Shown here: positions 1 through 64,000 of the stretch, piece by piece
Numbering within the stretch: position 1 is the first letter of the stretch
Layout of the letters: every line of letters begins with the position of its first letter
Source of the DNA: Acidobacteriota bacterium
GTDB lineage: Bacteria > Actinomycetota > Acidimicrobiia > Spongiisociales > UBA5794
Direction: 5' to 3'
Assembly: GCA_022562055.1 (NCBI GenBank)
Contig: JADFQA010000009.1
Coordinates: 17,255-81,254 of the forward strand
DNA length: 64,000 nucleotides
Program-made: the position numbers and the translations under genes
Notes under the pieces: generated by a model
Told to the model about the DNA's origin: nothing
Seen by the model: only the letters and a program-made list of their open reading frames with translations
The model's database searches: none

Positions 1-2
1 CT

Positions 3-1190
3 GACACGACGTCAAGCGCGGCTCCGGCCGAACCGACGACCATCAGATACTTTACGTTTTCTGCGGCGCCCGACAATCTCACGGTTCTCGATGAGATGAT
101 CGCAGCCTTCGAAGCGCAAAACCCTGATGTCAAGGTCGAGGTGGAGACGGCACCCTTCGACGACTACTTCACTCTGTTGCAAACTCAGATCGCGGGAGGG
201 GATGCTCCCGACACTTTTGAGCTCAACTTTGAGAACTTCGTGTCGTTTGCATCGAAGGGCACCCTTGCTGACCTCGGTCCTCTAACCGCAGCCGACTCGG
301 GCTTCGATGGCGGAGCTTACTACCAACCGGCGTTTGACGCCTTTTCGGTGGGTGGCACGCAGTACGGGCTGCCGGCGAGCTACTCGACTGTCATGCTGTT
401 CTACAACAAGGACCTATTCGACGCCGCAGGTGTCGCGTACCCGACCGACACTTGGACATGGTCTGACGAACGTGCGGCGGCGGAGGCCATTGGTGCCACC
501 GACGAGAACGTTTGGGGATCCTTTGCGGGTGTCCAGTTCTGGGAGTTCTACAAGACCGCGGCTCAGAACGGTTGCTCGTTCTTCTCCGGTGATCAGGTAA
601 CGCTCAACGATGCCGGTTGTGTAGATGCGCTCCAGTTCATGATCGACAATGTCAACAGCGGTCTGCAGCCGACCTCGGCAGACATGGGCGGAGTTTCCGA
701 TGGTGACATGTTCATCAACGGAGAACTCGGCATGATCACGACCGGGATCTGGATGTTCTCAGCATTCGAAGACAACGACTTTGGTTGGGATGTCGTCGTT
801 GAGCCTGGGAACACCCAAGGCGGAAGCCACTTCTTCGCTAATGGCGTTGCGGTTTCTGCAGCCTCCGACAAGCAGGAAGCTGCCTACCGGTGGTTGCGGT
901 TCTTCACGTCGAGTGATGAATCAGCTCGGCTTCGGGTCGGTGCGTCCTGGGAACTCCCAACGTTGACCGATTCGTCGCTGTACGACGAGTACCTAGCAGC
1001 GGAGTCGCCGGCGAACCGCGCTGCGGTGCTTGCGTCGCTTGCGAACGTTGTCGTTCCTCCGGTAATCGAGCGTCAGGCAGAGATGCAGGACTCGCTGAAC
1101 AGCCTCATCGAGAGGGCGTTGGCTGGCGAAATGACCGTGCAGGAGGCACTCGACCAGGCGAAAGCAGAGGTTGAGGCCCTTCTCAACTAA
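3..1190 (+). CDS. Sugar ABC transporter substrate-binding protein, 5'-partial; probable cycloalternan/isomalto-oligosaccharide binder
   Basis: Frame is open from base 3 (DTTSSAAPAEPTTIRYFTFS...). SBP_bac_1-type motifs QTQIAGGDAPDTFELN, LFYNKDLFDAAG, TWTW and WDVVVEP are present. It lies directly upstream of GH31 and GH15. Confidence 0.9.
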   Translation, partial: DTTSSAAPAEPTTIRYFTFSAAPDNLTVLDEMIAAFEAQNPDVKVEVETAPFDDYFTLLQTQIAGGDAPDTFELNFENFVSFASKGTLADLGPLTAADSGFDGGAYYQPAFDAFSVGGTQYGLPASYSTVMLFYNKDLFDAAGVAYPTDTWTWSDERAAAEAIGATDENVWGSFAGVQFWEFYKTAAQNGCSFFSGDQVTLNDAGCVDALQFMIDNVNSGLQPTSADMGGVSDGDMFINGELGMITTGIWMFSAFEDNDFGWDVVVEPGNTQGGSHFFANGVAVSAASDKQEAAYRWLRFFTSSDESARLRVGASWELPTLTDSSLYDEYLAAESPANRAAVLASLANVVVPPVIERQAEMQDSLNSLIERALAGEMTVQEALDQAKAEVEALLN

Positions 1191-1196
1191 CAACTC

Positions 1197-1235
1197 CGTG
1201 AGGGCGGAGCGTCTCTTGTGCGCTCCGCCCTCACG
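1197..1235 (+). terminator. Perfect 15-bp stem-loop after the binding-protein gene (mRNA stabiliser or attenuator)
   Basis: CGTGAGGGCGGAGCG (1197-1211) pairs with CGCTCCGCCCTCACG (1221-1235) around a 9-nt loop. There is no U-tract. Confidence 0.75.
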
Positions 1236-1258
1236 TCTACCGAAACTCGGAGACAACT

Positions 1259-3835
1259 TTGGTTGATGTGTTGGATCATGACCCCGCGGGCGATCGAAAT
1301 CCGTACGAGTCGGTGCCTTGGTCGCGCAACCCTCTGCTACCTACATCGCTCGACGAGGTAGCGATTGGTGTGCGGACCCACGAGGATTTTGACTCTGTTG
1401 CCATCGAATGGCGATCAGAGCATCAGGCGACTCGCGTTGCTCTTGGCAAAACGGGCGATGTGTGGTCAGCAACGTTCGGTCCGTTCGATGTCAGTGGTGA
1501 GTATCGATTTGTCGCGTCTCGTTCTTCATCCGAGCCGAACACTGTGTCAGAGTGGTTTCTCTTGCCCGTTTCTCGTTGGGAGTCGGTGGCGCTTTCGTCC
1601 GTGGTCGGCGACTCAGACCGCCTTTACGTTGTAGGCGACGGTGCCGTTCTCACCCTCAGTTCGCTCGGAGCCGATGTCGTCGACTGGAATCTGACGGTAC
1701 GCTCGGTTGATACCGATTCCGGCACGTCGGCTAAATGCGGGGAGTGGACCGCAACTGTTGACAATGGTCGACTCACGATGTCTCGCGAAGGCATGTCTCT
1801 CATAATTTCGGTAGAGATCCTTCGCGCTGACGGATTGCTGACCGGATGGCGGCTGTCCTGGGAACTTGACCCTTCGGAGCGAATCTTTGGCACGGGGGAG
1901 CGTTTCGACAGCTTTGACCAACGAGGCAGAACGCCCGATGTCAGGGTGTACGAGCAGTACAAGCAGCAAGGGGATCGAACCTATTTTCCTCTCCCTTGGC
2001 TGTGGTCAACCCGTGGGTACGGCCTTGCCATTCACGGCCAATCCCGAATTGCGTACGACCTGGGTTCGGCGAACCCGAATCTGGCGTCCGTAACCATTCC
2101 CGGTACCTCCGAAGCTTCGGGACGCTGGTACTTTGGCGAACCGAAATCCATGTTGCGGGCGTATGCGAAGGATGTCGGTGCGCCGACTCCGTTGCCGCTG
2201 TGGGCCTATGGGCCGTGGATGTCTGGGAACGAATGGGACAGTGATCGCAGCGTACGCGAAGTTGTAGACCGGACTAGGGCCGAGGGCATCCCGTCAACTG
2301 TGATTGTGATCGAGGCTTGGTCCGATGAGGTCACCTTTTACCTTTTCAACGGAACGGAGTACGACCCGGTTGATGGCGGTGACGCTGTCTCGACCGACAA
2401 CATGAGACACGGAGAGCAATGGCCCGATCCAAAGGGTCTTGTTGACTGGTTGCACCAACAGGGGATTCGGGTTCTGTTGTGGCAGATTCCTCTTCTGAAG
2501 AACGTCCAAGGTCATGTACAACACGACGCCGACATGCGGCATGTGGACCAAGCTCAGCTATCCGTACGCACTACGGGAGGGGACCCCTACTTCAACCGAG
2601 GCTGGTGGTTCCCCGGTTCTCAGGTGATCGACTTCACGAATCCGGAGGCGCGCACGTGGTGGTTCAACAAACGATCGTATCTACTCGACGAGGTTGGGAT
2701 TGATGGGTTCAAGACCGACGGCGGTGAGCACCTGTGGGGCGACGATGTAATCACGTATGCCGGTGAGGTTGGGGACGAAGCTGCAAATGCGTACCCGGCG
2801 CACTACATCGAGGCATATCACGCGTTCCTCCGCGGCCACGGCCATAGCCAACCGGTTACGTTTAGCCGCGCCGGATTCACTGGCGCCCAGACGTATCCAG
2901 CTCACTGGGCGGGGGATGAGGACTCCACATGGGACGCTTTTCGAGCATCTCTGACCGCCGGACTGTCGGCTGCCGCGTCGGGCATTGCTTTTTGGGGATG
3001 GGATCTTGCAGGCTTCTCCGGCGAGTTGCCCACGGCGGAGCTGTATATGAGGTCGACAGCGATGGCCGCTTTCTGCCCGATCATGCAGTACCACTCTGAG
3101 CACAACGAACATCGTCTGCCGTCTGCCGACCGCACTCCTTGGAACGTTGCGTCGGTCACCGAGGCCCCAGAGGTGGTTGAGGTGTACAGGTTCTACGCGA
3201 GGTTGCGGATGAACCTCGTTCCGTATCTATTCGGTCTTGGAATCGAGGCGGCCAGGGATTGCCTTCCCATCATTCGTCCGTTGGCCGTTGAATTTCCCGA
3301 CGACGCGCAAGCCGGTGGCATCGACGACCAATTCCTCCTGGGTCCTAACGTCCTCGTTGCGCCGGTGGTGACGCCCGGAGCGACCGAGCGGCGCGTCTAT
3401 TTGCCGGCTGGTACTTGGTTCAATTTTTGGAACGGTGAGCGGGTTGGCGATGGATGGGTCGACGTCTCGGTCGAAACACACCTTCTCCCAGTGTTCGTCA
3501 GGGCCGGATCGTGCATACCGCTCTGGATGCCCGAGTCGATCGAACTGGGGACCGATGTCGCCCTACCGGACAGGGATTCGGGTCGCCTTGTGCTGATGGC
3601 TTTTCCCGGTTCAGCTCGGACCACCGGTGTCGATCCTGTGACGTCATCCGAATGGACCGTTGAGCTCTTGGCGGAGGGGCAGACGCTCAAGGTGTCGGCC
3701 GAGGGCATGCCTTCGAACACCGTTCTGTGGATCCGAGAGCAGGGATCCTCGGAGGGTCGCCGGCGTGATTACGAATTGGGTCTCGCTGCTGGAACATCCA
3801 ACATCACCATCGACTTGACCTTCGATGTCTCTTAG
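1259..3835 (+). CDS. GH31 glycoside hydrolase, CtsY/cycloalternan (CNN)-degrading type
   Basis: Motifs GERFDSFDQRG, EQYKQQG, SGNEW, IEAWSDE, WPDPKG, NRGWWFP, nucleophile GFKTDGGEH, WAGDEDSTW, WGWDLAGFSG and MQYHSE match Kribbella Kfla1895 as I recall it. No signal peptide. Confidence 0.9.
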   Translation: MVDVLDHDPAGDRNPYESVPWSRNPLLPTSLDEVAIGVRTHEDFDSVAIEWRSEHQATRVALGKTGDVWSATFGPFDVSGEYRFVASRSSSEPNTVSEWFLLPVSRWESVALSSVVGDSDRLYVVGDGAVLTLSSLGADVVDWNLTVRSVDTDSGTSAKCGEWTATVDNGRLTMSREGMSLIISVEILRADGLLTGWRLSWELDPSERIFGTGERFDSFDQRGRTPDVRVYEQYKQQGDRTYFPLPWLWSTRGYGLAIHGQSRIAYDLGSANPNLASVTIPGTSEASGRWYFGEPKSMLRAYAKDVGAPTPLPLWAYGPWMSGNEWDSDRSVREVVDRTRAEGIPSTVIVIEAWSDEVTFYLFNGTEYDPVDGGDAVSTDNMRHGEQWPDPKGLVDWLHQQGIRVLLWQIPLLKNVQGHVQHDADMRHVDQAQLSVRTTGGDPYFNRGWWFPGSQVIDFTNPEARTWWFNKRSYLLDEVGIDGFKTDGGEHLWGDDVITYAGEVGDEAANAYPAHYIEAYHAFLRGHGHSQPVTFSRAGFTGAQTYPAHWAGDEDSTWDAFRASLTAGLSAAASGIAFWGWDLAGFSGELPTAELYMRSTAMAAFCPIMQYHSEHNEHRLPSADRTPWNVASVTEAPEVVEVYRFYARLRMNLVPYLFGLGIEAARDCLPIIRPLAVEFPDDAQAGGIDDQFLLGPNVLVAPVVTPGATERRVYLPAGTWFNFWNGERVGDGWVDVSVETHLLPVFVRAGSCIPLWMPESIELGTDVALPDRDSGRLVLMAFPGSARTTGVDPVTSSEWTVELLAEGQTLKVSAEGMPSNTVLWIREQGSSEGRRRDYELGLAAGTSNITIDLTFDVS

Positions 3836-5006
3836 TTCTTCAAGACGCCCCCTCATCCAGTCGAGTATTGATCTGATCGGGCACTATCAAGCATCTACCG
3901 GTGCGTATCTGGCGGCTCCGGGGTACAGAACGTACGAGTACAGCTGGTTGCGCGATGGAGCCTTTATCGCCGCCGCCATGGATGCGCACGGCGAACCCGC
4001 TAGTGCTCGCGCGTTTCACACATGGGTAGCCGGCACCGTTGAACGCTACGCCTCGAAGGTTTTGGATCTGGAGGCGAATGTTGAGCTTGCCGTCAGCCGG
4101 ACCCCGGATCCGTTGGTTCCGCTCGACGGGAGGTACGTACTGCACACGCGGTTCACCGTTGATGGTGACGAGGCTGTCGGAGCATGGGGAAATTTCCAGC
4201 TCGATGGTTACGGATTTTGGCTGACCAGCGTTGTTCGCCATCTCGAAAAGACTGGGGCCGATCCGGCGCCCTTCATCAATGCGATCGACCTTGTATGTCG
4301 GTATCTCTCGATCACGTGGAAGCTTTCGTGTTACGACTGCTGGGAAGAGTTTCCGACACGCCACCACACGACGACGCTCGCGGCGGTTGCCGGAGGTTTA
4401 CAGCGGAGCGCAGGGTTGTTGCAAAACGATTCGGTGAACGCAGTAGCCGGTCTCATCACCGATCGACTGCGTGAGCGCGCCGGCGCAAGCGGTGTACTTC
4501 GGAAATTTGTCCATGATCGGGTTCCCGAGATTGCGAAAGTAGAAACGCCGGCGCCAGGTGCCGTTGCGGGGCACGAACGAGTCGGTAGGGTCCTTGGCGA
4601 AGGGGCGATCGATGGGAGCATCCTTCTCGTGCTCGGGGATTTTGGTCTAGACGGATCTGAGGTGGATATCAGGCGGCGCACTCTGGCGGCAGTCGAAGCG
4701 ACGTTGGTAGTGGAAAGTGGTGTCCATAGGTACCTTGAGGATGAGTACTACGGGGGAGGTCTGTGGATTGTCCTGGCCGGTGCCCTTGCGTGTGTGCAAG
4801 CAGAGCACCGCGTTGAACGAGCCAACGACATTCTGGACTGGATCGAGCATCAAGCCGACGGCGATGGTCACCTCAGTGAGCAGACGGACTCTCATCTTCG
4901 CCACCCAGATCAGCTTCCACCGTGGGTCGACCGGTGGGGTCCTCCGGCAACACCCCTGCTGTGGTCGCACGCCATGTACCTCTTGGGAGTCGCCAGCACA
5001 CAGTGA
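3825..5006 (+). CDS. GH15 glycoside hydrolase, isomaltose glucohydrolase-like
   Basis: Motifs YSWLRDG, FQLDGYG, YDCWEE, GVHRY..D.YYGGG, LSEQ and TPLLWSHAMY match Kfla1896 as I recall it. It overlaps the GH31 stop. Confidence 0.9.
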   Translation: MSLSSSRRPLIQSSIDLIGHYQASTGAYLAAPGYRTYEYSWLRDGAFIAAAMDAHGEPASARAFHTWVAGTVERYASKVLDLEANVELAVSRTPDPLVPLDGRYVLHTRFTVDGDEAVGAWGNFQLDGYGFWLTSVVRHLEKTGADPAPFINAIDLVCRYLSITWKLSCYDCWEEFPTRHHTTTLAAVAGGLQRSAGLLQNDSVNAVAGLITDRLRERAGASGVLRKFVHDRVPEIAKVETPAPGAVAGHERVGRVLGEGAIDGSILLVLGDFGLDGSEVDIRRRTLAAVEATLVVESGVHRYLEDEYYGGGLWIVLAGALACVQAEHRVERANDILDWIEHQADGDGHLSEQTDSHLRHPDQLPPWVDRWGPPATPLLWSHAMYLLGVASTQ

Positions 5007-5109
5007 CAATCCAGCTGCGTTCTCCAGATTGTACATTTGCACCGACCGAAAGCTACGCCAACAATCTGTGGCGTTGGCTCGTCCGTCGGACTTGGTGGGA
5101 GAGCGAACA

Positions 5110-5469
5110 ATGATATACCCCTTCAGTTTCACATTCTTCTTGACCGGTAGCACTGGCCTCCGTATCGGTGCGAACCGCCTGGAGGAGGCTTCCACCCAAT
5201 TGATGGACGCCATGCTTGTGCGCGAAACCGATGTCGTGTTCGACTCATCGGTGGGTGCGGTCCTCTCAACAGGCGAGGTCGATGTCGATGCGACGGTCAA
5301 GGCGCCGAACGAGGCTGTCGCCGCCACGATCGCCTGAGATTTCCTCATCGAGGCGATCAAGGCTGCCGGCGGTGTCGCTATGGGTATCTTCGTCTTCCCC
5401 GTAACTCACCCGCGCAAGACTCCAAGACAGGAGTGGCATGAGCGCCGGGCGGAGCTTACGACGGTCTAG
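5110..5469 (+). pseudogene. Hypothetical protein interrupted by an in-frame TGA at 5335-5337
   Basis: ATG at 5110 follows GGGAGAG. The frame continues past TGA as DFLIEAIKAAGG... to TAG at 5467-5469. No family recognised. Confidence 0.35.
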
Positions 5470-5561
5470 AGCGAAGCGAGTCAGCCGGTTCTTGTGCGTC
5501 AGCGCCAGTTGTATGCGAATCGATCTCCGTGCCAGTGACCGCCGTTGTTAGTGTGAGCGGC

Positions 5562-5966
5562 GTGAGTGTTCACTACGACTGGCGCGGGGATTTCACTAAC
5601 AAAGAGCTGAATGCGCTGCACGCCGAGGCGTTTGAAACTCGGGTGTTCGCAGATGATGAGTAGGACTGGCGGAGTCAAGTCGACCGGCACAGCCTTGGCT
5701 GGGTGGTCGCACGCGACGGGGACGCGCTGATCGGCTTTGTCAATGTTGTTTGGGACGGCCTCGTTCACGCCTGGATCCAGGACGTCATGGTTGCCGCCGA
5801 TGTCCGCCACCGCGGCGTCGGAGTCCTGATGGTCCGTGGCGCTGTCGCAGGGGCGAAGGACGCAGGGTGTGAGTGGCTGCACGTCGACTTCGACGACGAT
5901 CTCAAGACGTTCTACCTCGACGCGTGCGGGTTTACACCAACGAACGCTGGACTCATTGAGCTATAA
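5562..5966 (+). pseudogene. GNAT acetyltransferase with an in-frame TAG at 5661-5663
   Basis: Reads VSVHYDWRGDFTNKELNALHAEAF...DDE*DWRSQVDRHSLGWVVARDG..GFVNVVWDG...RHRGVG...GCEWLHVDF in one frame. TAG sits where a Trp (TGG) is expected. Confidence 0.75.
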
Positions 5967-6005
5967 GATTGCACGGAACGCTCTGGTTGGAAGATCCAAA
6001 AGAGA

Positions 6006-6033
6006 TGCCGGGGAGTAAGCGCACTCCCCGGCA
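6006..6033. terminator. 11-bp GC-rich hairpin between the convergent GNAT and nrdJ genes
   Basis: TGCCGGGGAGT / ACTCCCCGGCA with a 6-nt loop. Confidence 0.7.
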
Positions 6034-6058
6034 CCGGATCACGACTGCTACTGGGCTG

Positions 6059-9000
6059 CTAGCTGCAACCCTTGGAGTCTCCACAGTTGAGACAGCGGTA
6101 ACACGAGCCGTTGCGGATGGTGATGTGTCCGCAGGTGTCACACAACGGGGCATCGCCCATCTTGTCTGCGAGCATTGCCTGCACCGCGGCGGTTTGCACA
6201 TCCGCCGCGGACAAGATCGGTTGGGCCTGCCTCAGGTCCACAGACTCGGTTATCACTGTTGATGTCGCCACCGAACCCGCTGGTGACATCGCTACTGCTG
6301 ACGTCGCTACGGCGGGAGCCGGCCCTCGGGACGAAGGCGGCGGTGCGGCATCCACAAACCTTGCGGCGGATACTTGCACTGCGATGTCGGCTTCCATCGC
6401 TGCGTCGTTGAGATCGAGTTGTGTGCCGGCTTCTACTGCGAGTCCCTTTGGTAGTTCCGCCAGGTCTCTTTCTGGCGGGACCTGGGCGAGATCGTCACGG
6501 TGCAGGTAGTCGATGCCGAGTGACCGGAACACATAGTCGATAATCGAGTTCGACATCTTGATATGTGGATGCCCTTCGACCATGCCCCGGGGTTCAAACG
6601 TCTGGAACGTGAACGTGTCGACAAACTCTTCGAGTGGGACTCCGTACTGAAGTCCCTTGCTCACCGCAATCGCAAAACACGACAGAATGCCGCGTAGCGT
6701 GGCACCTTCCTTTGCGAGATCGATAAAGATTTCACCAAGAGTTCCGTCCTCGTACTCGCCGGTGCGGACGAACAACTTGTGGCCACCGACACGTGCCTCT
6801 TGAGTGAAGCCGACACGGCGTCCAGGCAACAGGAATCGAGGCCGTGGCATGTTGGCGTACGCTTCGGTGGGGGACATTCCGTACGGCAGCGAACCGGTGA
6901 CGGCGAAGGTTGCCACAACATCGATCTCTGCTTCGAGGGCGTCGGTGAGTTCCTCGTCCTCCTCATCGGACATGCCCCCGTCGGATTTCGCCGAGAGTGG
7001 CTGCGACGCCTTTGACCCATCGCGGTACAACGCCATCGCCTTAAGACCAAGCTCCCACGACATCCGGTACGACTCCTGGATGTCTTCAAGTGTTGCTTCG
7101 TTTGGCAGGTTGATCGTCTTGGATATGGCACCTGAGATGAACGGTTGCGCGGCAGCCATCATCTTGATGTGACCCGAATGGTGGATAAACCGTTCGCCGT
7201 ACTTGCCGTTTCGGTTAGCGCAGTCGAACACCGCGAGATGCTCAGCAAGCAGGTGCGGCGCCCCTTCAATGGTTTGGCGTCCGCAGATGTAGTCGTTTGC
7301 TTCGATGATCTCAGCCTGTGTAAAGCCGAGCGCTTTGAGCATGTCGAAGCCGGCGCCGTTGTATTCCTCGGGCGTGAAACCAAGACGCTGCATCGTCTCA
7401 TCACCAAGTGACCACTGGTTAAACGCAAAACCGAGCTCAAACACACCGGGCAGCAACGCCTCGATCGTGTCGAGGTCCTTTGCAGTGAAACCTTTGGCTC
7501 GCAGAGTGGCAGTGTTGATATGCGGCGTGCCGTGCAGGCTCATCATGCCGATCACATAGTTGATGATCTCCTCATTGTGGCTTTCCGAATATCCGAGGGT
7601 CCGCAACGCTGGGGCAACGGACTGGTTCACGATCTTGAAGTAACCACCACCAGCCAGCTTCTTGAACTTCACAAGTGCAAAATCAGGTTCGATACCGGTT
7701 GTGTCGCAATCCATCAGCAACCCAATGGTGCCCGTCGGTGCGAGGACCGTTGCCTGGGCGTTGCGGTAGCCAAACTGTTCGCCAAGTTTTACCGCAATGT
7801 TCCACGCATTGTGGGCTTCGGCGAGGAGGTCATCCGGGCAGATGTCTTGGTCGATGGAAAGTACCTGATGGCTAATGCCTTCGTACTCTTCGATCGCTAC
7901 ACCGTACGCAGCGCGGCGATGATTGCGCATCACACGAAGCATCGCATCACGGTTCTCGTCATATTTCGGGAACGGCCCGACTACAGATGCCATCTCGGCG
8001 GATGTTGCGTAGGAATAACCGGTGAGGATTGCAGTGAGTGCGCCGGCAATGGAGCGGCCCTTTTCGGAATCGTACGGAATGCCCGAGCGCATCAGTATTG
8101 AACCGAGGTTTGCGTACCCGAGTCCGAGTGTGCGGTAATCGTACGATCCCTGGGCGATTTCCTTGGAAGGAAACTGCGCCATGGTGACCGAGATCTCGAG
8201 GACGATTGTCCAGATGCGGATCGCGTGCCGGTAACCCTCAAGGTCAAACGTTGCAGTGGCGGAGTCGTAGAAGCTGACAAGGTTGAGCGATGCGAGGTTG
8301 CATGCTGTGTTGTCGAGAAACATGTACTCGGCACACGGGTTCGACGCCCTAATCTCGCCGCCGGCGGGGGAGGTGTGCCACTCGTTGATGGTGGTGTGGA
8401 ACTGCACACCGGGGTCGGCGCACGCCCACGCCGCTTCGGCGATCCTGTCCCAGAGTCCACGTGCGCTCACGGTCCGCATCACAGAACCATCGGTGCGTGC
8501 GGTGAGGTCCCAGTCGCTATCGCTGAGAACCGCCTCAACAAACTCATTTGAAAGGCGGACTGAGTTGTTGGAGTTCTGACCCGAGACGGTGAGATAAGCC
8601 TCGCCGTTGAAGTCTGCCGGGTAACCGGCAGCGATCAATGCACGGACCTTGTCTTCTTCTTTGGCTTTCCAATCAATGAAAGTCTCGATATCGGGGTGGT
8701 CGATGTCGAGGATCACCATTTTGGCTGCGCGACGGGTCGTTCCACCGGATTTGATAGCCCCGGCGGCGCGGTCGCCAACCTTGAGGAAAGACATCAGACC
8801 GGACGATTTTCCACCGCCGGAGAGCCGTTCGCCTTCGCCGCGAATACTTGAAAAGTTGGTACCGGTGCCTGATCCAAACTTGAAGAGTCGAGCTTCACGG
8901 ACCCACAGGTCCATGATCCCGCCCTCGTTGATGAGGTCGTCTTTCACAGCTTGGATGAAACAGGCGTGTGGCGATGGACGGCTGTAGGAGTCTGGCGATT

Positions 9001-9520
9001 TTTCGAGTTGTTCGGTGACGGGGTCGACAAACCAGAAACCTTGTGCAGGTCCCGAGATGCCGTAGTTGTGGTGCAGCCCGGTGTTGAACCATTGCGGCGA
9101 GTTTGGTGCAGCCATCTGGTTGACAAGCATGTAGACGAGTTCGTCTTCAAAGGCCTGGGCGTCGTGTTCGGATGCGAAGTAGCCATGGTTCTCGCCCCAC
9201 CAACGCCACGTCGAAGCGAGTCTCTCGATGACCTGGCGGGCGGAACGTTCGGGTCCGAGAATCGGATTGCCATCATCGTCGGTGATAGCCTCGCCGTTGT
9301 TGTCGAGCTGGGGAACTCCCGCCTTGCGGAAGTACTTAGAAACCATGATGTCGGCAGCTATTTGGGACCACTGTTTGGGAATCTCAGCATCGGTCATCTC
9401 GAACACTATCGAACCGTCGGGGTTGGTAATGCGCGAGTCTCGGCGGGACCATGCAACGGTTTCGTACGGGTTTTCGCCCTCATTGGTGAACCGTCGTTCG
9501 ATGCTCAGACCTTGGGTCAT
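6059..9520 (-). CDS. nrdJ: Vitamin B12-dependent class II ribonucleotide reductase
   Basis: Motifs PNSPQWFNTG, HACFI, GSGTGTN, GGTTRRAAKM, NPCAEY, APTGTI and SKTIN; TSCPD-type C-terminal domain; terminal CxxC-CxxC zinc ribbon. No intein seen. Confidence 0.97.
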   Translation of the reverse strand: MTQGLSIERRFTNEGENPYETVAWSRRDSRITNPDGSIVFEMTDAEIPKQWSQIAADIMVSKYFRKAGVPQLDNNGEAITDDDGNPILGPERSARQVIERLASTWRWWGENHGYFASEHDAQAFEDELVYMLVNQMAAPNSPQWFNTGLHHNYGISGPAQGFWFVDPVTEQLEKSPDSYSRPSPHACFIQAVKDDLINEGGIMDLWVREARLFKFGSGTGTNFSSIRGEGERLSGGGKSSGLMSFLKVGDRAAGAIKSGGTTRRAAKMVILDIDHPDIETFIDWKAKEEDKVRALIAAGYPADFNGEAYLTVSGQNSNNSVRLSNEFVEAVLSDSDWDLTARTDGSVMRTVSARGLWDRIAEAAWACADPGVQFHTTINEWHTSPAGGEIRASNPCAEYMFLDNTACNLASLNLVSFYDSATATFDLEGYRHAIRIWTIVLEISVTMAQFPSKEIAQGSYDYRTLGLGYANLGSILMRSGIPYDSEKGRSIAGALTAILTGYSYATSAEMASVVGPFPKYDENRDAMLRVMRNHRRAAYGVAIEEYEGISHQVLSIDQDICPDDLLAEAHNAWNIAVKLGEQFGYRNAQATVLAPTGTIGLLMDCDTTGIEPDFALVKFKKLAGGGYFKIVNQSVAPALRTLGYSESHNEEIINYVIGMMSLHGTPHINTATLRAKGFTAKDLDTIEALLPGVFELGFAFNQWSLGDETMQRLGFTPEEYNGAGFDMLKALGFTQAEIIEANDYICGRQTIEGAPHLLAEHLAVFDCANRNGKYGERFIHHSGHIKMMAAAQPFISGAISKTINLPNEATLEDIQESYRMSWELGLKAMALYRDGSKASQPLSAKSDGGMSDEEDEELTDALEAEIDVVATFAVTGSLPYGMSPTEAYANMPRPRFLLPGRRVGFTQEARVGGHKLFVRTGEYEDGTLGEIFIDLAKEGATLRGILSCFAIAVSKGLQYGVPLEEFVDTFTFQTFEPRGMVEGHPHIKMSNSIIDYVFRSLGIDYLHRDDLAQVPPERDLAELPKGLAVEAGTQLDLNDAAMEADIAVQVSAARFVDAAPPPSSRGPAPAVATSAVAMSPAGSVATSTVITESVDLRQAQPILSAADVQTAAVQAMLADKMGDAPLCDTCGHITIRNGSCYRCLNCGDSKGCS

Positions 9521-9575
9521 CTGGACTCTCCCTCAGTGACGTGTTCCTCGCGGCCGCCACAAGCTTGTTGTTTGC

Positions 9576-9596
9576 ATATCCACAAAATTATCCACA
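9576..9596. promoter_or_regulatory. Two DnaA boxes in the nrdJ upstream region
   Basis: ATATCCACA at 9576-9584 (1 mismatch) and a perfect TTATCCACA at 9588-9596. Confidence 0.6.
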
Positions 9597-9597
9597 T

Positions 9598-9645
9598 CCA
9601 CAACATGTAGTAGAAGGTTTTGCGTTGGCCTACTAGATATTGCGC
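9598..9645. promoter_or_regulatory. Tandem NrdR boxes
   Basis: Cores CAACATGTAG (9601-9610) and CTAGATATTG (9633-9642) fit CwAnATrTwG. They are 32 bp apart, the spacing known for NrdR box pairs, and lie upstream of nrdJ. Confidence 0.8.
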
Positions 9646-9879
9646 AAGGGGGTTTGCAGCATAGTTACAAGGATGTAACTACGTCAAGGGCATTCCCCAA
9701 ATGGATGGTTCTTGCAGCATATGGCGAGGCAGTGACATTTGTACCGCGCCACGCCACAAAAGAGCAAGTCGAAACCGTAGTTTTGTTTCGCGATGTGGGG
9801 AGGTTTTTCGCGTACTTGACCGAATCCGGAGCCGTTGCTGTATTCTGGCTTGCGGAGACGGGCTGGTTCTGGAGGACCT

Positions 9880-10629
9880 ATGAAAAAGATTGTTCTTGCG
9901 GTACTGGTAGGCGTCCTTGCCACCGTCCTAGTCGGTCCGGCGAGTGCTTCGGTCACTCAAGGGGACTGCGCCGGCAGCGCGACCATCCTTGGTGTCACCT
10001 ACACACCAGACAACGACACCCCTGGCAACCCAATTTTGTTGCCGAATCGGGACGGTGTTGTCATTCCCTACGAAGGCGGAGTGGGGTTTGTAAACACCAA
10101 CCACTCAGGTGAGATCGGTGTAACCGTTGCCGGTATCAACATCAAGGTCGACGATTGGGCGGGGACCAACGAGGACGACGATCGACAGACGATGTCCGAG
10201 TACCGACTCGACGAGTTCTACCAACTGCTCGACGACCGGGTTCCGGGTGGACGGGTTCCCGGATTATGGCGTCTCTGGGTGACTCACAATGCCGACGGTG
10301 GCAACTGTACAGCGTTTGCGCTCGTGAAAATCGAAGGCAACCCACTGGCAACACCGCTCGGTGCCGCAGTGCTGATCATGACCGTCATCGCTCTCGGTCT
10401 CATGTTTCGTAGTCTCTACGTCAAAGTGATCAGCAAAACGGTCAAACATCGGATCGCTCTTGGAGTCATTGCAGGGCTGTTCCTCGGACTCGGCATCGGG
10501 ATTCTCACGTTTATGTATGGATTCCGAACGCTTGACACCACAGTTGTCTTCATCTTTCCGCTCATCGCGGCGATTGTCGGATTCCTGCTCGCAAAGTGGG
10601 GTCCCATGGGGCGACCGGTCAACTTGTAA
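9880..10629 (+). CDS. Hypothetical exported, membrane-anchored protein
   Basis: GGAGG RBS with ATG at 9880. Signal peptide MKKIVLAVLVGVLATVLVGPASA, an extracellular domain with 2 Cys, and three C-terminal hydrophobic helices. Confidence 0.8.
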   Translation: MKKIVLAVLVGVLATVLVGPASASVTQGDCAGSATILGVTYTPDNDTPGNPILLPNRDGVVIPYEGGVGFVNTNHSGEIGVTVAGINIKVDDWAGTNEDDDRQTMSEYRLDEFYQLLDDRVPGGRVPGLWRLWVTHNADGGNCTAFALVKIEGNPLATPLGAAVLIMTVIALGLMFRSLYVKVISKTVKHRIALGVIAGLFLGLGIGILTFMYGFRTLDTTVVFIFPLIAAIVGFLLAKWGPMGRPVNL

Positions 10630-10683
10630 CGGACTCTGGCGCTGCTCACGACCGTATACGGTCGTGGCTAGCGCCAGAGTCCG
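10630..10683. terminator. 54-nt near-perfect hairpin between convergent genes
   Basis: CGGACTCTGGCGCT / AGCGCCAGAGTCCG outer stem plus an inner palindrome CACGACCGTATACGGTCGTG. Confidence 0.75.
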
Positions 10684-10695
10684 AGAACCGGCCGG

Positions 10696-12744
10696 CTACT
10701 GGTACCAGCGGACGAAAGACTTCCGTTCCAAGGTATCAAGAGAGGACTGCAGTAGGCCGCCTTCAGAGATGGTGTACACCACCTCACCGATAACGACGCT
10801 ACGCCGGACTTGTGACTCCCAATCCCACGGGTTGTGGTGATCGTTCGTGTTCGAGATGCGCTTCACTTCACGGATCCCATCCTTGGTGATCTCGAGCCCG
10901 ATAGCGCCAACAAAACCTTGTTCAGTGCCGGTTTCGTCATTCCACGAGTATGTTGTGATGGGGAGGACAACAAGGCCAGTCGGTTCCCAGTACAAGAAGG
11001 CACGGTGGTCCCACTCAGCCTCAGAGTTGCCGTTCTCGATCGTGTACTTGTCGATACGCTTTGGATTGGCAGGGTCAGAGACATCGAACAACGACACCTG
11101 AGTCCCAAGCACTCTGCCGTTGTCCGTCGCTGCCTGGCCGACACCGATCAAGAGATCGTCCGAGATGGGGTGCAGATAGGCTGAGTAGCCGGGGATCTTT
11201 AGCTCCCCTACGACTTTCGGGTCGGTGGGGTCTGACAGGTCGAGTGTGTACAGCGGGTCGGTCTGGCGGAAGGTGACGACATAACCGACGTCACCGATGA
11301 ATCGGACTGCGAAGATGCGCTCAGACTTGCCGATTCCGCCAACCTGGCCGATTGTCTCTAGGGTGCCGTCCTTCTCCGTGAGAACGGTGATGAAGCTCTC
11401 GGACTCTTGATCGCCACGCCAGTCGGGCTGTGAAGTCGAAGCGACTCGCAGATCGCCGTTGTACTCGGACATTGACCATTGCGACAACATGTAACCCTTG
11501 ACAGATCCGCTGCCGCGGTACGTGACGCTGTCGGGGTCTGAGATGTCGAATTTGTGAATGTCGGTTGTGGCCTCGTTGACCACGGTGGCAATCGCGTTCG
11601 AATCTTCAATGGCCTGCCAGTCGACCCAACGGTTGGTGGCGATGTAGAGAGCATCGGTCGACGCGTACACCGTTTCACCGCTGGAAAGCACGCCCGTGGC
11701 GGCCTTCACGTCGAGTCCTTTGGATATGTCGATCGTGACTATCGAGATCATGTCGAGACCGGCGAAGTCTGCGGGTGCGTTGGCCTCGTTGCAGGACAGC
11801 AGAGCTCCTTGCTTTTTGACGGTGACCCGTCCGTTGTCTGAGACGGTTTCGAGCACGTAGTACGGGACCCAGTTTTCGATCGTCGAATCTTCAATGATCT
11901 GCTTGTTGGCTTCCGTTGCTTGACGTTCGGCGCGCAGACCAGAACCTTCCGGCTGGACAAACTGGAGGCCGACGGGGGACGAGTTGACGACAAGTCGGAC
12001 CGTGTCACCGATCATGCGGGCGCTGACATAGCGGCCGTCCATCTCGAGCTGCCTTGTCACTCGCATGTTGTCTCCGTCTGAGATATCGACCTCGACGATC
12101 GAGAGGGTGCTTGAGAAGCCGCCCCCGTACCCCTGGCCCGACCGCGATGCGAAGTTGCTTGTGTAGACGTCTCCATAACCCTGTGCGATGAGCAACACCG
12201 TGTCGCCCGAAAGCAGCATGTCCTGGATGTACAGGTCGCCGAGCCTCAGCGTGCCCCGCAGTTGCGGGCTAGCACCGGTTACGTCGACGTATCGCAGCTC
12301 GCCGTTGGTGAGGACCAGCAACCGCCTGCCGTCGGTCTTTACGATGTCGGGTTCGTCGACACCCTTCTCCTGTACGTTGGTCGTCGAAAAGGCTGGTGTC
12401 GATTTCGCACCGCTCTCGTACGCTATCGACGCTGCCGCGGTGGTTGGCACGACGCGCTGAGCGGAAGAGTCCAATTCGGCGGCCAAGATTCCGTCTTCCA
12501 AGATGGCCGGGAAGCCCCACCCGTATCCGAAACCGTACGGACCCACGATGTCTTTGGCGTGAGATTTCACGTACGACAAGAAATCGTCGCATGCGTTGAA
12601 GCTTTGCAGCGAGAATTCATGGATTGCGGGGTCGATCCTGGGGAACTCGCGTTGGCCGACCGTTGGTTCGGATGAGGTCTGAGTGCAGGTAGCGGCGATC
12701 AAACTGAGTGCCGTGGCTGCAAGAAGGATTCTGGTTGTTTTCAT
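10696..12744 (-). CDS. Beta-propeller domain lipoprotein (Beta_propel / COG4880-like)
   Basis: Lipobox-like LIAATC; STTNVQEKGVDEPDIVKTDG, MSEYNGDLRVA, ERIFAVRF, VVTFRQTDPL, GELKIPGYSAYLHP and WDHRAF. Confidence 0.88.
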   Translation of the reverse strand: MKTTRILLAATALSLIAATCTQTSSEPTVGQREFPRIDPAIHEFSLQSFNACDDFLSYVKSHAKDIVGPYGFGYGWGFPAILEDGILAAELDSSAQRVVPTTAAASIAYESGAKSTPAFSTTNVQEKGVDEPDIVKTDGRRLLVLTNGELRYVDVTGASPQLRGTLRLGDLYIQDMLLSGDTVLLIAQGYGDVYTSNFASRSGQGYGGGFSSTLSIVEVDISDGDNMRVTRQLEMDGRYVSARMIGDTVRLVVNSSPVGLQFVQPEGSGLRAERQATEANKQIIEDSTIENWVPYYVLETVSDNGRVTVKKQGALLSCNEANAPADFAGLDMISIVTIDISKGLDVKAATGVLSSGETVYASTDALYIATNRWVDWQAIEDSNAIATVVNEATTDIHKFDISDPDSVTYRGSGSVKGYMLSQWSMSEYNGDLRVASTSQPDWRGDQESESFITVLTEKDGTLETIGQVGGIGKSERIFAVRFIGDVGYVVTFRQTDPLYTLDLSDPTDPKVVGELKIPGYSAYLHPISDDLLIGVGQAATDNGRVLGTQVSLFDVSDPANPKRIDKYTIENGNSEAEWDHRAFLYWEPTGLVVLPITTYSWNDETGTEQGFVGAIGLEITKDGIREVKRISNTNDHHNPWDWESQVRRSVVIGEVVYTISEGGLLQSSLDTLERKSFVRWYQ

Positions 12745-12924
12745 GTGCGACTCCTAGCCTGTGTCGCCGCTATGACGCACGGAACCGTCACGCAGGTTCC
12801 CAAGATCTCGTCCGTCGGCGTGCCCTCGTACGGCGTACCGCGGTGGAATGGCCGTCAGACAGGGGAGGTAGGAGGCGGGGAGCTATGGTGACGCGCTACA
12901 TTGGCTGGCCGACGTGGAGCAACG

Positions 12925-14730
12925 GTGACCGACTACCCGATCTGGCAACCCGACCCTGACGACTACGCCGCGACGAACGTTGCGGCCCTGGCAGCGCGGG
13001 TGAGGGTCGACTCGTACGAAGCGCTGCACACCTGGTCAGTCGACAACCGTGCCGAGTACTGGGCCGAAGCAATCAACGATCTCGGGATTGTTTTCGAGAC
13101 GCCGCCATCGCAAGTCCTGGATCTGACCGACGGTGTCGAACAACCCGTGTGGCTTCCAGGAGCCCGGCTGAACATCGTCGCCTCATGTTTCACTACGGAT
13201 CCGAAAGCCACCGCCGTCGTTCACCGTCGCAATGGCGTCCTCCATTCAGTGACGTACGCGGATCTGCTGTCCCAAGTGCAAGCTTTCGCCGCGGGTTTCG
13301 CCGCGGCTGGTTTGCGCCCCGGCGACGCGGTTGCGATTGCAATGCCGATGCTGCTCGAGGCGGTAGTTGCGTACCTTGGCATCATCTACGCCGGTGGTAT
13401 TGCGGTGTCCATTGCTGACAGCTTTGCACCGGACGAGATTGCAACCCGATTACGAATTTCGGATACCAAGGCCATTGTCACGCAGGACGCAACGGTGCGG
13501 TCCGGCCGTACACTTCCGATGTTTGACAAGGTCGTTGCCGCGGGTGCGCCGATGGCGATCGTCGTGTCGACGGGCGCAGATGCGGCGCTACGGGGCGAGG
13601 ACGTTTTCTGGGACGACTTCGTAGGCGAAGGGTCCGTAGAGCCTGTCATCGGAACGTCCAAGACCCACATCACGATCCTGTTCTCTTCCGGCACGACGGG
13701 TGATCCGAAGGCGATCCCGTGGACGCACATCAATCCGATCAAGGCCGCCGCGGACGCTTATTACCACCACGACATTCAGCCCAACGACGTGCTCGGGTGG
13801 CCAACAAACATGGGGTGGGTCATGGGACCGTGGCTGGTGTTCGCAGCTCTTGTGAACGGTGCCTCGATGGTGTTGTTTGACGATGCCCCGACCGGTGAAG
13901 ATTTTGGACGGTTTGTGCAGGACACCGGCGTGACGATGTTGGGTGTAGTCCCATCGCTGGTAGCCGCGTGGGTGGAGTCTGGCTGCATGGAGGATCTCGA
14001 TTGGTCGACTATTCGGCGGTTTTCGTCAACGGGAGAATCCTCGAACCCCGACCACATGGTGTACCTCATGGCGCTGGCGGGCAACGTCCCTGTCATTGAG
14101 TACTGCGGAGGGACCGAGATTGGCGGCGCATACATCACGTCCACGATGGTGCAGCCGTCCGCACCATCGATGTTTACGACGCCAACCCTAGGACTTGACG
14201 TTGTGATTCTTGATGACGAAGGGAGGGAGGCTGAGTTGGGAGACCTGTATCTGGTTCCGCCGTCGATTGGGTTGAGTCAAGAGTTGCTGATCCGCGATCA
14301 CCACGAGGTGTATTACGCGGACTTGCCGAAGTTTGGTCGACCTCTGCGCAGGCATGGCGACTATTTCCGTTACGTCCGTGGTGTCGGGTACCGCGCAATG
14401 GGGCGAACCGACGACACCATGAACCTAGGTGGTATCAAGGTGTCGTCCGCCGAGATTGAGCGTGTTGTCGACGATGCCGGTGTCGTTGGTGAGGTCGCCG
14501 CAGTTGCGGTGTCTCCGCCTGGGGGAGGACCGTCAGACCTTGTGTTGTTCGTAACGGGCGCAACGGTGTCGGGCGCTGAGTTGCTCTCGGTTTTGCAGGA
14601 GGCGATCCGTTCGCATCTCAACCCGCTGTTCAAGATCTACGACGTGGTCGAGGTTGAAGAGCTACCGCGGACGGCGTCACAGAAGGTTATGCGTAGATCG
14701 TTGCGCGCCGACTACAAAGCATCTCACTAG
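12925..14730 (+). CDS. AMP-binding acyl-CoA synthetase (acetate/acetoacetate-CoA ligase-like)
   Basis: LFSSGTTGDPK, YCGGTEIGG, GRTDD and PRTASQKVMRR. Likely GTG start at 12925 after GGAG. Confidence 0.9.
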   Translation: MTDYPIWQPDPDDYAATNVAALAARVRVDSYEALHTWSVDNRAEYWAEAINDLGIVFETPPSQVLDLTDGVEQPVWLPGARLNIVASCFTTDPKATAVVHRRNGVLHSVTYADLLSQVQAFAAGFAAAGLRPGDAVAIAMPMLLEAVVAYLGIIYAGGIAVSIADSFAPDEIATRLRISDTKAIVTQDATVRSGRTLPMFDKVVAAGAPMAIVVSTGADAALRGEDVFWDDFVGEGSVEPVIGTSKTHITILFSSGTTGDPKAIPWTHINPIKAAADAYYHHDIQPNDVLGWPTNMGWVMGPWLVFAALVNGASMVLFDDAPTGEDFGRFVQDTGVTMLGVVPSLVAAWVESGCMEDLDWSTIRRFSSTGESSNPDHMVYLMALAGNVPVIEYCGGTEIGGAYITSTMVQPSAPSMFTTPTLGLDVVILDDEGREAELGDLYLVPPSIGLSQELLIRDHHEVYYADLPKFGRPLRRHGDYFRYVRGVGYRAMGRTDDTMNLGGIKVSSAEIERVVDDAGVVGEVAAVAVSPPGGGPSDLVLFVTGATVSGAELLSVLQEAIRSHLNPLFKIYDVVEVEELPRTASQKVMRRSLRADYKASH

Positions 14731-14866
14731 CCCTCCCCTGCGCGCACACCACTTGAAACCACCGCACATTGATGCACAAATGGACGCCAGAACGCGGTCG
14801 GGTGCTCTGGGTGTCCATGCTGGGTGGCAGTTAGGACACCGTCGGAGCGTTTCTGTCCCAGCTCTC

Positions 14867-15023
14867 TGAACCCGCCCGAGGAACACCACTGTTTTGTTTG
14901 AGTCCGGCTGTGTCGCCGGGACTGTTGTCACGGTAGTAGTTGGCTTCGTGTTCGGCTGGCGAGATGTCTCCTATCGGCTGAAGGATGCGTTTGTGGTTGA
15001 ACCAGTCGACCCATTCCAACGTG
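14867..15023 (-). mobile_element. IS3-family remnant: 3' end of the transposase plus terminal inverted repeat
   Basis: Minus-strand TTLEWVDWFNHKRILQPIGDISPAEHEANYY (rve_3 tail). The end TGAACCCGCCCGAGG at 14867 resembles IS6110-type ends. Confidence 0.8.
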
Positions 15024-15157
15024 GTGCCCTCGACGCTGTCGCTCTCGCCCTCAACACCCGCCCCCGCAAGACCCTCGGCTGGAGAACACCCACCGAGGCC
15101 CTCAACGATCATCTACTCTCACTCCAACAAGGCGGTGTTGCAACGACCCCTTGAACC
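15024..15157 (+). mobile_element. IS30-family remnant: 3' end of the transposase plus right inverted repeat
   Basis: LDAVALALNTRPRKTLGWRTPTEALND...GGVATTP* followed by the end GTGTTGCAACGACCCCTTGAACC. Confidence 0.85.
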
Positions 15158-16392
15158 TGAGGTTGTATCGATATCAAACCCGGACCCACCCGATTTGGTA
15201 GCGGTGTTCGCGATAGTGTTTCCGACGGTTCCAGCGTCGACCGTTGCAACGATTGTGAGCGTCTCGGTGACCCCGTTCGCAAGCGTACCGACATCCCAGA
15301 TGCCCGTGCCAGACGAATACGTGCCCTGCGTGGTCGATGCCGAGACGAATGTCAGGCCGCCAGGAAGTGCGTCAGTCACTTGGACGCTTGTCGATGTGTT
15401 GGCTCCGTTGTTTGAAGCCGTCACGGTGAACGTGACCGTGTCACCAGGGTCCGGCGTGGCGTTGTCGACGTCCTTGGTGATTCCAATGTCCGCTGACTGG
15501 ATTGCGGAGGTGAGAACAAACGAGGACAAAAGTATAAAGTCGTTGCCGGACGACATGCGGAGCTGCGTCGACGTGGTGCCGGCGGAAAGGGCGCCGGACG
15601 GTACCGCCATGAGGTCCATGTCGACCGCCACTGCAGTCGATAAGTTCCATTGGTTGTCTCCCGAGCTGACGACCGTGCCGTTCACACGGAACCGCTCAAG
15701 AAATCCGTTGCGGGAACCGCTTAGGCCCGAGTCGCCCTCGAACAAGAGTACCTCTATGGCCCCGATTGCAGAGGCCGCCAATGGAGGGTGAGAGACGTTG
15801 ACCGTAATCTCGCTGCCGTACACGATCTCAAGTCCCGAGTAGAAGTTGAGCTGCACAACGGGCAATGTTGCGTCCTCGTAGAACACGTAGATTGTTGCAC
15901 TCTTCATCACGGTCGCGAAGGTGCACCACGGTGCTCCAGTGGACGAGGTGATATCCGCAATCGTGTATGAACCGCCTGCGGCTGACACTAACGAGGTGAT
16001 GTCGGCGCGAGTCTGGTAGTAACCCTCGGTGGGGTCGAAAAAGTCCTGTACTGCGACACCGGTTACAGATGTTCCGTTCACCGTTGCTGTCGTGTCCGTG
16101 GTGTTACCGGACGCAGCCCACACCAGGTATGCGGTGTTGATCGTCGCCCCAGCCGGTGCTGCGGGGAGAACGATCGTCGAACTCGCCGACAGCGAGCAGG
16201 CGGCGGTCATGAATGATGCACTTGCGTTGTACGTCCCGAATCGTCCCTGGAATGTCTGGACCGACGTCGGAATTACGGCCTGAGCTACCGGAGCATTTGC
16301 TACCAAGCCAAGGCGACGATGAGGAATGCGAGACTCAGAACATGAGCCCTCCTCAGAAAAGAATGTACGACGTGGCCACCCACCATTGTCAT
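15158..16392 (-). pseudogene. Secreted DUF11-domain surface protein, frameshifted near 16310 and truncated at the 3' end by the IS30 end
   Basis: ATG at 16392 gives MTMVGGHVVHSFLRRAHVLSLAFLIVAL, which joins GLVANAPVAQA in another frame. DUF11 motif ADIGITKDVDNATPDPGDTVTFTVTASNNG..VTDALP..WDVGTLANG. The frame runs into the IS30 inverted repeat. Confidence 0.75.
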
Positions 16393-16598
16393 CTCGCTTT
16401 CGCGGGTCGTTGTACGACCAAGAAGCGAGCCTGCCGATAAGGGTGCGAACGATTTCGGGGGGTGCTGTCTTGGCATCACCAGTTGTGTCGTAGAATCGGG
16501 CTAGTCACATATGACCTTGAGATATTTCGGCCAAGGCGACCGAACATCCCGGCCTAGTCGAACCGCCACCCCGATCCCGATCCGAACCGGAGTCCTCG

Positions 16599-17852
16599 AT
16601 GACCGCCAATCGACATGACGCAGAGGAAGTCACAGCGCACCTGACGCTGTCGTCCGAGATCTACATAAAGTCCGATTCGGTGAGCCGCAAGTTCGCGAAG
16701 CGGCTTCGTAAGAACATCCGTGCAGCACTCAGGCCGATCGATGTGCAAATGCGATCTCTTGGCAAGGCGCGCATCGAGATCAAAACCACGGAGTACAAGA
16801 CACTTGCGGATCGTCTTGCAACCGTGTTTGGCATACAGTCGATCGCTCGGGTTGAGACATTCGAGTTCTCCACGCTCGACGAACTCATCGAGCTACTCAC
16901 GCCACGCACGCAGCCGCTCGTTGTAGGAAAACGTTTCGCGGTGCGGGTGAAGCGCAGAGGTGCACACGACTGGCGGGCTGCCGATCTCGAGGCTGCGCTT
17001 GGCGCTGCTCTCTATGACTCTTCGGCGGGTGTTGACCTCACAAATCCGGAGGCGACCGTTCGAGTGAGGATTGAGGGCCACCGCGCCCACGTCACGCTTG
17101 ATCGCATCGAAGGTGCGGGCGGGATGCCGCTCGGCAGCCAGGGGCGCGCACTCGTGTTGCTATCCGGCGGATTCGATTCTCCAGTGGCTGCGTGGTCTCT
17201 GATGAGTCGTGGTGTTGCCGTGGAGTTCGTCCACTTCAGACTTGAATGCTCGCAAGCCGATCATGCCATTGCTGTTGCCCAGCAACTGTGGGAGAAGTGG
17301 GGGACCGGCAGTGGAGGCCGTGTGCACGTCATCGAGTTCCAGCCCATCAAGGACGCGTTGCGCGACCAGCTCGATGCGCGACTTCGCCAAATTGTCCTCA
17401 AACGTTTGATGATGGTCGCGGGTGACGGGGTCGCCGGGCGCCTGGGGATTCCTGTACTTGCGACTGGCGAAGCCATTGGTCAGGTTTCGTCGCAAACGTT
17501 CCCGCACCTTGTCGAGCTTGATCAAACGATCCAGCGACCGATCTTTCGACCGTTGCTGACCGCGGACAAAAACTCGATCATCGAGACCTCCCGACGTATC
17601 GGGACCTTCGACCTCTCGTCGAGGGCGATAGAAGTGTGCGACCTGTCCGACGGGAGGCCGGTAGCCACTCAGGCTAAACGTCGAGACATCGTCGCGGCTG
17701 AAGCAACGCTGGGGAGTGACATCGTTGCGGATGCTCTTGCTGACTGGGAGATAGTTGACCTGGCAACCTGGCTTCCCGGCGAACCGTTGCGGCGCTTCGA
17801 CCCGGTAAAAGATGTGCCAGCCTTTCTCAGGCCGGACTCGTTGCCGGCATGA
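16599..17852 (+). CDS. thiI: tRNA 4-thiouridine synthase (THUMP + PP-loop, no rhodanese domain)
   Basis: N-terminal EIYIKS, THUMP FAVRVKRRG, PP-loop LLSGGFDS, TGEAIGQVSSQT and RPL. Confidence 0.9.
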   Translation: MTANRHDAEEVTAHLTLSSEIYIKSDSVSRKFAKRLRKNIRAALRPIDVQMRSLGKARIEIKTTEYKTLADRLATVFGIQSIARVETFEFSTLDELIELLTPRTQPLVVGKRFAVRVKRRGAHDWRAADLEAALGAALYDSSAGVDLTNPEATVRVRIEGHRAHVTLDRIEGAGGMPLGSQGRALVLLSGGFDSPVAAWSLMSRGVAVEFVHFRLECSQADHAIAVAQQLWEKWGTGSGGRVHVIEFQPIKDALRDQLDARLRQIVLKRLMMVAGDGVAGRLGIPVLATGEAIGQVSSQTFPHLVELDQTIQRPIFRPLLTADKNSIIETSRRIGTFDLSSRAIEVCDLSDGRPVATQAKRRDIVAAEATLGSDIVADALADWEIVDLATWLPGEPLRRFDPVKDVPAFLRPDSLPA

Positions 17853-19003
17853 CCGAGGTGGTTACCGGCACCCTGCTCAACCCGTCACTGCATATCGCGT
17901 TTAGCCTTTCGCTCGCCGTGGCCGGTGCGTTTCTCATTCTCGGCACAATGCTGTCGGCGGTACGCACTGTGATCTTGCCGCGTGGCACATCCTCACTCAT
18001 GAACTGGATTGTGTTCCGACTCTCACATGCTTCGTTCTCAGGATTTTCGCGTCGACGGAAAACGTACGAGCAACGTGACCATGTGATGGCGCACTTTGCG
18101 CCTGTGAGTCTTGTCCTGCTGGGGATGTTCTGGCTGGCAGCGGTGGCGAGTGGGTACTCGCTGTTGTACTGGGCGACCGGCGCCGACTCACTGGCGTCGG
18201 GGCTGGTGCTGAGCGGCTCTTCGCTGACGACCCTGGGATTCATTGCGCCAGCGTTTGGGGTCCATCAGGCGCTGGGATACTCCGAGGCGATCCTGGGGCT
18301 ATTCCTTGGCGCCCTCATGATCACCTACTTCCCGTCCCTGTACGGAGTGTTTGCTCGGCGGGAGGTGCAGGTTGCGTCGCTCGAGGTACGTGCCGGGACG
18401 CCCCCGTCCGCGGGCGCGTTCATCATACGATTTCATCAGATCGGCTGGCTCGATCGTTTGGACGAAACGTTCCTCGCGTGGGAACGCTGGTTTGCAGAGT
18501 TGGAGGAATCACACACGTCGTATCCGGCACTCATCTTTTTCAGATCTCCGGTTGCTGACCGTTCGTGGATCACCGCTGCTGGGACGGTTCTCGATGCGGC
18601 AGCTCTTTCGCACTCTTGCGTTGACGTGAAGTATCCCCGGGGTTCGGCGGCGGTGTGCATCCGTTCGGGTTTCCTGGCTCTGCGGCGTCTGGCCGATTTC
18701 TTCGGGCTTGCTTATAACAAAAACCCGGAGCCGAGCGACCCAATAACGATCATGCGTTCCGAATTCGATGCCGTGTGGGACGACATGGAGCGAGCTGGTG
18801 TTCCGCTTGTCGACGACAAAGATCAGGCCTGGTTGGACTACTCGGGCTGGCGGGTGAACTACGACTCGCTGGTCCTGGATTTCGCTGAGATCACAATGGC
18901 ACCGTACGCACCCTGGACTTCGGATCGGTCCTCGCTCAGCCATCAGCGGCCCCGCATCGCTCGTTTCGGCAACGCAGCCGTAGATTCGTTCCCTGTCCAG
19001 TGA
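17849..19003 (+). CDS. Ion-channel-like membrane protein (pore-loop type) with a soluble C-terminal domain
   Basis: TM helices flank a pore-helix-like SGSSLTTLGF. C-terminal YPALIFFRS..SWITA. ATGA overlap with thiI. Confidence 0.65.
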   Translation: MTEVVTGTLLNPSLHIAFSLSLAVAGAFLILGTMLSAVRTVILPRGTSSLMNWIVFRLSHASFSGFSRRRKTYEQRDHVMAHFAPVSLVLLGMFWLAAVASGYSLLYWATGADSLASGLVLSGSSLTTLGFIAPAFGVHQALGYSEAILGLFLGALMITYFPSLYGVFARREVQVASLEVRAGTPPSAGAFIIRFHQIGWLDRLDETFLAWERWFAELEESHTSYPALIFFRSPVADRSWITAAGTVLDAAALSHSCVDVKYPRGSAAVCIRSGFLALRRLADFFGLAYNKNPEPSDPITIMRSEFDAVWDDMERAGVPLVDDKDQAWLDYSGWRVNYDSLVLDFAEITMAPYAPWTSDRSSLSHQRPRIARFGNAAVDSFPVQ

Positions 19004-19926
19004 CCTTAGAATCATCGATCATCGAGGAGCCGGTTATACAAGAGCAGAGATTCGCGTCGATCCGAGAGCGTATGGCTGGCGAGAGCGGTGTTGTGATGTT
19101 GATTGGACCTCGCGGCACCGGAAAGACGACCCTCGGTCGGCTGCTCATAGATGATGCTCTTGAGGCCGGTATGCGTTGTGCAATGGTGGACGCCGACATA
19201 GCCCGATCTTCCATCGGTCCGCCGGCGTGTGTCGGGATGAGAATCATCGACTCGCCCGGTGCCTTTGGCGGTCGCAACGGTGCCGACGCACTGCGGTTCG
19301 TCGGATCGACGTCGCCAAACGGTGTCGTGCTTCCCCACGTCGTTGGTGCGACCGCGCTCATCGACGAGGCCAGACCTGACGCCGACTTCATTGTTTTGGA
19401 CACAACTAGCGTGGTCGCGGGGGTTGTAGGCCAGACTTTGAAATATCACCTGGCCGAGTTGGCGAAACCCACGATCGTTATCGCCCTGCAGCGAGGCAAC
19501 GAGATGGATCCGATCATCGGGATGTTGCGTCGGTTTCTTTCGGCAAGGGTTGCCGTCCTTCAGCCCGAGTCTGACGCGCTGCCTGCGGGGCCGGTAGAAG
19601 CCGCACAGGAACTCGCCGCGGCGTTCCGCGCGGAGCTGGAAGCGCCGCTGCCAAGGTGGCGGGTCCAGTCAACAGTGTTTGCACCAACTCTTCCTGATGG
19701 TTTCGAACTCGGTCCGCTTGACGGCATGATCGTCGGCATCCAGGATGCGCGCGGAGCGTGTCTTGGGCTTGGTGTGCTCGATCACGACGGCGACACTTTG
19801 CGTGTCGCGACGCGGCACGGAGACGCGATGAGTGGTTTACGGCTCGGTTCGTTGAAGATTGATCTTGAGACCTTCGCAACCACCCGCATACGGCTGCGGG
19901 AGTTTTTCTTTGGTCTGAAGAAATAA
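19000..19926 (+). CDS. Clp1/Grc3/Nol9-family polynucleotide 5'-kinase-like P-loop protein
   Basis: Walker A GPRGTGKT, DADIARSSIGPP (DxDxGQ-like), FVGSTSP, LDTT, and C-terminal CLGLGVL. GTGA overlap with the upstream gene. Confidence 0.78.
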   Translation: MTLESSIIEEPVIQEQRFASIRERMAGESGVVMLIGPRGTGKTTLGRLLIDDALEAGMRCAMVDADIARSSIGPPACVGMRIIDSPGAFGGRNGADALRFVGSTSPNGVVLPHVVGATALIDEARPDADFIVLDTTSVVAGVVGQTLKYHLAELAKPTIVIALQRGNEMDPIIGMLRRFLSARVAVLQPESDALPAGPVEAAQELAAAFRAELEAPLPRWRVQSTVFAPTLPDGFELGPLDGMIVGIQDARGACLGLGVLDHDGDTLRVATRHGDAMSGLRLGSLKIDLETFATTRIRLREFFFGLKK

Positions 19927-19993
19927 CAAGGAAAGGTTTCGGCGCGGTACCGACGGTACGACAATTGTTATGGGTCCGGATTGTTGTTTGTGT

Positions 19994-20542
19994 TCAACGG
20001 GCGCGGTCGGGCGACATCACTGCGAAACCCGCCTCGGTGTCCCGGACGGTAAAGATTCTTCTCCCGGGCTGGATTGCGTGACGGACCGAGGACACATTGA
20101 GACCGCGGGCTCGCCAACGCAACGCTATCGCTTCGAGGTGCTCGTCCGCGACAAGTGTCAATCCATACAGCGACGGTCCGCGCACCGGAGACTCGATCAC
20201 TTCGATAATCGGGCCGGCGCGGAAGAAGGCAGCGGGTCGCCCCTTGACTTTGATTGCAAGTCGGGGAGCAAGATCGAGTTGGGCGAACGTCGTGACCGCC
20301 TCCGTGAGGTCGGGCACAAGCAGCACCACATGGTCGACAGCCCAACCCTCGACCCCGGTGGTGGCCGTTGAGGACTCTTCCACCAGCGGAATATCGAAAG
20401 CAGGCGGTTCGCCCGACCAGGTCCATGCAGGGTCGCCGGTGGTGAGTCGAACCGAGCGCCCGATCCATTGCGCCGGAAAACCAAACACCTCCCAGGGAAG
20501 CGGGAGCTGTAGCTGGACGAGGTGGGAGGCTTGCAAGGTCAT
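19994..20542 (-). CDS. VOC/glyoxalase-like protein
   Basis: VDHVVLLVPDLTEA...AFFRAGPIIEVIE beta-alpha-beta-beta-beta pattern. Start placed at the ATG at 20542. Confidence 0.7.
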   Translation of the reverse strand: MTLQASHLVQLQLPLPWEVFGFPAQWIGRSVRLTTGDPAWTWSGEPPAFDIPLVEESSTATTGVEGWAVDHVVLLVPDLTEAVTTFAQLDLAPRLAIKVKGRPAAFFRAGPIIEVIESPVRGPSLYGLTLVADEHLEAIALRWRARGLNVSSVRHAIQPGRRIFTVRDTEAGFAVMSPDRAR

Positions 20543-20827
20543 CGACTTTGTGGCGGGACCGGGGGAGTGTACAGACGCAAGACCCGACGTGCCGCATCGG
20601 ATTCCCCGCACTTCCCCGTTTAAGGTTTCTGACTGCCGCACGTCGGGTCTCTACATGGAACATATCGAACCCTCAAATCGAATTCAACCCCCTCTAACTG
20701 CGCTTATTCGCTGGAGTTCTCTGCACTGTGTGAATCCGAAGTTACTCACAGTGGTCGAATGCGGCTCGATTCAAGGGTTGTCCACATATCCACAGTCGGT
20801 TGTGCACAACCGCTAGGGACAAGTATC

Positions 20828-21256
20828 TCAGCGCGATGTTTCGCGCCCCGCTTTTATAGCGGCGATGCAATGGGGGAACAGTCTCTCGACCCCCGTGTGG
20901 ATGCCGGCAACGATGATCCCGAGTGTTTCTTCGTCGATAACTTGTACTGGCAAGCGGCCGGAGAGGAAGATGTCCTCTCCGGAGTCGAATGCGACCAACA
21001 CGGGCCAACTGCCCGTGTTGAACCGCAAGAACCGGCGCGCCAACTCGTGGTTCGACACCCGCCCGAAGAGATATGCCTCGAAGTGCAAGGTGATGGTCCC
21101 AGGGTCAAACCAGATCGTTGTCGCGTCGCGGCATTCTTGTTCTATTCGGATGCCGAGACGGTTTTCAAACTCACCCGCCCACACGACACCCGAATCGTTG
21201 TCTTGCACCCACTCGGATGTAATCACCGAGACCTGCTCCCAAAGGTTGCCCTTCAC
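20828..21256 (-). CDS. YbjN-domain (T3SS-chaperone-like) protein
   Basis: About 140 aa, overlapping the mshA stop. The mshA-ybjN pairing is typical of actinobacteria. Confidence 0.7.
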   Translation of the reverse strand: MKGNLWEQVSVITSEWVQDNDSGVVWAGEFENRLGIRIEQECRDATTIWFDPGTITLHFEAYLFGRVSNHELARRFLRFNTGSWPVLVAFDSGEDIFLSGRLPVQVIDEETLGIIVAGIHTGVERLFPHCIAAIKAGRETSR

Positions 21257-22476
21257 GACGCCGATATGCCGTCGTAAAGTTCCAACAGGCGCTCGACCGT
21301 CCTATCCCACGAGAACTGTTCAGCATGCGCAACGGCACCTTCCCTCATCGCGGCATGGTGTTCGGGCGACGACAGGAGTTTGTCGATCGCCGCGGCGAAA
21401 GAGCTCGGGTCGTGTCCATCGATGAGGACGCCAGATTCGCCGTCCTCCACTACGTACGAGAGGCCGCCGACCGCGGCTGCGACCACGGGTAGGGCACATG
21501 CCTGTGCCTCGGCTGCAACGAGACCGAACGACTCGCTGCGACTTGGCATTAAGAGAAGCTCAGCACCCCGGTAGAACATCGGCAGGGTCCGGTGAGGTTT
21601 GGCATCGATGAAATCGACGTTGTGCGCTATGCCGAGGTCGGCTGCCAGGGTCCTGAGCATGGTCAGCTCATCGTTGCCCGTCGGGCCACTCGGTCCTCCG
21701 ACGATGACAAGCCGGAATGCCCCGAGTCCACGTCCAAGGAGGTCGGCTGTGGTTTTGACAGCGATGTCGAATCCTTTCAACGACTGGATTCGACCGACAC
21801 ACAGCAGCACATGCTCAGCGCCCCACCCGAGCTGTTCGCGAGCGGTTTCTTTGTCGCCGGGCCGAAACAACGAGTGGTCAATGCCGGGTGGGCTTATGCA
21901 AAGACGGCCCGGATCTGCGCAATAGTGGTCGAGGAGGTCGTCGAACTCATACGGGGTCGCAGCGATCACGCAGTTTGATTGGGCAATGGTGTCCAACTCG
22001 ATCTCCATGCGGATCGAAGGAGACGCTGGTTCGTCGGCGCGGCGGTTGACATCCTTGACGCGGCCGAGTGTGTGGAAGGAGTTTGCCAGCGGGATCCCGA
22101 GAGCGTGTTTGAGCTTCACTCCGGCCCGACCGCTGAGCCAGTAGTGCGAGTGGATAATGTCAAACGTAAGCCCCGATTCCGTTATCCAGCGCAGCACTCC
22201 GTCTGCAAACTCGTCTGCGTAGTTCGCCATGTCGGTCATAGGGATTTCAGATGGGGGACCCGCGTCGATCCGGACAACGGTGTATCGCGGCGATACCGTG
22301 ACGATCTGCTCGGTCCCCGTTTCGAAACGCCGCGTAAACACAACAACATGGATGCCACGTCGCGCCATCTCGACTGCGAGTTCATCGACATAGACGTTCA
22401 TCCCGCCGGCGTTGCCGACTCCCGGTTGAAGGCGCGGAGACGTGTGCATGCTCAGCACGGCAATGCGTGAGATCAC
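21253..22476 (-). CDS. mshA: D-inositol-3-phosphate glycosyltransferase (mycothiol biosynthesis)
   Basis: IAVLSMHTSP..QPG.G.AGGMNVYV, HSHYWLSG, HTLGRVK, GRIQSLKG and SRSESFGLVAAEAQACA. Confidence 0.92.
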   Translation of the reverse strand: MISRIAVLSMHTSPRLQPGVGNAGGMNVYVDELAVEMARRGIHVVVFTRRFETGTEQIVTVSPRYTVVRIDAGPPSEIPMTDMANYADEFADGVLRWITESGLTFDIIHSHYWLSGRAGVKLKHALGIPLANSFHTLGRVKDVNRRADEPASPSIRMEIELDTIAQSNCVIAATPYEFDDLLDHYCADPGRLCISPPGIDHSLFRPGDKETAREQLGWGAEHVLLCVGRIQSLKGFDIAVKTTADLLGRGLGAFRLVIVGGPSGPTGNDELTMLRTLAADLGIAHNVDFIDAKPHRTLPMFYRGAELLLMPSRSESFGLVAAEAQACALPVVAAAVGGLSYVVEDGESGVLIDGHDPSSFAAAIDKLLSSPEHHAAMREGAVAHAEQFSWDRTVERLLELYDGISAS

Positions 22477-23375
22477 GTCGCTGCCTCCACTTCGTAGAGA
22501 TCGCGCGCGGTGGCGCCCATGCGGAATTTGTACGGCTCGTCACCCTTGAGAAAATCGAACCGGTGCACTCCCATTTCGATGACGTGCTCGATCAGGAGAT
22601 CCAGGAGGACCACTCCGGGCGCACCCTCAGCGAACGACGGCTCGAGCGCAGAGTTGTACAGGTAGTAGGCGTCGGATTCGAAGAAACCAAACGCCATCGC
22701 CGCGGGTCTTTCGTCTGCACCCAGCAATGTGGTGATCGTCGCCCCGGAGTCCGCGTGGAGACCGTGAAAGAACGCTGCCATCTGTTCCGTCATGAAGACT
22801 CCCTTCTCGCCGATGGTGTTTCTGTGCATCTTCGCAAATGTTGCCACAGCATCTGCTCCGGATACCGTCACAAGTCTCGGTTCACCAAACGCTTCCGCAA
22901 AGCGGCGTCGTTTGCGACGGACCTCGTGACGTTGTTTCTTGGACAGCGTGGCAAGCCACTCGTCCCGGCTGTCGCCCAGCGTCATCACCGCGGCGACTTC
23001 GTGGATTCTCTTGGTTGGTGTGAGCCCGGTCGCTTCGATCGCTTTCATCACAACCGCCGCAGCTTCGTCCGGCAGCGAATCGAAAACCAACGAGGTGCCT
23101 CTTGGCAGCGCACCGATCCAGTCGGCGAGGAGATCTACCGCGGTCGGACCGAGCGGCGAGTGATAGTCAGTGACATCGCGGTGGCCGGCAAATGACACCC
23201 TGCCGTCCTCAAACACAAGAGGGACGAGCGAATCGTTGTTTGCGAGCACGACAAGGTCACCGGCAGGAAAGTGTTCTCTCCACGCCCGTAAGAACGGTGC
23301 ATGGGGGAACGGGCCGAGCAGTTGCGCCGCGGGCTGAGCCGCAAAAACTGGGTTGTCGAATGGTGATTTGCTCAC
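22473..23375 (-). CDS. GNAT-family protein (Acetyltransf_6, CelD/BcsL-like)
   Basis: DVTDYHSPL, LSKKQRHEVRRKRRR, YYLYNS and FDFLKGDEPYKFRMGA. Start placed at the GTG at 23375. Confidence 0.82.
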   Translation of the reverse strand: MSKSPFDNPVFAAQPAAQLLGPFPHAPFLRAWREHFPAGDLVVLANNDSLVPLVFEDGRVSFAGHRDVTDYHSPLGPTAVDLLADWIGALPRGTSLVFDSLPDEAAAVVMKAIEATGLTPTKRIHEVAAVMTLGDSRDEWLATLSKKQRHEVRRKRRRFAEAFGEPRLVTVSGADAVATFAKMHRNTIGEKGVFMTEQMAAFFHGLHADSGATITTLLGADERPAAMAFGFFESDAYYLYNSALEPSFAEGAPGVVLLDLLIEHVIEMGVHRFDFLKGDEPYKFRMGATARDLYEVEAAT

Positions 23376-23379
23376 GAAC

Positions 23380-24315
23380 TCAATCCTCGAACGCCGGCTC
23401 GGTGGTGCCTTGGGAAACACCACCGCCGATCGTCGTCGGGTGGGCAATGTCATGGACCGCGGTGACCGCTGCATCAGATAGTAGGCCGTACCGGCGCGTC
23501 CCTTCGACGAGCAGCATCACAGCGATCCCGGCATCCCCGGACCAGCTTTTGGCGGCGATTCCGACACCGTGGCGGGCGGCGACCAGAAGACCTTCGGCGC
23601 CGACTTTCATCGGACCGTCCCACCATTGGCCAAGCTTTGTATCAGACCGTTCGCTACCGCCGATCAGTGCGGTGTATCGGCAATTCGCGGACACGGCTTC
23701 GGCGAAACGAGGGTCACATGAGATGCCCACAAAGGTTCGTGCGGCCGCACTGAGCGTTGTGCGCAGGACCGGCGCACCGCACCCGTCGACGCCGACCGGT
23801 TCCGGGTCAAACCCCGAGACCTTTCGGGTCAGGTCTATCACCCGTCTCTGGAGCGGGTGATCATCAGCCAGATAGGTGTCAAGAGGCCACCCTTGGGCGA
23901 CACATGCGCGTAGCCACGCCGCGTGCTTGCCCGAGCAGTTGTGGAACAGACGTTTTGGAGTGCGGTGCCCGGTTGCGATGAGGAGTTGTCTGGCCCGAGA
24001 GGCCTGCGGCCAGTCCGGTGGGCAACGCAGCGCGTCCTCGTCGAGATCGACAGATGCGAGACTCTGTCGGATGATTGCAAGGTGTATAGGCCAACCGGAG
24101 TGCGAGGAACCGGCGATAGCCATGTGTTGCGGGTTGAGGTTTGCGCCAGCCTCCTGTGACACGGTCGCTTGGACGAGCTTGAGAGATGATCTCCAGTAAA
24201 ACACCGGATCAGTGTCCCCCCATGACGCGAGAACTCTGCCGGTCGCATCAGCAATAACAACGCCTCCGTTATGCGTCGTTTCGGCGAGACCGTTGCGCAC
24301 GGTGCGGGCCAGCAC
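23380..24315 (-). CDS. L-asparaginase II (Rhizobium-type, class 3)
   Basis: RSSLKLVQA, SHSG..H, HNCSGKHA, GVDGCGAP and KVGAEG. Confidence 0.9.
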   Translation of the reverse strand: MLARTVRNGLAETTHNGGVVIADATGRVLASWGDTDPVFYWRSSLKLVQATVSQEAGANLNPQHMAIAGSSHSGWPIHLAIIRQSLASVDLDEDALRCPPDWPQASRARQLLIATGHRTPKRLFHNCSGKHAAWLRACVAQGWPLDTYLADDHPLQRRVIDLTRKVSGFDPEPVGVDGCGAPVLRTTLSAAARTFVGISCDPRFAEAVSANCRYTALIGGSERSDTKLGQWWDGPMKVGAEGLLVAARHGVGIAAKSWSGDAGIAVMLLVEGTRRYGLLSDAAVTAVHDIAHPTTIGGGVSQGTTEPAFED

Positions 24316-24323
24316 GAGCCGGT

Positions 24324-24872
24324 CTACGACTTCTGGAGGATGTTTTCCGCTTTTGTCAGGCCCTCGCGATATCGGCGGGCGAGTTCGTCGTTGATTTGCT
24401 CATGTGCGGCGTACACCGCACGTCTGTCGCGTGACACCAATCGTTCGACATCGGCAAGTGACGTGCGAATCTCTTCAAGTTCGGCGTCTTCGAGGACCGG
24501 TAGCCTCGTCAGAAAGTCATCGCCGAGGACGCGGTCAACAATTCGGCGCCCCTCTTCGGGTATGTCCGGCATGTCAACCGATAACGGGCGGGGCATGCCA
24601 GATCGACTGCCACCAGACATGTCGCTTGCGAGGATCTCAGGGAGTGCATCGATGAGGCTACGAGTCTCTTCGCCCGAGCGTCGCCGCACTTCGAAGCTGA
24701 GAAGGTCGAGTCTGCCATGGAGTAACCGGCGGTAGTACGACAGTTCGGTATCGAGGTCGTTGCAGATGGACCGCTTTTCTCGAAGCTCGTCCATGTCAGC
24801 ATCGGCGAGTCCTTCGACGAACGCGGACTCTGTCACGATGTCGATACGGCGTTTATGCGTGTCTGTCATCAT
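24324..24872 (-). CDS. rsiG: RsiG/AmfC-family anti-sigma factor with two variant c-di-GMP motifs
   Basis: DTELSYYRRLLHGRLD and ERLVSRDRRAVYAAHE resemble the E-x3-S-x2-R-x3-Q-x3-D repeats. Adjacent to asparaginase II. Confidence 0.8.
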   Translation of the reverse strand: MMTDTHKRRIDIVTESAFVEGLADADMDELREKRSICNDLDTELSYYRRLLHGRLDLLSFEVRRRSGEETRSLIDALPEILASDMSGGSRSGMPRPLSVDMPDIPEEGRRIVDRVLGDDFLTRLPVLEDAELEEIRTSLADVERLVSRDRRAVYAAHEQINDELARRYREGLTKAENILQKS

Positions 24873-24899
24873 TGCTCTCCGAGTGGCGGTGTATGCAGG

Positions 24900-25994
24900 T
24901 TAACAATTTGCTCGCAGAGTCGGGTACGGGTTTTTCCACCGGCTTCCGACCGCCTGGATCTGGAAGTGAACGTGGGGTCGCCCGCCGGCGGCGTTGCCGG
25001 AAGCACCGTTGTAGGCGATCACTTGGCCAGCCGTCACCCGGTCGCCGGTCTTGAGCCCGGACACATATCCATCGAGGTGTGCGTAGTAGAACCGCATCCC
25101 GTAGTCGGTGGTCAAATACACGACGATGCCACCGAGTCCGCCGGTCTTGAGGCGCACGGTGCCGTTGCCCACCGCGACAACCGACTTGCCACGGCCCGCA
25201 AATATGTCGGTTCCCTGGTGCGTCCTCCCGCCCGAGCGCGGGAAGCCCCAGTCGTTGATGAATGTTCCACCCGGAAGCGGACAGCGCAACCCCGGCGTTG
25301 CGTCGGGGGGAAATCCACCGGAAGCGCCGCGTTTTTTGGCAGCCTCGATCGCTCTGAGTCGGGCCTGCTCACGGTTGTATGCGTTGACGGCGGCCCGCGT
25401 CGTTGCGCTTGCAGCGTGGAGCTGTTCGTCGCGTTCGCGCTCGATTTTATCGAGCACGGTGACGAGTTCTTCACTGCGCGCATTGATCTCAGCGACACGA
25501 ACTCTGTCGGTGTCCAGAATCGTCTTCAGCTTGTTGGCTTCTACCGTGATGGACGTGTAGTTCTGAAGCTGTGCGATTTCTCGTTCGGCCGCCCGTTCGA
25601 GTAGAAGCTGGGTTGTCATGAGGTCTTGAATCGATCCGGCAGACAGGGCAAGTCCGATGATCGACGCGCTCGTGTTCGACGTGTACGATTCAAACAGCAG
25701 CGTTTCTGCCCGGTTCTTGAGGTCTGTGGCCTCACTTTCGTACGCCCTGATTTGGTCCACCAACCGGGTAGTTTTGTATGTGAGTTGTTCGAGTTCAGCG
25801 TTGATCAGCTGATACTCGGTGAGTGCCGCCTCAAGCTTGTCGTTGGCAATCTGGTATGCCGCAACGGCCCTTTCTTCTTCGGCCCGCGCGCGATTGATCT
25901 GCTCTTTCGTCTGGGCGAGTGCGCCCGTCGGGATGATGAGGAAAACCGCTAGCGCAGCCCCTACAAGCGCACGGGCGCGTGGTCGTGAGGTCAT
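24900..25994 (-). CDS. Secreted coiled-coil M23 peptidoglycan endopeptidase
   Basis: Signal peptide from the ATG at 25994, a long coiled coil, and M23 motifs HQGTD, YAHL and HVH. Confidence 0.9.
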   Translation of the reverse strand: MTSRPRARALVGAALAVFLIIPTGALAQTKEQINRARAEEERAVAAYQIANDKLEAALTEYQLINAELEQLTYKTTRLVDQIRAYESEATDLKNRAETLLFESYTSNTSASIIGLALSAGSIQDLMTTQLLLERAAEREIAQLQNYTSITVEANKLKTILDTDRVRVAEINARSEELVTVLDKIERERDEQLHAASATTRAAVNAYNREQARLRAIEAAKKRGASGGFPPDATPGLRCPLPGGTFINDWGFPRSGGRTHQGTDIFAGRGKSVVAVGNGTVRLKTGGLGGIVVYLTTDYGMRFYYAHLDGYVSGLKTGDRVTAGQVIAYNGASGNAAGGRPHVHFQIQAVGSRWKNPYPTLRANC

Positions 25995-26119
25995 AACCAC
26001 AAGCTTAGCGACGCTCGTGTCGAATACATCACTCGGGTGGTGCCGACTGCTGGTACGGTTCGGTGCTGTGTCGATCACGAATTCTCAGCGTGCACTTCAA
26101 TTCGTGCGGTCGTAGTTGG

Positions 26120-26431
26120 GTGACACGGACGCGGCCAGCCAGCGGGGTCGGTTTTCCGATTGGGACGTTCGCCGTGAACGTCTTCGGTTCAGCGATGTTG
26201 GGACTTCTTGTCGGATACTTTGGGTCGTCTGCCAGCGCCGATCTCCGCCTCGGCCTATTTGTCGGTGTGCTTGGCGGGTTCACGACGTTCAGCACATTTG
26301 CGGTCGAGTCGGGGAACCTGGCGAGAGGTGGCTTTGCGAGCACCGCAGCGGTCTATGTTGCGGTATCGGTTCTCGCCGGGCTGGTTTTTGCTTTGGCAGG
26401 TCTCCACCTAGGCGAGCTGATCGCCGACTAG
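26120..26431 (+). CDS. crcB: Fluoride channel Fluc/CrcB, apparently lacking TM1
   Basis: GTFAVNVFGS and GVLGGFTTFSTF. No GGxxGAxxR TM1 motif was found upstream in any plus frame. Confidence 0.75.
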   Translation: MTRTRPASGVGFPIGTFAVNVFGSAMLGLLVGYFGSSASADLRLGLFVGVLGGFTTFSTFAVESGNLARGGFASTAAVYVAVSVLAGLVFALAGLHLGELIAD

Positions 26432-27429
26432 AGAAACCAGGTTGTCGCCACCCAGTAGCTAGCTACGCCGAGGGTCATCGAGTCGAGACCTGTGAGACGC
26501 CCGGGCGATGTTGTCGTGTGGAGCACCCGGTCTGTGCGGATCAGCGAGCCGACCGACCTGCCGGCGATCATGCCGAGGGCTGTCATGATCGCGATGAGAG
26601 CGGCGCTGGGGATCGAGATCCCTTCGGTTAGAAACGTCGACGCGATTCCACCGAGGAGGGCTGCACCAAGAGTTGCGGTGTTTGCGTCGAATGTGGACAC
26701 GTGGCTTGAGGCGCTGGTTTGACGGGTTGCGATCCAAACGCCGACACCGGTGAGTCCGGCTATGAGAAGCAGCATCCGAGTCTGCTGAATCGACGCCAAG
26801 CGCACCAGGACGAGGCTCCCTGACGCCACCGTTCCCACGACCGAGAGAGTGACCGTGTGTGAGAGGTTGGCCACGTTGCGGTGTTCCGCGCCCAGTACGG
26901 TCCATGCCATCGGCACGATCGCCGCGATCGCGATCGCGCCCGCCAGCCCCGTGAATCCCCAAGCCCACACCGCGTTGGCGCCCGCAGCCGCGCCGACCAT
27001 GGCTGCCGGAAAGTTTACGTGCGCACCGCGACCGCGCATTGTCTCGCCGACATCCCAGACCCACCCGAGCACCGCACCGACTGAGAGCACAACCCACACT
27101 TCGCTACTCAACGTGAGGCCGAGAGCGAAGACACCGAGGATCGTCGCCGACAATACACTGTCAATCGTTGGGGCATCGACGGTTTCGGCGAGCGCTCCGC
27201 CTGACACTGGCGGGATAAGCGCAATCTCGTCCGTTGCAGCAACAGTCGTGTCCCGATCGGTGGGGTCACCGTTTAGCCACACCTGAGCCGTTTCGAGACC
27301 TGCAGCAAAGCGGTCGCCAAAGCGGCCTGACGCCTCGTCAAGCACTGCACCAACAGTGGTCGCGTCGATGTCTACTGAAGATGTGCCCGCCGCTTCGCGG
27401 AGGGATGCAAAGAGTCGTAGAGTCGCCAC
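26428..27429 (-). CDS. MoaD/ThiS ubiquitin-like domain fused to a multi-pass membrane domain (degenerate CdsA-like)
   Basis: LRLFASLREAAG...EIALIPPVSGG ends at residue 78 and continues in frame into about 8 TM segments, ending GRSVGSLIR...PGRLTGLDSM. Confidence 0.85.
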   Translation of the reverse strand: MATLRLFASLREAAGTSSVDIDATTVGAVLDEASGRFGDRFAAGLETAQVWLNGDPTDRDTTVAATDEIALIPPVSGGALAETVDAPTIDSVLSATILGVFALGLTLSSEVWVVLSVGAVLGWVWDVGETMRGRGAHVNFPAAMVGAAAGANAVWAWGFTGLAGAIAIAAIVPMAWTVLGAEHRNVANLSHTVTLSVVGTVASGSLVLVRLASIQQTRMLLLIAGLTGVGVWIATRQTSASSHVSTFDANTATLGAALLGGIASTFLTEGISIPSAALIAIMTALGMIAGRSVGSLIRTDRVLHTTTSPGRLTGLDSMTLGVASYWVATTWFL

Positions 27430-27606
27430 ACGTGTCCTTAGAGTTCAGAGCACCAGGCTAGCGGCTGAAACGCAAGGCCTCGCGCCAGGAGAACGTGTCG
27501 GTAGGGCAGCTGCGCTCAGGCAGGTTTCCATGTGGGTGTGACGAAGCTCGGGGCGCTTGCGTTTAGTCTCGGAGACCGCATCGTACTTGACCGCGTCTCA
27601 CCGGTG

Positions 27607-28497
27607 ATGAAACGACGTTTGTTCAAACCGGCTTTGGTTCTGGCAGTGATATCGGTGTCCTGTGCAACGGCCGCGCAACTCACTCCCTTGTCAACGCCGG
27701 TGTCGACGCGGATCGCTCCGGCGTCTACTTCGACGACATCCCAGACCGCGCCGGTTGCCGCGCAAAGTCCGAAGTCTCCCGATCTGATGCTTGTGTCGAG
27801 CGACTTCCCAGTTCGCCTCGGAGGCTTCGACTATTGCTGGCAGGCGGCCGGGGGCGAGTCCGCGGTGTGCGCCGATAGCTTCGGGACGGAGGTGCCGCTC
27901 GCCGCGACGGCCAACGACGGCTCCGTGGACCTCGAGTGGATGGTCGGTGGCACGCTCACAGCATGGTTCCGTCGCGATTCCGCCCAGTGTTCTGAGAAGC
28001 TTGCGCTCGCCGCACTCGGGTCCGGAAAGTGGCGGCTGTCCTTGCCTGAGGAGCCGGGAACATATCGCATCGATTTCAGCGGAGAGGCCCCGGCTGGAAA
28101 CACACGGTTCGCCGTGCTCATGACATCCACCGTTGGGGGGCCGGCCAGCAGCATCACTCCGTCGGTCGATTTATCCGTAAGCGTGGCGAAACAATTGCTC
28201 ACGGTTGAAGCAGAGTTTTCAGATCTCCGTATGGGGCCAGAGGCTGCGGTTGAGTTCCGCTCCGCTGACGCTGTGGTCTCGACGTGGACAATGTCGCTCT
28301 CCGAAAGCGGTCCTGGATGTGGTCGCTTTTTCGGCATCGTCGAGATCGAAGATATCACGGTCGTCGGCAAGCTTCCTTTGGACGGACTGCTGGTTGTGGA
28401 CGACGGACTCTCGCGATTCGAGTTGGCCTTCCGCTGGCCGGACGATTTTGTCGACAGCTACGTCACCGGTGCAATGCAGCGAAGGTCGAGTGAGTAG
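27607..28497 (+). CDS. Hypothetical exported protein or lipoprotein
   Basis: MKRRLFKPALVLAVISVSC, a Thr/Ser/Pro-rich linker, and a beta-rich domain with several Cys. Confidence 0.7.
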   Translation: MKRRLFKPALVLAVISVSCATAAQLTPLSTPVSTRIAPASTSTTSQTAPVAAQSPKSPDLMLVSSDFPVRLGGFDYCWQAAGGESAVCADSFGTEVPLAATANDGSVDLEWMVGGTLTAWFRRDSAQCSEKLALAALGSGKWRLSLPEEPGTYRIDFSGEAPAGNTRFAVLMTSTVGGPASSITPSVDLSVSVAKQLLTVEAEFSDLRMGPEAAVEFRSADAVVSTWTMSLSESGPGCGRFFGIVEIEDITVVGKLPLDGLLVVDDGLSRFELAFRWPDDFVDSYVTGAMQRRSSE

Positions 28498-28705
28498 GAG
28501 ACCAGTGACGGGGCCCATCGATTAGGTCGCAGCAGAGGACTCCATCGCCGACGATATCAAGCACGCCGTCGGTCCGATCGTCGAACCGGGCGATGGCATC
28601 GGGTTTTCGGGTAGATGCACAGGCCCTCGGCCGGATTTTTCTGCGAGTCGGTTGTGCTGCCGCACCCCGCGATCGCGACAGTAATCGGCACTGTTGTTTG
28701 GAAAG

Positions 28706-29947
28706 CTAGGGGCGGATGGTGGTCCGGATCTCTCCGAAACCTATACGGGGGGTGGTGGTGCCGCCAGCGTGGCCGCGGATTATCACCTCGTCACCGTCGA
28801 GGAGGAACGTGCGTTGCGTGCCGTCGTCGAGGGTGATCGGTTCAGCGCCGTTGCGGGTGATCTCGAGCAAACAACCAAGCGAATCGGGCGTGGGCCCCGA
28901 GATCGTGCCGGAGCCGTAGAGGTCGCCAGGGTTGATCAGTGTGCGATTTGAGGTGAGGTGCGCGAGCTGCTGCGACACGGTCCAATACATGTGACGAAAG
29001 TTCGAGTTCGAGACACGGTTCCCGTTCAGATCGACGCTCAGAGCAATGTCGAAACCAGCGCTTTTCGTGGCTGACAGATGAGGGAGCGGTTCGGGTTTTT
29101 GTTCGGATGGCGGCACGCGGGTATTGGCGAGTGCTTCGAGTTGCACGATCCAGGGGGCCGTCGTTGTGGCAAACGACTTCGCGTTGAACGGACCGAGCGG
29201 GCGGTACTCCCACGCTTGGATATCACGAGCGGACCAGTCGTTGAGAAGCATCAACCCAAAAATGTGGCTCTCAGCCTCGGCGACTTCGATCGGGTCGCCA
29301 CCGGGATTGGACGGGCCGGTCACAAAGGCCATCTCGAGTTCAAAGTCGAGTTTTTCCGTTGGTCCGAACACCGGGCCCCCTGGCCGCGGGAGTTGGCCGG
29401 ACGGTCTGCGAAGCGGTGTGCCCGACACGGAGACTGTCGAAGCTCGGCCGTGGTACGCAACGGGCAGATGGCGCCAGTTCGGCAGAAGTGCTTCGTCGTC
29501 TGGGCGAAAGAGCCTCCCGACGTTGGTCGCGTGATACGCCGACGAGTAGAAGTCAACAAAGTCGCCAATCCTCACAGGCAGGTGCATCGTTGCGTGGGAT
29601 TGGGGGATAAGCGCGGATCCAGCGATGGCCGCAAGACCGGCGCCCTCTTCGGCCAGAAGTTGCGACAGACGCCTCCTTACGTTGATCCACGTGTCTTTCC
29701 CGAGCGACAGGTAGTCGTTCAACGTCCCGGTCGCGAACACGTCATCGGGTAGGCCGAGCTCGTCGAGAAGGCCGCTGGACTGGAGGACCACCAAGTCAAT
29801 GACGTCTTGACCAATCGCGACCGCGCACCGACGGTCGCCTCCTGTGCTGAAGACTCCGAACGGAAGGTTCTGGATAGGAAAGTCGCTCTCTTGAGTGACC
29901 GGTACCCATGACGTCAACGCCGGGTCGAGTGTTGGGTCTGACGTCAC
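28706..29947 (-). CDS. fahA: Fumarylacetoacetase
   Basis: FPIQNLPFG, DFYSS..HATNVG, PVAYHGRAS, LDFELE, NDWSARDIQ..EY.PLGPF and GSGTISG. Confidence 0.95.
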   Translation of the reverse strand: MTSDPTLDPALTSWVPVTQESDFPIQNLPFGVFSTGGDRRCAVAIGQDVIDLVVLQSSGLLDELGLPDDVFATGTLNDYLSLGKDTWINVRRRLSQLLAEEGAGLAAIAGSALIPQSHATMHLPVRIGDFVDFYSSAYHATNVGRLFRPDDEALLPNWRHLPVAYHGRASTVSVSGTPLRRPSGQLPRPGGPVFGPTEKLDFELEMAFVTGPSNPGGDPIEVAEAESHIFGLMLLNDWSARDIQAWEYRPLGPFNAKSFATTTAPWIVQLEALANTRVPPSEQKPEPLPHLSATKSAGFDIALSVDLNGNRVSNSNFRHMYWTVSQQLAHLTSNRTLINPGDLYGSGTISGPTPDSLGCLLEITRNGAEPITLDDGTQRTFLLDGDEVIIRGHAGGTTTPRIGFGEIRTTIRP

Positions 29948-30909
29948 GGCCGCTCCTTCGGGAGTAGGACCAGCGGCCTCGGCAGCAACTCAAGGGATCG
30001 GAGGTCTTCGGTCGGTTCCTCGAAGCTGCAGCTTCCGTAGGACGGGAACAGCGCGGTCCTGATCCGCTGTAGTGCTGGGATGTCGAAGGTTGTGTCACCG
30101 ACCGTCATACCGGCGACACCAATGTGGAACTGGTGGTCCTGCGATCTCGAGAGGGCCGCAACGATGGTCTCCCGCGTCGCCCCGTGGTCCGCGAGCGCAG
30201 CGGCGGCGAGCAGGTTGATGAAACCGTGACGTTCCACGCCCAGATCCGCCCACTTGTGTCGATATGGGTGGTGCAGACCGGCAGTTGCCTTGAACGGAAC
30301 TCCGTGTGTGGCGCATGCGATCACGAAGTCGGCGACCTCGCCGAGGCTTGGGAACGCCGCGGCGGTCGCCCCGCCGGTGCGCAGCTTGGCGCCGAGCGTG
30401 CGGTGTCGGTCGGTCGTTTCGTTGGCGATTGCCGGAACCACAATATCTAGGGTGGTCTGCCAGGACTCCGTCCGCGGTATTTCGAAGAAAGGCACAACGG
30501 TCGGGGAGATCGAGCACGCTGCGTCGATGTATGGCACGATGTCGGGGCGCCCGGATGTAAGTGCGAACTCAGACGGTAGCGGCACTTCGGTGAATACGAT
30601 CTGTACCGCCGACCCCATCTCTGCGGCGAATACCTGCGTCGTCGCTGCCGCGCTCGCAACGTCGCCGTCGAGGATCACGGCGAGCGGCCATGGCGCCTCA
30701 CCGTTCTCCATTGTTGGTATCAGCGAGGCGGCAAGTTCGGCAAGACGGCTTGCCGGGCAGATGAACCTGCCGGCAATCCATGCCTCAGGCGAGCTGCGTG
30801 CGTTGCGGTACCCGGCTATCGCGTCGTCCATCGCCAGCGATGCCGGTGGGAACAGTCCGGCGTAGTCGACGAGTCCTTCGAACAGGACGCGCCGTGCGTC
30901 TAGGAACAT
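29944..30909 (-). CDS. Conserved hypothetical protein between hmgA and fahA
   Basis: FEGLVDYAGLFPPA, KLRTGG, PFKATAGLHHP, HGFINL and YGSCSFEEP. Coupled to fahA by a GTGA overlap. Confidence 0.8.
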   Translation of the reverse strand: MFLDARRVLFEGLVDYAGLFPPASLAMDDAIAGYRNARSSPEAWIAGRFICPASRLAELAASLIPTMENGEAPWPLAVILDGDVASAAATTQVFAAEMGSAVQIVFTEVPLPSEFALTSGRPDIVPYIDAACSISPTVVPFFEIPRTESWQTTLDIVVPAIANETTDRHRTLGAKLRTGGATAAAFPSLGEVADFVIACATHGVPFKATAGLHHPYRHKWADLGVERHGFINLLAAAALADHGATRETIVAALSRSQDHQFHIGVAGMTVGDTTFDIPALQRIRTALFPSYGSCSFEEPTEDLRSLELLPRPLVLLPKERP

Positions 30910-30934
30910 GGCGCTGGGATCCAGGTGTGCAATA

Positions 30935-32089
30935 TCATGTCTGCCAGCTCGAAAGGTATGCGGGATCCTCGCAGTCGAAGCCCGAAGTTCCAATGTCGAG
31001 CGGTCGGAAGGTGTCAATCATGACAGCGATTTCCTCAGTTCCCGCCTTACCGATTCCGGCCTCGACAGACCCAGGCTGTGGGCCGTGTGTGTGGCCGGCC
31101 GGGTGCAGTGAGAGGGAGCCTTGCGCGATCCCGGACCCTTTTCTCGACATGAAGTCACCGTCCATGTAGAACAGAACCTCGTCCGAATCGACGTTGGCGT
31201 GGTGGTACGGGACCGCAATCGCGAGCGGGTGGTAGTCGAACAGCCGCGGCACGAACGAACACACCACCAGGTTCGGCGCCTCGAACGTTTGGTGCACCGT
31301 TGGTGGTTGGTGGATGCGGCCGGTGATTGGCTCGAAATCGAATATCGAGAATGTGTGCGGGTAGAGACATCCGTCCCATCCCACGACATCGAACGGGTGG
31401 TTCTCAAACACGAACCGTGACGTCCCGCCGCGGTGTTTGACCAGCACGGGCACGTCCGTGCCTTCTTCGAGGAGGGGTTCGGTGGGTCCGTGGAGGTCCC
31501 GCTCGCAGTACGGGGCGTGTTCGAGGAACTGACCATGGCGTGACAAGTACCGCTTCGGTGGGGTGATGTGGCCGGTCGTTTCGAGGATCAGCGCCCGCAC
31601 TGTGTCTGACGTGATTACCCATCGGTGGATCGTTGATGCCGGGATGATGACGTAGTCGCCCCGCTTGAAGGGGAGCCTACCGAACGTCGAGTCGAGGAAA
31701 CCCTCGCCGTGCTCGATGAAAACCATTTCGTCCCCAATGGCGTTCTTGTACAAACCCGATGTAGTGGACACATGGGCGTACGAGATCCGGCAGTCGTTGT
31801 TCCCCATCAGCAGGTTGCGACCCTCGACGAGGTCGTGCGTCACTCCCAACTTATGTGACCGCATGTGGCGCGGCATCAACGGGCGGTTCGGTTCGAGTGT
31901 CTCGTGGCTCAGCGATAGCGATTCAATGCTCTTCATCGCGGTTGGGCGGGTCTTGTGATAGAGCAGCGCCGAGTCGAAGGAGAAACCCTCTTCGCCCATG
32001 AGTTCTTCGGTGTACAGGGAGCCGTCTTCTTGTCTGAATTGAGTGTGACGTTTTGGTGGAATCTCGCCGACGCTGCGGTAATACGGCAT
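30935..32089 (-). CDS. hmgA: Homogentisate 1,2-dioxygenase
   Basis: HPFDVVGWDG, HQPP.VHQTF, CSFVPR, Fe-ligand region PYHH.N.DSDE and LHPAGHTHGP. Confidence 0.95.
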   Translation of the reverse strand: MPYYRSVGEIPPKRHTQFRQEDGSLYTEELMGEEGFSFDSALLYHKTRPTAMKSIESLSLSHETLEPNRPLMPRHMRSHKLGVTHDLVEGRNLLMGNNDCRISYAHVSTTSGLYKNAIGDEMVFIEHGEGFLDSTFGRLPFKRGDYVIIPASTIHRWVITSDTVRALILETTGHITPPKRYLSRHGQFLEHAPYCERDLHGPTEPLLEEGTDVPVLVKHRGGTSRFVFENHPFDVVGWDGCLYPHTFSIFDFEPITGRIHQPPTVHQTFEAPNLVVCSFVPRLFDYHPLAIAVPYHHANVDSDEVLFYMDGDFMSRKGSGIAQGSLSLHPAGHTHGPQPGSVEAGIGKAGTEEIAVMIDTFRPLDIGTSGFDCEDPAYLSSWQT

Positions 32090-32091
32090 GA

Positions 32092-32799
32092 CTATCTCCT
32101 TACGAGTTTCTGTCGGGGTGGTGTTGCTGTTGCTGCGGATGCGACAAGTGCGATCGCGGGGCCAAGTTCTGCAATGGGTGGTAGCCGGTTTGTCGGTGCG
32201 ACGATGCCGATCGACGCGACGGCCGTTCCCGTGTGATCGAGGACCGGTGCCGCTATACCCGTGACGCCAGGCTCGATTTCGTCGTGGGAGACCGCAAAAC
32301 CTGCAATGCGGACTTGTTCGACTTGTGCTTCGGTCTCGCTGTTGAGTCGTAGTGTGAGACGATTCGGATGAAACGCGAGAATTGCGCGCCCGTGCGCCCC
32401 AACTGTCATGTGGTGAGAGGACCCGACGCGGTAGTCGACCCTAACCATGCGACCAGACGCCACCACTTGGTCGGTGGCGATGGCGAAAGCGCCGTCGGGT
32501 ATTGCAACGAGCGCGGTCTCGTTCCATATATCCGCCAACCTAACGATGGCAGGTCGGAGGGCGTCGGTTACGTTGCTCGTAGCCCTGCGAGCCAGGTCGA
32601 GGATCCCACTGCCGAGGACCCACCCGGTCTCGCTCTGGCGAACCAAGTCTCCGTATTCGAGCGACCGTAGACATCTGAGCACGGCCTGTCGGCTCGCACC
32701 GAGATCCTGCGAGATGCCGGTCGCCGTTGCAAGCGCGGCGTCGGGGATGTGGTGGAGCACACGCAACGCAAGATCCACGGTCTTGGATGTCTCTGCCAT
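32092..32799 (-). CDS. IclR-family transcriptional regulator
   Basis: N-terminal winged HTH, GAHGRAILAF and EIEPGVTGIAAPV. Confidence 0.92.
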   Translation of the reverse strand: MAETSKTVDLALRVLHHIPDAALATATGISQDLGASRQAVLRCLRSLEYGDLVRQSETGWVLGSGILDLARRATSNVTDALRPAIVRLADIWNETALVAIPDGAFAIATDQVVASGRMVRVDYRVGSSHHMTVGAHGRAILAFHPNRLTLRLNSETEAQVEQVRIAGFAVSHDEIEPGVTGIAAPVLDHTGTAVASIGIVAPTNRLPPIAELGPAIALVASAATATPPRQKLVRR

Positions 32800-32817
32800 G
32801 TCATCACTCTAGAGACC

Positions 32818-32856
32818 GCGTCCGTATTATTCAATCGGGCGTCCGTATAACGGACG
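32818..32856. promoter_or_regulatory. IclR (PobR/PcaU-like) operator: palindrome plus an extra half-site
   Basis: CGTCCGTATAACGGACG at 32840-32856, with a direct-repeat half-site GCGTCCGTAT at 32818 and 32839. Confidence 0.7.
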
Positions 32857-32968
32857 AATCTCCTCAGTTGGCGCACTAGCCACTTTGACCAACCAAAAAC
32901 GGGTCTACCGCGGTAGCCCGTGGTGGCCTACGGTGCTAGTGGTGCGGTGAGGAAAAGGGAGTGCTGGT

Positions 32969-33685
32969 GTGGCAGCGCAAGTGAAGGCCCCGAACGTGGT
33001 GATCCCACTGCAGGCCTTGTTTGAGGTGATGAGCGACGGCGTGCTCATTACCGACGTTCATGGGCAGCGGTCGTACTCGAACCGTGCTCTCAACAATCTC
33101 GTTGGCGGGGACGCCCGTGACCCGATCGGCTCTAACGAACCACCCAGTTGGCTGCCAACCGACCAGCACGACCGCTACCGGTCCCTGGTCTCCTCGATCC
33201 GCAAGGGCGGCCTGTACGATGCGACCTTGTCGCTCGAGTGGACAGTGTTGTCCAAGAGCGGCCCGTCGCGTTCGGTCGCCATCCAGATCATCCCGATGAA
33301 CGGGTCTGGCAGCGCAGTGAGTGCGTTGCTCTGGCTGATCATTGCGTCCGAGCCGGTACCTGTGGCAACGGGTCCGGCGCGGCTTGCCCAGTTGGAGGAG
33401 TCGCTGCGGCGTATCGCCGGGGAGGTAACGCGTGCCGGGCTTGATGTTGCGCGAGTCGTTAACACCCGGTCGCTAGATCACGACGAGCTTGCATCCCTTT
33501 CCCGACGCGAGCGCGAGGTGCTTGGGCAACTTCTCGAAGGCCACAGGGTTATCTCGATTGCGCGAGAACTCGGTGTATCGGAGCACACGGTTCGTAACCA
33601 CATTAAGTCGATGTTCCGCAAGGTGGATGTGCACTCGCAGGCGGAATTGGTGTCCCTCGTCCGTAGGATTCAGAACGCCGGCTGA
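32969..33685 (+). CDS. PAS-LuxR HTH transcriptional regulator
   Basis: PAS-like DGVLITD..G...YSN..L and C-terminal LSRREREVL...IARELGVSEHTVRNHIKSMFRKVDVHSQAEL. Confidence 0.9.
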   Translation: MAAQVKAPNVVIPLQALFEVMSDGVLITDVHGQRSYSNRALNNLVGGDARDPIGSNEPPSWLPTDQHDRYRSLVSSIRKGGLYDATLSLEWTVLSKSGPSRSVAIQIIPMNGSGSAVSALLWLIIASEPVPVATGPARLAQLEESLRRIAGEVTRAGLDVARVVNTRSLDHDELASLSRREREVLGQLLEGHRVISIARELGVSEHTVRNHIKSMFRKVDVHSQAELVSLVRRIQNAG

Positions 33686-33718
33686 GGAGCGACCGTTCGG
33701 GTCTGGCATACTTGAACC

Positions 33719-34633
33719 ATGGATGTGCAGCTTGTCGAGGTCGGACCGCGAGATGGTCTGCAAAACGAATCCGCGATTCTTGACACCAAAACGAAGGTGG
33801 CATTGGTCCGTCGGTTGATGGACGCTGGAGCGACGCGGATCGAGGTTGCATCGTTCGTGCACCCTCGGCTGGTACCGCAAATGGCCGACGCCGAGAATGT
33901 GTGTGCCGCTCTCCCTGAGAGCCAATACGTCTCCTACATCGGGGTTGTCCTCAACGGTCGCGGTTTGGACCGAGCGCTGTCCACCAACGTCAACGAAGTC
34001 AACTTTGTCGTCGCTGCAAGCGAGGAGTTCTCTGAGCGAAACCAGGGTGCAGCGTTAGAGGAAGCCGTTTCGGAAGTCGAGCGGATGATACCCGTTGCCC
34101 GAGGAGCCGACAGGTTTGTGACTGTCACGATAAGCGTTGCTTTCGGGTGCCCGTTCGAAGGCGAGGTCGACCCCGCAACGGTGATCCGCCTTGCTGAGCG
34201 GGCGGTGGCTGCCGGTGCACAAGAAGTCGCGCTTGGCGACACCATCGGGGTTGCGGTGCCAAGCGACGTGTCGAGAATCGTGCCGCAGCTCCAGGACGCC
34301 ATTGGGGACTCGGTGTTGCGTGTGCATTTTCACGACACCCGCCGGACGGGTCTCGGCAACGTAGCGGAAGCGTTGCGTCTGGGTGTCCGCGTCGTCGATG
34401 CCTCTGTTGGTGGCGCTGGCGGTTGCCCGTTTGCGCCACAGGCGACAGGGAATGTTGCGACCGAGGACGTGCTCTATTTGTTTGAGCGGGCCGGCTACGA
34501 ACATGGCATCGACGGAGGTGCCATTGTCGAAACTGGCCGTTGGCTCGGCGATCAACTCGGCGTCAAGCTGCCCGCAGCGATCGCTCGTTCTGGCGGGTTC
34601 CCCACTGGGCGTGCGTCGGATGAACAGGAGTAA
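33719..34633 (+). CDS. hmgL: Hydroxymethylglutaryl-CoA lyase
   Basis: EVGPRDGLQNE, AFGCPFEG, LGDTIG, HFHDT and GGCPFAP.ATGNVATED. Confidence 0.93.
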   Translation: MDVQLVEVGPRDGLQNESAILDTKTKVALVRRLMDAGATRIEVASFVHPRLVPQMADAENVCAALPESQYVSYIGVVLNGRGLDRALSTNVNEVNFVVAASEEFSERNQGAALEEAVSEVERMIPVARGADRFVTVTISVAFGCPFEGEVDPATVIRLAERAVAAGAQEVALGDTIGVAVPSDVSRIVPQLQDAIGDSVLRVHFHDTRRTGLGNVAEALRLGVRVVDASVGGAGGCPFAPQATGNVATEDVLYLFERAGYEHGIDGGAIVETGRWLGDQLGVKLPAAIARSGGFPTGRASDEQE

Positions 34634-34642
34634 CGTTCACTC

Positions 34643-35485
34643 ATGCCCATGCCCATTTGTTTTCTCTCCGATCTGGGTCACACGCCCGAGCACGTTGGTG
34701 TTGCGCACGGCGTCATCGGCCGCATAGATCCATCGCTCACGGTCATAGACATAACGCACGAGATCCCCTCCGGGAACGTGCGAGCAGGAGCGCTCGCCCT
34801 GCTGCGCACCGTCCAGTACTTGCCGGAGGGTGTGATTCTCGGTTGTGTGAATCCGCTGGGTTCCCGCCTCATTGCGGCGCGGACTCCCGCTGGCATCTTT
34901 GTCGGACCCGATAACGGCCTGCTGGCTCCAGCGGTCGCGATGGTCGGTGGGGCAGACAAAATCGTTTCGATCGAGTCTGACGAGTTTCGAATCCCCTCGT
35001 CGGGTGAGACCTTGGTCCTTCGCGACGTTCTTGCTCCGGCCGCTGCAGCGCTGGCATCCGGCCAAGCGGTCATCGATGATCTCGGACCGGTTCGTACACC
35101 CGAGTCGGTGACACCGCTCATCCTTCCTCTTGTTGACCACACCGAATCCGGCGTCGTTGGGGAAATACTCTGGGTAGATGGCGATGGCACGGCCCAATCC
35201 AACGTGTCACCTGCCGATCTCAACATGATCGACGTTGCTGAGGGTGACGAGGTGGTGGTGCGTGTCGGGGCAATCGAGCATCGGATCACGTGGGTCGACG
35301 ATCGGCGTTCCGTTGGCGGCGGCGACGGGTATTTGTTTACGGACTCCTTCGGGCAGATCGCCATCGGCGTGACCGGCGGATCAGCGGCTGAGTACTACGC
35401 CCTTGAAGAGCGGATTGCAGTGACGTTTCGACGAGCCGAGCGAGGCATTCCGATCTCTGTTGCTCCGAGAAGGGCAGACGGATGA
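34643..35485 (+). CDS. SAM hydrolase / chlorinase-fluorinase (DUF62) family protein with a divergent active site
   Basis: LSDLG, DITHEI, FVGPDNGLL and RDVLAP are present. VNP replaces VDPG and TLVLRD replaces TFHGRD. Confidence 0.85.
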   Translation: MPMPICFLSDLGHTPEHVGVAHGVIGRIDPSLTVIDITHEIPSGNVRAGALALLRTVQYLPEGVILGCVNPLGSRLIAARTPAGIFVGPDNGLLAPAVAMVGGADKIVSIESDEFRIPSSGETLVLRDVLAPAAAALASGQAVIDDLGPVRTPESVTPLILPLVDHTESGVVGEILWVDGDGTAQSNVSPADLNMIDVAEGDEVVVRVGAIEHRITWVDDRRSVGGGDGYLFTDSFGQIAIGVTGGSAAEYYALEERIAVTFRRAERGIPISVAPRRADG

Positions 35486-35532
35486 ATCGAAGGTTGGCAT
35501 GCGCTGCCTCCTGATCCCACGCCGTCGGGTTC

Positions 35533-35625
35533 TCAGACGATCCCGCGTAGGTAGATGTTGATCACGAATGCACCCATAATCAGAGCGAGTAGGACCATGA
35601 GGACGAGAGACGTTGCTGGACGCAT
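35533..35625 (-). CDS. Putative 30-aa single-TM small protein
   Basis: MRPATSLVLMVLLALIMGAFVINIYLRGIV* fills the gap between the DUF62 and glutaredoxin-like genes. Confidence 0.5.
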   Translation of the reverse strand: MRPATSLVLMVLLALIMGAFVINIYLRGIV

Positions 35626-35649
35626 AGTTGCAAGGTTAGTGGTGCGCTA

Positions 35650-35913
35650 GTGAACAGATCCGTCGTTATCTTCGTAACCAGAGATGGCTGCGCGTTGTGC
35701 GATGAGTTGTTCGAGCGAGTTGTCAACCAGGCCAAACATCTCGGTGTCGAGGTGACTACCGTTGATGTCGACGCCGACCCGGACCTTCTCGCCCGTTTCG
35801 GGCACGCGGTGCCTGTGTTGATGCGTGCCGGCGGAAAGGTGCTCGCCTCCGGCCGTGTATCTTCGGTGGATGTGTGGGTTGCACTCATAAGGGCGAAGTT
35901 CTCGCCAAAGTAG
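35650..35913 (+). CDS. Glutaredoxin-like protein (DUF836)
   Basis: FVTRDGCALCD (CxxC), VDVDADPDLLARFG..VPVL; upstream of rex. Confidence 0.8.
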   Translation: MNRSVVIFVTRDGCALCDELFERVVNQAKHLGVEVTTVDVDADPDLLARFGHAVPVLMRAGGKVLASGRVSSVDVWVALIRAKFSPK

Positions 35914-35955
35914 GCGCTTAGGATTTCAGTGGCGAGGACCAGGGCTATCCTCCGC

Positions 35956-35973
35956 TTGTGAAAAATATCACAA
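35956..35973. promoter_or_regulatory. Rex operator overlapping the rex start codon
   Basis: TTGTGAAAAATATCACAA has 1 mismatch to TTGTGAA-N4-TTCACAA and contains the GTG start. Confidence 0.75.
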
Positions 35974-36593
35974 TCCCGTCCGCAACGATTTCACGTCTCC
36001 CGGTGTACCTGAGGTCGTTGGGTGACATCGCAACCGCGCAGACCACGATCAGCTCGATCCAGCTTGCGGAGATAGCGGGTGTTAACGCGGCTCAGGTGCG
36101 CAAAGACCTCTCGAATCTAGGAGCTACTGGTGTTCGAGGCGTCGGGTACAGCGTCGCGGATCTACGCCTGGACCTTCGCGAGGCTCTCGGCCTCACCCAC
36201 GGCTACCACGTGGCGATCGTCGGCGCAGGCAACCTTGGAGCTGCCCTTGCCAACTACGGCGGTTTCGCCTCCTGGGGATTCGAGGTCGGCGCGGTATTCG
36301 ACACCGACCCGCACAAAATCGGCGAGACCATCGGCGACCTCACAATCGACGACCTTGTCCATCTGGGAACCATTGTGAAGCAGCGTGGCATTGAGATTGG
36401 CATCGTCGCGACACCCGCTAGTGGAGCGCAAGATGTTGTGAATCGTTTCGTGGACGCGGGTATCCGCTCCATACTCAACTTCGCGCCCGCGGTAGTGCAC
36501 GTCCCCGCCGACGTCGCGTTGCGCAGAGTCGATCTCTCAACCGAGCTCCAGATCCTCACCTACCACCTACATCATCGCAAGGCCGCCGGGTAG
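35958..36593 (+). CDS. rex: Redox-sensing transcriptional repressor Rex
   Basis: IPSATISRLPVYLR, QVRKDLS..G..G.RG.GY, IVGAGNLG and ILNFAP. Confidence 0.97.
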   Translation: MKNITIPSATISRLPVYLRSLGDIATAQTTISSIQLAEIAGVNAAQVRKDLSNLGATGVRGVGYSVADLRLDLREALGLTHGYHVAIVGAGNLGAALANYGGFASWGFEVGAVFDTDPHKIGETIGDLTIDDLVHLGTIVKQRGIEIGIVATPASGAQDVVNRFVDAGIRSILNFAPAVVHVPADVALRRVDLSTELQILTYHLHHRKAAG

Positions 36594-36711
36594 ACGCCGC
36601 GCAGGCGAACACATCTTCTGAGATCTACCAAAGTCAGAATCCCGGATCGATTTGGCGGCCTGCTGAGTTGCGCCGGACAGCCGCTCAGACCTCCGCTACT
36701 CGGGGACCCGA

Positions 36712-37212
36712 CTACAGGTCGGACTCTTTTTCGTACTTGTCTAGTGCAACGATGAACATGACGAACAGGATCAGCGATGCAACGGTGAGTCCGATGGCGG
36801 GGATACGAACCTCAATGGCGTTGAGACCCTGGACGCTTGAGGGTCGAATGCCTCGCGGTGCGTAAACGACGAAAAGCGTAGACCCGATGGTCAACCAGCC
36901 AAACAATGCTGCGCCAGACACGAGAAGGGCCAGGCGTTTCCCAAGATTGGTGTAGATCAGCGCAACGCCGCTGCCGATGAAGGCGAGCAGTGCCGATCCG
37001 GCGATCAACAATCCGCGGGCGGCGACAGAGAATCTGGTGAGCTCCCCGGTTTCGTCGATCTGTTTGAAAATGTTGGTGTATGCGTCTCCGAGAACGCCCC
37101 GTGCCGCCGGGATGAAGGCAGTGAACGCGACGACAATCGCAAAGACTCCGAGTTTTTCCAGACCTGATAGTCCGGACTCGTCACGATGGATGCGATGGAG
37201 TAGCGTTTTCAC
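36712..37212 (-). CDS. Membrane protein, last gene of the cytochrome bc operon, with a Flp-prepilin-like N-terminus
   Basis: GTG at 37212 overlaps the stop of the cytochrome c gene. RDESG|LSGLE followed by a hydrophobic helix and three further TM segments. Confidence 0.75.
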   Translation of the reverse strand: MKTLLHRIHRDESGLSGLEKLGVFAIVVAFTAFIPAARGVLGDAYTNIFKQIDETGELTRFSVAARGLLIAGSALLAFIGSGVALIYTNLGKRLALLVSGAALFGWLTIGSTLFVVYAPRGIRPSSVQGLNAIEVRIPAIGLTVASLILFVMFIVALDKYEKESDL

Positions 37213-38807
37213 ATCGAGTCCTCGTAGATGGCGATGAGTTCGATGTCTCGTTGGCTGAGCATCTTTCCGAAGGCTGGCATACGCCCGGTGCCAATTCCGT
37301 TGATCCCGTAGGACTGGCCGAATGTGGTGCCTTTGATGATGAGTTTCAGATGATCTTCGAACCGAACAAACTGCGAATCGGCTCTGCCATCGAGCAACGA
37401 CGGACCCCACGCTCCCGACCCCGCGGGTTGTTCGTATGCAACACCTGCGGAGTATCCACCGGTGTGGCAACGGGCGCAGTATGCGTTGTACAGGCCGACA
37501 GCCCGGGTTGCCTCGTCCAATGAAAGCCCGGTGTTCGCGCTGACCTCGCTGAAGTCCGTGAACCACTTTCGATCCTTGGCAGACTGGACGAGGAAGCCCA
37601 TGGACGTGTTGGCAGTCAGCAGGAACGCTTCATTGCGTTCGGTCATGACCTGAAGGTTGAGGTGGCGTGCGCCGACCAAGGTGAGAAACTCGTCTACCTC
37701 GTCAAGGTCGCTCTCGAGCATCCCCGAGGCGTCAGCCATCGAGAATGGGTTGTCGGTTTCGAGGGCGAGCAAGAGGGCTTCGGTCTCGACAAACGAGACG
37801 ACAAACTCTCCATCGACCTTCTTGACGAGTCGTGTTTGCATCTGCTCGAACGCCAATTCGGACATGTCGTTCAGCGTGGTCTCGGCTGCATCGGTAATGC
37901 CGTCGCGATCCGTGTCGACTCCAGACGTCCCACATACTCGGTCGACGAGAGCTGCGGATTTACTCGTGCACGTTCCGTCACCACCGAGCAGGGCGCTGAG
38001 CTGCTCCGGGAAGGTTTCGATCGGCTTAAACCGCGACGGAGCGTCGGCGATGTCGTCGATAACCGCTTGCTGGATGAGGATCAATTCGGCGACCTTTTCG
38101 TCACCCGTCTCGAGGCGCTTGATAGCGGAGTCAACTGCAGGCTCGATCTTGCGCAACACGTCGCCCTGGGTAACACCAAAGTCCTCAATGTAGGCCATGA
38201 CTTGAAGAACCTCTTGAAACGTCATGGCGCCACCGCCGGGTATGCCGTTCGCAGGCATCGGTGTTCCCTGGCGCCCGTGGTTGATGATCCCCGAGATTTC
38301 TTCCTCGTCGAAAAGGAAAAAGAGGTCGTTTAGCGAGGGGGCGCTCCACGAGGTGCTGAGTCCCGATCGGACCTCGACGAAGCTTGCCCCGCCGCCGACA
38401 CCATCCGCTCCGTGACAATCGATGCAGGAGAACTGGTTGAACCATCTCTCTCCCTCATCGATGTCTTTTTCGTGGATTGCTTCCGCAGCGCCGATCTGGC
38501 GGTCGGCTTCGTTGAGGTAGTAGATGGGTACGACCAGAGCTAACACGGCCGCGGCGACCATTGCCGAGCGCAACACAGTGTTGAGCTGGACGTTCTCGAG
38601 ATCGCCGTCAGACAGATATGGCTGGAGGTTCTTTGCGGGCTCTTCGCCGCCTGACTGGGGCCGGGCGGCAATCCACAGCCACGCAATCCACATCACGAAC
38701 ACCGCGGTGGCGACGATCAGAACTATCGAACCAATGCCGACGTTTGGTGGTCCCGTGCCGGTTGGACGCGCTTCGACGAAGAAATACAACGTTTGTAAGT
38801 CAATCAA
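37209..38807 (-). CDS. Membrane-anchored di-heme c-type cytochrome (QcrC-like) with a large inter-heme insertion
   Basis: CIDCH...GTPMP and CARCH...GRMP (His/Met ligation), two N-terminal TM helices. Confidence 0.9.
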   Translation of the reverse strand: MIDLQTLYFFVEARPTGTGPPNVGIGSIVLIVATAVFVMWIAWLWIAARPQSGGEEPAKNLQPYLSDGDLENVQLNTVLRSAMVAAAVLALVVPIYYLNEADRQIGAAEAIHEKDIDEGERWFNQFSCIDCHGADGVGGGASFVEVRSGLSTSWSAPSLNDLFFLFDEEEISGIINHGRQGTPMPANGIPGGGAMTFQEVLQVMAYIEDFGVTQGDVLRKIEPAVDSAIKRLETGDEKVAELILIQQAVIDDIADAPSRFKPIETFPEQLSALLGGDGTCTSKSAALVDRVCGTSGVDTDRDGITDAAETTLNDMSELAFEQMQTRLVKKVDGEFVVSFVETEALLLALETDNPFSMADASGMLESDLDEVDEFLTLVGARHLNLQVMTERNEAFLLTANTSMGFLVQSAKDRKWFTDFSEVSANTGLSLDEATRAVGLYNAYCARCHTGGYSAGVAYEQPAGSGAWGPSLLDGRADSQFVRFEDHLKLIIKGTTFGQSYGINGIGTGRMPAFGKMLSQRDIELIAIYEDSM

Positions 38808-39670
38808 TTGCAGGCCGGTCCTTGCGGGTAGGCGACGCTCTTGACTTTGGCACGCGAAGTCTCGAACACTGTGCCAGTATGGATGATGAGGTTGTTTTCC
38901 TCGTCGACCGTGACCATGAACCGGTCCATGTTGCGAGGCGCCGGACCTTCAATGTATTCGCCGTGCAAGTTGTACTTCGACCCGTGACATGGGCACTCGA
39001 ATCCCTGCGACGGCAGACACTCAGGTACTCGGCACCCTAGGTGAGGACACCGGTGCCAGATCGCCATGATGCCCGGTTCGGCACCGGCACCAACGATCAC
39101 GCTGTCCGCGATGTCGGCGAGAATCGACGCGGATACATCTCCACGGAATGGCACAATCCACGCTTGCGCGGCAGGGATAGGCTTCGGCTTGATCGTGCCA
39201 TCGGCCTGAATGACCTCCGTCCGGAGATCGTCGATGTTGCCGGCTGAGATCGGTGAGCCAAATCCGCCTTTGACTTTTGGCCAAAGAAACGCAAGGTACG
39301 CAAGGCCCTGTGTAGCGAGAAATGTGCCGAAGAAACCGAGGATGGCGCGGTTGAAAAACATCCGCCGGGTCGCACCGTAGTCCTCTTCGGATACCACCTC
39401 GCGCTCCGTAAGCGGATCGGCGATCGGCCCTGCATCCTCAACAGCTTCGGGGACGAGGACCTCGATCGAATCAGACTCAGCGCTAGGCGCGGAGAGCTTT
39501 CGCGCCTCGGCCTTACGAGCCCTGCGGTCCGCTTTTGCAGCGCGCCTGTCGAACGATCCTGTTATCGGTCCTGCGTCGGGGCCGCGTCCGACAGCGATGC
39601 TCGCAACAGCAGCGACAACGAGGACAGTTACGAGTCCAATACCGATAATGAAGGCGGTTTGAGCGTCCAT
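38804..39670 (-). CDS. Rieske 2Fe-2S subunit of a menaquinol:cytochrome c reductase (QcrA/PetC-like)
   Basis: CPHLGC and CPCHGSKY; TRRMFFNR Tat-like anchor. Confidence 0.95.
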   Translation of the reverse strand: MDAQTAFIIGIGLVTVLVVAAVASIAVGRGPDAGPITGSFDRRAAKADRRARKAEARKLSAPSAESDSIEVLVPEAVEDAGPIADPLTEREVVSEEDYGATRRMFFNRAILGFFGTFLATQGLAYLAFLWPKVKGGFGSPISAGNIDDLRTEVIQADGTIKPKPIPAAQAWIVPFRGDVSASILADIADSVIVGAGAEPGIMAIWHRCPHLGCRVPECLPSQGFECPCHGSKYNLHGEYIEGPAPRNMDRFMVTVDEENNLIIHTGTVFETSRAKVKSVAYPQGPACN

Positions 39671-40506
39671 CAGAAATCGAAGAATATCCCGTCTACCCAG
39701 GGGAATGTGAAGTTAAACCCTGGGCCTCGGAAAAACGAGCCGTACGTCGTGAGCACCGCGGCTCCCATGAAGAAGAATGAAAAGATCATGATTGCTAGCT
39801 TGCGGTCAGACGGCCGAACTGATGGATTGCGGTCAATGTAGGGAATGAATGCCAGCGCGGCCAAACCGTATCCAGGCAGGATAATGCCGGCAACCATTGG
39901 ATCGAAGTAAGACAGCAATTCCTGCAAGCCGAGGAAGTACCACGGCGCCTTGGACGGGTTCGGTTGCTGGTTGAAGTTCGCAAACTCGAGCAGCGGCGCA
40001 TCGACGTAGATCGAGAAAACGAACAGTCCTGCGGTGACGACCAGCAGTGCTACAAACTCGATGGCGACCAGGTGCGGCCAAGTGTTCACTTTGTCCGTTG
40101 GCTCCCGCTTTGTCTGCTGGATTGCGCCAGCCCGGACGACTGTCAGAAGCCGTTGTGTGCGGACACCTTCTGGAATGGTCGGCATGGGTGCAGGAGTGCC
40201 GGCAGCGACCGGCGCCGACGCGGTCTGCGCTGCTTGGGGGGCGCCGCTCGTCGTTGCCGCCACTGGGACGCCGGAGATTTTCGCTCTTGCCGTCATTGAG
40301 CGTTGGAGGAGATCCTCAGGGACACCGAGTTCCGCTGATTCTGTGGAGATATCGCGTGCCGCGCCCACGGCTTCCGCCGTACTAGCGGAGGACGATGGGG
40401 GCGCCTCGCCTTTCATTTCAGCGAGAATCTCATCGACCGGACGGCCTGTTGCTTTGGCTTTTGCCTCGGCCGAGCGACGAAGAAGGTGTTCTGGAAGTCC
40501 TGCCAT
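39670..40506 (-). CDS. Cytochrome b6 subunit IV / PetD-like, with a repeated N-terminal extension
   Basis: ATG at 40506. WPHL..IEF, NPSKAPWYFLGLQELL and PYIDRNP..RP..R; three TM helices. Confidence 0.9.
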   Translation of the reverse strand: MAGLPEHLLRRSAEAKAKATGRPVDEILAEMKGEAPPSSSASTAEAVGAARDISTESAELGVPEDLLQRSMTARAKISGVPVAATTSGAPQAAQTASAPVAAGTPAPMPTIPEGVRTQRLLTVVRAGAIQQTKREPTDKVNTWPHLVAIEFVALLVVTAGLFVFSIYVDAPLLEFANFNQQPNPSKAPWYFLGLQELLSYFDPMVAGIILPGYGLAALAFIPYIDRNPSVRPSDRKLAIMIFSFFFMGAAVLTTYGSFFRGPGFNFTFPWVDGIFFDF

Positions 40507-40514
40507 CGTATTCC

Positions 40515-41288
40515 CTAGAGCGGCCCTGAGATGCCGCCGTCCTTGCGGACTCGCCAGAAGTGCACGGACATGAAGATGACGATGATAAATGGTAAGAACA
40601 GGACATGCAGTACATACCACCGCAGCAGTGTGTCTGGTGTGATTTGTGTGCCACCGATCAGCGCAAAGCTCACTTGCTCGCCGATGACGGGAGCATAGCT
40701 GCCCATGTTTGAACCGACGGTCACCGCCCACACTGCAAGCTGATCCCACGGCAGCAAGTAGCCCGTGAAGGAGAGCAGCAGTGTAAGAAGCAACAGCACG
40801 ATACCGACAACCCAGTTGAACTCGCGTGGTGGTTTGTAGGCGCCGTGATAAAACACACGGGCCATGTGGAGGAACACGGTCAGCACCATTGCATGCGCGC
40901 CCCACCGGTGCATATTCCTCACAACCTGACCAAACGTAACGTCGGTCGCCAACGCCTGGATGTCGAGATACGCCTGCGGCGACGTTGGTCGGTAATAGAA
41001 CATCAAGAAGATGCCCGTAATGGTGAGCAGGATAAAGAGGAAGAAACTCAGCCCGCCAAGACACAACGTATACGACAATCGGACGCCGTGGCGCTTCACC
41101 TTCACCGGATGCAGGTGATACAAAACGTTGTTCATGATCACGTATGACCGGTTGCGAGGGGTGTCGGCGTAACCATCGCGGAACGGCGAGCCGGGACGAA
41201 AAATACTCGACCACGCTGCAGAAGACCTGACGTGTTGTCCGGTCTCGGCAAGTTTCGACATCAACCCGTTTTTGCTTTTGTCGCTCAC
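40515..41288 (-). CDS. Cytochrome b6-type N-terminal cytochrome b (PetB-like)
   Basis: CLGG (heme ci site), [26 protein letters not shown], and LHV...HFW with 14 residues between the His ligands. Confidence 0.95.
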
Positions 41289-41366
41289 CTACGCTCCTCG
41301 TCTACATTCTTGGTGCGGTGCCGTGGGCTGCCGCCGAGTGCCTTGCGCACTCGCGCACTCGCGTAC

Positions 41367-41810
41367 TTACCAACGGATGCCATACATGTACCCGTTCTTG
41401 AAATCGCGCTGCCCAGTGTCGTGCTCCCACGGCGTTGCTTCAAATCCGTCGGTTTTGTCGGCTACGGAACCGCTGAATTTTCCGAGGCTGATAACCCCCG
41501 TGGGGCAGCGATCGATGCACAGAGCGCACCGTGTGCAGACATCTTCGTCGACGATAAAGAATCCGCCGTTTTCCTTGTTCTCGTCCGGATGATCCACGTT
41601 GACACCTTCTGAAATGGCGTCAAGCGAAAGGAAGTGGATGCACTTCCACGGGCAAATGTCAACGCATCCCTCGCAGATAATGCATTCCGACTCGTCGATG
41701 TGGAGAAACGTTTTCGGTTTGACGGCCGCCACCAGGTATGCGCCGTCGACCAACGCGAGCTGGTAGTCGTCTCGGATCGGTGGGAGGTCTTGCCACACGT
41801 CATTCGCCAC
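41367..41810 (-). CDS. 2x[4Fe-4S] ferredoxin
   Basis: CIICEGCVDICP and CTRCALCIDRCP. Confidence 0.95.
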   Translation of the reverse strand: MANDVWQDLPPIRDDYQLALVDGAYLVAAVKPKTFLHIDESECIICEGCVDICPWKCIHFLSLDAISEGVNVDHPDENKENGGFFIVDEDVCTRCALCIDRCPTGVISLGKFSGSVADKTDGFEATPWEHDTGQRDFKNGYMYGIRW

Positions 41811-41813
41811 GGG

Positions 41814-42422
41814 CTACCGCTCCTGCTTGACAGTTGGCCTGCCGAACGCCGAAATCGGCGTTACGGGGTCTGATTCGATGCGGTTCTTTTCGTAGGTTTG
41901 CCACTTCACCATGGCGACTGGGATGCCGATCAGAAGGTTTCCCGTCATGCCGGCTACGAGGATCTCTTTGAGGACCTCGTACGAGATCGAAATATCGTTG
42001 TTGAGTGCCAGCACGCGTGGAATCGTGAACAAGGTTCTTTGCGATGACCAATCGAGATCGGTTTGGGCAATGGTCAATAGTTGGTTCGGGATTACGCCAA
42101 AGAGCAGCATCACCATGGATGTGAATACGAATGCCCCGATGGCTGCTCGCGCCCAAGTCAACTGTCGGCGGTACAAGAATGCCAGTGTTATTCCCCCAAG
42201 CAGCATGAATATCCCGGTTAGGGAGATGGTTTGTGCCAGTGTGCGAATGGGCAAACCGCGCGGGATCGAGGGGTACAGCTCGCGACCGACGGAGTCCGTT
42301 GCAGGGAGGCCTACGAAATGCGCAAGCACCGCACCGCCGATAGCAGTGAAAACCCCAAGGACCGCGACAGCGATACCGATTCGGTAGAACGTGCGCAGTT
42401 GCTTTTCGTCCAGGGCCTTCAC
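41814..42422 (-). CDS. Hypothetical membrane protein, first gene of the bc operon
   Basis: Three to four hydrophobic helices, 3 nt upstream of the ferredoxin gene. Confidence 0.75.
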   Translation of the reverse strand: MKALDEKQLRTFYRIGIAVAVLGVFTAIGGAVLAHFVGLPATDSVGRELYPSIPRGLPIRTLAQTISLTGIFMLLGGITLAFLYRRQLTWARAAIGAFVFTSMVMLLFGVIPNQLLTIAQTDLDWSSQRTLFTIPRVLALNNDISISYEVLKEILVAGMTGNLLIGIPVAMVKWQTYEKNRIESDPVTPISAFGRPTVKQER

Positions 42423-42650
42423 CTCGTTGTCCGTCTCGTGCGAGACGCCTCATCCTGTCAGTACCGTCTAGGTCGGTACGCGCATTCTACGCATGTGAAG
42501 TCGTCTGTGAAATCCATGCCCTTTTGACCATCGTCTCGAAGGATATGACAATGCACTGGGTGCGAGGTCTACTCAGAGGTCACGCGACTCAGATGCCGCA
42601 CTCGCAAAGACTAGGCTGGCGTGGCGAAGACCTACCCAGGTTGAGTATGT

Positions 42651-42710
42651 GCTTTGGCCGAGCATTGAAAGCGATACGAGGCTTTGGCCGAGCATTGAAA
42701 GCGATACGAG
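42651..42710 (+). repeat. Perfect 30-bp tandem duplication
   Basis: GCTTTGGCCGAGCATTGAAAGCGATACGAG occurs twice with no spacer. Confidence 0.95.
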
Positions 42711-42722
42711 GAAACGAAAACG

Positions 42723-44687
42723 GTGACCGCCGATACCAGTCTTACCGATGACGCTTCTGCGTCCTCATCAGACGTACCCGACGCTTTCATAGATCACGCC
42801 AACGTGCGCGTGTTTGCAAAGCTTGCGGTGCTGTTTCTCGTCGTCTCCACAGTTCTCGGTTCCATCGCGGCTGTTTCTCTCGTGAATCCCACCGTTGCCG
42901 ATATCTCTAGGTTTCTCTCGTATGGCCGGTTGTACCCGGTGGCGACAAACTTGTTCATTAACGGTTGGTTGACTCTCGGGTTCCTCGCGGTCGTTATGTA
43001 TCTCGTGCCCAGACTGCTCAACAGATCTCTTGCAGCCGCTGGTTCCGCGGTAGTCGGCGCCGGACTGTATGCCGCTGGTGTCATCGCTGCGGCTGGGTTC
43101 GTCACGGTGCAAGGCGTTGACGGGAACGTCGGTTTTGAGGCGCCCTGGTATATCGACTTTGTCACCTTGATCGGCGTAATCCTGATTTCACGAGCCGTCG
43201 CGTTAACCGTCCGCAAGCGTCCGAAATCGGGCGACGGTGGCGCTGCACCTATTCCGCCGGTGGTGCTGTTTCTTACGGCAGGGGTCATTTGGTTGACCCT
43301 TGCGTTGGCAGTCGCACTGCCGTTTGGTGGTGGTCCGACGACTGGTCTTGGTGGGGTTCTCCAGAACATATTTGCCCGGGGCGCCATCGTGGGCCTGTGG
43401 TTAACGTCGGCGGGTTTTGGTGCCGTCTACTACATATCTCACCGCATCACCGGCGCCCCGAGCCGTGCCACTGACCGAAGCGTCTTGGCTGCCTTCTGGT
43501 CTGTCGCTGTCGTCATGCCGTTTTACGGGGCGACGCAATTGGCACACTCGGTCATGCCTGACTGGTTGGAGACGGTGGGGGCCATGTTTGCAATTGGTGC
43601 GCTATTGCCCGCGCTCATTCTAGCGAACGACCTCGCCAGGACAGTGCGATCGCGCATCGACAACGTGACCGATGCTGTCACGCTGAAGTGGCTTTCTTTC
43701 GGCACCGCTAGCTTCGTTGCTTTCATTGCACTCACGGTTCTCGGAACAATTCGTTCGGTTGCGGCAGTCGCGCAGTTGACGACGTGGACGTCGGGTATCG
43801 AGTTCCTCGCACTCGGCGGTGCCTTCACCGCTTGGTTGGTCGCCTTTTACCGGCACGCCGGTGTTGAGTTTTCGGGTAGACATGTCGACCGTGCAACTTC
43901 TGAGTGGCATCTCCGCCTTACCGTGCTCGGCGTGGTTGGTTTCGTTCTGGCTTCCATGTCCGCCGGCGTCGTTTCGGGATATGCCTGGATCGGCGCAGCG
44001 AATTCGCCCAACGTCGGAGTGACCGGCGTTGACTTTGCGCTGGCTTCGCAGCCGACGTTATTTGCGCTGGCCACCCGTGGCGCCTCCCTGGGCGTTTTCG
44101 CGTTAGGCGCTATCGTGTTCGCAGCGTCGCTGCTGGGTTCTGCGTCGCCGACCACTGACACGCCCGAGGTCGACTCCCTCGATGACGGTCGCTCCGTGCT
44201 CTCCGGCTCTCCGGTGGGATTCCCCAAGCTTGTCGGCGCCAGTGTCGGTCTGTTCATCGTGGCGATGTCGGTGGTGTGGCTCATTCCGTCGACCGAAGTG
44301 AACCCGACCGAAGGGACCATCCTTGGCGACACCACCAGAATGGAATCAGACGATGTGTTTGCGGCGGGTAAGGCCATCTATCTGCAAGAAGGATGTGTCT
44401 ACTGTCACACGCAGCAGGTCCGTCCAATTGTTACCGACGTCGATCTTGGCGCGGTGAGCGCGTACGGCGATTACGTGAACGAAGATGTTGTGCCCCTCGG
44501 TGTCGCCCGCCTCGGTCCCGATTTGATGCACGCCGGCACTGGCGAGGACACCGGGTCCGTTGTTTTCCTGCGTAGTTTTCTTGAAGATCCTCGGGCGGAG
44601 CGTTCTTGGTCCACAATGCCGAGCTATGCGCACCTCTCAGACGCTGAGATCGAAGCGCTTGCGATTTATCTGACCGGGCTTAAGTGA
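42723..44687 (+). CDS. Degenerate cbb3-type subunit I (CcoN-like, no heme/CuB His) fused to a CcoO-like cytochrome c
   Basis: CcoN-collinear segments SYGRLYPVATN, EAPWYID, YGATQLAHS.MPDWL and TTWTSGIEF. C-terminal GKAIYLQEGCVYCHTQQVRP, RLGPDL and STMPSY. Confidence 0.85.
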   Translation: MTADTSLTDDASASSSDVPDAFIDHANVRVFAKLAVLFLVVSTVLGSIAAVSLVNPTVADISRFLSYGRLYPVATNLFINGWLTLGFLAVVMYLVPRLLNRSLAAAGSAVVGAGLYAAGVIAAAGFVTVQGVDGNVGFEAPWYIDFVTLIGVILISRAVALTVRKRPKSGDGGAAPIPPVVLFLTAGVIWLTLALAVALPFGGGPTTGLGGVLQNIFARGAIVGLWLTSAGFGAVYYISHRITGAPSRATDRSVLAAFWSVAVVMPFYGATQLAHSVMPDWLETVGAMFAIGALLPALILANDLARTVRSRIDNVTDAVTLKWLSFGTASFVAFIALTVLGTIRSVAAVAQLTTWTSGIEFLALGGAFTAWLVAFYRHAGVEFSGRHVDRATSEWHLRLTVLGVVGFVLASMSAGVVSGYAWIGAANSPNVGVTGVDFALASQPTLFALATRGASLGVFALGAIVFAASLLGSASPTTDTPEVDSLDDGRSVLSGSPVGFPKLVGASVGLFIVAMSVVWLIPSTEVNPTEGTILGDTTRMESDDVFAAGKAIYLQEGCVYCHTQQVRPIVTDVDLGAVSAYGDYVNEDVVPLGVARLGPDLMHAGTGEDTGSVVFLRSFLEDPRAERSWSTMPSYAHLSDAEIEALAIYLTGLK

Positions 44688-44694
44688 GTTAAGA

Positions 44695-45540
44695 ATGGAC
44701 CAATCGCTCAACAAGATTTCGGACGAGTACGGCTACCCCGCTGACCTGGTTTCAAGAGCCGCCGCCGCGCGAGCCCAGGTGGAGGGAATCAGCCGCGAAG
44801 CCGTCGCCGCCCGCTGGGCGGGGGAAGAAGTGCCCGAAGGGGGAGCGGCACCTGCGGCCGCACCCGCAGCCGTCGCAACCACACAGGACGATGCCGCAAC
44901 TCCGGCCGGTCTTGATGTCGAAGTGCTCGAAGCCGTTGGGCACGATGAACCTGACCTGCCCGACTCGCCGTCTGTAGTAGATGAGCCAAGTCCGGTAGGC
45001 GGGTTCGTGAGATGGCTCGCCATTGTTGCGTTCATCATTCCTGTCATTGCTCTCACGTACGCCTTTGTCGCGCCCGATGGTCCGGCCTGCGGAGCAGCCG
45101 GTCAACTCGACGTCGATCCTGCGACTGGGAACGCGGTCGGGTGCGACGGCAAGGCCTACGGTGCCGGTGCCGTCAATTTCTTTGCGCTCGGCCAGGACGT
45201 GTACACCGCACAGTGCGTTGCGTGTCACGCTGCCGACGGCAGCGGCGGGGTTGGACCTGCATTCTTCGGTGGGTCAATCGTCGAGACGTTCCCGGCGAAT
45301 ATTTGTGCGGACCATCTTGAGTGGATCACGCTCGGGTCCTCTGGGTGGCAGAACGAGCGTGGTAATACGTACGGTGCCTCCGCCAAACCAGTGCTCGGAT
45401 TTTCCGGTGTGCCGATGCCAGGCTTTAGTAAGCTGACAGCCGACGAGCTTTCCGCGGTAGCTATATATCAACGTGTCGCATTTGGTGGCGAGGAAATCGC
45501 TATCGCAGAAGCTTCCTGCCTCGTCTCCGCAGCCAGTTAG
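44695..45540 (+). CDS. Membrane-anchored monoheme cytochrome c with a cytoplasmic N-terminal extension
   Basis: One TM helix, CVACH and GVPMPGF; four further Cys outside the heme motif. Confidence 0.9.
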   Translation: MDQSLNKISDEYGYPADLVSRAAAARAQVEGISREAVAARWAGEEVPEGGAAPAAAPAAVATTQDDAATPAGLDVEVLEAVGHDEPDLPDSPSVVDEPSPVGGFVRWLAIVAFIIPVIALTYAFVAPDGPACGAAGQLDVDPATGNAVGCDGKAYGAGAVNFFALGQDVYTAQCVACHAADGSGGVGPAFFGGSIVETFPANICADHLEWITLGSSGWQNERGNTYGASAKPVLGFSGVPMPGFSKLTADELSAVAIYQRVAFGGEEIAIAEASCLVSAAS

Positions 45541-45597
45541 CGATCCCAATTCGTACCGAGGTAAGTTCCGGCGTCCGTAACCCGTAGGATCATCGTC

Positions 45598-46833
45598 ATG
45601 CCTTCTCTAGATGTTCTCGTAGTCGGTGGTGGACCCGGTGGCTGTGCGGCCGGATACTGGTTAGCCCGCCAGGGTGTTTCCGTAAGCGTCATCGAGAAGA
45701 AGACGTATCCGCGAGCAAAGACGTGCGGGGACGGTCTCACCCCGCGGGCGATCAAGCAGCTTATCGACATGGGGTTCGACTTCGACATCCCTGAGATTCA
45801 TAAGATCAAAGGACTCCGTGCATACGCCGGCGACCTGGTTCTTGAGATGCCGTGGCCTGAACGAACGACGTACCCGAACTGGGGTGCGTCGATACGCCGA
45901 GCCGACTTGGACGGTGCGGTTGCCGAGCTTGCTCGTAGTCAGGGCGCCGAGGTCCGAGAAGGCACGGAGGCAGTTGCAGTTATCGAGGACTGGAGACTGA
46001 TCGCCGTCGACCTCAAAACAGCCGACGGTTCTGTCGAACGAGTTTTTCCCAAGATTGTCATCATTGCTGATGGATCGTTGAGTCGTTTCGGCCGGGCGCT
46101 TGCGGTCCAGCGTCGCCGAGACTACCCGTACGCCCTCGCGGTCCGCACGTATTACCGATCGCCGTATTCGACGAATGAGTTCATCGAAAGCCAACTCGAT
46201 ATCCGCGACAAGGATGGTCGCTCTCTGCCCGGTTACGGGTGGGTGTTCCCGCTCGGTGACGGCACGATCAACGTCGGTGTCGGTGTGCTCTCGACGTTCA
46301 AGGGATGGAAAGAGGTCAACACTTCGCACATGCTCGAGTCGTATGTTGCTCGCCTGCCCGAGCATTGGCAGGTTTCGGAGAATGATGTCCTCCAGCCGCC
46401 GACTGGCGGCAAGCTGCCGATGGCGATGTCGGTCGGTCCGAAGGTTGGTGCCAACTGGCTCGTCATTGGCGATGCTGCCGGCGCGGTCAATCCGTTCAAC
46501 GGCGAAGGCATCGACTACGCATACGAGACAGGTCGCATGGCTGCTGATGTGATTGTCGAGGCGCTAGCTGCGAACGATCTTGCGTTGTTGCACCGATACT
46601 CGCAAGTACTCGACGACGAGTACGCCGCCTACTACAAGGTCGCGCGGATATTTGTCAACGTCATCGGTAATCCATCGGTGATGAAGGCGCTGACCCAGGT
46701 CGGGTTGCGGTCGCGCCCGCTCATGGAGTGGACGTTGAAGGTCATGGCGAACCTGCTCGAGCCCGAGGAGTACGGCATGTCAGAGCGCGTGTACAAAGCG
46801 ATCGAAAAGGTCGTCCGTTTCGTCCCCAAGTAG
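45598..46833 (+). CDS. Geranylgeranyl reductase family protein (MenJ-like menaquinone reductase)
   Basis: VVGGGPGG, KTCGDGLTPRA, GYGWVFP, GDAAG.VNPFNGEGI.YA.ETG; located near nuoA. Confidence 0.88.
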   Translation: MPSLDVLVVGGGPGGCAAGYWLARQGVSVSVIEKKTYPRAKTCGDGLTPRAIKQLIDMGFDFDIPEIHKIKGLRAYAGDLVLEMPWPERTTYPNWGASIRRADLDGAVAELARSQGAEVREGTEAVAVIEDWRLIAVDLKTADGSVERVFPKIVIIADGSLSRFGRALAVQRRRDYPYALAVRTYYRSPYSTNEFIESQLDIRDKDGRSLPGYGWVFPLGDGTINVGVGVLSTFKGWKEVNTSHMLESYVARLPEHWQVSENDVLQPPTGGKLPMAMSVGPKVGANWLVIGDAAGAVNPFNGEGIDYAYETGRMAADVIVEALAANDLALLHRYSQVLDDEYAAYYKVARIFVNVIGNPSVMKALTQVGLRSRPLMEWTLKVMANLLEPEEYGMSERVYKAIEKVVRFVPK

Positions 46834-46859
46834 CCGCCGTTTTCGGATTCTGGCGCTCT

Positions 46860-47480
46860 TTACGCCCGTATACGGGCGTGGTTAGCGCCAGAATCCATTT
46901 GTCGCGCTGGGGCGCCGATAAGCGCTCGGATACCCGGGCCGAGGCCGTCGAACACGGTGATGTCGTTGCGAATCTCAGCGACGAGAAGCATGCCTTCGGT
47001 CAGGGCGAGCACGGCGTCTGCTGCTGCTGCTGACGAGTCTTGCTCGGGGATTTCGCCGGCCGCAATAGCGTCGTCGATTGCTCCCTTGAACAGCTCGCTC
47101 ATGCGAGCGAGCATTTCCGCAGCAGCGTCCTGAAGACCTGGGTGGAGGCCGGTGGCCTCGCTCCCCACGCTGCCGAATGGGCATCCGTACGCCCGGTCCC
47201 ATCCCTCTTGCATCGTCTTTACCGACTCGGCATATCGGTCGAATCGTTCGAGCGGCGGGAGATCGCTAGAGAAAGCCGACCCATAGATCCGTTTTGAAGA
47301 CTCTTCCCAGTCATGGTCCAGAACTGCAAGTCCGAGCTCTTCCTTCGTCTTGAACCAGTAGTAGAAGCTGCCCTTGGGTATCCCGACTGCCTCACAAATG
47401 TCGCGGATGCTCACGGCCTCGTACGAACGGGCGCGGATTAGACGTGCGGCCGCTGAAACGATCTCTGGTTTTGTGGTCAT
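46860..47480 (-). CDS. TetR-family regulator (NemR/LmrA-like C-terminus)
   Basis: SIRDICEAVGIPKGSFYYWFKTKEEL and GCPFG. Confidence 0.92.
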   Translation of the reverse strand: MTTKPEIVSAAARLIRARSYEAVSIRDICEAVGIPKGSFYYWFKTKEELGLAVLDHDWEESSKRIYGSAFSSDLPPLERFDRYAESVKTMQEGWDRAYGCPFGSVGSEATGLHPGLQDAAAEMLARMSELFKGAIDDAIAAGEIPEQDSSAAAADAVLALTEGMLLVAEIRNDITVFDGLGPGIRALIGAPARQMDSGANHARIRA

Positions 47481-47490
47481 ACCCAGATAC

Positions 47491-47552
47491 TAGTCGGTCG
47501 GTCGACTTGCGTCATAGCAAAGTTCCCTGTATTGTCGTCGACCGGTCGACTA
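47491..47552. promoter_or_regulatory. Two related TetR-type operators
   Basis: TAGTCGGTCGGTCGACTT (47491-47508) and TCGTCGACCGGTCGACTA (47535-47552, perfect 14-bp core) lie in the divergent gap. Confidence 0.65.
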
Positions 47553-47566
47553 CCAGGAGATACCGC

Positions 47567-48067
47567 GTGCAGATTAAGTATGAGACAACGATTGAGGCTC
47601 CCCGGGACCACGTGTGGAAGATCCTCAACGACTTTGGAAATATTGAGAATTTCCACCCCTTCGTGCTCGAGTCGCATTCGCTCTCAGACGCCGCCGGTGG
47701 GCTCGGCGCGACGAGGAGGTGCGACTTCGGCAAAGGTGTCGCGGTGAGCGAGCGAATCGTTGGTTGGTCGGATGGAGAGTCGATGGACATCGACATTTAC
47801 AAACGCGAAGGGATGCCGTCCGTCGTAAAGTCGATGACGGCCCGGTTTGAGTTGTCCGACGCTGGCGACGCAACCCGCGTCGTCGGCTCGCTCTCGATCG
47901 AAATCGCGCCAAAGGTCGTTGCGGTGCTCATGGGTCCCATCATGAACCGACAAATGACTAAAGCGTTGCGAGGGCTTTTGGCAGGTATGAAACGGCACGC
48001 TGAGACGCAAGACCTCGTCAATGTGGAGTCCGACGTTGACATTGATGCTGTTGTCGCCGTCGCTTAG
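47567..48067 (+). CDS. SRPBCC / polyketide cyclase-family protein
   Basis: GGAG RBS with GTG at 47567; TIEAPRDHVWKILNDF...GATRRCDF...ERI..W. Confidence 0.85.
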   Translation: MQIKYETTIEAPRDHVWKILNDFGNIENFHPFVLESHSLSDAAGGLGATRRCDFGKGVAVSERIVGWSDGESMDIDIYKREGMPSVVKSMTARFELSDAGDATRVVGSLSIEIAPKVVAVLMGPIMNRQMTKALRGLLAGMKRHAETQDLVNVESDVDIDAVVAVA

Positions 48068-48121
48068 CGCTAGTCCGGTATGCCGTTAGTCACCCAAGTT
48101 CGCGATCGGTCGGTCCGTTAA

Positions 48122-49081
<960 letters not shown>

Positions 49082-49170
49082 CCGTCGCTTCGCTGAGACG
49101 CAGCTCGTCATAGTTTTGGTGGAATGCGATCTCGTTTCTAGGCTGCGGACGTGGAAAGAGGAGTGTCACC

Positions 49171-49590
49171 GTGACTCTTGTTGCGTATTTACCAATCGGC
49201 CTCATGATGCTGCTGGGAATCGGCTTTGCCACGACCGCGATGTGGGTGTCGTGGAAGATTGCACCCAACAATCCCTCCCCCGAAAAGCTCGCTCCGTACG
49301 AGTGCGGCATCGTTCCCCTCCAAGAACCCGCCGAGCGTTTCCCCATTAAGTTCTACCTCGTTGCCATGTTGTTCGTGATCTTTGACGTCGAACTTGTGTT
49401 TCTGTTCGCATGGGCCGTGCGCTTCGAATCATTCGGGTGGACAGGCATCGCCGCGATGGCAGTGTTCGTCGCGCTGCTCGCAGAGACGCTCGTCTATGTG
49501 TGGAAGCGTGGCGCTCTCGACTGGAACGTGGCTCACCGGGCCCGATACCGCAGAGTCGTTGCTGAGTACGCCGACGAAGAGGCGGCGTAG
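49171..49590 (+). CDS. nuoA: NADH-quinone oxidoreductase subunit A
   Basis: [19 protein letters not shown] and KRGALDW. Confidence 0.97.
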
Positions 49591-50060
49591 TGGCCGGTGA
49601 GACGACCCCACCGGGATTCTTGCTCACCACTCTCGACAAGGGTGTCAACTGGGCGCGAACCCGCTCGATGTGGCCGGCGTCTTTTGGTCTCGCGTGTTGC
49701 GCCATCGAGATGATGGCGACCGGCGCATCTCACAACGACATTGCGCGTTTCGGCATGGAAGTGTTCCGCGCTTCTCCGCGTCAGGCTGACCTGATGATCG
49801 TTGCCGGGCGCGTTTCGCAGAAAATGGCCCCGGTACTGCGCCAGGTGTATGACCAAATGGCCGATCCGAAATGGGTGATCTCGATGGGTGCGTGCGCATC
49901 CACCGGGGGAATGTTCAACAACTACGCGCTGGTGCAAGGCGTCGACCAGATCGTTCCGGTCGACATGTACGTCCCGGGTTGCCCGCCAGGTCCGCAGTCG
50001 TTGCTGCACGGTATTTTGAGCCTGCAAGAAGAAATCATGGCTGGCACCATCCGCCGGTAA
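49590..50060 (+). CDS. nuoB: NADH-quinone oxidoreductase subunit B
   Basis: [21 protein letters not shown] and PGCPP. Confidence 0.97.
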
Positions 50061-50079
50061 TCGAGGAGTAGCAGAACCA

Positions 50080-50652
50080 GTGTCTGAGGAGAGCAAAACA
50101 AAGCCTAAGAGCGCGACGGCTCAGAGTGTGACGCACGGAGGTGACGCTGGCGCGGCGCGCGTCATGCCCGCAGACGCCGTCTTGGCCGCCCTCGCCGAGG
50201 AGTTTGCGAGCGCCGAATTCGAGGTGTTTGAAGCTGCCGGCGCATCGTGGGACATCGTTACGGTGTCGGTAGACGACTATCACGGGTTTGTCGCTGCGGC
50301 CCATGCCAGCGGGTACACCATGTTTGTTGACCTGTGCGCCGTTGATTATCTGAGAAGAGACCCCCGTTTCGAAGTCGTGGTGCACATTGAGTCGCCCAGT
50401 CCCTACACGAGGTTGCGTATCAAGGTCGGGGTTACGATGCCCGACGTTCTCGTTTCGTCGATCTCCGACATCTACGCGGGTGCCAACTTTTTTGAACGCG
50501 AGGCGTTCGACCTCATGGGTGTCAACTTCTCGGGTCACCCCGACCTGACGCGTCTGCTGCTTCCTGACGACTGGGAAGGTCATCCGCTGCGCAAGGACGC
50601 AGCGACAGGCACGGTGCCCGTCCAGTTCAAGGCGTCGTACAAAGCCACATGA
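50080..50652 (+). CDS. nuoC: NADH-quinone oxidoreductase subunit C
   Basis: EREAFDLMG..F.GHPDL.R and GHPLRKD. Confidence 0.96.
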   Translation: MSEESKTKPKSATAQSVTHGGDAGAARVMPADAVLAALAEEFASAEFEVFEAAGASWDIVTVSVDDYHGFVAAAHASGYTMFVDLCAVDYLRRDPRFEVVVHIESPSPYTRLRIKVGVTMPDVLVSSISDIYAGANFFEREAFDLMGVNFSGHPDLTRLLLPDDWEGHPLRKDAATGTVPVQFKASYKAT

Positions 50653-52070
50653 GCGACACGCCAAACATCCTTGCCGACGAGGACGAAACCAACGGTGGCG
50701 ACCTGTCACCTATGGCCAGTGACGCGGATTCTCGTCGCGAAATTCACGACCTGTGGGTTGCCGGCACCGAAGAGCCCGATTGGCTGAAGTCGGCGACCGA
50801 CGAAGGTGCCCAGGAGATCCTCCCAGAGTCCCAAGACCCCGCCGCAGCCATTCAGCTCGGCATCACTGTGGACAACGACTACGTCGATAGCAGCGACGTT
50901 GTGCAGGAGCAGCGTCAGATTCTCAACATGGGACCGCAACACCCGTCGACACATGGAGTGTTGCGCCTTCACCTCGAGCTCGAGGGCGAGACCATTCGCC
51001 GCGTGAAACCGATCATCGGATACCTCCACACAGGGATGGAAAAAACCGCCGAAACCCTCTCGTACATGCAGGGTTCGACCAACGTCACACGCATGGATTA
51101 CCTCTCACCGTTTCACAACGAGCTAGCTTTTTCGCTCGCCGTTGAACAGCTCCTCGTCGTTGACATCCCTGCGCGTGCACAGGCCATCCGCGTTCTGATG
51201 ACCGAATTGAATCGCATTTCGAGCCATCTTCTCTGGGTCGCCACCCAGGGTATGGACATCGGCGCTGTGTCGCTGATGTTGTTCGGGTGGCAAGAGCGCG
51301 AATACTGTCTGGAGTTTTTCGAAAAAGTCACCGGTCTTCGTATGAACCACAACTTCATCCGTCCCGGTGGAGTCGCGGCCGACATGCACGACGGCTGGGA
51401 AGACGACGTCGAGGATCTTCTCGTCAAGATTCCGCTGGGCATCGAACGGTACGAGAACATGCTCAGTGAGAGTCCCATCTTCCTCGACCGCACCCAGGGC
51501 GTTGGTGTAATCACTCCCGAAGAATGCCGTCAGTACGGCGTAACCGGCCCTATCGCACGAGCCTCGGGGATCGACCATGACCTCCGCAAGGTGTTCCCGT
51601 ACAGCGGAATCGAGCAGTACGACTTCGATATCCCGATTGGGAAACACGGCGACGTGTACGACCGCTACGTTGTGCGCATGGAGGAGATGCGTCAGTCTCT
51701 ACGCATAGTCAGCCAGGTGCTCAACACCATGCCAGCCGGCGACTATCGGACCGAGGACCGCAAAGTGACGCCGCCGCCGCGCAAGCGCATCGATGAGTCG
51801 ATGGAGGCGCTCATCCACCACTTCAAACTGTTTACCGAGGGGTTCCGTGTTCCTGCCGGCGAGGCGTACCAAAGTGTGGAGTCCCCTCGCGGTCACCTGG
51901 GTGTCTACCTCGTCTCCCAGGGCGGTGCGCGTCCGTGGCGACTCCATGTGCGTGCGCCCTCGTTTGCGGCGGTCCAAGCCATGCCCGTGATGATGACCGA
52001 CACGTTGATCGCTGACCTTGTCGCAACCCTTGCCTCCACCGACCCGGTACTCGGAGATGTCGATCGATGA
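50649..52070 (+). CDS. nuoD: NADH-quinone oxidoreductase subunit D, with an acidic N-terminal extension
   Basis: NMGPQHPSTHGVL, GYLHTG.EK, RMDY and DPVLGDVDR. Confidence 0.97.
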   Translation: MSDTPNILADEDETNGGDLSPMASDADSRREIHDLWVAGTEEPDWLKSATDEGAQEILPESQDPAAAIQLGITVDNDYVDSSDVVQEQRQILNMGPQHPSTHGVLRLHLELEGETIRRVKPIIGYLHTGMEKTAETLSYMQGSTNVTRMDYLSPFHNELAFSLAVEQLLVVDIPARAQAIRVLMTELNRISSHLLWVATQGMDIGAVSLMLFGWQEREYCLEFFEKVTGLRMNHNFIRPGGVAADMHDGWEDDVEDLLVKIPLGIERYENMLSESPIFLDRTQGVGVITPEECRQYGVTGPIARASGIDHDLRKVFPYSGIEQYDFDIPIGKHGDVYDRYVVRMEEMRQSLRIVSQVLNTMPAGDYRTEDRKVTPPPRKRIDESMEALIHHFKLFTEGFRVPAGEAYQSVESPRGHLGVYLVSQGGARPWRLHVRAPSFAAVQAMPVMMTDTLIADLVATLASTDPVLGDVDR

Positions 52071-52707
52071 CTGACCTAATGGCTGACCGTGTGATCAATC
52101 AATGGAGTCCCGAGCGTCAGGAGCGTGCTCGGGCGGTGTTGGCCGCCTACCCAGAGCGCCGCTCAGCCGTGATGCCACTGCTCTATCTGGCGTCCCGCGA
52201 ACACGGGCACTGTACGACCCAAGCAATGGTCGAGGTCGGCAAGATCACCGGACTCACGTCTGTTCAGGTCGAATCGGTCGCTTCCTTTTACTCGATGTAC
52301 AGGCGCGAAAATGTTGGGAAGTACGTCATCTCGGTCTGTACCTCTATCTCTTGTTTTCTCCTCGGTGCCGATGACGTTCTGGCAGCGATTGAAGATGAGA
52401 CCGATACGCCAGACGGCGAAACCTCGTCTGACAAGCTTTTCTCGGTCGAACATGTTGAGTGCTCAGGGGCGTGCGGCGGTGCTCCCGCCGTGTCAGTGAA
52501 CTGGGAACTCATCGAAGGAGTACTTCCTGAAAGGGGGCGCGCATTATGCCGGTGGCTCAGGGACGCACGGCCCGTCACGGTGCTTGCGGACGAAATGCAG
52601 ACACTCTTCGGCGGTCAGCAGTCCTTTGACTGGGGGATTGTGGAACTTCAGGGCGCGACGAGTCACATACCGGCCTTTGAACCCTACGAGTCGGCCGGGG
52701 AATCAGC

Positions 52708-52711
<4 letters not shown>
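52067..52711 (+). CDS. nuoE: NADH-quinone oxidoreductase subunit E
   Basis: SFYSMY, VCTSISC and ECSGACGGAP. Confidence 0.95.
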
Positions 52712-54022
<1,311 letters not shown>

Positions 54023-54030
<8 letters not shown>

Positions 54031-56470
54031 TCACGAAACACAAGAGATGGTGACGATCACACTCGACGGCGTCGACACGCCAGTTCCCAAAGGGAAACTG
54101 CTGATCGACGCTGCTGAAGCGGTCGGGACCTACATACCGCGGTTCTGTCACCAGGCTCGGCTCAAGCCTGTCGCCATTTGCCGGATGTGTCTCGTCGAGG
54201 TCGAAGGGCCTCGTGGAAAGGCGCTGGTTCCCTCCTGCACGCAACCTTGTAACGAAGGCATGGTTGTTGAGACCACGAGTGCTGTTGTCCAAAAGGTACA
54301 GGAGGGCGTACTTGAGTTCTTGCTACTCAACCATCCTCTCGACTGTTCGGTGTGCGACAAGGGTGGCGAATGTCCGCTCCAGGACCACACCATTGCGTAC
54401 GGCCCGGGGGAGTCTCGGTTTGTCGAGGAGAAGCGCCACTATGAGAAACCCATCGAGATTTCTGAACTCGTCTTGCTTGACCGCGAGCGCTGCATCCTGT
54501 GTGCCCGCTGCACGCGTTTTAGCGATGAGATATCCGGTGACCCGCTGATCGAATTCATCGATCGAGGCAACGGAACCCAAATACTCACGTTTTCCGACGA
54601 ACCGTTTGCGTCTTACTTCTCCGGCAACACCGTGCAGATCTGTCCGGTCGGCGCTCTGACCGCCAAGCCGTTTCGATTCCGTGCTCGGCCGTGGGATCTT
54701 GAAGCGATCGAATCCGTTTCGATGGTCGATTCGGTAGGGTCGAAGGTTTCTGTGCAGACGAGCCAGAACAGCGTGCTTCGCATCGACGGCGTGGATTCGG
54801 ACACCACCAACCACGGTTGGCTGTCCGACAAGGACCGGTTTATCTACCAGGCGATTCAATCCGAGGACCGGCTCACGATGCCGCTCGTCCGCAAAGACGG
54901 GAAGCTTGTCGAGGCTGAATGGGGTGAGGCCTTTGATATCGTCGCTGAACGGCTTGGCGCCCTCCTTGGTGGGGAGATCGCCGGTCTTGGTGGCACCCGC
55001 TCAACTAACGAAGAGGCATTCGCGTTCGGAAAGTTCTTGCGGTCCGTTGTTGTCACACCGCACATGGATGCCCAGCTCGACGACGCAATTGCTGACGATT
55101 TCCTCGCCGCAGTCGTCGACCGCGCCGAAATCAACGACCTCGAAACCGCAAAGACGATTCTGCTGTGGGCGGGTGACCTGAAGGAGGAGCTGCCGGTCCT
55201 CTACCTTCGTGTGCGCCGCGCGGCCACCATCCTTGGAGCCGATCTCATCGTGGTCCACCCTCGGTGGACGGGCCTCAGCGACGTTGCAAAGCATGTCATT
55301 ACCTACCGCCCCGGTGAGGGGGCAGACACACTTCGCCGTCTCAAGGCTGGGACCGATTCGCTTGCAGACGCCCGCGAGACTCTCAACTTCGGTCCGGTTG
55401 TTGCACTTATCGGTCGCACCGGGGGCGCAGAAGATCCGCGTCTCGCCGAGTCTGTCGCCGCCTTCGTCCGCGAACTCCCTGACGCAACCATCTTGCCGCT
55501 GGCACGCAGACCTAACGTGTACGGGGCCCTTGACATGGGTGTTTCAGCCGAGCTGCTTCCCGGGCGGGTCAGTGTTCACGATGCCGACGGGAGGGCTGCG
55601 CTCGAGGACCACTGGGGACCTCTGCCGGAGGGCCGCGGAAAACACGCGACGGAGATACTTGAGAGCCTGCGCGATGGGTCGATAAGGGCACTTATCACGC
55701 TCGGCGCCGACCCGATCGGGAACCATCCACAACCCGGTCTCGCCGCCGAGGCAATCGAAGCTGCGGAATTCGTCGTGTCCCTCGACATATTCTTGAACCA
55801 GACTTCAAGCAGAGCCGACGTCGTGTTCCCGGTGGCAGGCTATGGCGAATCCGAGGGGACGGTCACAAACCTTGAAGGACGCGTCCAAAAGCTCAACCGC
55901 ATCGTCGCCGCCCCAGGCCAAGTACGAACCACATGGTCAGTGCTCGATGAACTTGCCCAGCGCATGGGCGGAAACCTGTCCGCGCACAGCGCGGAAGCGT
56001 TAATGAAAGAGATATCCACCGTTGCACCCGCATACCGTGGTATCGACTGGACCCTGCTTGACTGGGGCGACGGACGAGACGGTGTCGTAGTACCGATGCC
56101 AGAGGCCACCCAGCCGCTTCAGTACATCCCCGTCGAGTCGTCCACAACAGCCACAACCGGTCGGTTCACGCTTCACCTCGGTCGTGTTCTCTTCGACGAC
56201 TCGACCATGCTGCAAAACAGCCCCTCGCTAGCGGTTCTTGTGCCGCAGGCCGCCGCCGCGTTTCATCCTCGCGACCTCGCCGTCCTTGCTGTGAAACCAG
56301 GCGACGTTGTGAAGGTCTCTGGTGAGTACGGCTCGATCGGACTGCCGGTCAAGGCCGACGAGTCGCTTGTTGAGGGCACGGTGTACGTGCAAGCAAACCT
56401 GTCCGGATCGCGGGCATTGGGTGCGTCCCTGATCGTTCAGGTCGACGCGTTGAGAGGGGGCGGTTCCTAG
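54023..56470 (+). CDS. nuoG: NADH-quinone oxidoreductase subunit G
   Basis: PRFC...CRMC, HPLDCSVCDKGGEC and CILCARC...CPVGAL. The N7 cysteines are absent. Confidence 0.96.
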
Positions 56471-57514
56471 GTGGACATCTTCGTCGAGGCCGCCGTCAAG
56501 GTCCTTGTCGCGTTTGCGCTGTTACTCAACGTTGTCGTGGTCATCGTGTGGATGGAACGCAAAGTTGTCGCCGCCATGCAAACCCGTATCGGACCGGATA
56601 GGGCAGGTCCGTGGGGCATGTTCCAGACCATTGCGGACGGTATCAAGCTGATGATGAAGGAGTCCTTGACGCCACGCAAGGTGCAGTTCGGCCTCTATAT
56701 TGCAGCACCAGTTATGGCCTTGGTGCCCGCGCTGCTGCTCTTCCTTGTCATTCCAATCGGAGCACCGTTCCAGTTCGGGGACAGGACCATCACTCTTGCC
56801 GTTACCGACCTCAACATCGGCATCCTCTATGTGCTTGCGATTTCTTCGATCGGCGTGTACGCGGTGGTCCTGGCGGGCTGGTCGTCGGGTTCGAAATACC
56901 CTCTGTTTGGTTCGGTGCGTGCCTCTGCGCAGATGATCTCCTACGAGGCGGCAATGGGACTCTCGCTTATCCCGGTCATTATCTTTGCAAGGTCAGCGTC
57001 GCTCACGGGCATTGTCACCGCACAGGGCGGTGACACTTTCGGGTTCCTCGGCACATGGAACATCGTGCTACTCCCCTCGTTCATCATCTTCTTCATATCC
57101 GGGGTCGCGGAGACGAACCGCCCTCCCTTCGATATGGTCGAGGCAGAATCCGAGATCGTCGGCGGTTACCACACTGAATACTCTGGATTCCGGTTTGCGC
57201 TCTTCTTCCTTGCAGAGTTCATGAACATGTTCACCATGTCAGCACTGACGATCACCCTGTTCTTCGGCGGGTGGATGGGACCGACCTTTGGGCTTCCCGA
57301 GCGAATCCATTGGGTCATCTACATTGCATGGTTCTTTGCAAAGACGTTCACCTTTGTATTCATCTTCATCTGGCTGCGCGCGGCACTGCCTCGAATGAGA
57401 TACGACCAGCTCATGGGCTTCGGGTGGAAGCGGCTGATCCCGGCCGCGCTGATGTGGTTGGCCACGTTCACCGTCGCCATTGGATACCGGACGTTTGGGC
57501 TCCCATGGTCTTGA
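56471..57514 (+). CDS. nuoH: NADH-quinone oxidoreductase subunit H
   Basis: [33 protein letters not shown] and RMRYDQLM. Confidence 0.97.
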
Positions 57515-57524
57515 AAGGTGCAAC

Positions 57525-58157
57525 ATGAGTCTGTTAGACACACTCGGCCTGGGCGGGTTCAAAGGCTTCCCAGTCACGTTCAAGCAGATGTTCACGAAGA
57601 AAGTTACGCGCAAATACCCGCAAGAAAAGCGCGAGAAGCCACCGCGCTTCCACGGGCGGCATGTGCTCAACAGGTACGAAGACGGCATGGAAAAATGCAT
57701 CGGATGTGAGTTGTGCGCCGGGGTCTGCCCTGCCCGATGCATATACGTGCGTGGTGCTGACAACCCACCGGAGGCACCGATTAGCCCCGGCGAACGGTAC
57801 GGATTCGTCTACGAGATCAACATGCTCCGCTGTATCTTCTGTGGCCTGTGTGTCGAGGCGTGCCCGACGACCGCGATCACCATGACCCAGCTCTTCGAAA
57901 TGTCTGTGACCGACCGTGACGATGCGATCTACACAAAGGACATACTCCTCGTCGAGCCGGACGGCACACCAAATCACACCCAACCAGCCGGCCCGCTCAT
58001 CGATCTGAACGAACTCAAACTTGCTGACGGGTGGATGCGTGCAACGTCGCCATCGGGCCGGGCCGCGTACGAGGGAATCCCGCAGTGGCCGGGCTCTGCC
58101 GGCGTCGGCGTACGTGCGCCTGAGCAGGGCCAACACCCACAGGACGGTGATGCGTAG
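57525..58157 (+). CDS. nuoI: NADH-quinone oxidoreductase subunit I, with a C-terminal extension
   Basis: [12 protein letters not shown] and [12 protein letters not shown]; ATG at 57525. Confidence 0.97.
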
Positions 58158-58694
58158 ATGGACGTACGCGTCCTGGTCTTTGCAGTGTTCGCTGTCGCCG
58201 CGCTCAGCGGTGCAATCAGCATGGTGCTCGCCAAGAACCCCGTGTATTCGGCGTTCGGCCTGTTGTTGACAATGTTCTCGATTGCGGTGTTCTACATCAT
58301 GAATGACGCACACTTCGTGGCTGCGTTGCAGATTCTGATCTATGCGGGCGCAGTGATGACTCTGTTCCTCTTCGTCATCATGCTTGTCGGGGTCGACACC
58401 TCCGACGAAGCCGAGGAACACATCCGTTTCCAGCGGCCCCTCGCAATGATTCTCGGATCAGGACTGGTGATACTCATCGTGTCCTCCGGTGTCCAGACCT
58501 GGGTAAATGCGGGCGCCCAAACGGGTCGCGGGTCGCTTGGGACAATCGAAAACGTCTCGGATGAGTTGTTTGGCACATGGTTGCTACCGTTCGAAGCAAC
58601 CATTTTCTTACTGACGATCGCCGCTGTTGGGACGATCGGACTTGCGCAGTTTGCCTCCAGACTGCGAGGCGTCGACGGAGAAGACAATGAGTGA
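58158..58694 (+). CDS. nuoJ: NADH-quinone oxidoreductase subunit J
   Basis: [25 protein letters not shown] and LLPFE. Confidence 0.96.
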
Positions 58695-59001
58695 TCTAGC
58701 CGTCACTGCGGGTTGGTACATGACGCTTGCCGCGCTCCTGTTTTCCATCGGCGCCGTCGGGTTGCTGACTCGCCGTAACGCCCTGGTGATGTTTATGTCG
58801 ATAGAACTCATGTTGAACAGCGTGAACCTCACGTTTGTGGCTGTAGGCAAGGAGTTACGAACTCTCGAAGGCCAGATCGCAAGTCTGTTCGTGGTCGTTG
58901 TGGCCGCCGCGGAGGTCACCATAGGGCTTGCGATCATCGTTGCGGTGTTTCGTCACCGATCAACGGCGAGCGTCGACGAACTCTCAGAGATGAAGGGCTA
59001 G
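58687..59001 (+). CDS. nuoK: NADH-quinone oxidoreductase subunit K
   Basis: [14 protein letters not shown] and AAAEV.IGLA; ATG at 58687. Confidence 0.96.
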
Positions 59002-59004
59002 GGA

Positions 59005-60882
59005 GTGGTCGACTTCCTGTGGCTCGTTATCGCCCTGCCGCTGTTCGGCGCCGTCGTGCTGCTGCTTTTCGGGAAGCGGCTCGGCGAGCCAACCGCCGGC
59101 CGCATCGGGACGCTCATGGTCGCGACAAGTTTTCTCATCGCCGTTATCGCCGCACTGCCGGCGTTCGGCGGCGACATGCAAGCAGAGACCGTGTATCTGT
59201 TCGAGTGGATCCCGTCCCTCGGCGTGAACTTCTCGTTGTTATGGGACCCGCTCAGCGCAATGATGACTCTCGTGATCACCGGCGTCGGTACCCTGATTCA
59301 CATCTACGGTGCCGGATACATGCATGGTGACAAGCGGTTCGGACGCTTCTTCACCTACCTGAATCTATTCATTGTATCGATGCTGATCCTGGTGCTCGGG
59401 GACTCGTTCGCGACAATGTTTGTTGGGTGGGAACTGGTCGGGCTGAGTTCGTATCTGCTGATCTCCTTCTGGTTCGAGAAGCCGTCGGCGGCAGCTGCCG
59501 GCAAGAAAGCGTTCATTGTCAACCGCATTGGTGACTTCGGGTTTCTGATTGCACTCATGATCATCTTTGCGACGTTCGGGTCACTGTCTTACGAGACCGT
59601 TTTCGCCAACGCCAATAGCCTTCAAATCGGGGGCGGGACCGTTACCGCAATCACTCTGCTGCTCCTCGTCGGTGCCGCCGGGAAGTCGGCGCAGTTGCCG
59701 CTGTATGTATGGCTCCCGGACGCCATGGAGGGTCCGACGCCAGTATCGGCGCTCATCCACGCGGCAACGATGGTCACCGCGGGTGTGTACATGATCGCCA
59801 GGTCGGCGTCGTTGTTTTCCATTGCCCCCGTGTCGTCTGGTGTGGTTGCCACCGTTGGGGCCCTTACGGCGTTGTTTGCGGCAACGATCGCGGTTGGCCA
59901 ACGTGACATCAAACGGGTTTTGGCGTACTCGACGATCAGTCAGCTCGGTTACATGTTCATGGCGGTCGGTGCCGGAGCATACGTTGCCGGAGCATTTCAC
60001 TTGCTCACACATGCATTCTTCAAGGCGCTTCTGTTCCTCGGTGCCGGCGCTGTGATCCACGGGATGGGAGACGAACAAGACATGCGCAAGATGGGTGGGC
60101 TGCGCAAGGCAATGCCGGTGACGTTTGTCACAATGGCTGTCGGTTGGCTGGCCATCTCCGGCATCCCGCCGTTTGCGGGCTTCTGGTCAAAGGACGAAAT
60201 CCTCGCAATCACCTACGGCAAGGGTGGTGCGTGGATTGCACTGTGGGCGATCGGCATTGTGACTGCGGCCCTCACCGCGTTTTACATGTCGCGTCTCATG
60301 TTTCTCACATTTTGGGGCGAACCGCGCTGGGAGGCCGGTGTAGAGCCGCATGAATCCCCTCGGTCGATGACCCTGCCGCTCGTCGTTCTGGCGGCGTTCT
60401 CCGCAGGTATTGGTCTGCTCAACACGCCGTTCAAGCCGTCGCTCGAACACTTTCTTGAGCCAGCGTTCGAAACTGTGCGCGCAGCCCATCTGCCCGAAGG
60501 CACGACACCGTGGCTGCTCGCCGGCGTATCGGTGTTCGTCGCGATTGTTGGGATCGCGTTCGCCTACCGGCGATACGTCGTGCGTGAGGTGCCGGCCGAG
60601 GACGGGCCACGATGGGATTTGCTCGAAGATGGCTATCGCGTCGACGAACTCTACGGTCGAACGATCGTGCTTCCAGGTAAGGCCGTTGCGAACGTCGCAG
60701 CGTTTACCGCCGATGTGAAGGGTGTCGACGGGTTTGTCAACGGTGTCGGTGCTGCCGCGAAGAAGGTTGCGGCAGCGGCGACGCGGCTTCAGACAGGACA
60801 GGTGCGATCTTACGGATCCGGAATGTTCATCGGCACCATTGCGCTCATCGTATGGTTCTTGGTGCGGGGAGGGGCGTTCTAG
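59005..60882 (+). CDS. nuoL: NADH-quinone oxidoreductase subunit L
   Basis: GKSAQLPL..WLPDAMEGPTPVSALIHAATMVTAG and LAYSTISQLG. Confidence 0.97.
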   Translation: MVDFLWLVIALPLFGAVVLLLFGKRLGEPTAGRIGTLMVATSFLIAVIAALPAFGGDMQAETVYLFEWIPSLGVNFSLLWDPLSAMMTLVITGVGTLIHIYGAGYMHGDKRFGRFFTYLNLFIVSMLILVLGDSFATMFVGWELVGLSSYLLISFWFEKPSAAAAGKKAFIVNRIGDFGFLIALMIIFATFGSLSYETVFANANSLQIGGGTVTAITLLLLVGAAGKSAQLPLYVWLPDAMEGPTPVSALIHAATMVTAGVYMIARSASLFSIAPVSSGVVATVGALTALFAATIAVGQRDIKRVLAYSTISQLGYMFMAVGAGAYVAGAFHLLTHAFFKALLFLGAGAVIHGMGDEQDMRKMGGLRKAMPVTFVTMAVGWLAISGIPPFAGFWSKDEILAITYGKGGAWIALWAIGIVTAALTAFYMSRLMFLTFWGEPRWEAGVEPHESPRSMTLPLVVLAAFSAGIGLLNTPFKPSLEHFLEPAFETVRAAHLPEGTTPWLLAGVSVFVAIVGIAFAYRRYVVREVPAEDGPRWDLLEDGYRVDELYGRTIVLPGKAVANVAAFTADVKGVDGFVNGVGAAAKKVAAAATRLQTGQVRSYGSGMFIGTIALIVWFLVRGGAF

Positions 60883-62460
60883 ATGTTCCCCGTCCTTGCC
60901 TTCCTCGTCGGCCTCCCAGTTCTGGCAGCGGTTGCGGTTGCGCTCATACCAAAGTCGCGCAGCGAACTGCTGCTGCCTGTCGCGTTCGGTCTCAGTCTGC
61001 TCCCACTCGCAGTCGCCGGGTACATGGTTTGGACGTTTGACCCGGTCGGTGGCTTCCAATGGACCGAATCGATCATTTGGATAGACCGTCTACGGATCGG
61101 GTGGACAGTCGGGGTCGATGGCATCTCGCTATTTCTCGTCGCGTTGACGGCGCTCCTCTTTCCGCTGTCGGTCCTCGCATCGGCGAACATCACGGATCGT
61201 CTCAAGGGTTACCTAATCTCGCTGTTTGTTCTCGAAACTGGTGTGCTCGGGGTGTTCATCGTCCTCGACCTCGCGCTTTTCTTCGTCTTTTTCGAGATCG
61301 TGCTGATTCCGATGTTCTTTATGATTGGAATCTGGGGCAGCTCGAACCGCCGTTACGCGGCGGTGAAGTTTTTCATCTACACCGCTTTCGGCTCCGCATT
61401 TCTACTGGCGGCGATCATCGCCCTCGCCAACAATGCCGGACCCACCCTCCAGACGGTCACGTATCAATGGAGCGAGCTGCTCACCGTCCCCATGTCGACC
61501 ACGATGGAGACGTGGTTGTTCTTCGGCTTTGCGATTGCGTTTGCAATCAAGGTTCCGCTCTTCCCGCTGCACACGTGGCTACCCGATGCGCACACCGAGG
61601 CACCGACCGCGGGGTCGGTGCTGCTGGCAGGCGTGATGCTGAAAATGGGGACGTACGGGTTTATCCGGTTCAACCTGACGTTGTTCCCCAACGCAACCGT
61701 GAAATACGGGAAGTGGGTGGCGTTGGTTGCGGTGATCGGCATTGTGTACGCAGCGCTCGTTGCCGTCGTCCAACCCGATGTGAAGCGCCTCGTTGCGTAC
61801 TCGTCGGTCAGCCACCTCGGGTTCATTGTGCTCGGCACATTTGCACTGACACTTTCCAGCGTGCAGGGCGGACTCATCCAAATGGTGAACCACGGGCTGT
61901 CTACCGGTGCACTTTTCCTCCTCATCGGGATGATCTACCAGCGCACCCACACACGAAAAATTGCTGACTACGGTGGGCTTGCGAGCACGATGCCGGTGTT
62001 CTCCGGCTTCTTCCTGTTCGCCGTTTTCGCCTCGATCGGTCTACCCGGGCTCAACGGTTTCGTCGGCGAATTCAAGATTCTGGTCGGTTCCTGGCAGACC
62101 TTCCCGCTGCTGACGGTTGTTGCGACATCAGGTGTTGTGCTTGCAGCTATCTACCTTTTGTGGGCATACGAGCGGATGTTCACAGGCGCGCCCGGCAAGG
62201 CCAACAAAGATCTTGAGGACCTCAACGGGCGTGAGATCGCCATCCTTGTTCCGATCGTTGCGCTGATTCTTTTCCTTGGCATCTATCCAAAACCCGTCCT
62301 TGATCGGATGGAGAACGATGTGAACGCGGTGATTACCCGGATCGAGCAAGTCACCGGGTACGAACGTCCAACGTTCGACCTCGAGGGTCGCATATTGAGT
62401 GGTGTCTCTGAGGATCCAGACAACCCAACCTCGGACGATTCTGAAGAGGTGGGTGAGTAG
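60883..62460 (+). CDS. nuoM: NADH-quinone oxidoreductase subunit M
   Basis: GVDGIS, KVPLFPLHTWLPDAHTEAPT, LKMGTYG and LPGLNGFVGEF. Confidence 0.97.
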   Translation: MFPVLAFLVGLPVLAAVAVALIPKSRSELLLPVAFGLSLLPLAVAGYMVWTFDPVGGFQWTESIIWIDRLRIGWTVGVDGISLFLVALTALLFPLSVLASANITDRLKGYLISLFVLETGVLGVFIVLDLALFFVFFEIVLIPMFFMIGIWGSSNRRYAAVKFFIYTAFGSAFLLAAIIALANNAGPTLQTVTYQWSELLTVPMSTTMETWLFFGFAIAFAIKVPLFPLHTWLPDAHTEAPTAGSVLLAGVMLKMGTYGFIRFNLTLFPNATVKYGKWVALVAVIGIVYAALVAVVQPDVKRLVAYSSVSHLGFIVLGTFALTLSSVQGGLIQMVNHGLSTGALFLLIGMIYQRTHTRKIADYGGLASTMPVFSGFFLFAVFASIGLPGLNGFVGEFKILVGSWQTFPLLTVVATSGVVLAAIYLLWAYERMFTGAPGKANKDLEDLNGREIAILVPIVALILFLGIYPKPVLDRMENDVNAVITRIEQVTGYERPTFDLEGRILSGVSEDPDNPTSDDSEEVGE

Positions 62461-63947
62461 TGGGAAACATTGCATTCCTCCCCATTGGTCTTGAAGTCGG
62501 TCTGCTGGTTGGTGCGGTCACGGTCCTCATGGTGGCTGTGACGATGGATCTTGGCGCCCGCGTATGGGCGTACGTTGCCGCAACTTCAATCGGATTCGGT
62601 TTCGCCATTTCCGTCCGCCAGTGGATCGTTGTAGGGGAGAGGGGTCCGTCGCTTGCGTTCGGCACCCAGGGTCCAGACGGGTCGGCCGTCGCGAACCAGA
62701 TGGTCGCCCTTGATCGGTTCAGCGCACTCGGCGGGATGATCTTGATGGTTGTGGTTGCGCTCGCCCTCGCCGGTGGGTGGGAACTTGTGAAGGAACTCGG
62801 CGATAGAGGGGCAGAGTTCGTCGTGCTCGTCCTGTTGTCAGCCGCGGGTATGCACATGATGATCTCCGCGGCCAACCTCGTCATGCTGTTCGTCGGGCTT
62901 GAGACGGCCTCGATCGCTCTCTACGTAATCGCCGGCTTCCTCCGTGACCGGCGCGGCTCGGACGAGGCCGCAATGAAGTACTTCTTGATGGGGTCGTTTG
63001 CGTCGGCTTTGTTCATCTACGGCGTGGCCCTGGTCTTTGCGGGTACCGGGTCGACATCGCTCTACGGTGCCACGTCCATCGGGATATTCCTCAATGAAAA
63101 CGTGGTACCTGACCCCGGGATTCTGCTGATAGGCATAGCGCTGATCATTGTTGGGCTTGGGTTCAAGATCTCCGCAGCGCCATTCCACCAGTGGGCGCCG
63201 GACGTCTACCAAGGGGCCAGCACGAGCGCGGTTGCGTTCATGTCGACAGGTGTGAAGGTGGCGGCTGTCGCCGCTCTGGTCCGCATCATGTACGTCGGCT
63301 TTTTCAGCTTCTACGACACCTGGTCCGGTGCCGTCGCAATCATCGCGGCACTGTCGATAGTCGTCGGCACCTTCACCGCGATCGCCCAGACCGACATCAA
63401 ACGCATGCTCGCGTACTCGGGCATTGCCCACGCAGGCTTTTTGCTGATTGGGGTGCTGAGCGCCCGCGTCGATCTCGGAGCCATGTGGTTCTACGTCGCA
63501 ACCTATACAGTGAGCCTGGTGGGTGCTCTAACGATCGTGTCGCTGGTCGCCGGTCCGAGTTCGGGTCCGGTGCCTATCGACACGTTCCGCGGCCTCGGTA
63601 AACGGTCGCCGTTTCTTGCAATGTCTCTTGCGGCGTTTATGTTTTCAATGGCCGGTATACCTGCAACCGCGGGCTTCGTCGGGAAGTTCACCATATTCAC
63701 TGGAGCAGATCTCTTGGGATTCCGTTGGCTTGTAGTGCTTGCGCTAGTGGCTTCGGTGGCGGGTATGTTCTTCTACCTGCGTATCATCGTGGTCGCTTTC
63801 TTTGATGATGCCGAAGACGAGGAGATGCTATCAGCACCGAGAGTCCCGAAACTTGCCATCGGATTCTCCGTCTTTGCAACGGTGCTACTTGGTCTTTGGC
63901 CTGCTCTGCTGCTGGACTTCGCACGTGAGGCCCTTCCGCATCTCTAG
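62460..63947 (+). CDS. nuoN: NADH-quinone oxidoreductase subunit N
   Basis: EAAMKYFLMG, FKISAAPFHQWAPDVYQG, KRMLAYS and AGIP.TAGF.GKF. Confidence 0.97.
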   Translation: MGNIAFLPIGLEVGLLVGAVTVLMVAVTMDLGARVWAYVAATSIGFGFAISVRQWIVVGERGPSLAFGTQGPDGSAVANQMVALDRFSALGGMILMVVVALALAGGWELVKELGDRGAEFVVLVLLSAAGMHMMISAANLVMLFVGLETASIALYVIAGFLRDRRGSDEAAMKYFLMGSFASALFIYGVALVFAGTGSTSLYGATSIGIFLNENVVPDPGILLIGIALIIVGLGFKISAAPFHQWAPDVYQGASTSAVAFMSTGVKVAAVAALVRIMYVGFFSFYDTWSGAVAIIAALSIVVGTFTAIAQTDIKRMLAYSGIAHAGFLLIGVLSARVDLGAMWFYVATYTVSLVGALTIVSLVAGPSSGPVPIDTFRGLGKRSPFLAMSLAAFMFSMAGIPATAGFVGKFTIFTGADLLGFRWLVVLALVASVAGMFFYLRIIVVAFFDDAEDEEMLSAPRVPKLAIGFSVFATVLLGLWPALLLDFAREALPHL

Positions 63948-63959
63948 GTCGTCTCGGCA

Positions 63960-63974
63960 CCTCCGCTCCGGAGG
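63960..63974 (+). terminator. Short hairpin after nuoN
   Basis: CCTCCG-CTC-CGGAGG; short stem and no U-tract. Confidence 0.35.
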
Positions 63975-64000
63975 CCTTCGTTGGAAGCAGTGGCTCGGGC

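What the first reader, a model, noticed from the sequence alone, without database searches (positions are those of the whole stretch)
42723..44687. cbb3 subunit I homologue missing all six metal-binding histidines yet kept intact and fused to a functional-looking cytochrome c
By manual alignment to CcoN: GRLRPLHTN becomes GRLYPVATN (low-spin heme His lost), WWYGHNAVG becomes IFARGAIVG (CuB His lost), WAGPHHL becomes FYGATQL (two CuB His lost), and DWTIGHVH becomes TWTSGIEF (heme b3 and b His lost). The 12-helix frame is uninterrupted, and the CcoO part retains CVYCH, GPDL and the axial-Met MPSY. Selective loss of ligands without frame decay argues for a repurposed pseudo-enzyme rather than a pseudogene, for example a scaffold, an ion or proton conduit, or a quinone-binding anchor for the cytochrome.
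Basis: partly seen in the sequence, partly recalled or inferred. Interest (0 to 1): 0.9.

Follow-up and report, generated by a model that had tools for sequence, protein, structure and literature searches.

The report
Cofactor-less cbb3 oxidase relic carrying haem c
This intact, selected gene encodes a cbb3-type oxidase subunit that has lost every residue holding its haems and copper but keeps a c-haem domain. It always sits beside the complex III genes of Acidimicrobiia, so it is probably an electron-relay scaffold and not the oxygen reductase that databases call it.

Summary
ORF 42723-44687 (+) encodes a 654-aa CcoN-CcoO fusion. phmmer against solved cbb3 structures, MAFFT alignments and an AlphaFold model (TM-score 0.85 to CcoN chains 3MK7/9G6B) all show the CcoN fold. 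All six His ligands and the cross-linked Tyr are replaced. The CxxCH, GPDL and axial-Met motifs of the haem-c domain are conserved across the family.

It is not a pseudogene. It belongs to a well-separated His-less clade of 64 representatives. That clade is found in 125 of 301 sampled Acidimicrobiia genomes and in some other Actinomycetota classes. dN/dS of the His-less domain is about 0.08-0.10. The gene is kept even in ~1-Mb streamlined genomes.

In nearly every complete locus examined it lies divergent from the orf202-ferredoxin-b6-subunit IV-Rieske-dihaem c operon. That operon holds this genome's only cytochrome b gene. A membrane-anchored monohaem cytochrome c follows it. The only real oxidase in the genome is caa3, and ccoS and ccoH are absent.

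Best reading (inferred, about 50%): a redox-dead cbb3 core kept as a membrane platform that positions c-haems between b6c and caa3. I found no paper describing it. Public annotation calls it a cbb3 oxidase.

The parts
42723..44687 (+). pCcoNO: a 654-aa fusion of a His-less CcoN-like 12-helix domain with a CcoO-like monohaem cytochrome c domain
   Evidence: ORF and translation. Pfam COX1 and FixO above cut-off. AF2 and Foldseek match to CcoN.
42795..44147 (+). N-domain (residues 25-475): CcoN fold with all six metal-ligand His, Tyr251 and Glu323 replaced. The sites are A74, R219/G220, M265, T271, Q272 and I359/E360/F361.
   Evidence: Alignments. dN/dS 0.08-0.10. Conservation is highest on the outer (P-side) face.
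44148..44342 (+). Poorly conserved linker plus 13th transmembrane helix (residues 500-525), equivalent to the CcoO membrane anchor
   Evidence: AF2 secondary structure. Low conservation of the linker.
44343..44684 (+). O-domain (residues 541-654): CcoO-like haem-c domain with C558xxCH562 (44394-44408), GPDL (from 44514) and axial M632 (44616-44618)
   Evidence: FixO match. CcoO chains of 6xkw and 3mk7. CxxCH, Q564, R567, G598 and P633 are invariant, and M632 is at least 90% conserved, in 31 family members.
44695..45540 (+). cytc281: membrane-anchored monohaem cytochrome c (CVACH at residue 174), in the operon position of CcoP, with an N-terminal cytoplasmic motif (44731-44829)
   Evidence: Pfam Cytochrom_C. 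CxxCH count. Follows pCcoN(O) in almost every locus. Motif HMM.
42651..42710 (+). Perfect 30-nt tandem duplication in the 5' leader, ending 12 nt before the GTG start
   Evidence: Also present in an independent 99%-identical metagenome contig, L104.
41814..42422 (-). orf202: conserved membrane protein with no family match, first gene of the divergent b6c operon
   Evidence: Conserved position in all loci.
41367..41810 (-). 2x[4Fe-4S] ferredoxin
   Evidence: Pfam Fer4 families.
40515..41288 (-). Cytochrome b6 (split type; YTLCLGG Cys as in b6f/b6c), the only cytochrome b gene in the genome
   Evidence: Pfam Cytochrome_B 162 bits. Sequence. Single hit in the genome.
39670..40506 (-). Subunit IV with an N-terminal cytoplasmic extension carrying the shared motif twice (40399-40503 and 40261-40329)
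   Evidence: Pfam Cytochrom_B_C. Motif HMM.
38804..39670 (-). Rieske iron-sulfur subunit
   Evidence: Pfam Rieske.
37209..38807 (-). Membrane-anchored dihaem cytochrome c (CIDCH at 128, CARCH at 444)
   Evidence: Pfam. CxxCH count.
36712..37212 (-). memX: conserved 166-aa membrane protein, last gene of the b6c operon
   Evidence: Conserved in relatives.
45598..46833 (+). MenJ-like geranylgeranyl/menaquinone reductase, a frequent downstream neighbour
   Evidence: NCBIfam MenJ 295 bits, below the equivalog cut-off; GG-red-SF 240 bits, above cut-off. Synteny.

Best explanation
The gene descends from a cbb3-type (C-family) haem-copper oxidase whose catalytic subunit lost haem b, haem b3 and CuB long ago.

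The 12-helix core is kept as a folded, cofactor-less membrane platform. On its outer face it holds its own c-haem (the CcoO domain). Probably it also holds the next gene's membrane-anchored cytochrome c, as CcoN holds CcoO and CcoP.

This 'pseudo-cbb3' works with the neighbouring menaquinol:cytochrome c oxidoreductase (the b6c complex). It acts as a fixed relay or adaptor that passes electrons from the dihaem cytochrome c of b6c towards the cytochrome c domain of the caa3 oxidase, which is the only O2 reductase in this genome. It does not reduce O2 or NO itself.

Shown: the fold, the ligand loss, retention of the haem-c motifs, purifying selection, clade-wide conservation, and synteny with b6c.

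Inferred: that the haem c is attached, that the protein contacts b6c and/or caa3, and the direction of electron flow.
For: 1. Ligand loss with fold retention.

2. No alternative conserved His, Met, Cys or Lys appears in the N-domain that could ligate haem.

3. The haem-c motifs are conserved in 31 family members (CxxCH invariant, axial Met at least 90%). A cytochrome c maturation system is present in this genome. In one deep-branching member the maturation genes (thioredoxin-like gene, ResB, CcsA) lie in the same operon.

4. Purifying selection acts on the His-less domain itself. dN/dS is 0.096 at dS 0.68 and 0.076 in the window's subclade. This is higher than the other b6c-cluster genes in the same pairs, though orf202 matches it (0.12) or comes close (0.07).

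5. The gene order is the same in nearly every complete locus examined: about 40 Acidimicrobiia loci plus two from other classes where it is looser (L010 and L102 are exceptions). The order is memX <- dihaem c <- Rieske <- subIV <- b6 <- Fdx <- orf202 | -> pCcoN(O) -> cyt c.

6. It is kept in ~1-Mb streamlined genomes.

7. The genome has one cytochrome b, one real HCO (caa3, with a fused cytochrome c domain), and no FixS/CcoS or FixH/CcoH.

8. A cytoplasmic ~33-aa motif occurs in this genome only in b6c subunit IV (twice) and in cytc281. In split forms it also occurs in pCcoO. This links the products of the two divergent operons.

9. Conservation is concentrated on the outer face: outer loops 0.53 against inner loops 0.31.
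Against: Other Acidimicrobiia orders have the same b6c operon, a cytc281 homologue and caa3 but no pCcoN. The protein is therefore not obligatory for b6c-to-caa3 electron transfer.

There is no expression, proteomic or structural evidence of a complex.

A single helix would be enough as an anchor, and CcoO has its own. The strong constraint on a 450-aa core therefore hints at something beyond anchoring.

The N-domain evolves faster than the core b6c subunits (31-38% against ~80% identity across families). The window's genus sits on a long branch.

The O-domain is modelled with only moderate confidence.
Confidence: 0.5

Rival explanations
1. It is simply a free membrane-anchored cytochrome c (a carrier like B. 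subtilis c550). The dead CcoN part serves only as a bulky anchor and makes no specific contact with b6c or caa3.
For: The haem-c motifs are invariant or nearly so. Monoderm bacteria use tethered cytochromes c (established knowledge). pCcoN is dispensable in sister orders.
Against: CcoO has its own anchor helix and is a separate protein in split forms. Even so, the 12-helix protein is kept under dN/dS of about 0.1 and in 1-Mb genomes. The fixed divergent arrangement with b6c argues for a specific partnership.
Confidence: 0.15
2. The cofactor-less core has gained a new activity of its own. Candidates are a proton or ion path gated by the redox state of the attached c-haem, or a menaquinol/menaquinone site that exchanges electrons directly with haem c.
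For: Selection on the N-domain is as strong as on the haem domain. Charged residues replace the ligands: an Arg at the H207 site or the H257 site, plus Asp/Glu at the H345-347 site. This holds in 36 of 65 His-less sequences and about 28 of about 37 fused ones, and the Arg position swaps between helices. T228, Y236 and S253 align with residues that I recall belong to the cbb3 proton pathway (roles from memory). A MenJ-like gene is a frequent neighbour.
Against: The Arg/acid pair is absent from most split-form members. Other proton-pathway residues are lost: H243 -> A, Y317 -> F, E323 -> L. No quinone-site motif is known that could be tested. I had no model coordinates to check distances.
Confidence: 0.15
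3. It is an assembly or stability factor for the b6c complex or for c-type cytochromes, not a component of the electron path.
For: Tight linkage to b6c. Cytochrome c maturation genes in the same operon in L118 and next to the gene in L119.
Against: An assembly factor would not need its own strictly conserved CxxCH and axial Met. b6c is assembled without it in sister orders.
Confidence: 0.07
4. It is still an O2 or NO reductase that binds its metals through unconventional ligands.
For: HCO families with altered ligands exist. gNOR has Asp for one His, and some enzymes use Met or Lys on the low-spin haem (PMC11214002).
Against: All six His, the Tyr and Glu323 are gone. No position in the N-domain conserves His, Met, Cys or Lys. 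The replacements vary among members: Ala, Ser, Gly or Phe at H60, for example. No CcoS or CcoH is present.
Confidence: 0.03
5. It is a decaying pseudogene or an annotation artefact.
For: Against a 99%-identical contig there are 6 non-synonymous and 2 synonymous differences. Eight changes are too few to interpret.
Against: Intact frames occur in more than 100 genomes at 30-70% identity. dN/dS is 0.08-0.12. The AF2 fold is confident.
Confidence: 0.01

Closest known systems
cbb3-type cytochrome c oxidase CcoN/CcoO/CcoP (C-family haem-copper oxidase; P. stutzeri 3MK7 and 9G6B, P. aeruginosa 8SMR, R. capsulatus 6XKW)
   Same: The 12-helix subunit I fold (TM-score 0.84-0.86). A CcoO-type monohaem c domain with CxxCH, GPDL and MPSY. 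Gene order N-O-(cytochrome c). N-O fusion, as in Bacteroidota and Acidobacteriota enzymes.
   Different: No ligands for haem b, haem b3 or CuB, no cross-link Tyr, and no Glu323. The third subunit is monohaem, not dihaem. There is no ccoS or ccoH. The CcoO domain is shortened (FixO profile positions 23-147 of 219). The gene is fixed next to a b6c operon.
bc1-cbb3 and actinobacterial bcc-aa3 respiratory supercomplexes (6XKW, 8SMR; M. smegmatis 6ADQ, C. glutamicum 7QHM)
   Same: These are the work-alikes for the proposed role. Complex III is hard-wired to an oxidase through membrane-bound c-haems with no soluble carrier.
   Different: In those complexes the HCO partner is catalytic. Here the cbb3-like partner would be redox-dead in its core and would only pass electrons on. 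No physical association has been shown here.
gNOR and other recently defined HCO families (Murali et al., PNAS 2024, PMC11214002)
   Same: They are divergent HCO subunit I families with altered active sites, found by metagenomics.
   Different: [quoted passage not shown] This family has replaced all of them, and both haem b ligands as well.
qNOR N-terminal NorC-like domain
   Same: It is a precedent within the superfamily for a cytochrome module kept after losing its haem (stated in PMC11214002).
   Different: The case is reversed. In qNOR the c-type domain lost its haem and the core stayed catalytic. Here the core lost its cofactors and the c-type domain kept its haem motif.
Ligand-less CcoN next to alternative complex III operons in Verrucomicrobiota
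   Same: The same theme: a cofactor-less CcoN with intact c-haem partners, attached to a quinol:cytochrome c oxidoreductase operon.
   Different: A different phylum and a different partner complex (ACIII, not b6c). I did not verify it. In my tree, His-less and partial-ligand sequences outside the Acidimicrobiia clade do point to independent losses.

Membership tests
Haem-copper oxidase superfamily (homology) | Subunit I sequence and fold (Pfam COX1; 12 transmembrane helices) | tested here: met
   COX1 77.9 bits against a cut-off of 34.8. AF2 pTM 0.86 and Foldseek TM-score 0.85 to CcoN.
cbb3-type cytochrome c oxidase (functional C-family enzyme) | Six His ligands of low-spin haem b, haem b3 and CuB | tested here: not met
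   All six are replaced in phmmer and MAFFT alignments.
cbb3-type cytochrome c oxidase (functional C-family enzyme) | Cross-linked active-site Tyr (Y251 of P. stutzeri CcoN) | tested here: not met
   It aligns with M265.
cbb3-type cytochrome c oxidase (functional C-family enzyme) | CcoO monohaem subunit with CxxCH and axial Met | tested here: met
   C558VYCH and M632PSY are present. The FixO profile scores 59.9 bits. CxxCH is invariant and M632 at least 90% conserved in the family.
cbb3-type cytochrome c oxidase (functional C-family enzyme) | Dihaem CcoP subunit | tested here: not met
   The downstream cytochrome has one CxxCH and only weak, generic cytochrome c matches.
cbb3-type cytochrome c oxidase (functional C-family enzyme) | Assembly genes ccoS (FixS) and ccoH (FixH) in the genome | tested here: not met
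   No match in the 97%-complete genome. The Caulobacter control was detected.
cbb3-type cytochrome c oxidase (functional C-family enzyme) | NCBIfam ccoN or bifunctional I/II model reaches its cut-off | tested here: not met
   PRK14485 scores 129 bits against a cut-off of 1080. TIGR00780 scores 65.9 against 583.
Pseudogene | Broken frame or relaxed selection (dN/dS near 1) | tested here: not met
   The frame is intact. dN/dS is 0.08-0.12.
Respiratory III-IV type supercomplex component | Physical association with complex III and/or the terminal oxidase | not testable with these tools
   Only indirect support is available: synteny seen in nearly every complete locus and the shared cytoplasmic motif.

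The most novel reading that the evidence does not exclude
The cofactor-less CcoN core, its c-haem domain and the partner cytochrome c form a new kind of respiratory subunit. It would physically bridge a b6c complex and a caa3 oxidase. Its conserved buried Arg-Glu/Asp pair and retained channel residues would give it an activity of its own, such as redox-linked proton or ion conduction or a quinone site. On this reading an oxidase scaffold has been re-used for a non-oxidase bioenergetic function, and related relics have arisen several times (C-type and A-type His-less paralogues in Actinomycetota).
Probability: 0.15. Interest if true: 0.88.

Novelty: new variant of a known kind. Interest (0 to 1): 0.72.

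Why it matters
1. The metal-ligand histidines of haem-copper oxidases are treated as universally conserved. The 2024 survey of the superfamily regards the replacement of a single one as a first. A large, ancient, selected family that has lost all of them shows that the scaffold has a use independent of O2/NO chemistry.

2. Its fixed place beside the genome's only cytochrome b (b6c) operon, in this genome and in nearly every complete carrier locus examined, makes a concrete hypothesis directly testable: a fossil oxidase acting as a wire or adaptor in a supercomplex.

3. Public databases name these proteins 'cbb3-type cytochrome c oxidase subunit I'. Genome-resolved studies list cbb3 oxidases for Actinobacteriota MAGs (for example PMC8357290; I did not check whether those are this family). 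Inferences of high-affinity, micro-oxic respiration in these abundant aquatic bacteria may therefore be wrong.

Tried and rejected
- dN/dS against the 99%-identical contig L104: only 8 differences, so uninformative.
- Rex operator search: there is no site in the divergent promoter. The one good site is at the rex gene itself, and the count over the whole window is at chance level.
- Rfam on 36000-47000: nothing.
- PDB sequence searches for cytc281 and orf202: only weak, generic or chance hits.
- tblastn with the ResB and CcsA proteins of L118 against the own genome: no hit. Ccm-type assembly genes were found instead.
- Context of a partial-ligand homologue (P0164), to test the ACIII link reported in earlier scan notes: it is a stand-alone ccoNO-ccoP, not ACIII-linked.
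- Eight literature searches found no description of a His-less CcoN family.
- The 'cryptic oxidase' and 'pseudogene' readings were considered and rejected on the evidence listed under the rival explanations.
Full report
**1. The observation**

ORF 42723-44687 (+) is an uninterrupted 654-codon frame with a GTG start. Pfam matches COX1 over residues 30-425 (77.9 bits, cut-off 34.8) and FixO/CcoO over residues 516-645 (59.9 bits, cut-off 29.6). The NCBIfam models for real cbb3 subunits fall far below their cut-offs, for example 129 bits against 1080 for the bifunctional I/II model.

phmmer against solved structures aligns residues 20-459 with P. stutzeri CcoN (9g6b_A, 3mk7_A). It puts the following at the ligand positions (residue numbers):

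| cbb3 residue | This protein |
|---|---|
| H60 | A74 |
| H207 | R219 |
| Y251 (cross-linked Tyr) | M265 |
| H257 / H258 | T271 / Q272 |
| H345 / H347 | a gap / E360 |
| E323 | L337 |

MAFFT alignments with true CcoNO fusions give the same four motifs. They shift by one residue at two sites. No His falls at any ligand column in either alignment.

The C-terminal part keeps C558VYCH, GPDL and M632PSY and aligns with CcoO chains. An AF2 model built on 31 homologues (pTM 0.86) has 12 helices plus the CcoO anchor helix.

**2. A family, not an accident**

A search of 1.84 billion representatives gave 52 proteins at E < 1e-30. Among the full-length hits, 65 have no His at any of the six columns.

On a maximum-likelihood tree of the N-domain, 64 rows form one side of a branch with SH-aLRT 99. 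Of these, 62 have zero His at the six columns. The other side holds the canonical six-His enzymes and assorted partial-ligand forms. The clade contains a fused N-O subclade, which includes the window, and a split subclade in which pCcoN and pCcoO are separate genes.

Named genome records that carry the fused form are all Acidimicrobiia or Actinomycetota MAGs. In an even sample of the class, 125 of 301 genomes match the family profile:

- 14 of 17 genomes in the window's own family match.
- Most families of its order match.
- So do nearly 60 genomes of about 1 Mb (57 rows listed). In those, the protein has a single His in 468 residues.

Two further families outside the class also carry His-less members. 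Other Actinomycetota classes have canonical six-His relatives.

**3. Selection**

All values are dN/dS.

| Comparison | Whole gene | N-domain | O-domain | Neighbouring genes |
|---|---|---|---|---|
| L108 vs L110 (congeneric, dS 0.6-0.7, unsaturated) | 0.12 | 0.096 | 0.135 | cyt b6 0.044, dihaem c 0.089, orf202 0.12 |
| L132 vs L133 (window's own subclade, 83% identity) | 0.080 | 0.076 | 0.039 | - |
| Window vs L133 (dS saturated) | about 0.10 | - | - | - |

The 99%-identical contig L104 differs at only 8 bases and is uninformative. The His-less domain is therefore under purifying selection. Its dN/dS is higher than that of the other b6c-cluster genes in the same pairs, apart from orf202, which matches it (0.12) or comes close (0.07).

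**4. Context**

On the minus strand, divergent from the gene, lie these genes:

- orf202
- a 2x[4Fe-4S] ferredoxin
- a split cytochrome b6 with the YTLCLGG cysteine
- subunit IV
- Rieske
- a membrane-anchored dihaem cytochrome c
- a small membrane protein

Downstream on the plus strand are a membrane-anchored monohaem cytochrome c (cytc281) and a MenJ-like reductase.

This arrangement is the same in nearly every complete Acidimicrobiia locus I examined, for both fused and split forms and in the 1-Mb genomes. L010 and L102 are exceptions. It is looser in the two out-of-class carriers. In one deep-branching member a thioredoxin-like gene, ResB and CcsA (cytochrome c maturation) lie between the two operons, co-oriented with pCcoNO.

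The window's genome (2.93 Mb, 97% complete) has:

- one cytochrome b;
- one canonical HCO, a caa3 whose subunit II carries a C-terminal CTACH cytochrome c domain;
- Ccm-type maturation genes;
- no FixS/CcoS or FixH/CcoH, although the control genome with a real cbb3 was detected.

A ~33-residue cytoplasmic motif (consensus lG.PE.Ll.RSAEARAkA.G.sveEvLaeW.G) occurs in this genome only in subunit IV (twice) and in cytc281 (once). In split forms it also heads pCcoO. Its copy number reaches four in one relative. It ties the products of the two operons to a common cytoplasmic partner or to each other.

**5. What the N-domain keeps**

No position in the N-domain conserves His, Met, Cys or Lys. Haem binding through other ligands is therefore unlikely.

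Conserved residues are largely those shared with real CcoN: Y67-G68-R69, P72, W82, E139, P141, Y236, F258-W259-S260, P279-D280-W281, T284, R344, T353, W355, G419 and W422. Conservation is higher on the outer side, taking the topology by homology to CcoN. Outer loops score 0.53 against 0.31 for inner loops, and outer helix halves 0.58 against 0.52 for inner halves. That is the side where CcoO and partner cytochromes sit.

In place of the binuclear centre, most fused members carry an Arg plus an Asp or Glu. The Arg sits at either the H207 site or the H257 site. The acidic residue sits at the H345-347 site. In this protein these are R219 and E360. I read this as a buried ion pair filling the former metal site, with the Arg swapping helices.

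**6. Explanation**

The best-supported reading is a redox-dead cbb3 core kept as a membrane platform for c-type haems. It would work with the adjacent b6c complex as a relay or adaptor towards caa3.

The main counter-evidence is that sister orders keep the same b6c operon, a cytc281 homologue and caa3 without it. It is therefore an accessory part and not an obligatory link.

A 450-residue core under strong constraint, kept in 1-Mb genomes, also suggests more than anchoring. A function of the core itself, such as ion or proton conduction or quinone binding, stays open at about 15%. A cryptic oxidase and a pseudogene are both effectively excluded.

**7. Comparison and novelty**

By descent the protein is a member of the HCO superfamily and derives from the C-family. 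It fails every functional criterion of a cbb3 oxidase except the CcoO haem domain (see the membership table).

[quoted passage not shown] Eight full-text searches found no description of a His-less CcoN.

Public records name family members 'cbb3-type cytochrome c oxidase subunit I', for example MBK5266846.1 from an Acidimicrobiia bacterium and JGI entries. Metabolic reconstructions may inherit this label. PMC8357290 lists caa3- and cbb3-type oxidases for several of its MAGs, in a section I took to be the Actinobacteriota one. I did not check whether those genes are this family.

Earlier notes of this scan report the same Acidimicrobiia family in other genomes, and an analogous ligand-less CcoN beside ACIII in Verrucomicrobiota. 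I re-derived the former independently. I could not verify the latter.

**8. Verdict**

The feature is real and strongly conserved, and as far as I can tell it is undescribed. It is a cofactor-less derivative of a well-known enzyme, with a testable role in the respiratory chain and an immediate consequence for annotation. I rate it a new variant of a known kind, with interest 0.72.

Noticed in passing
L120:8142-9806 (-), from G019; similar hits in G008 and G014: In Acidimicrobiia orders that lack pCcoN, a 554-aa A-family COX1 paralogue lies between the caa3 operon and ctaB/ctaA. It also has all six His ligands replaced: MHG -> SR, GHPEVY -> SQPQVY, WAHHMF -> WAQTAF, AHFHY -> GQFAA. It is 28% identical to the neighbouring real COX1. 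This looks like a second, independent cofactor-less HCO relic.
   Followed up: partly
window 40399-40503 and 40261-40329 (-), 44731-44829 (+); L099:9224-10045 and 10267-11211; L105:8474-11590: A cytoplasmic ~33-aa motif (PE.Ll.RSAEARAkA.G..veEvLaeW.G) is shared by b6c subunit IV (twice) and cytc281, and nothing else in the genome carries it. It occurs one to four times in relatives. In one 1-Mb genome the first ~75 residues of pCcoO and of the next cytochrome c are identical, which suggests gene conversion. No Pfam family covers the motif.
   Followed up: partly
window 42651-42710: A perfect 30-nt tandem duplication (GCTTTGGCCGAGCATTGAAAGCGATACGAG, two copies) lies in the 5' leader and ends 12 nt before the GTG start. 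It is present in an independent 99%-identical contig (L104) but not in the 69% relative L005.
   Followed up: partly
L129:6779-8239 (-); proteins P0197, P0189, P0164, P0153, P0183: CcoN homologues with partial ligand sets exist. Several keep only the two low-spin haem b histidines (H60 and H347) and have lost the haem b3-CuB ligands. A group with pattern HHHHHM (P0096, P0120, P0135) has Met for H347. These may be intermediates or separate degenerate families.
   Followed up: no
window 35956-35973: A Rex operator-like palindrome (TTGTGAAAAATATCACAA, one mismatch to the consensus) overlaps the start of the rex gene (35958-36593). This suggests autoregulation. No such site lies in the b6c/pCcoNO divergent promoter.
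   Followed up: partly
window 36712-42422 (-): This genome's only cytochrome b complex is a split b6/subunit IV type with the haem-ci-type Cys (YTLCLGG). It has a dicluster ferredoxin gene and two conserved membrane proteins of unknown family (orf202, memX) in the operon. This differs from the fused QcrB of the classical actinobacterial bcc complex, and it is conserved across the whole class.
   Followed up: partly
L086:7319-8164 (own genome, contig C63); L120:6703-7542: A conserved ~280-aa multi-helix membrane protein with no family match lies immediately upstream of caa3 subunit II, both in this genome and in a distant Acidimicrobiia order.
   Followed up: no
tree: The window's genus-level subclade (P0001, P0006-P0008) sits on a very long stem branch (1.24 substitutions per site). 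The window's protein departs from otherwise near-invariant family residues such as G123 -> A, G130 -> Q and W182 -> L. This points to an episode of accelerated change followed by renewed constraint.
   Followed up: no
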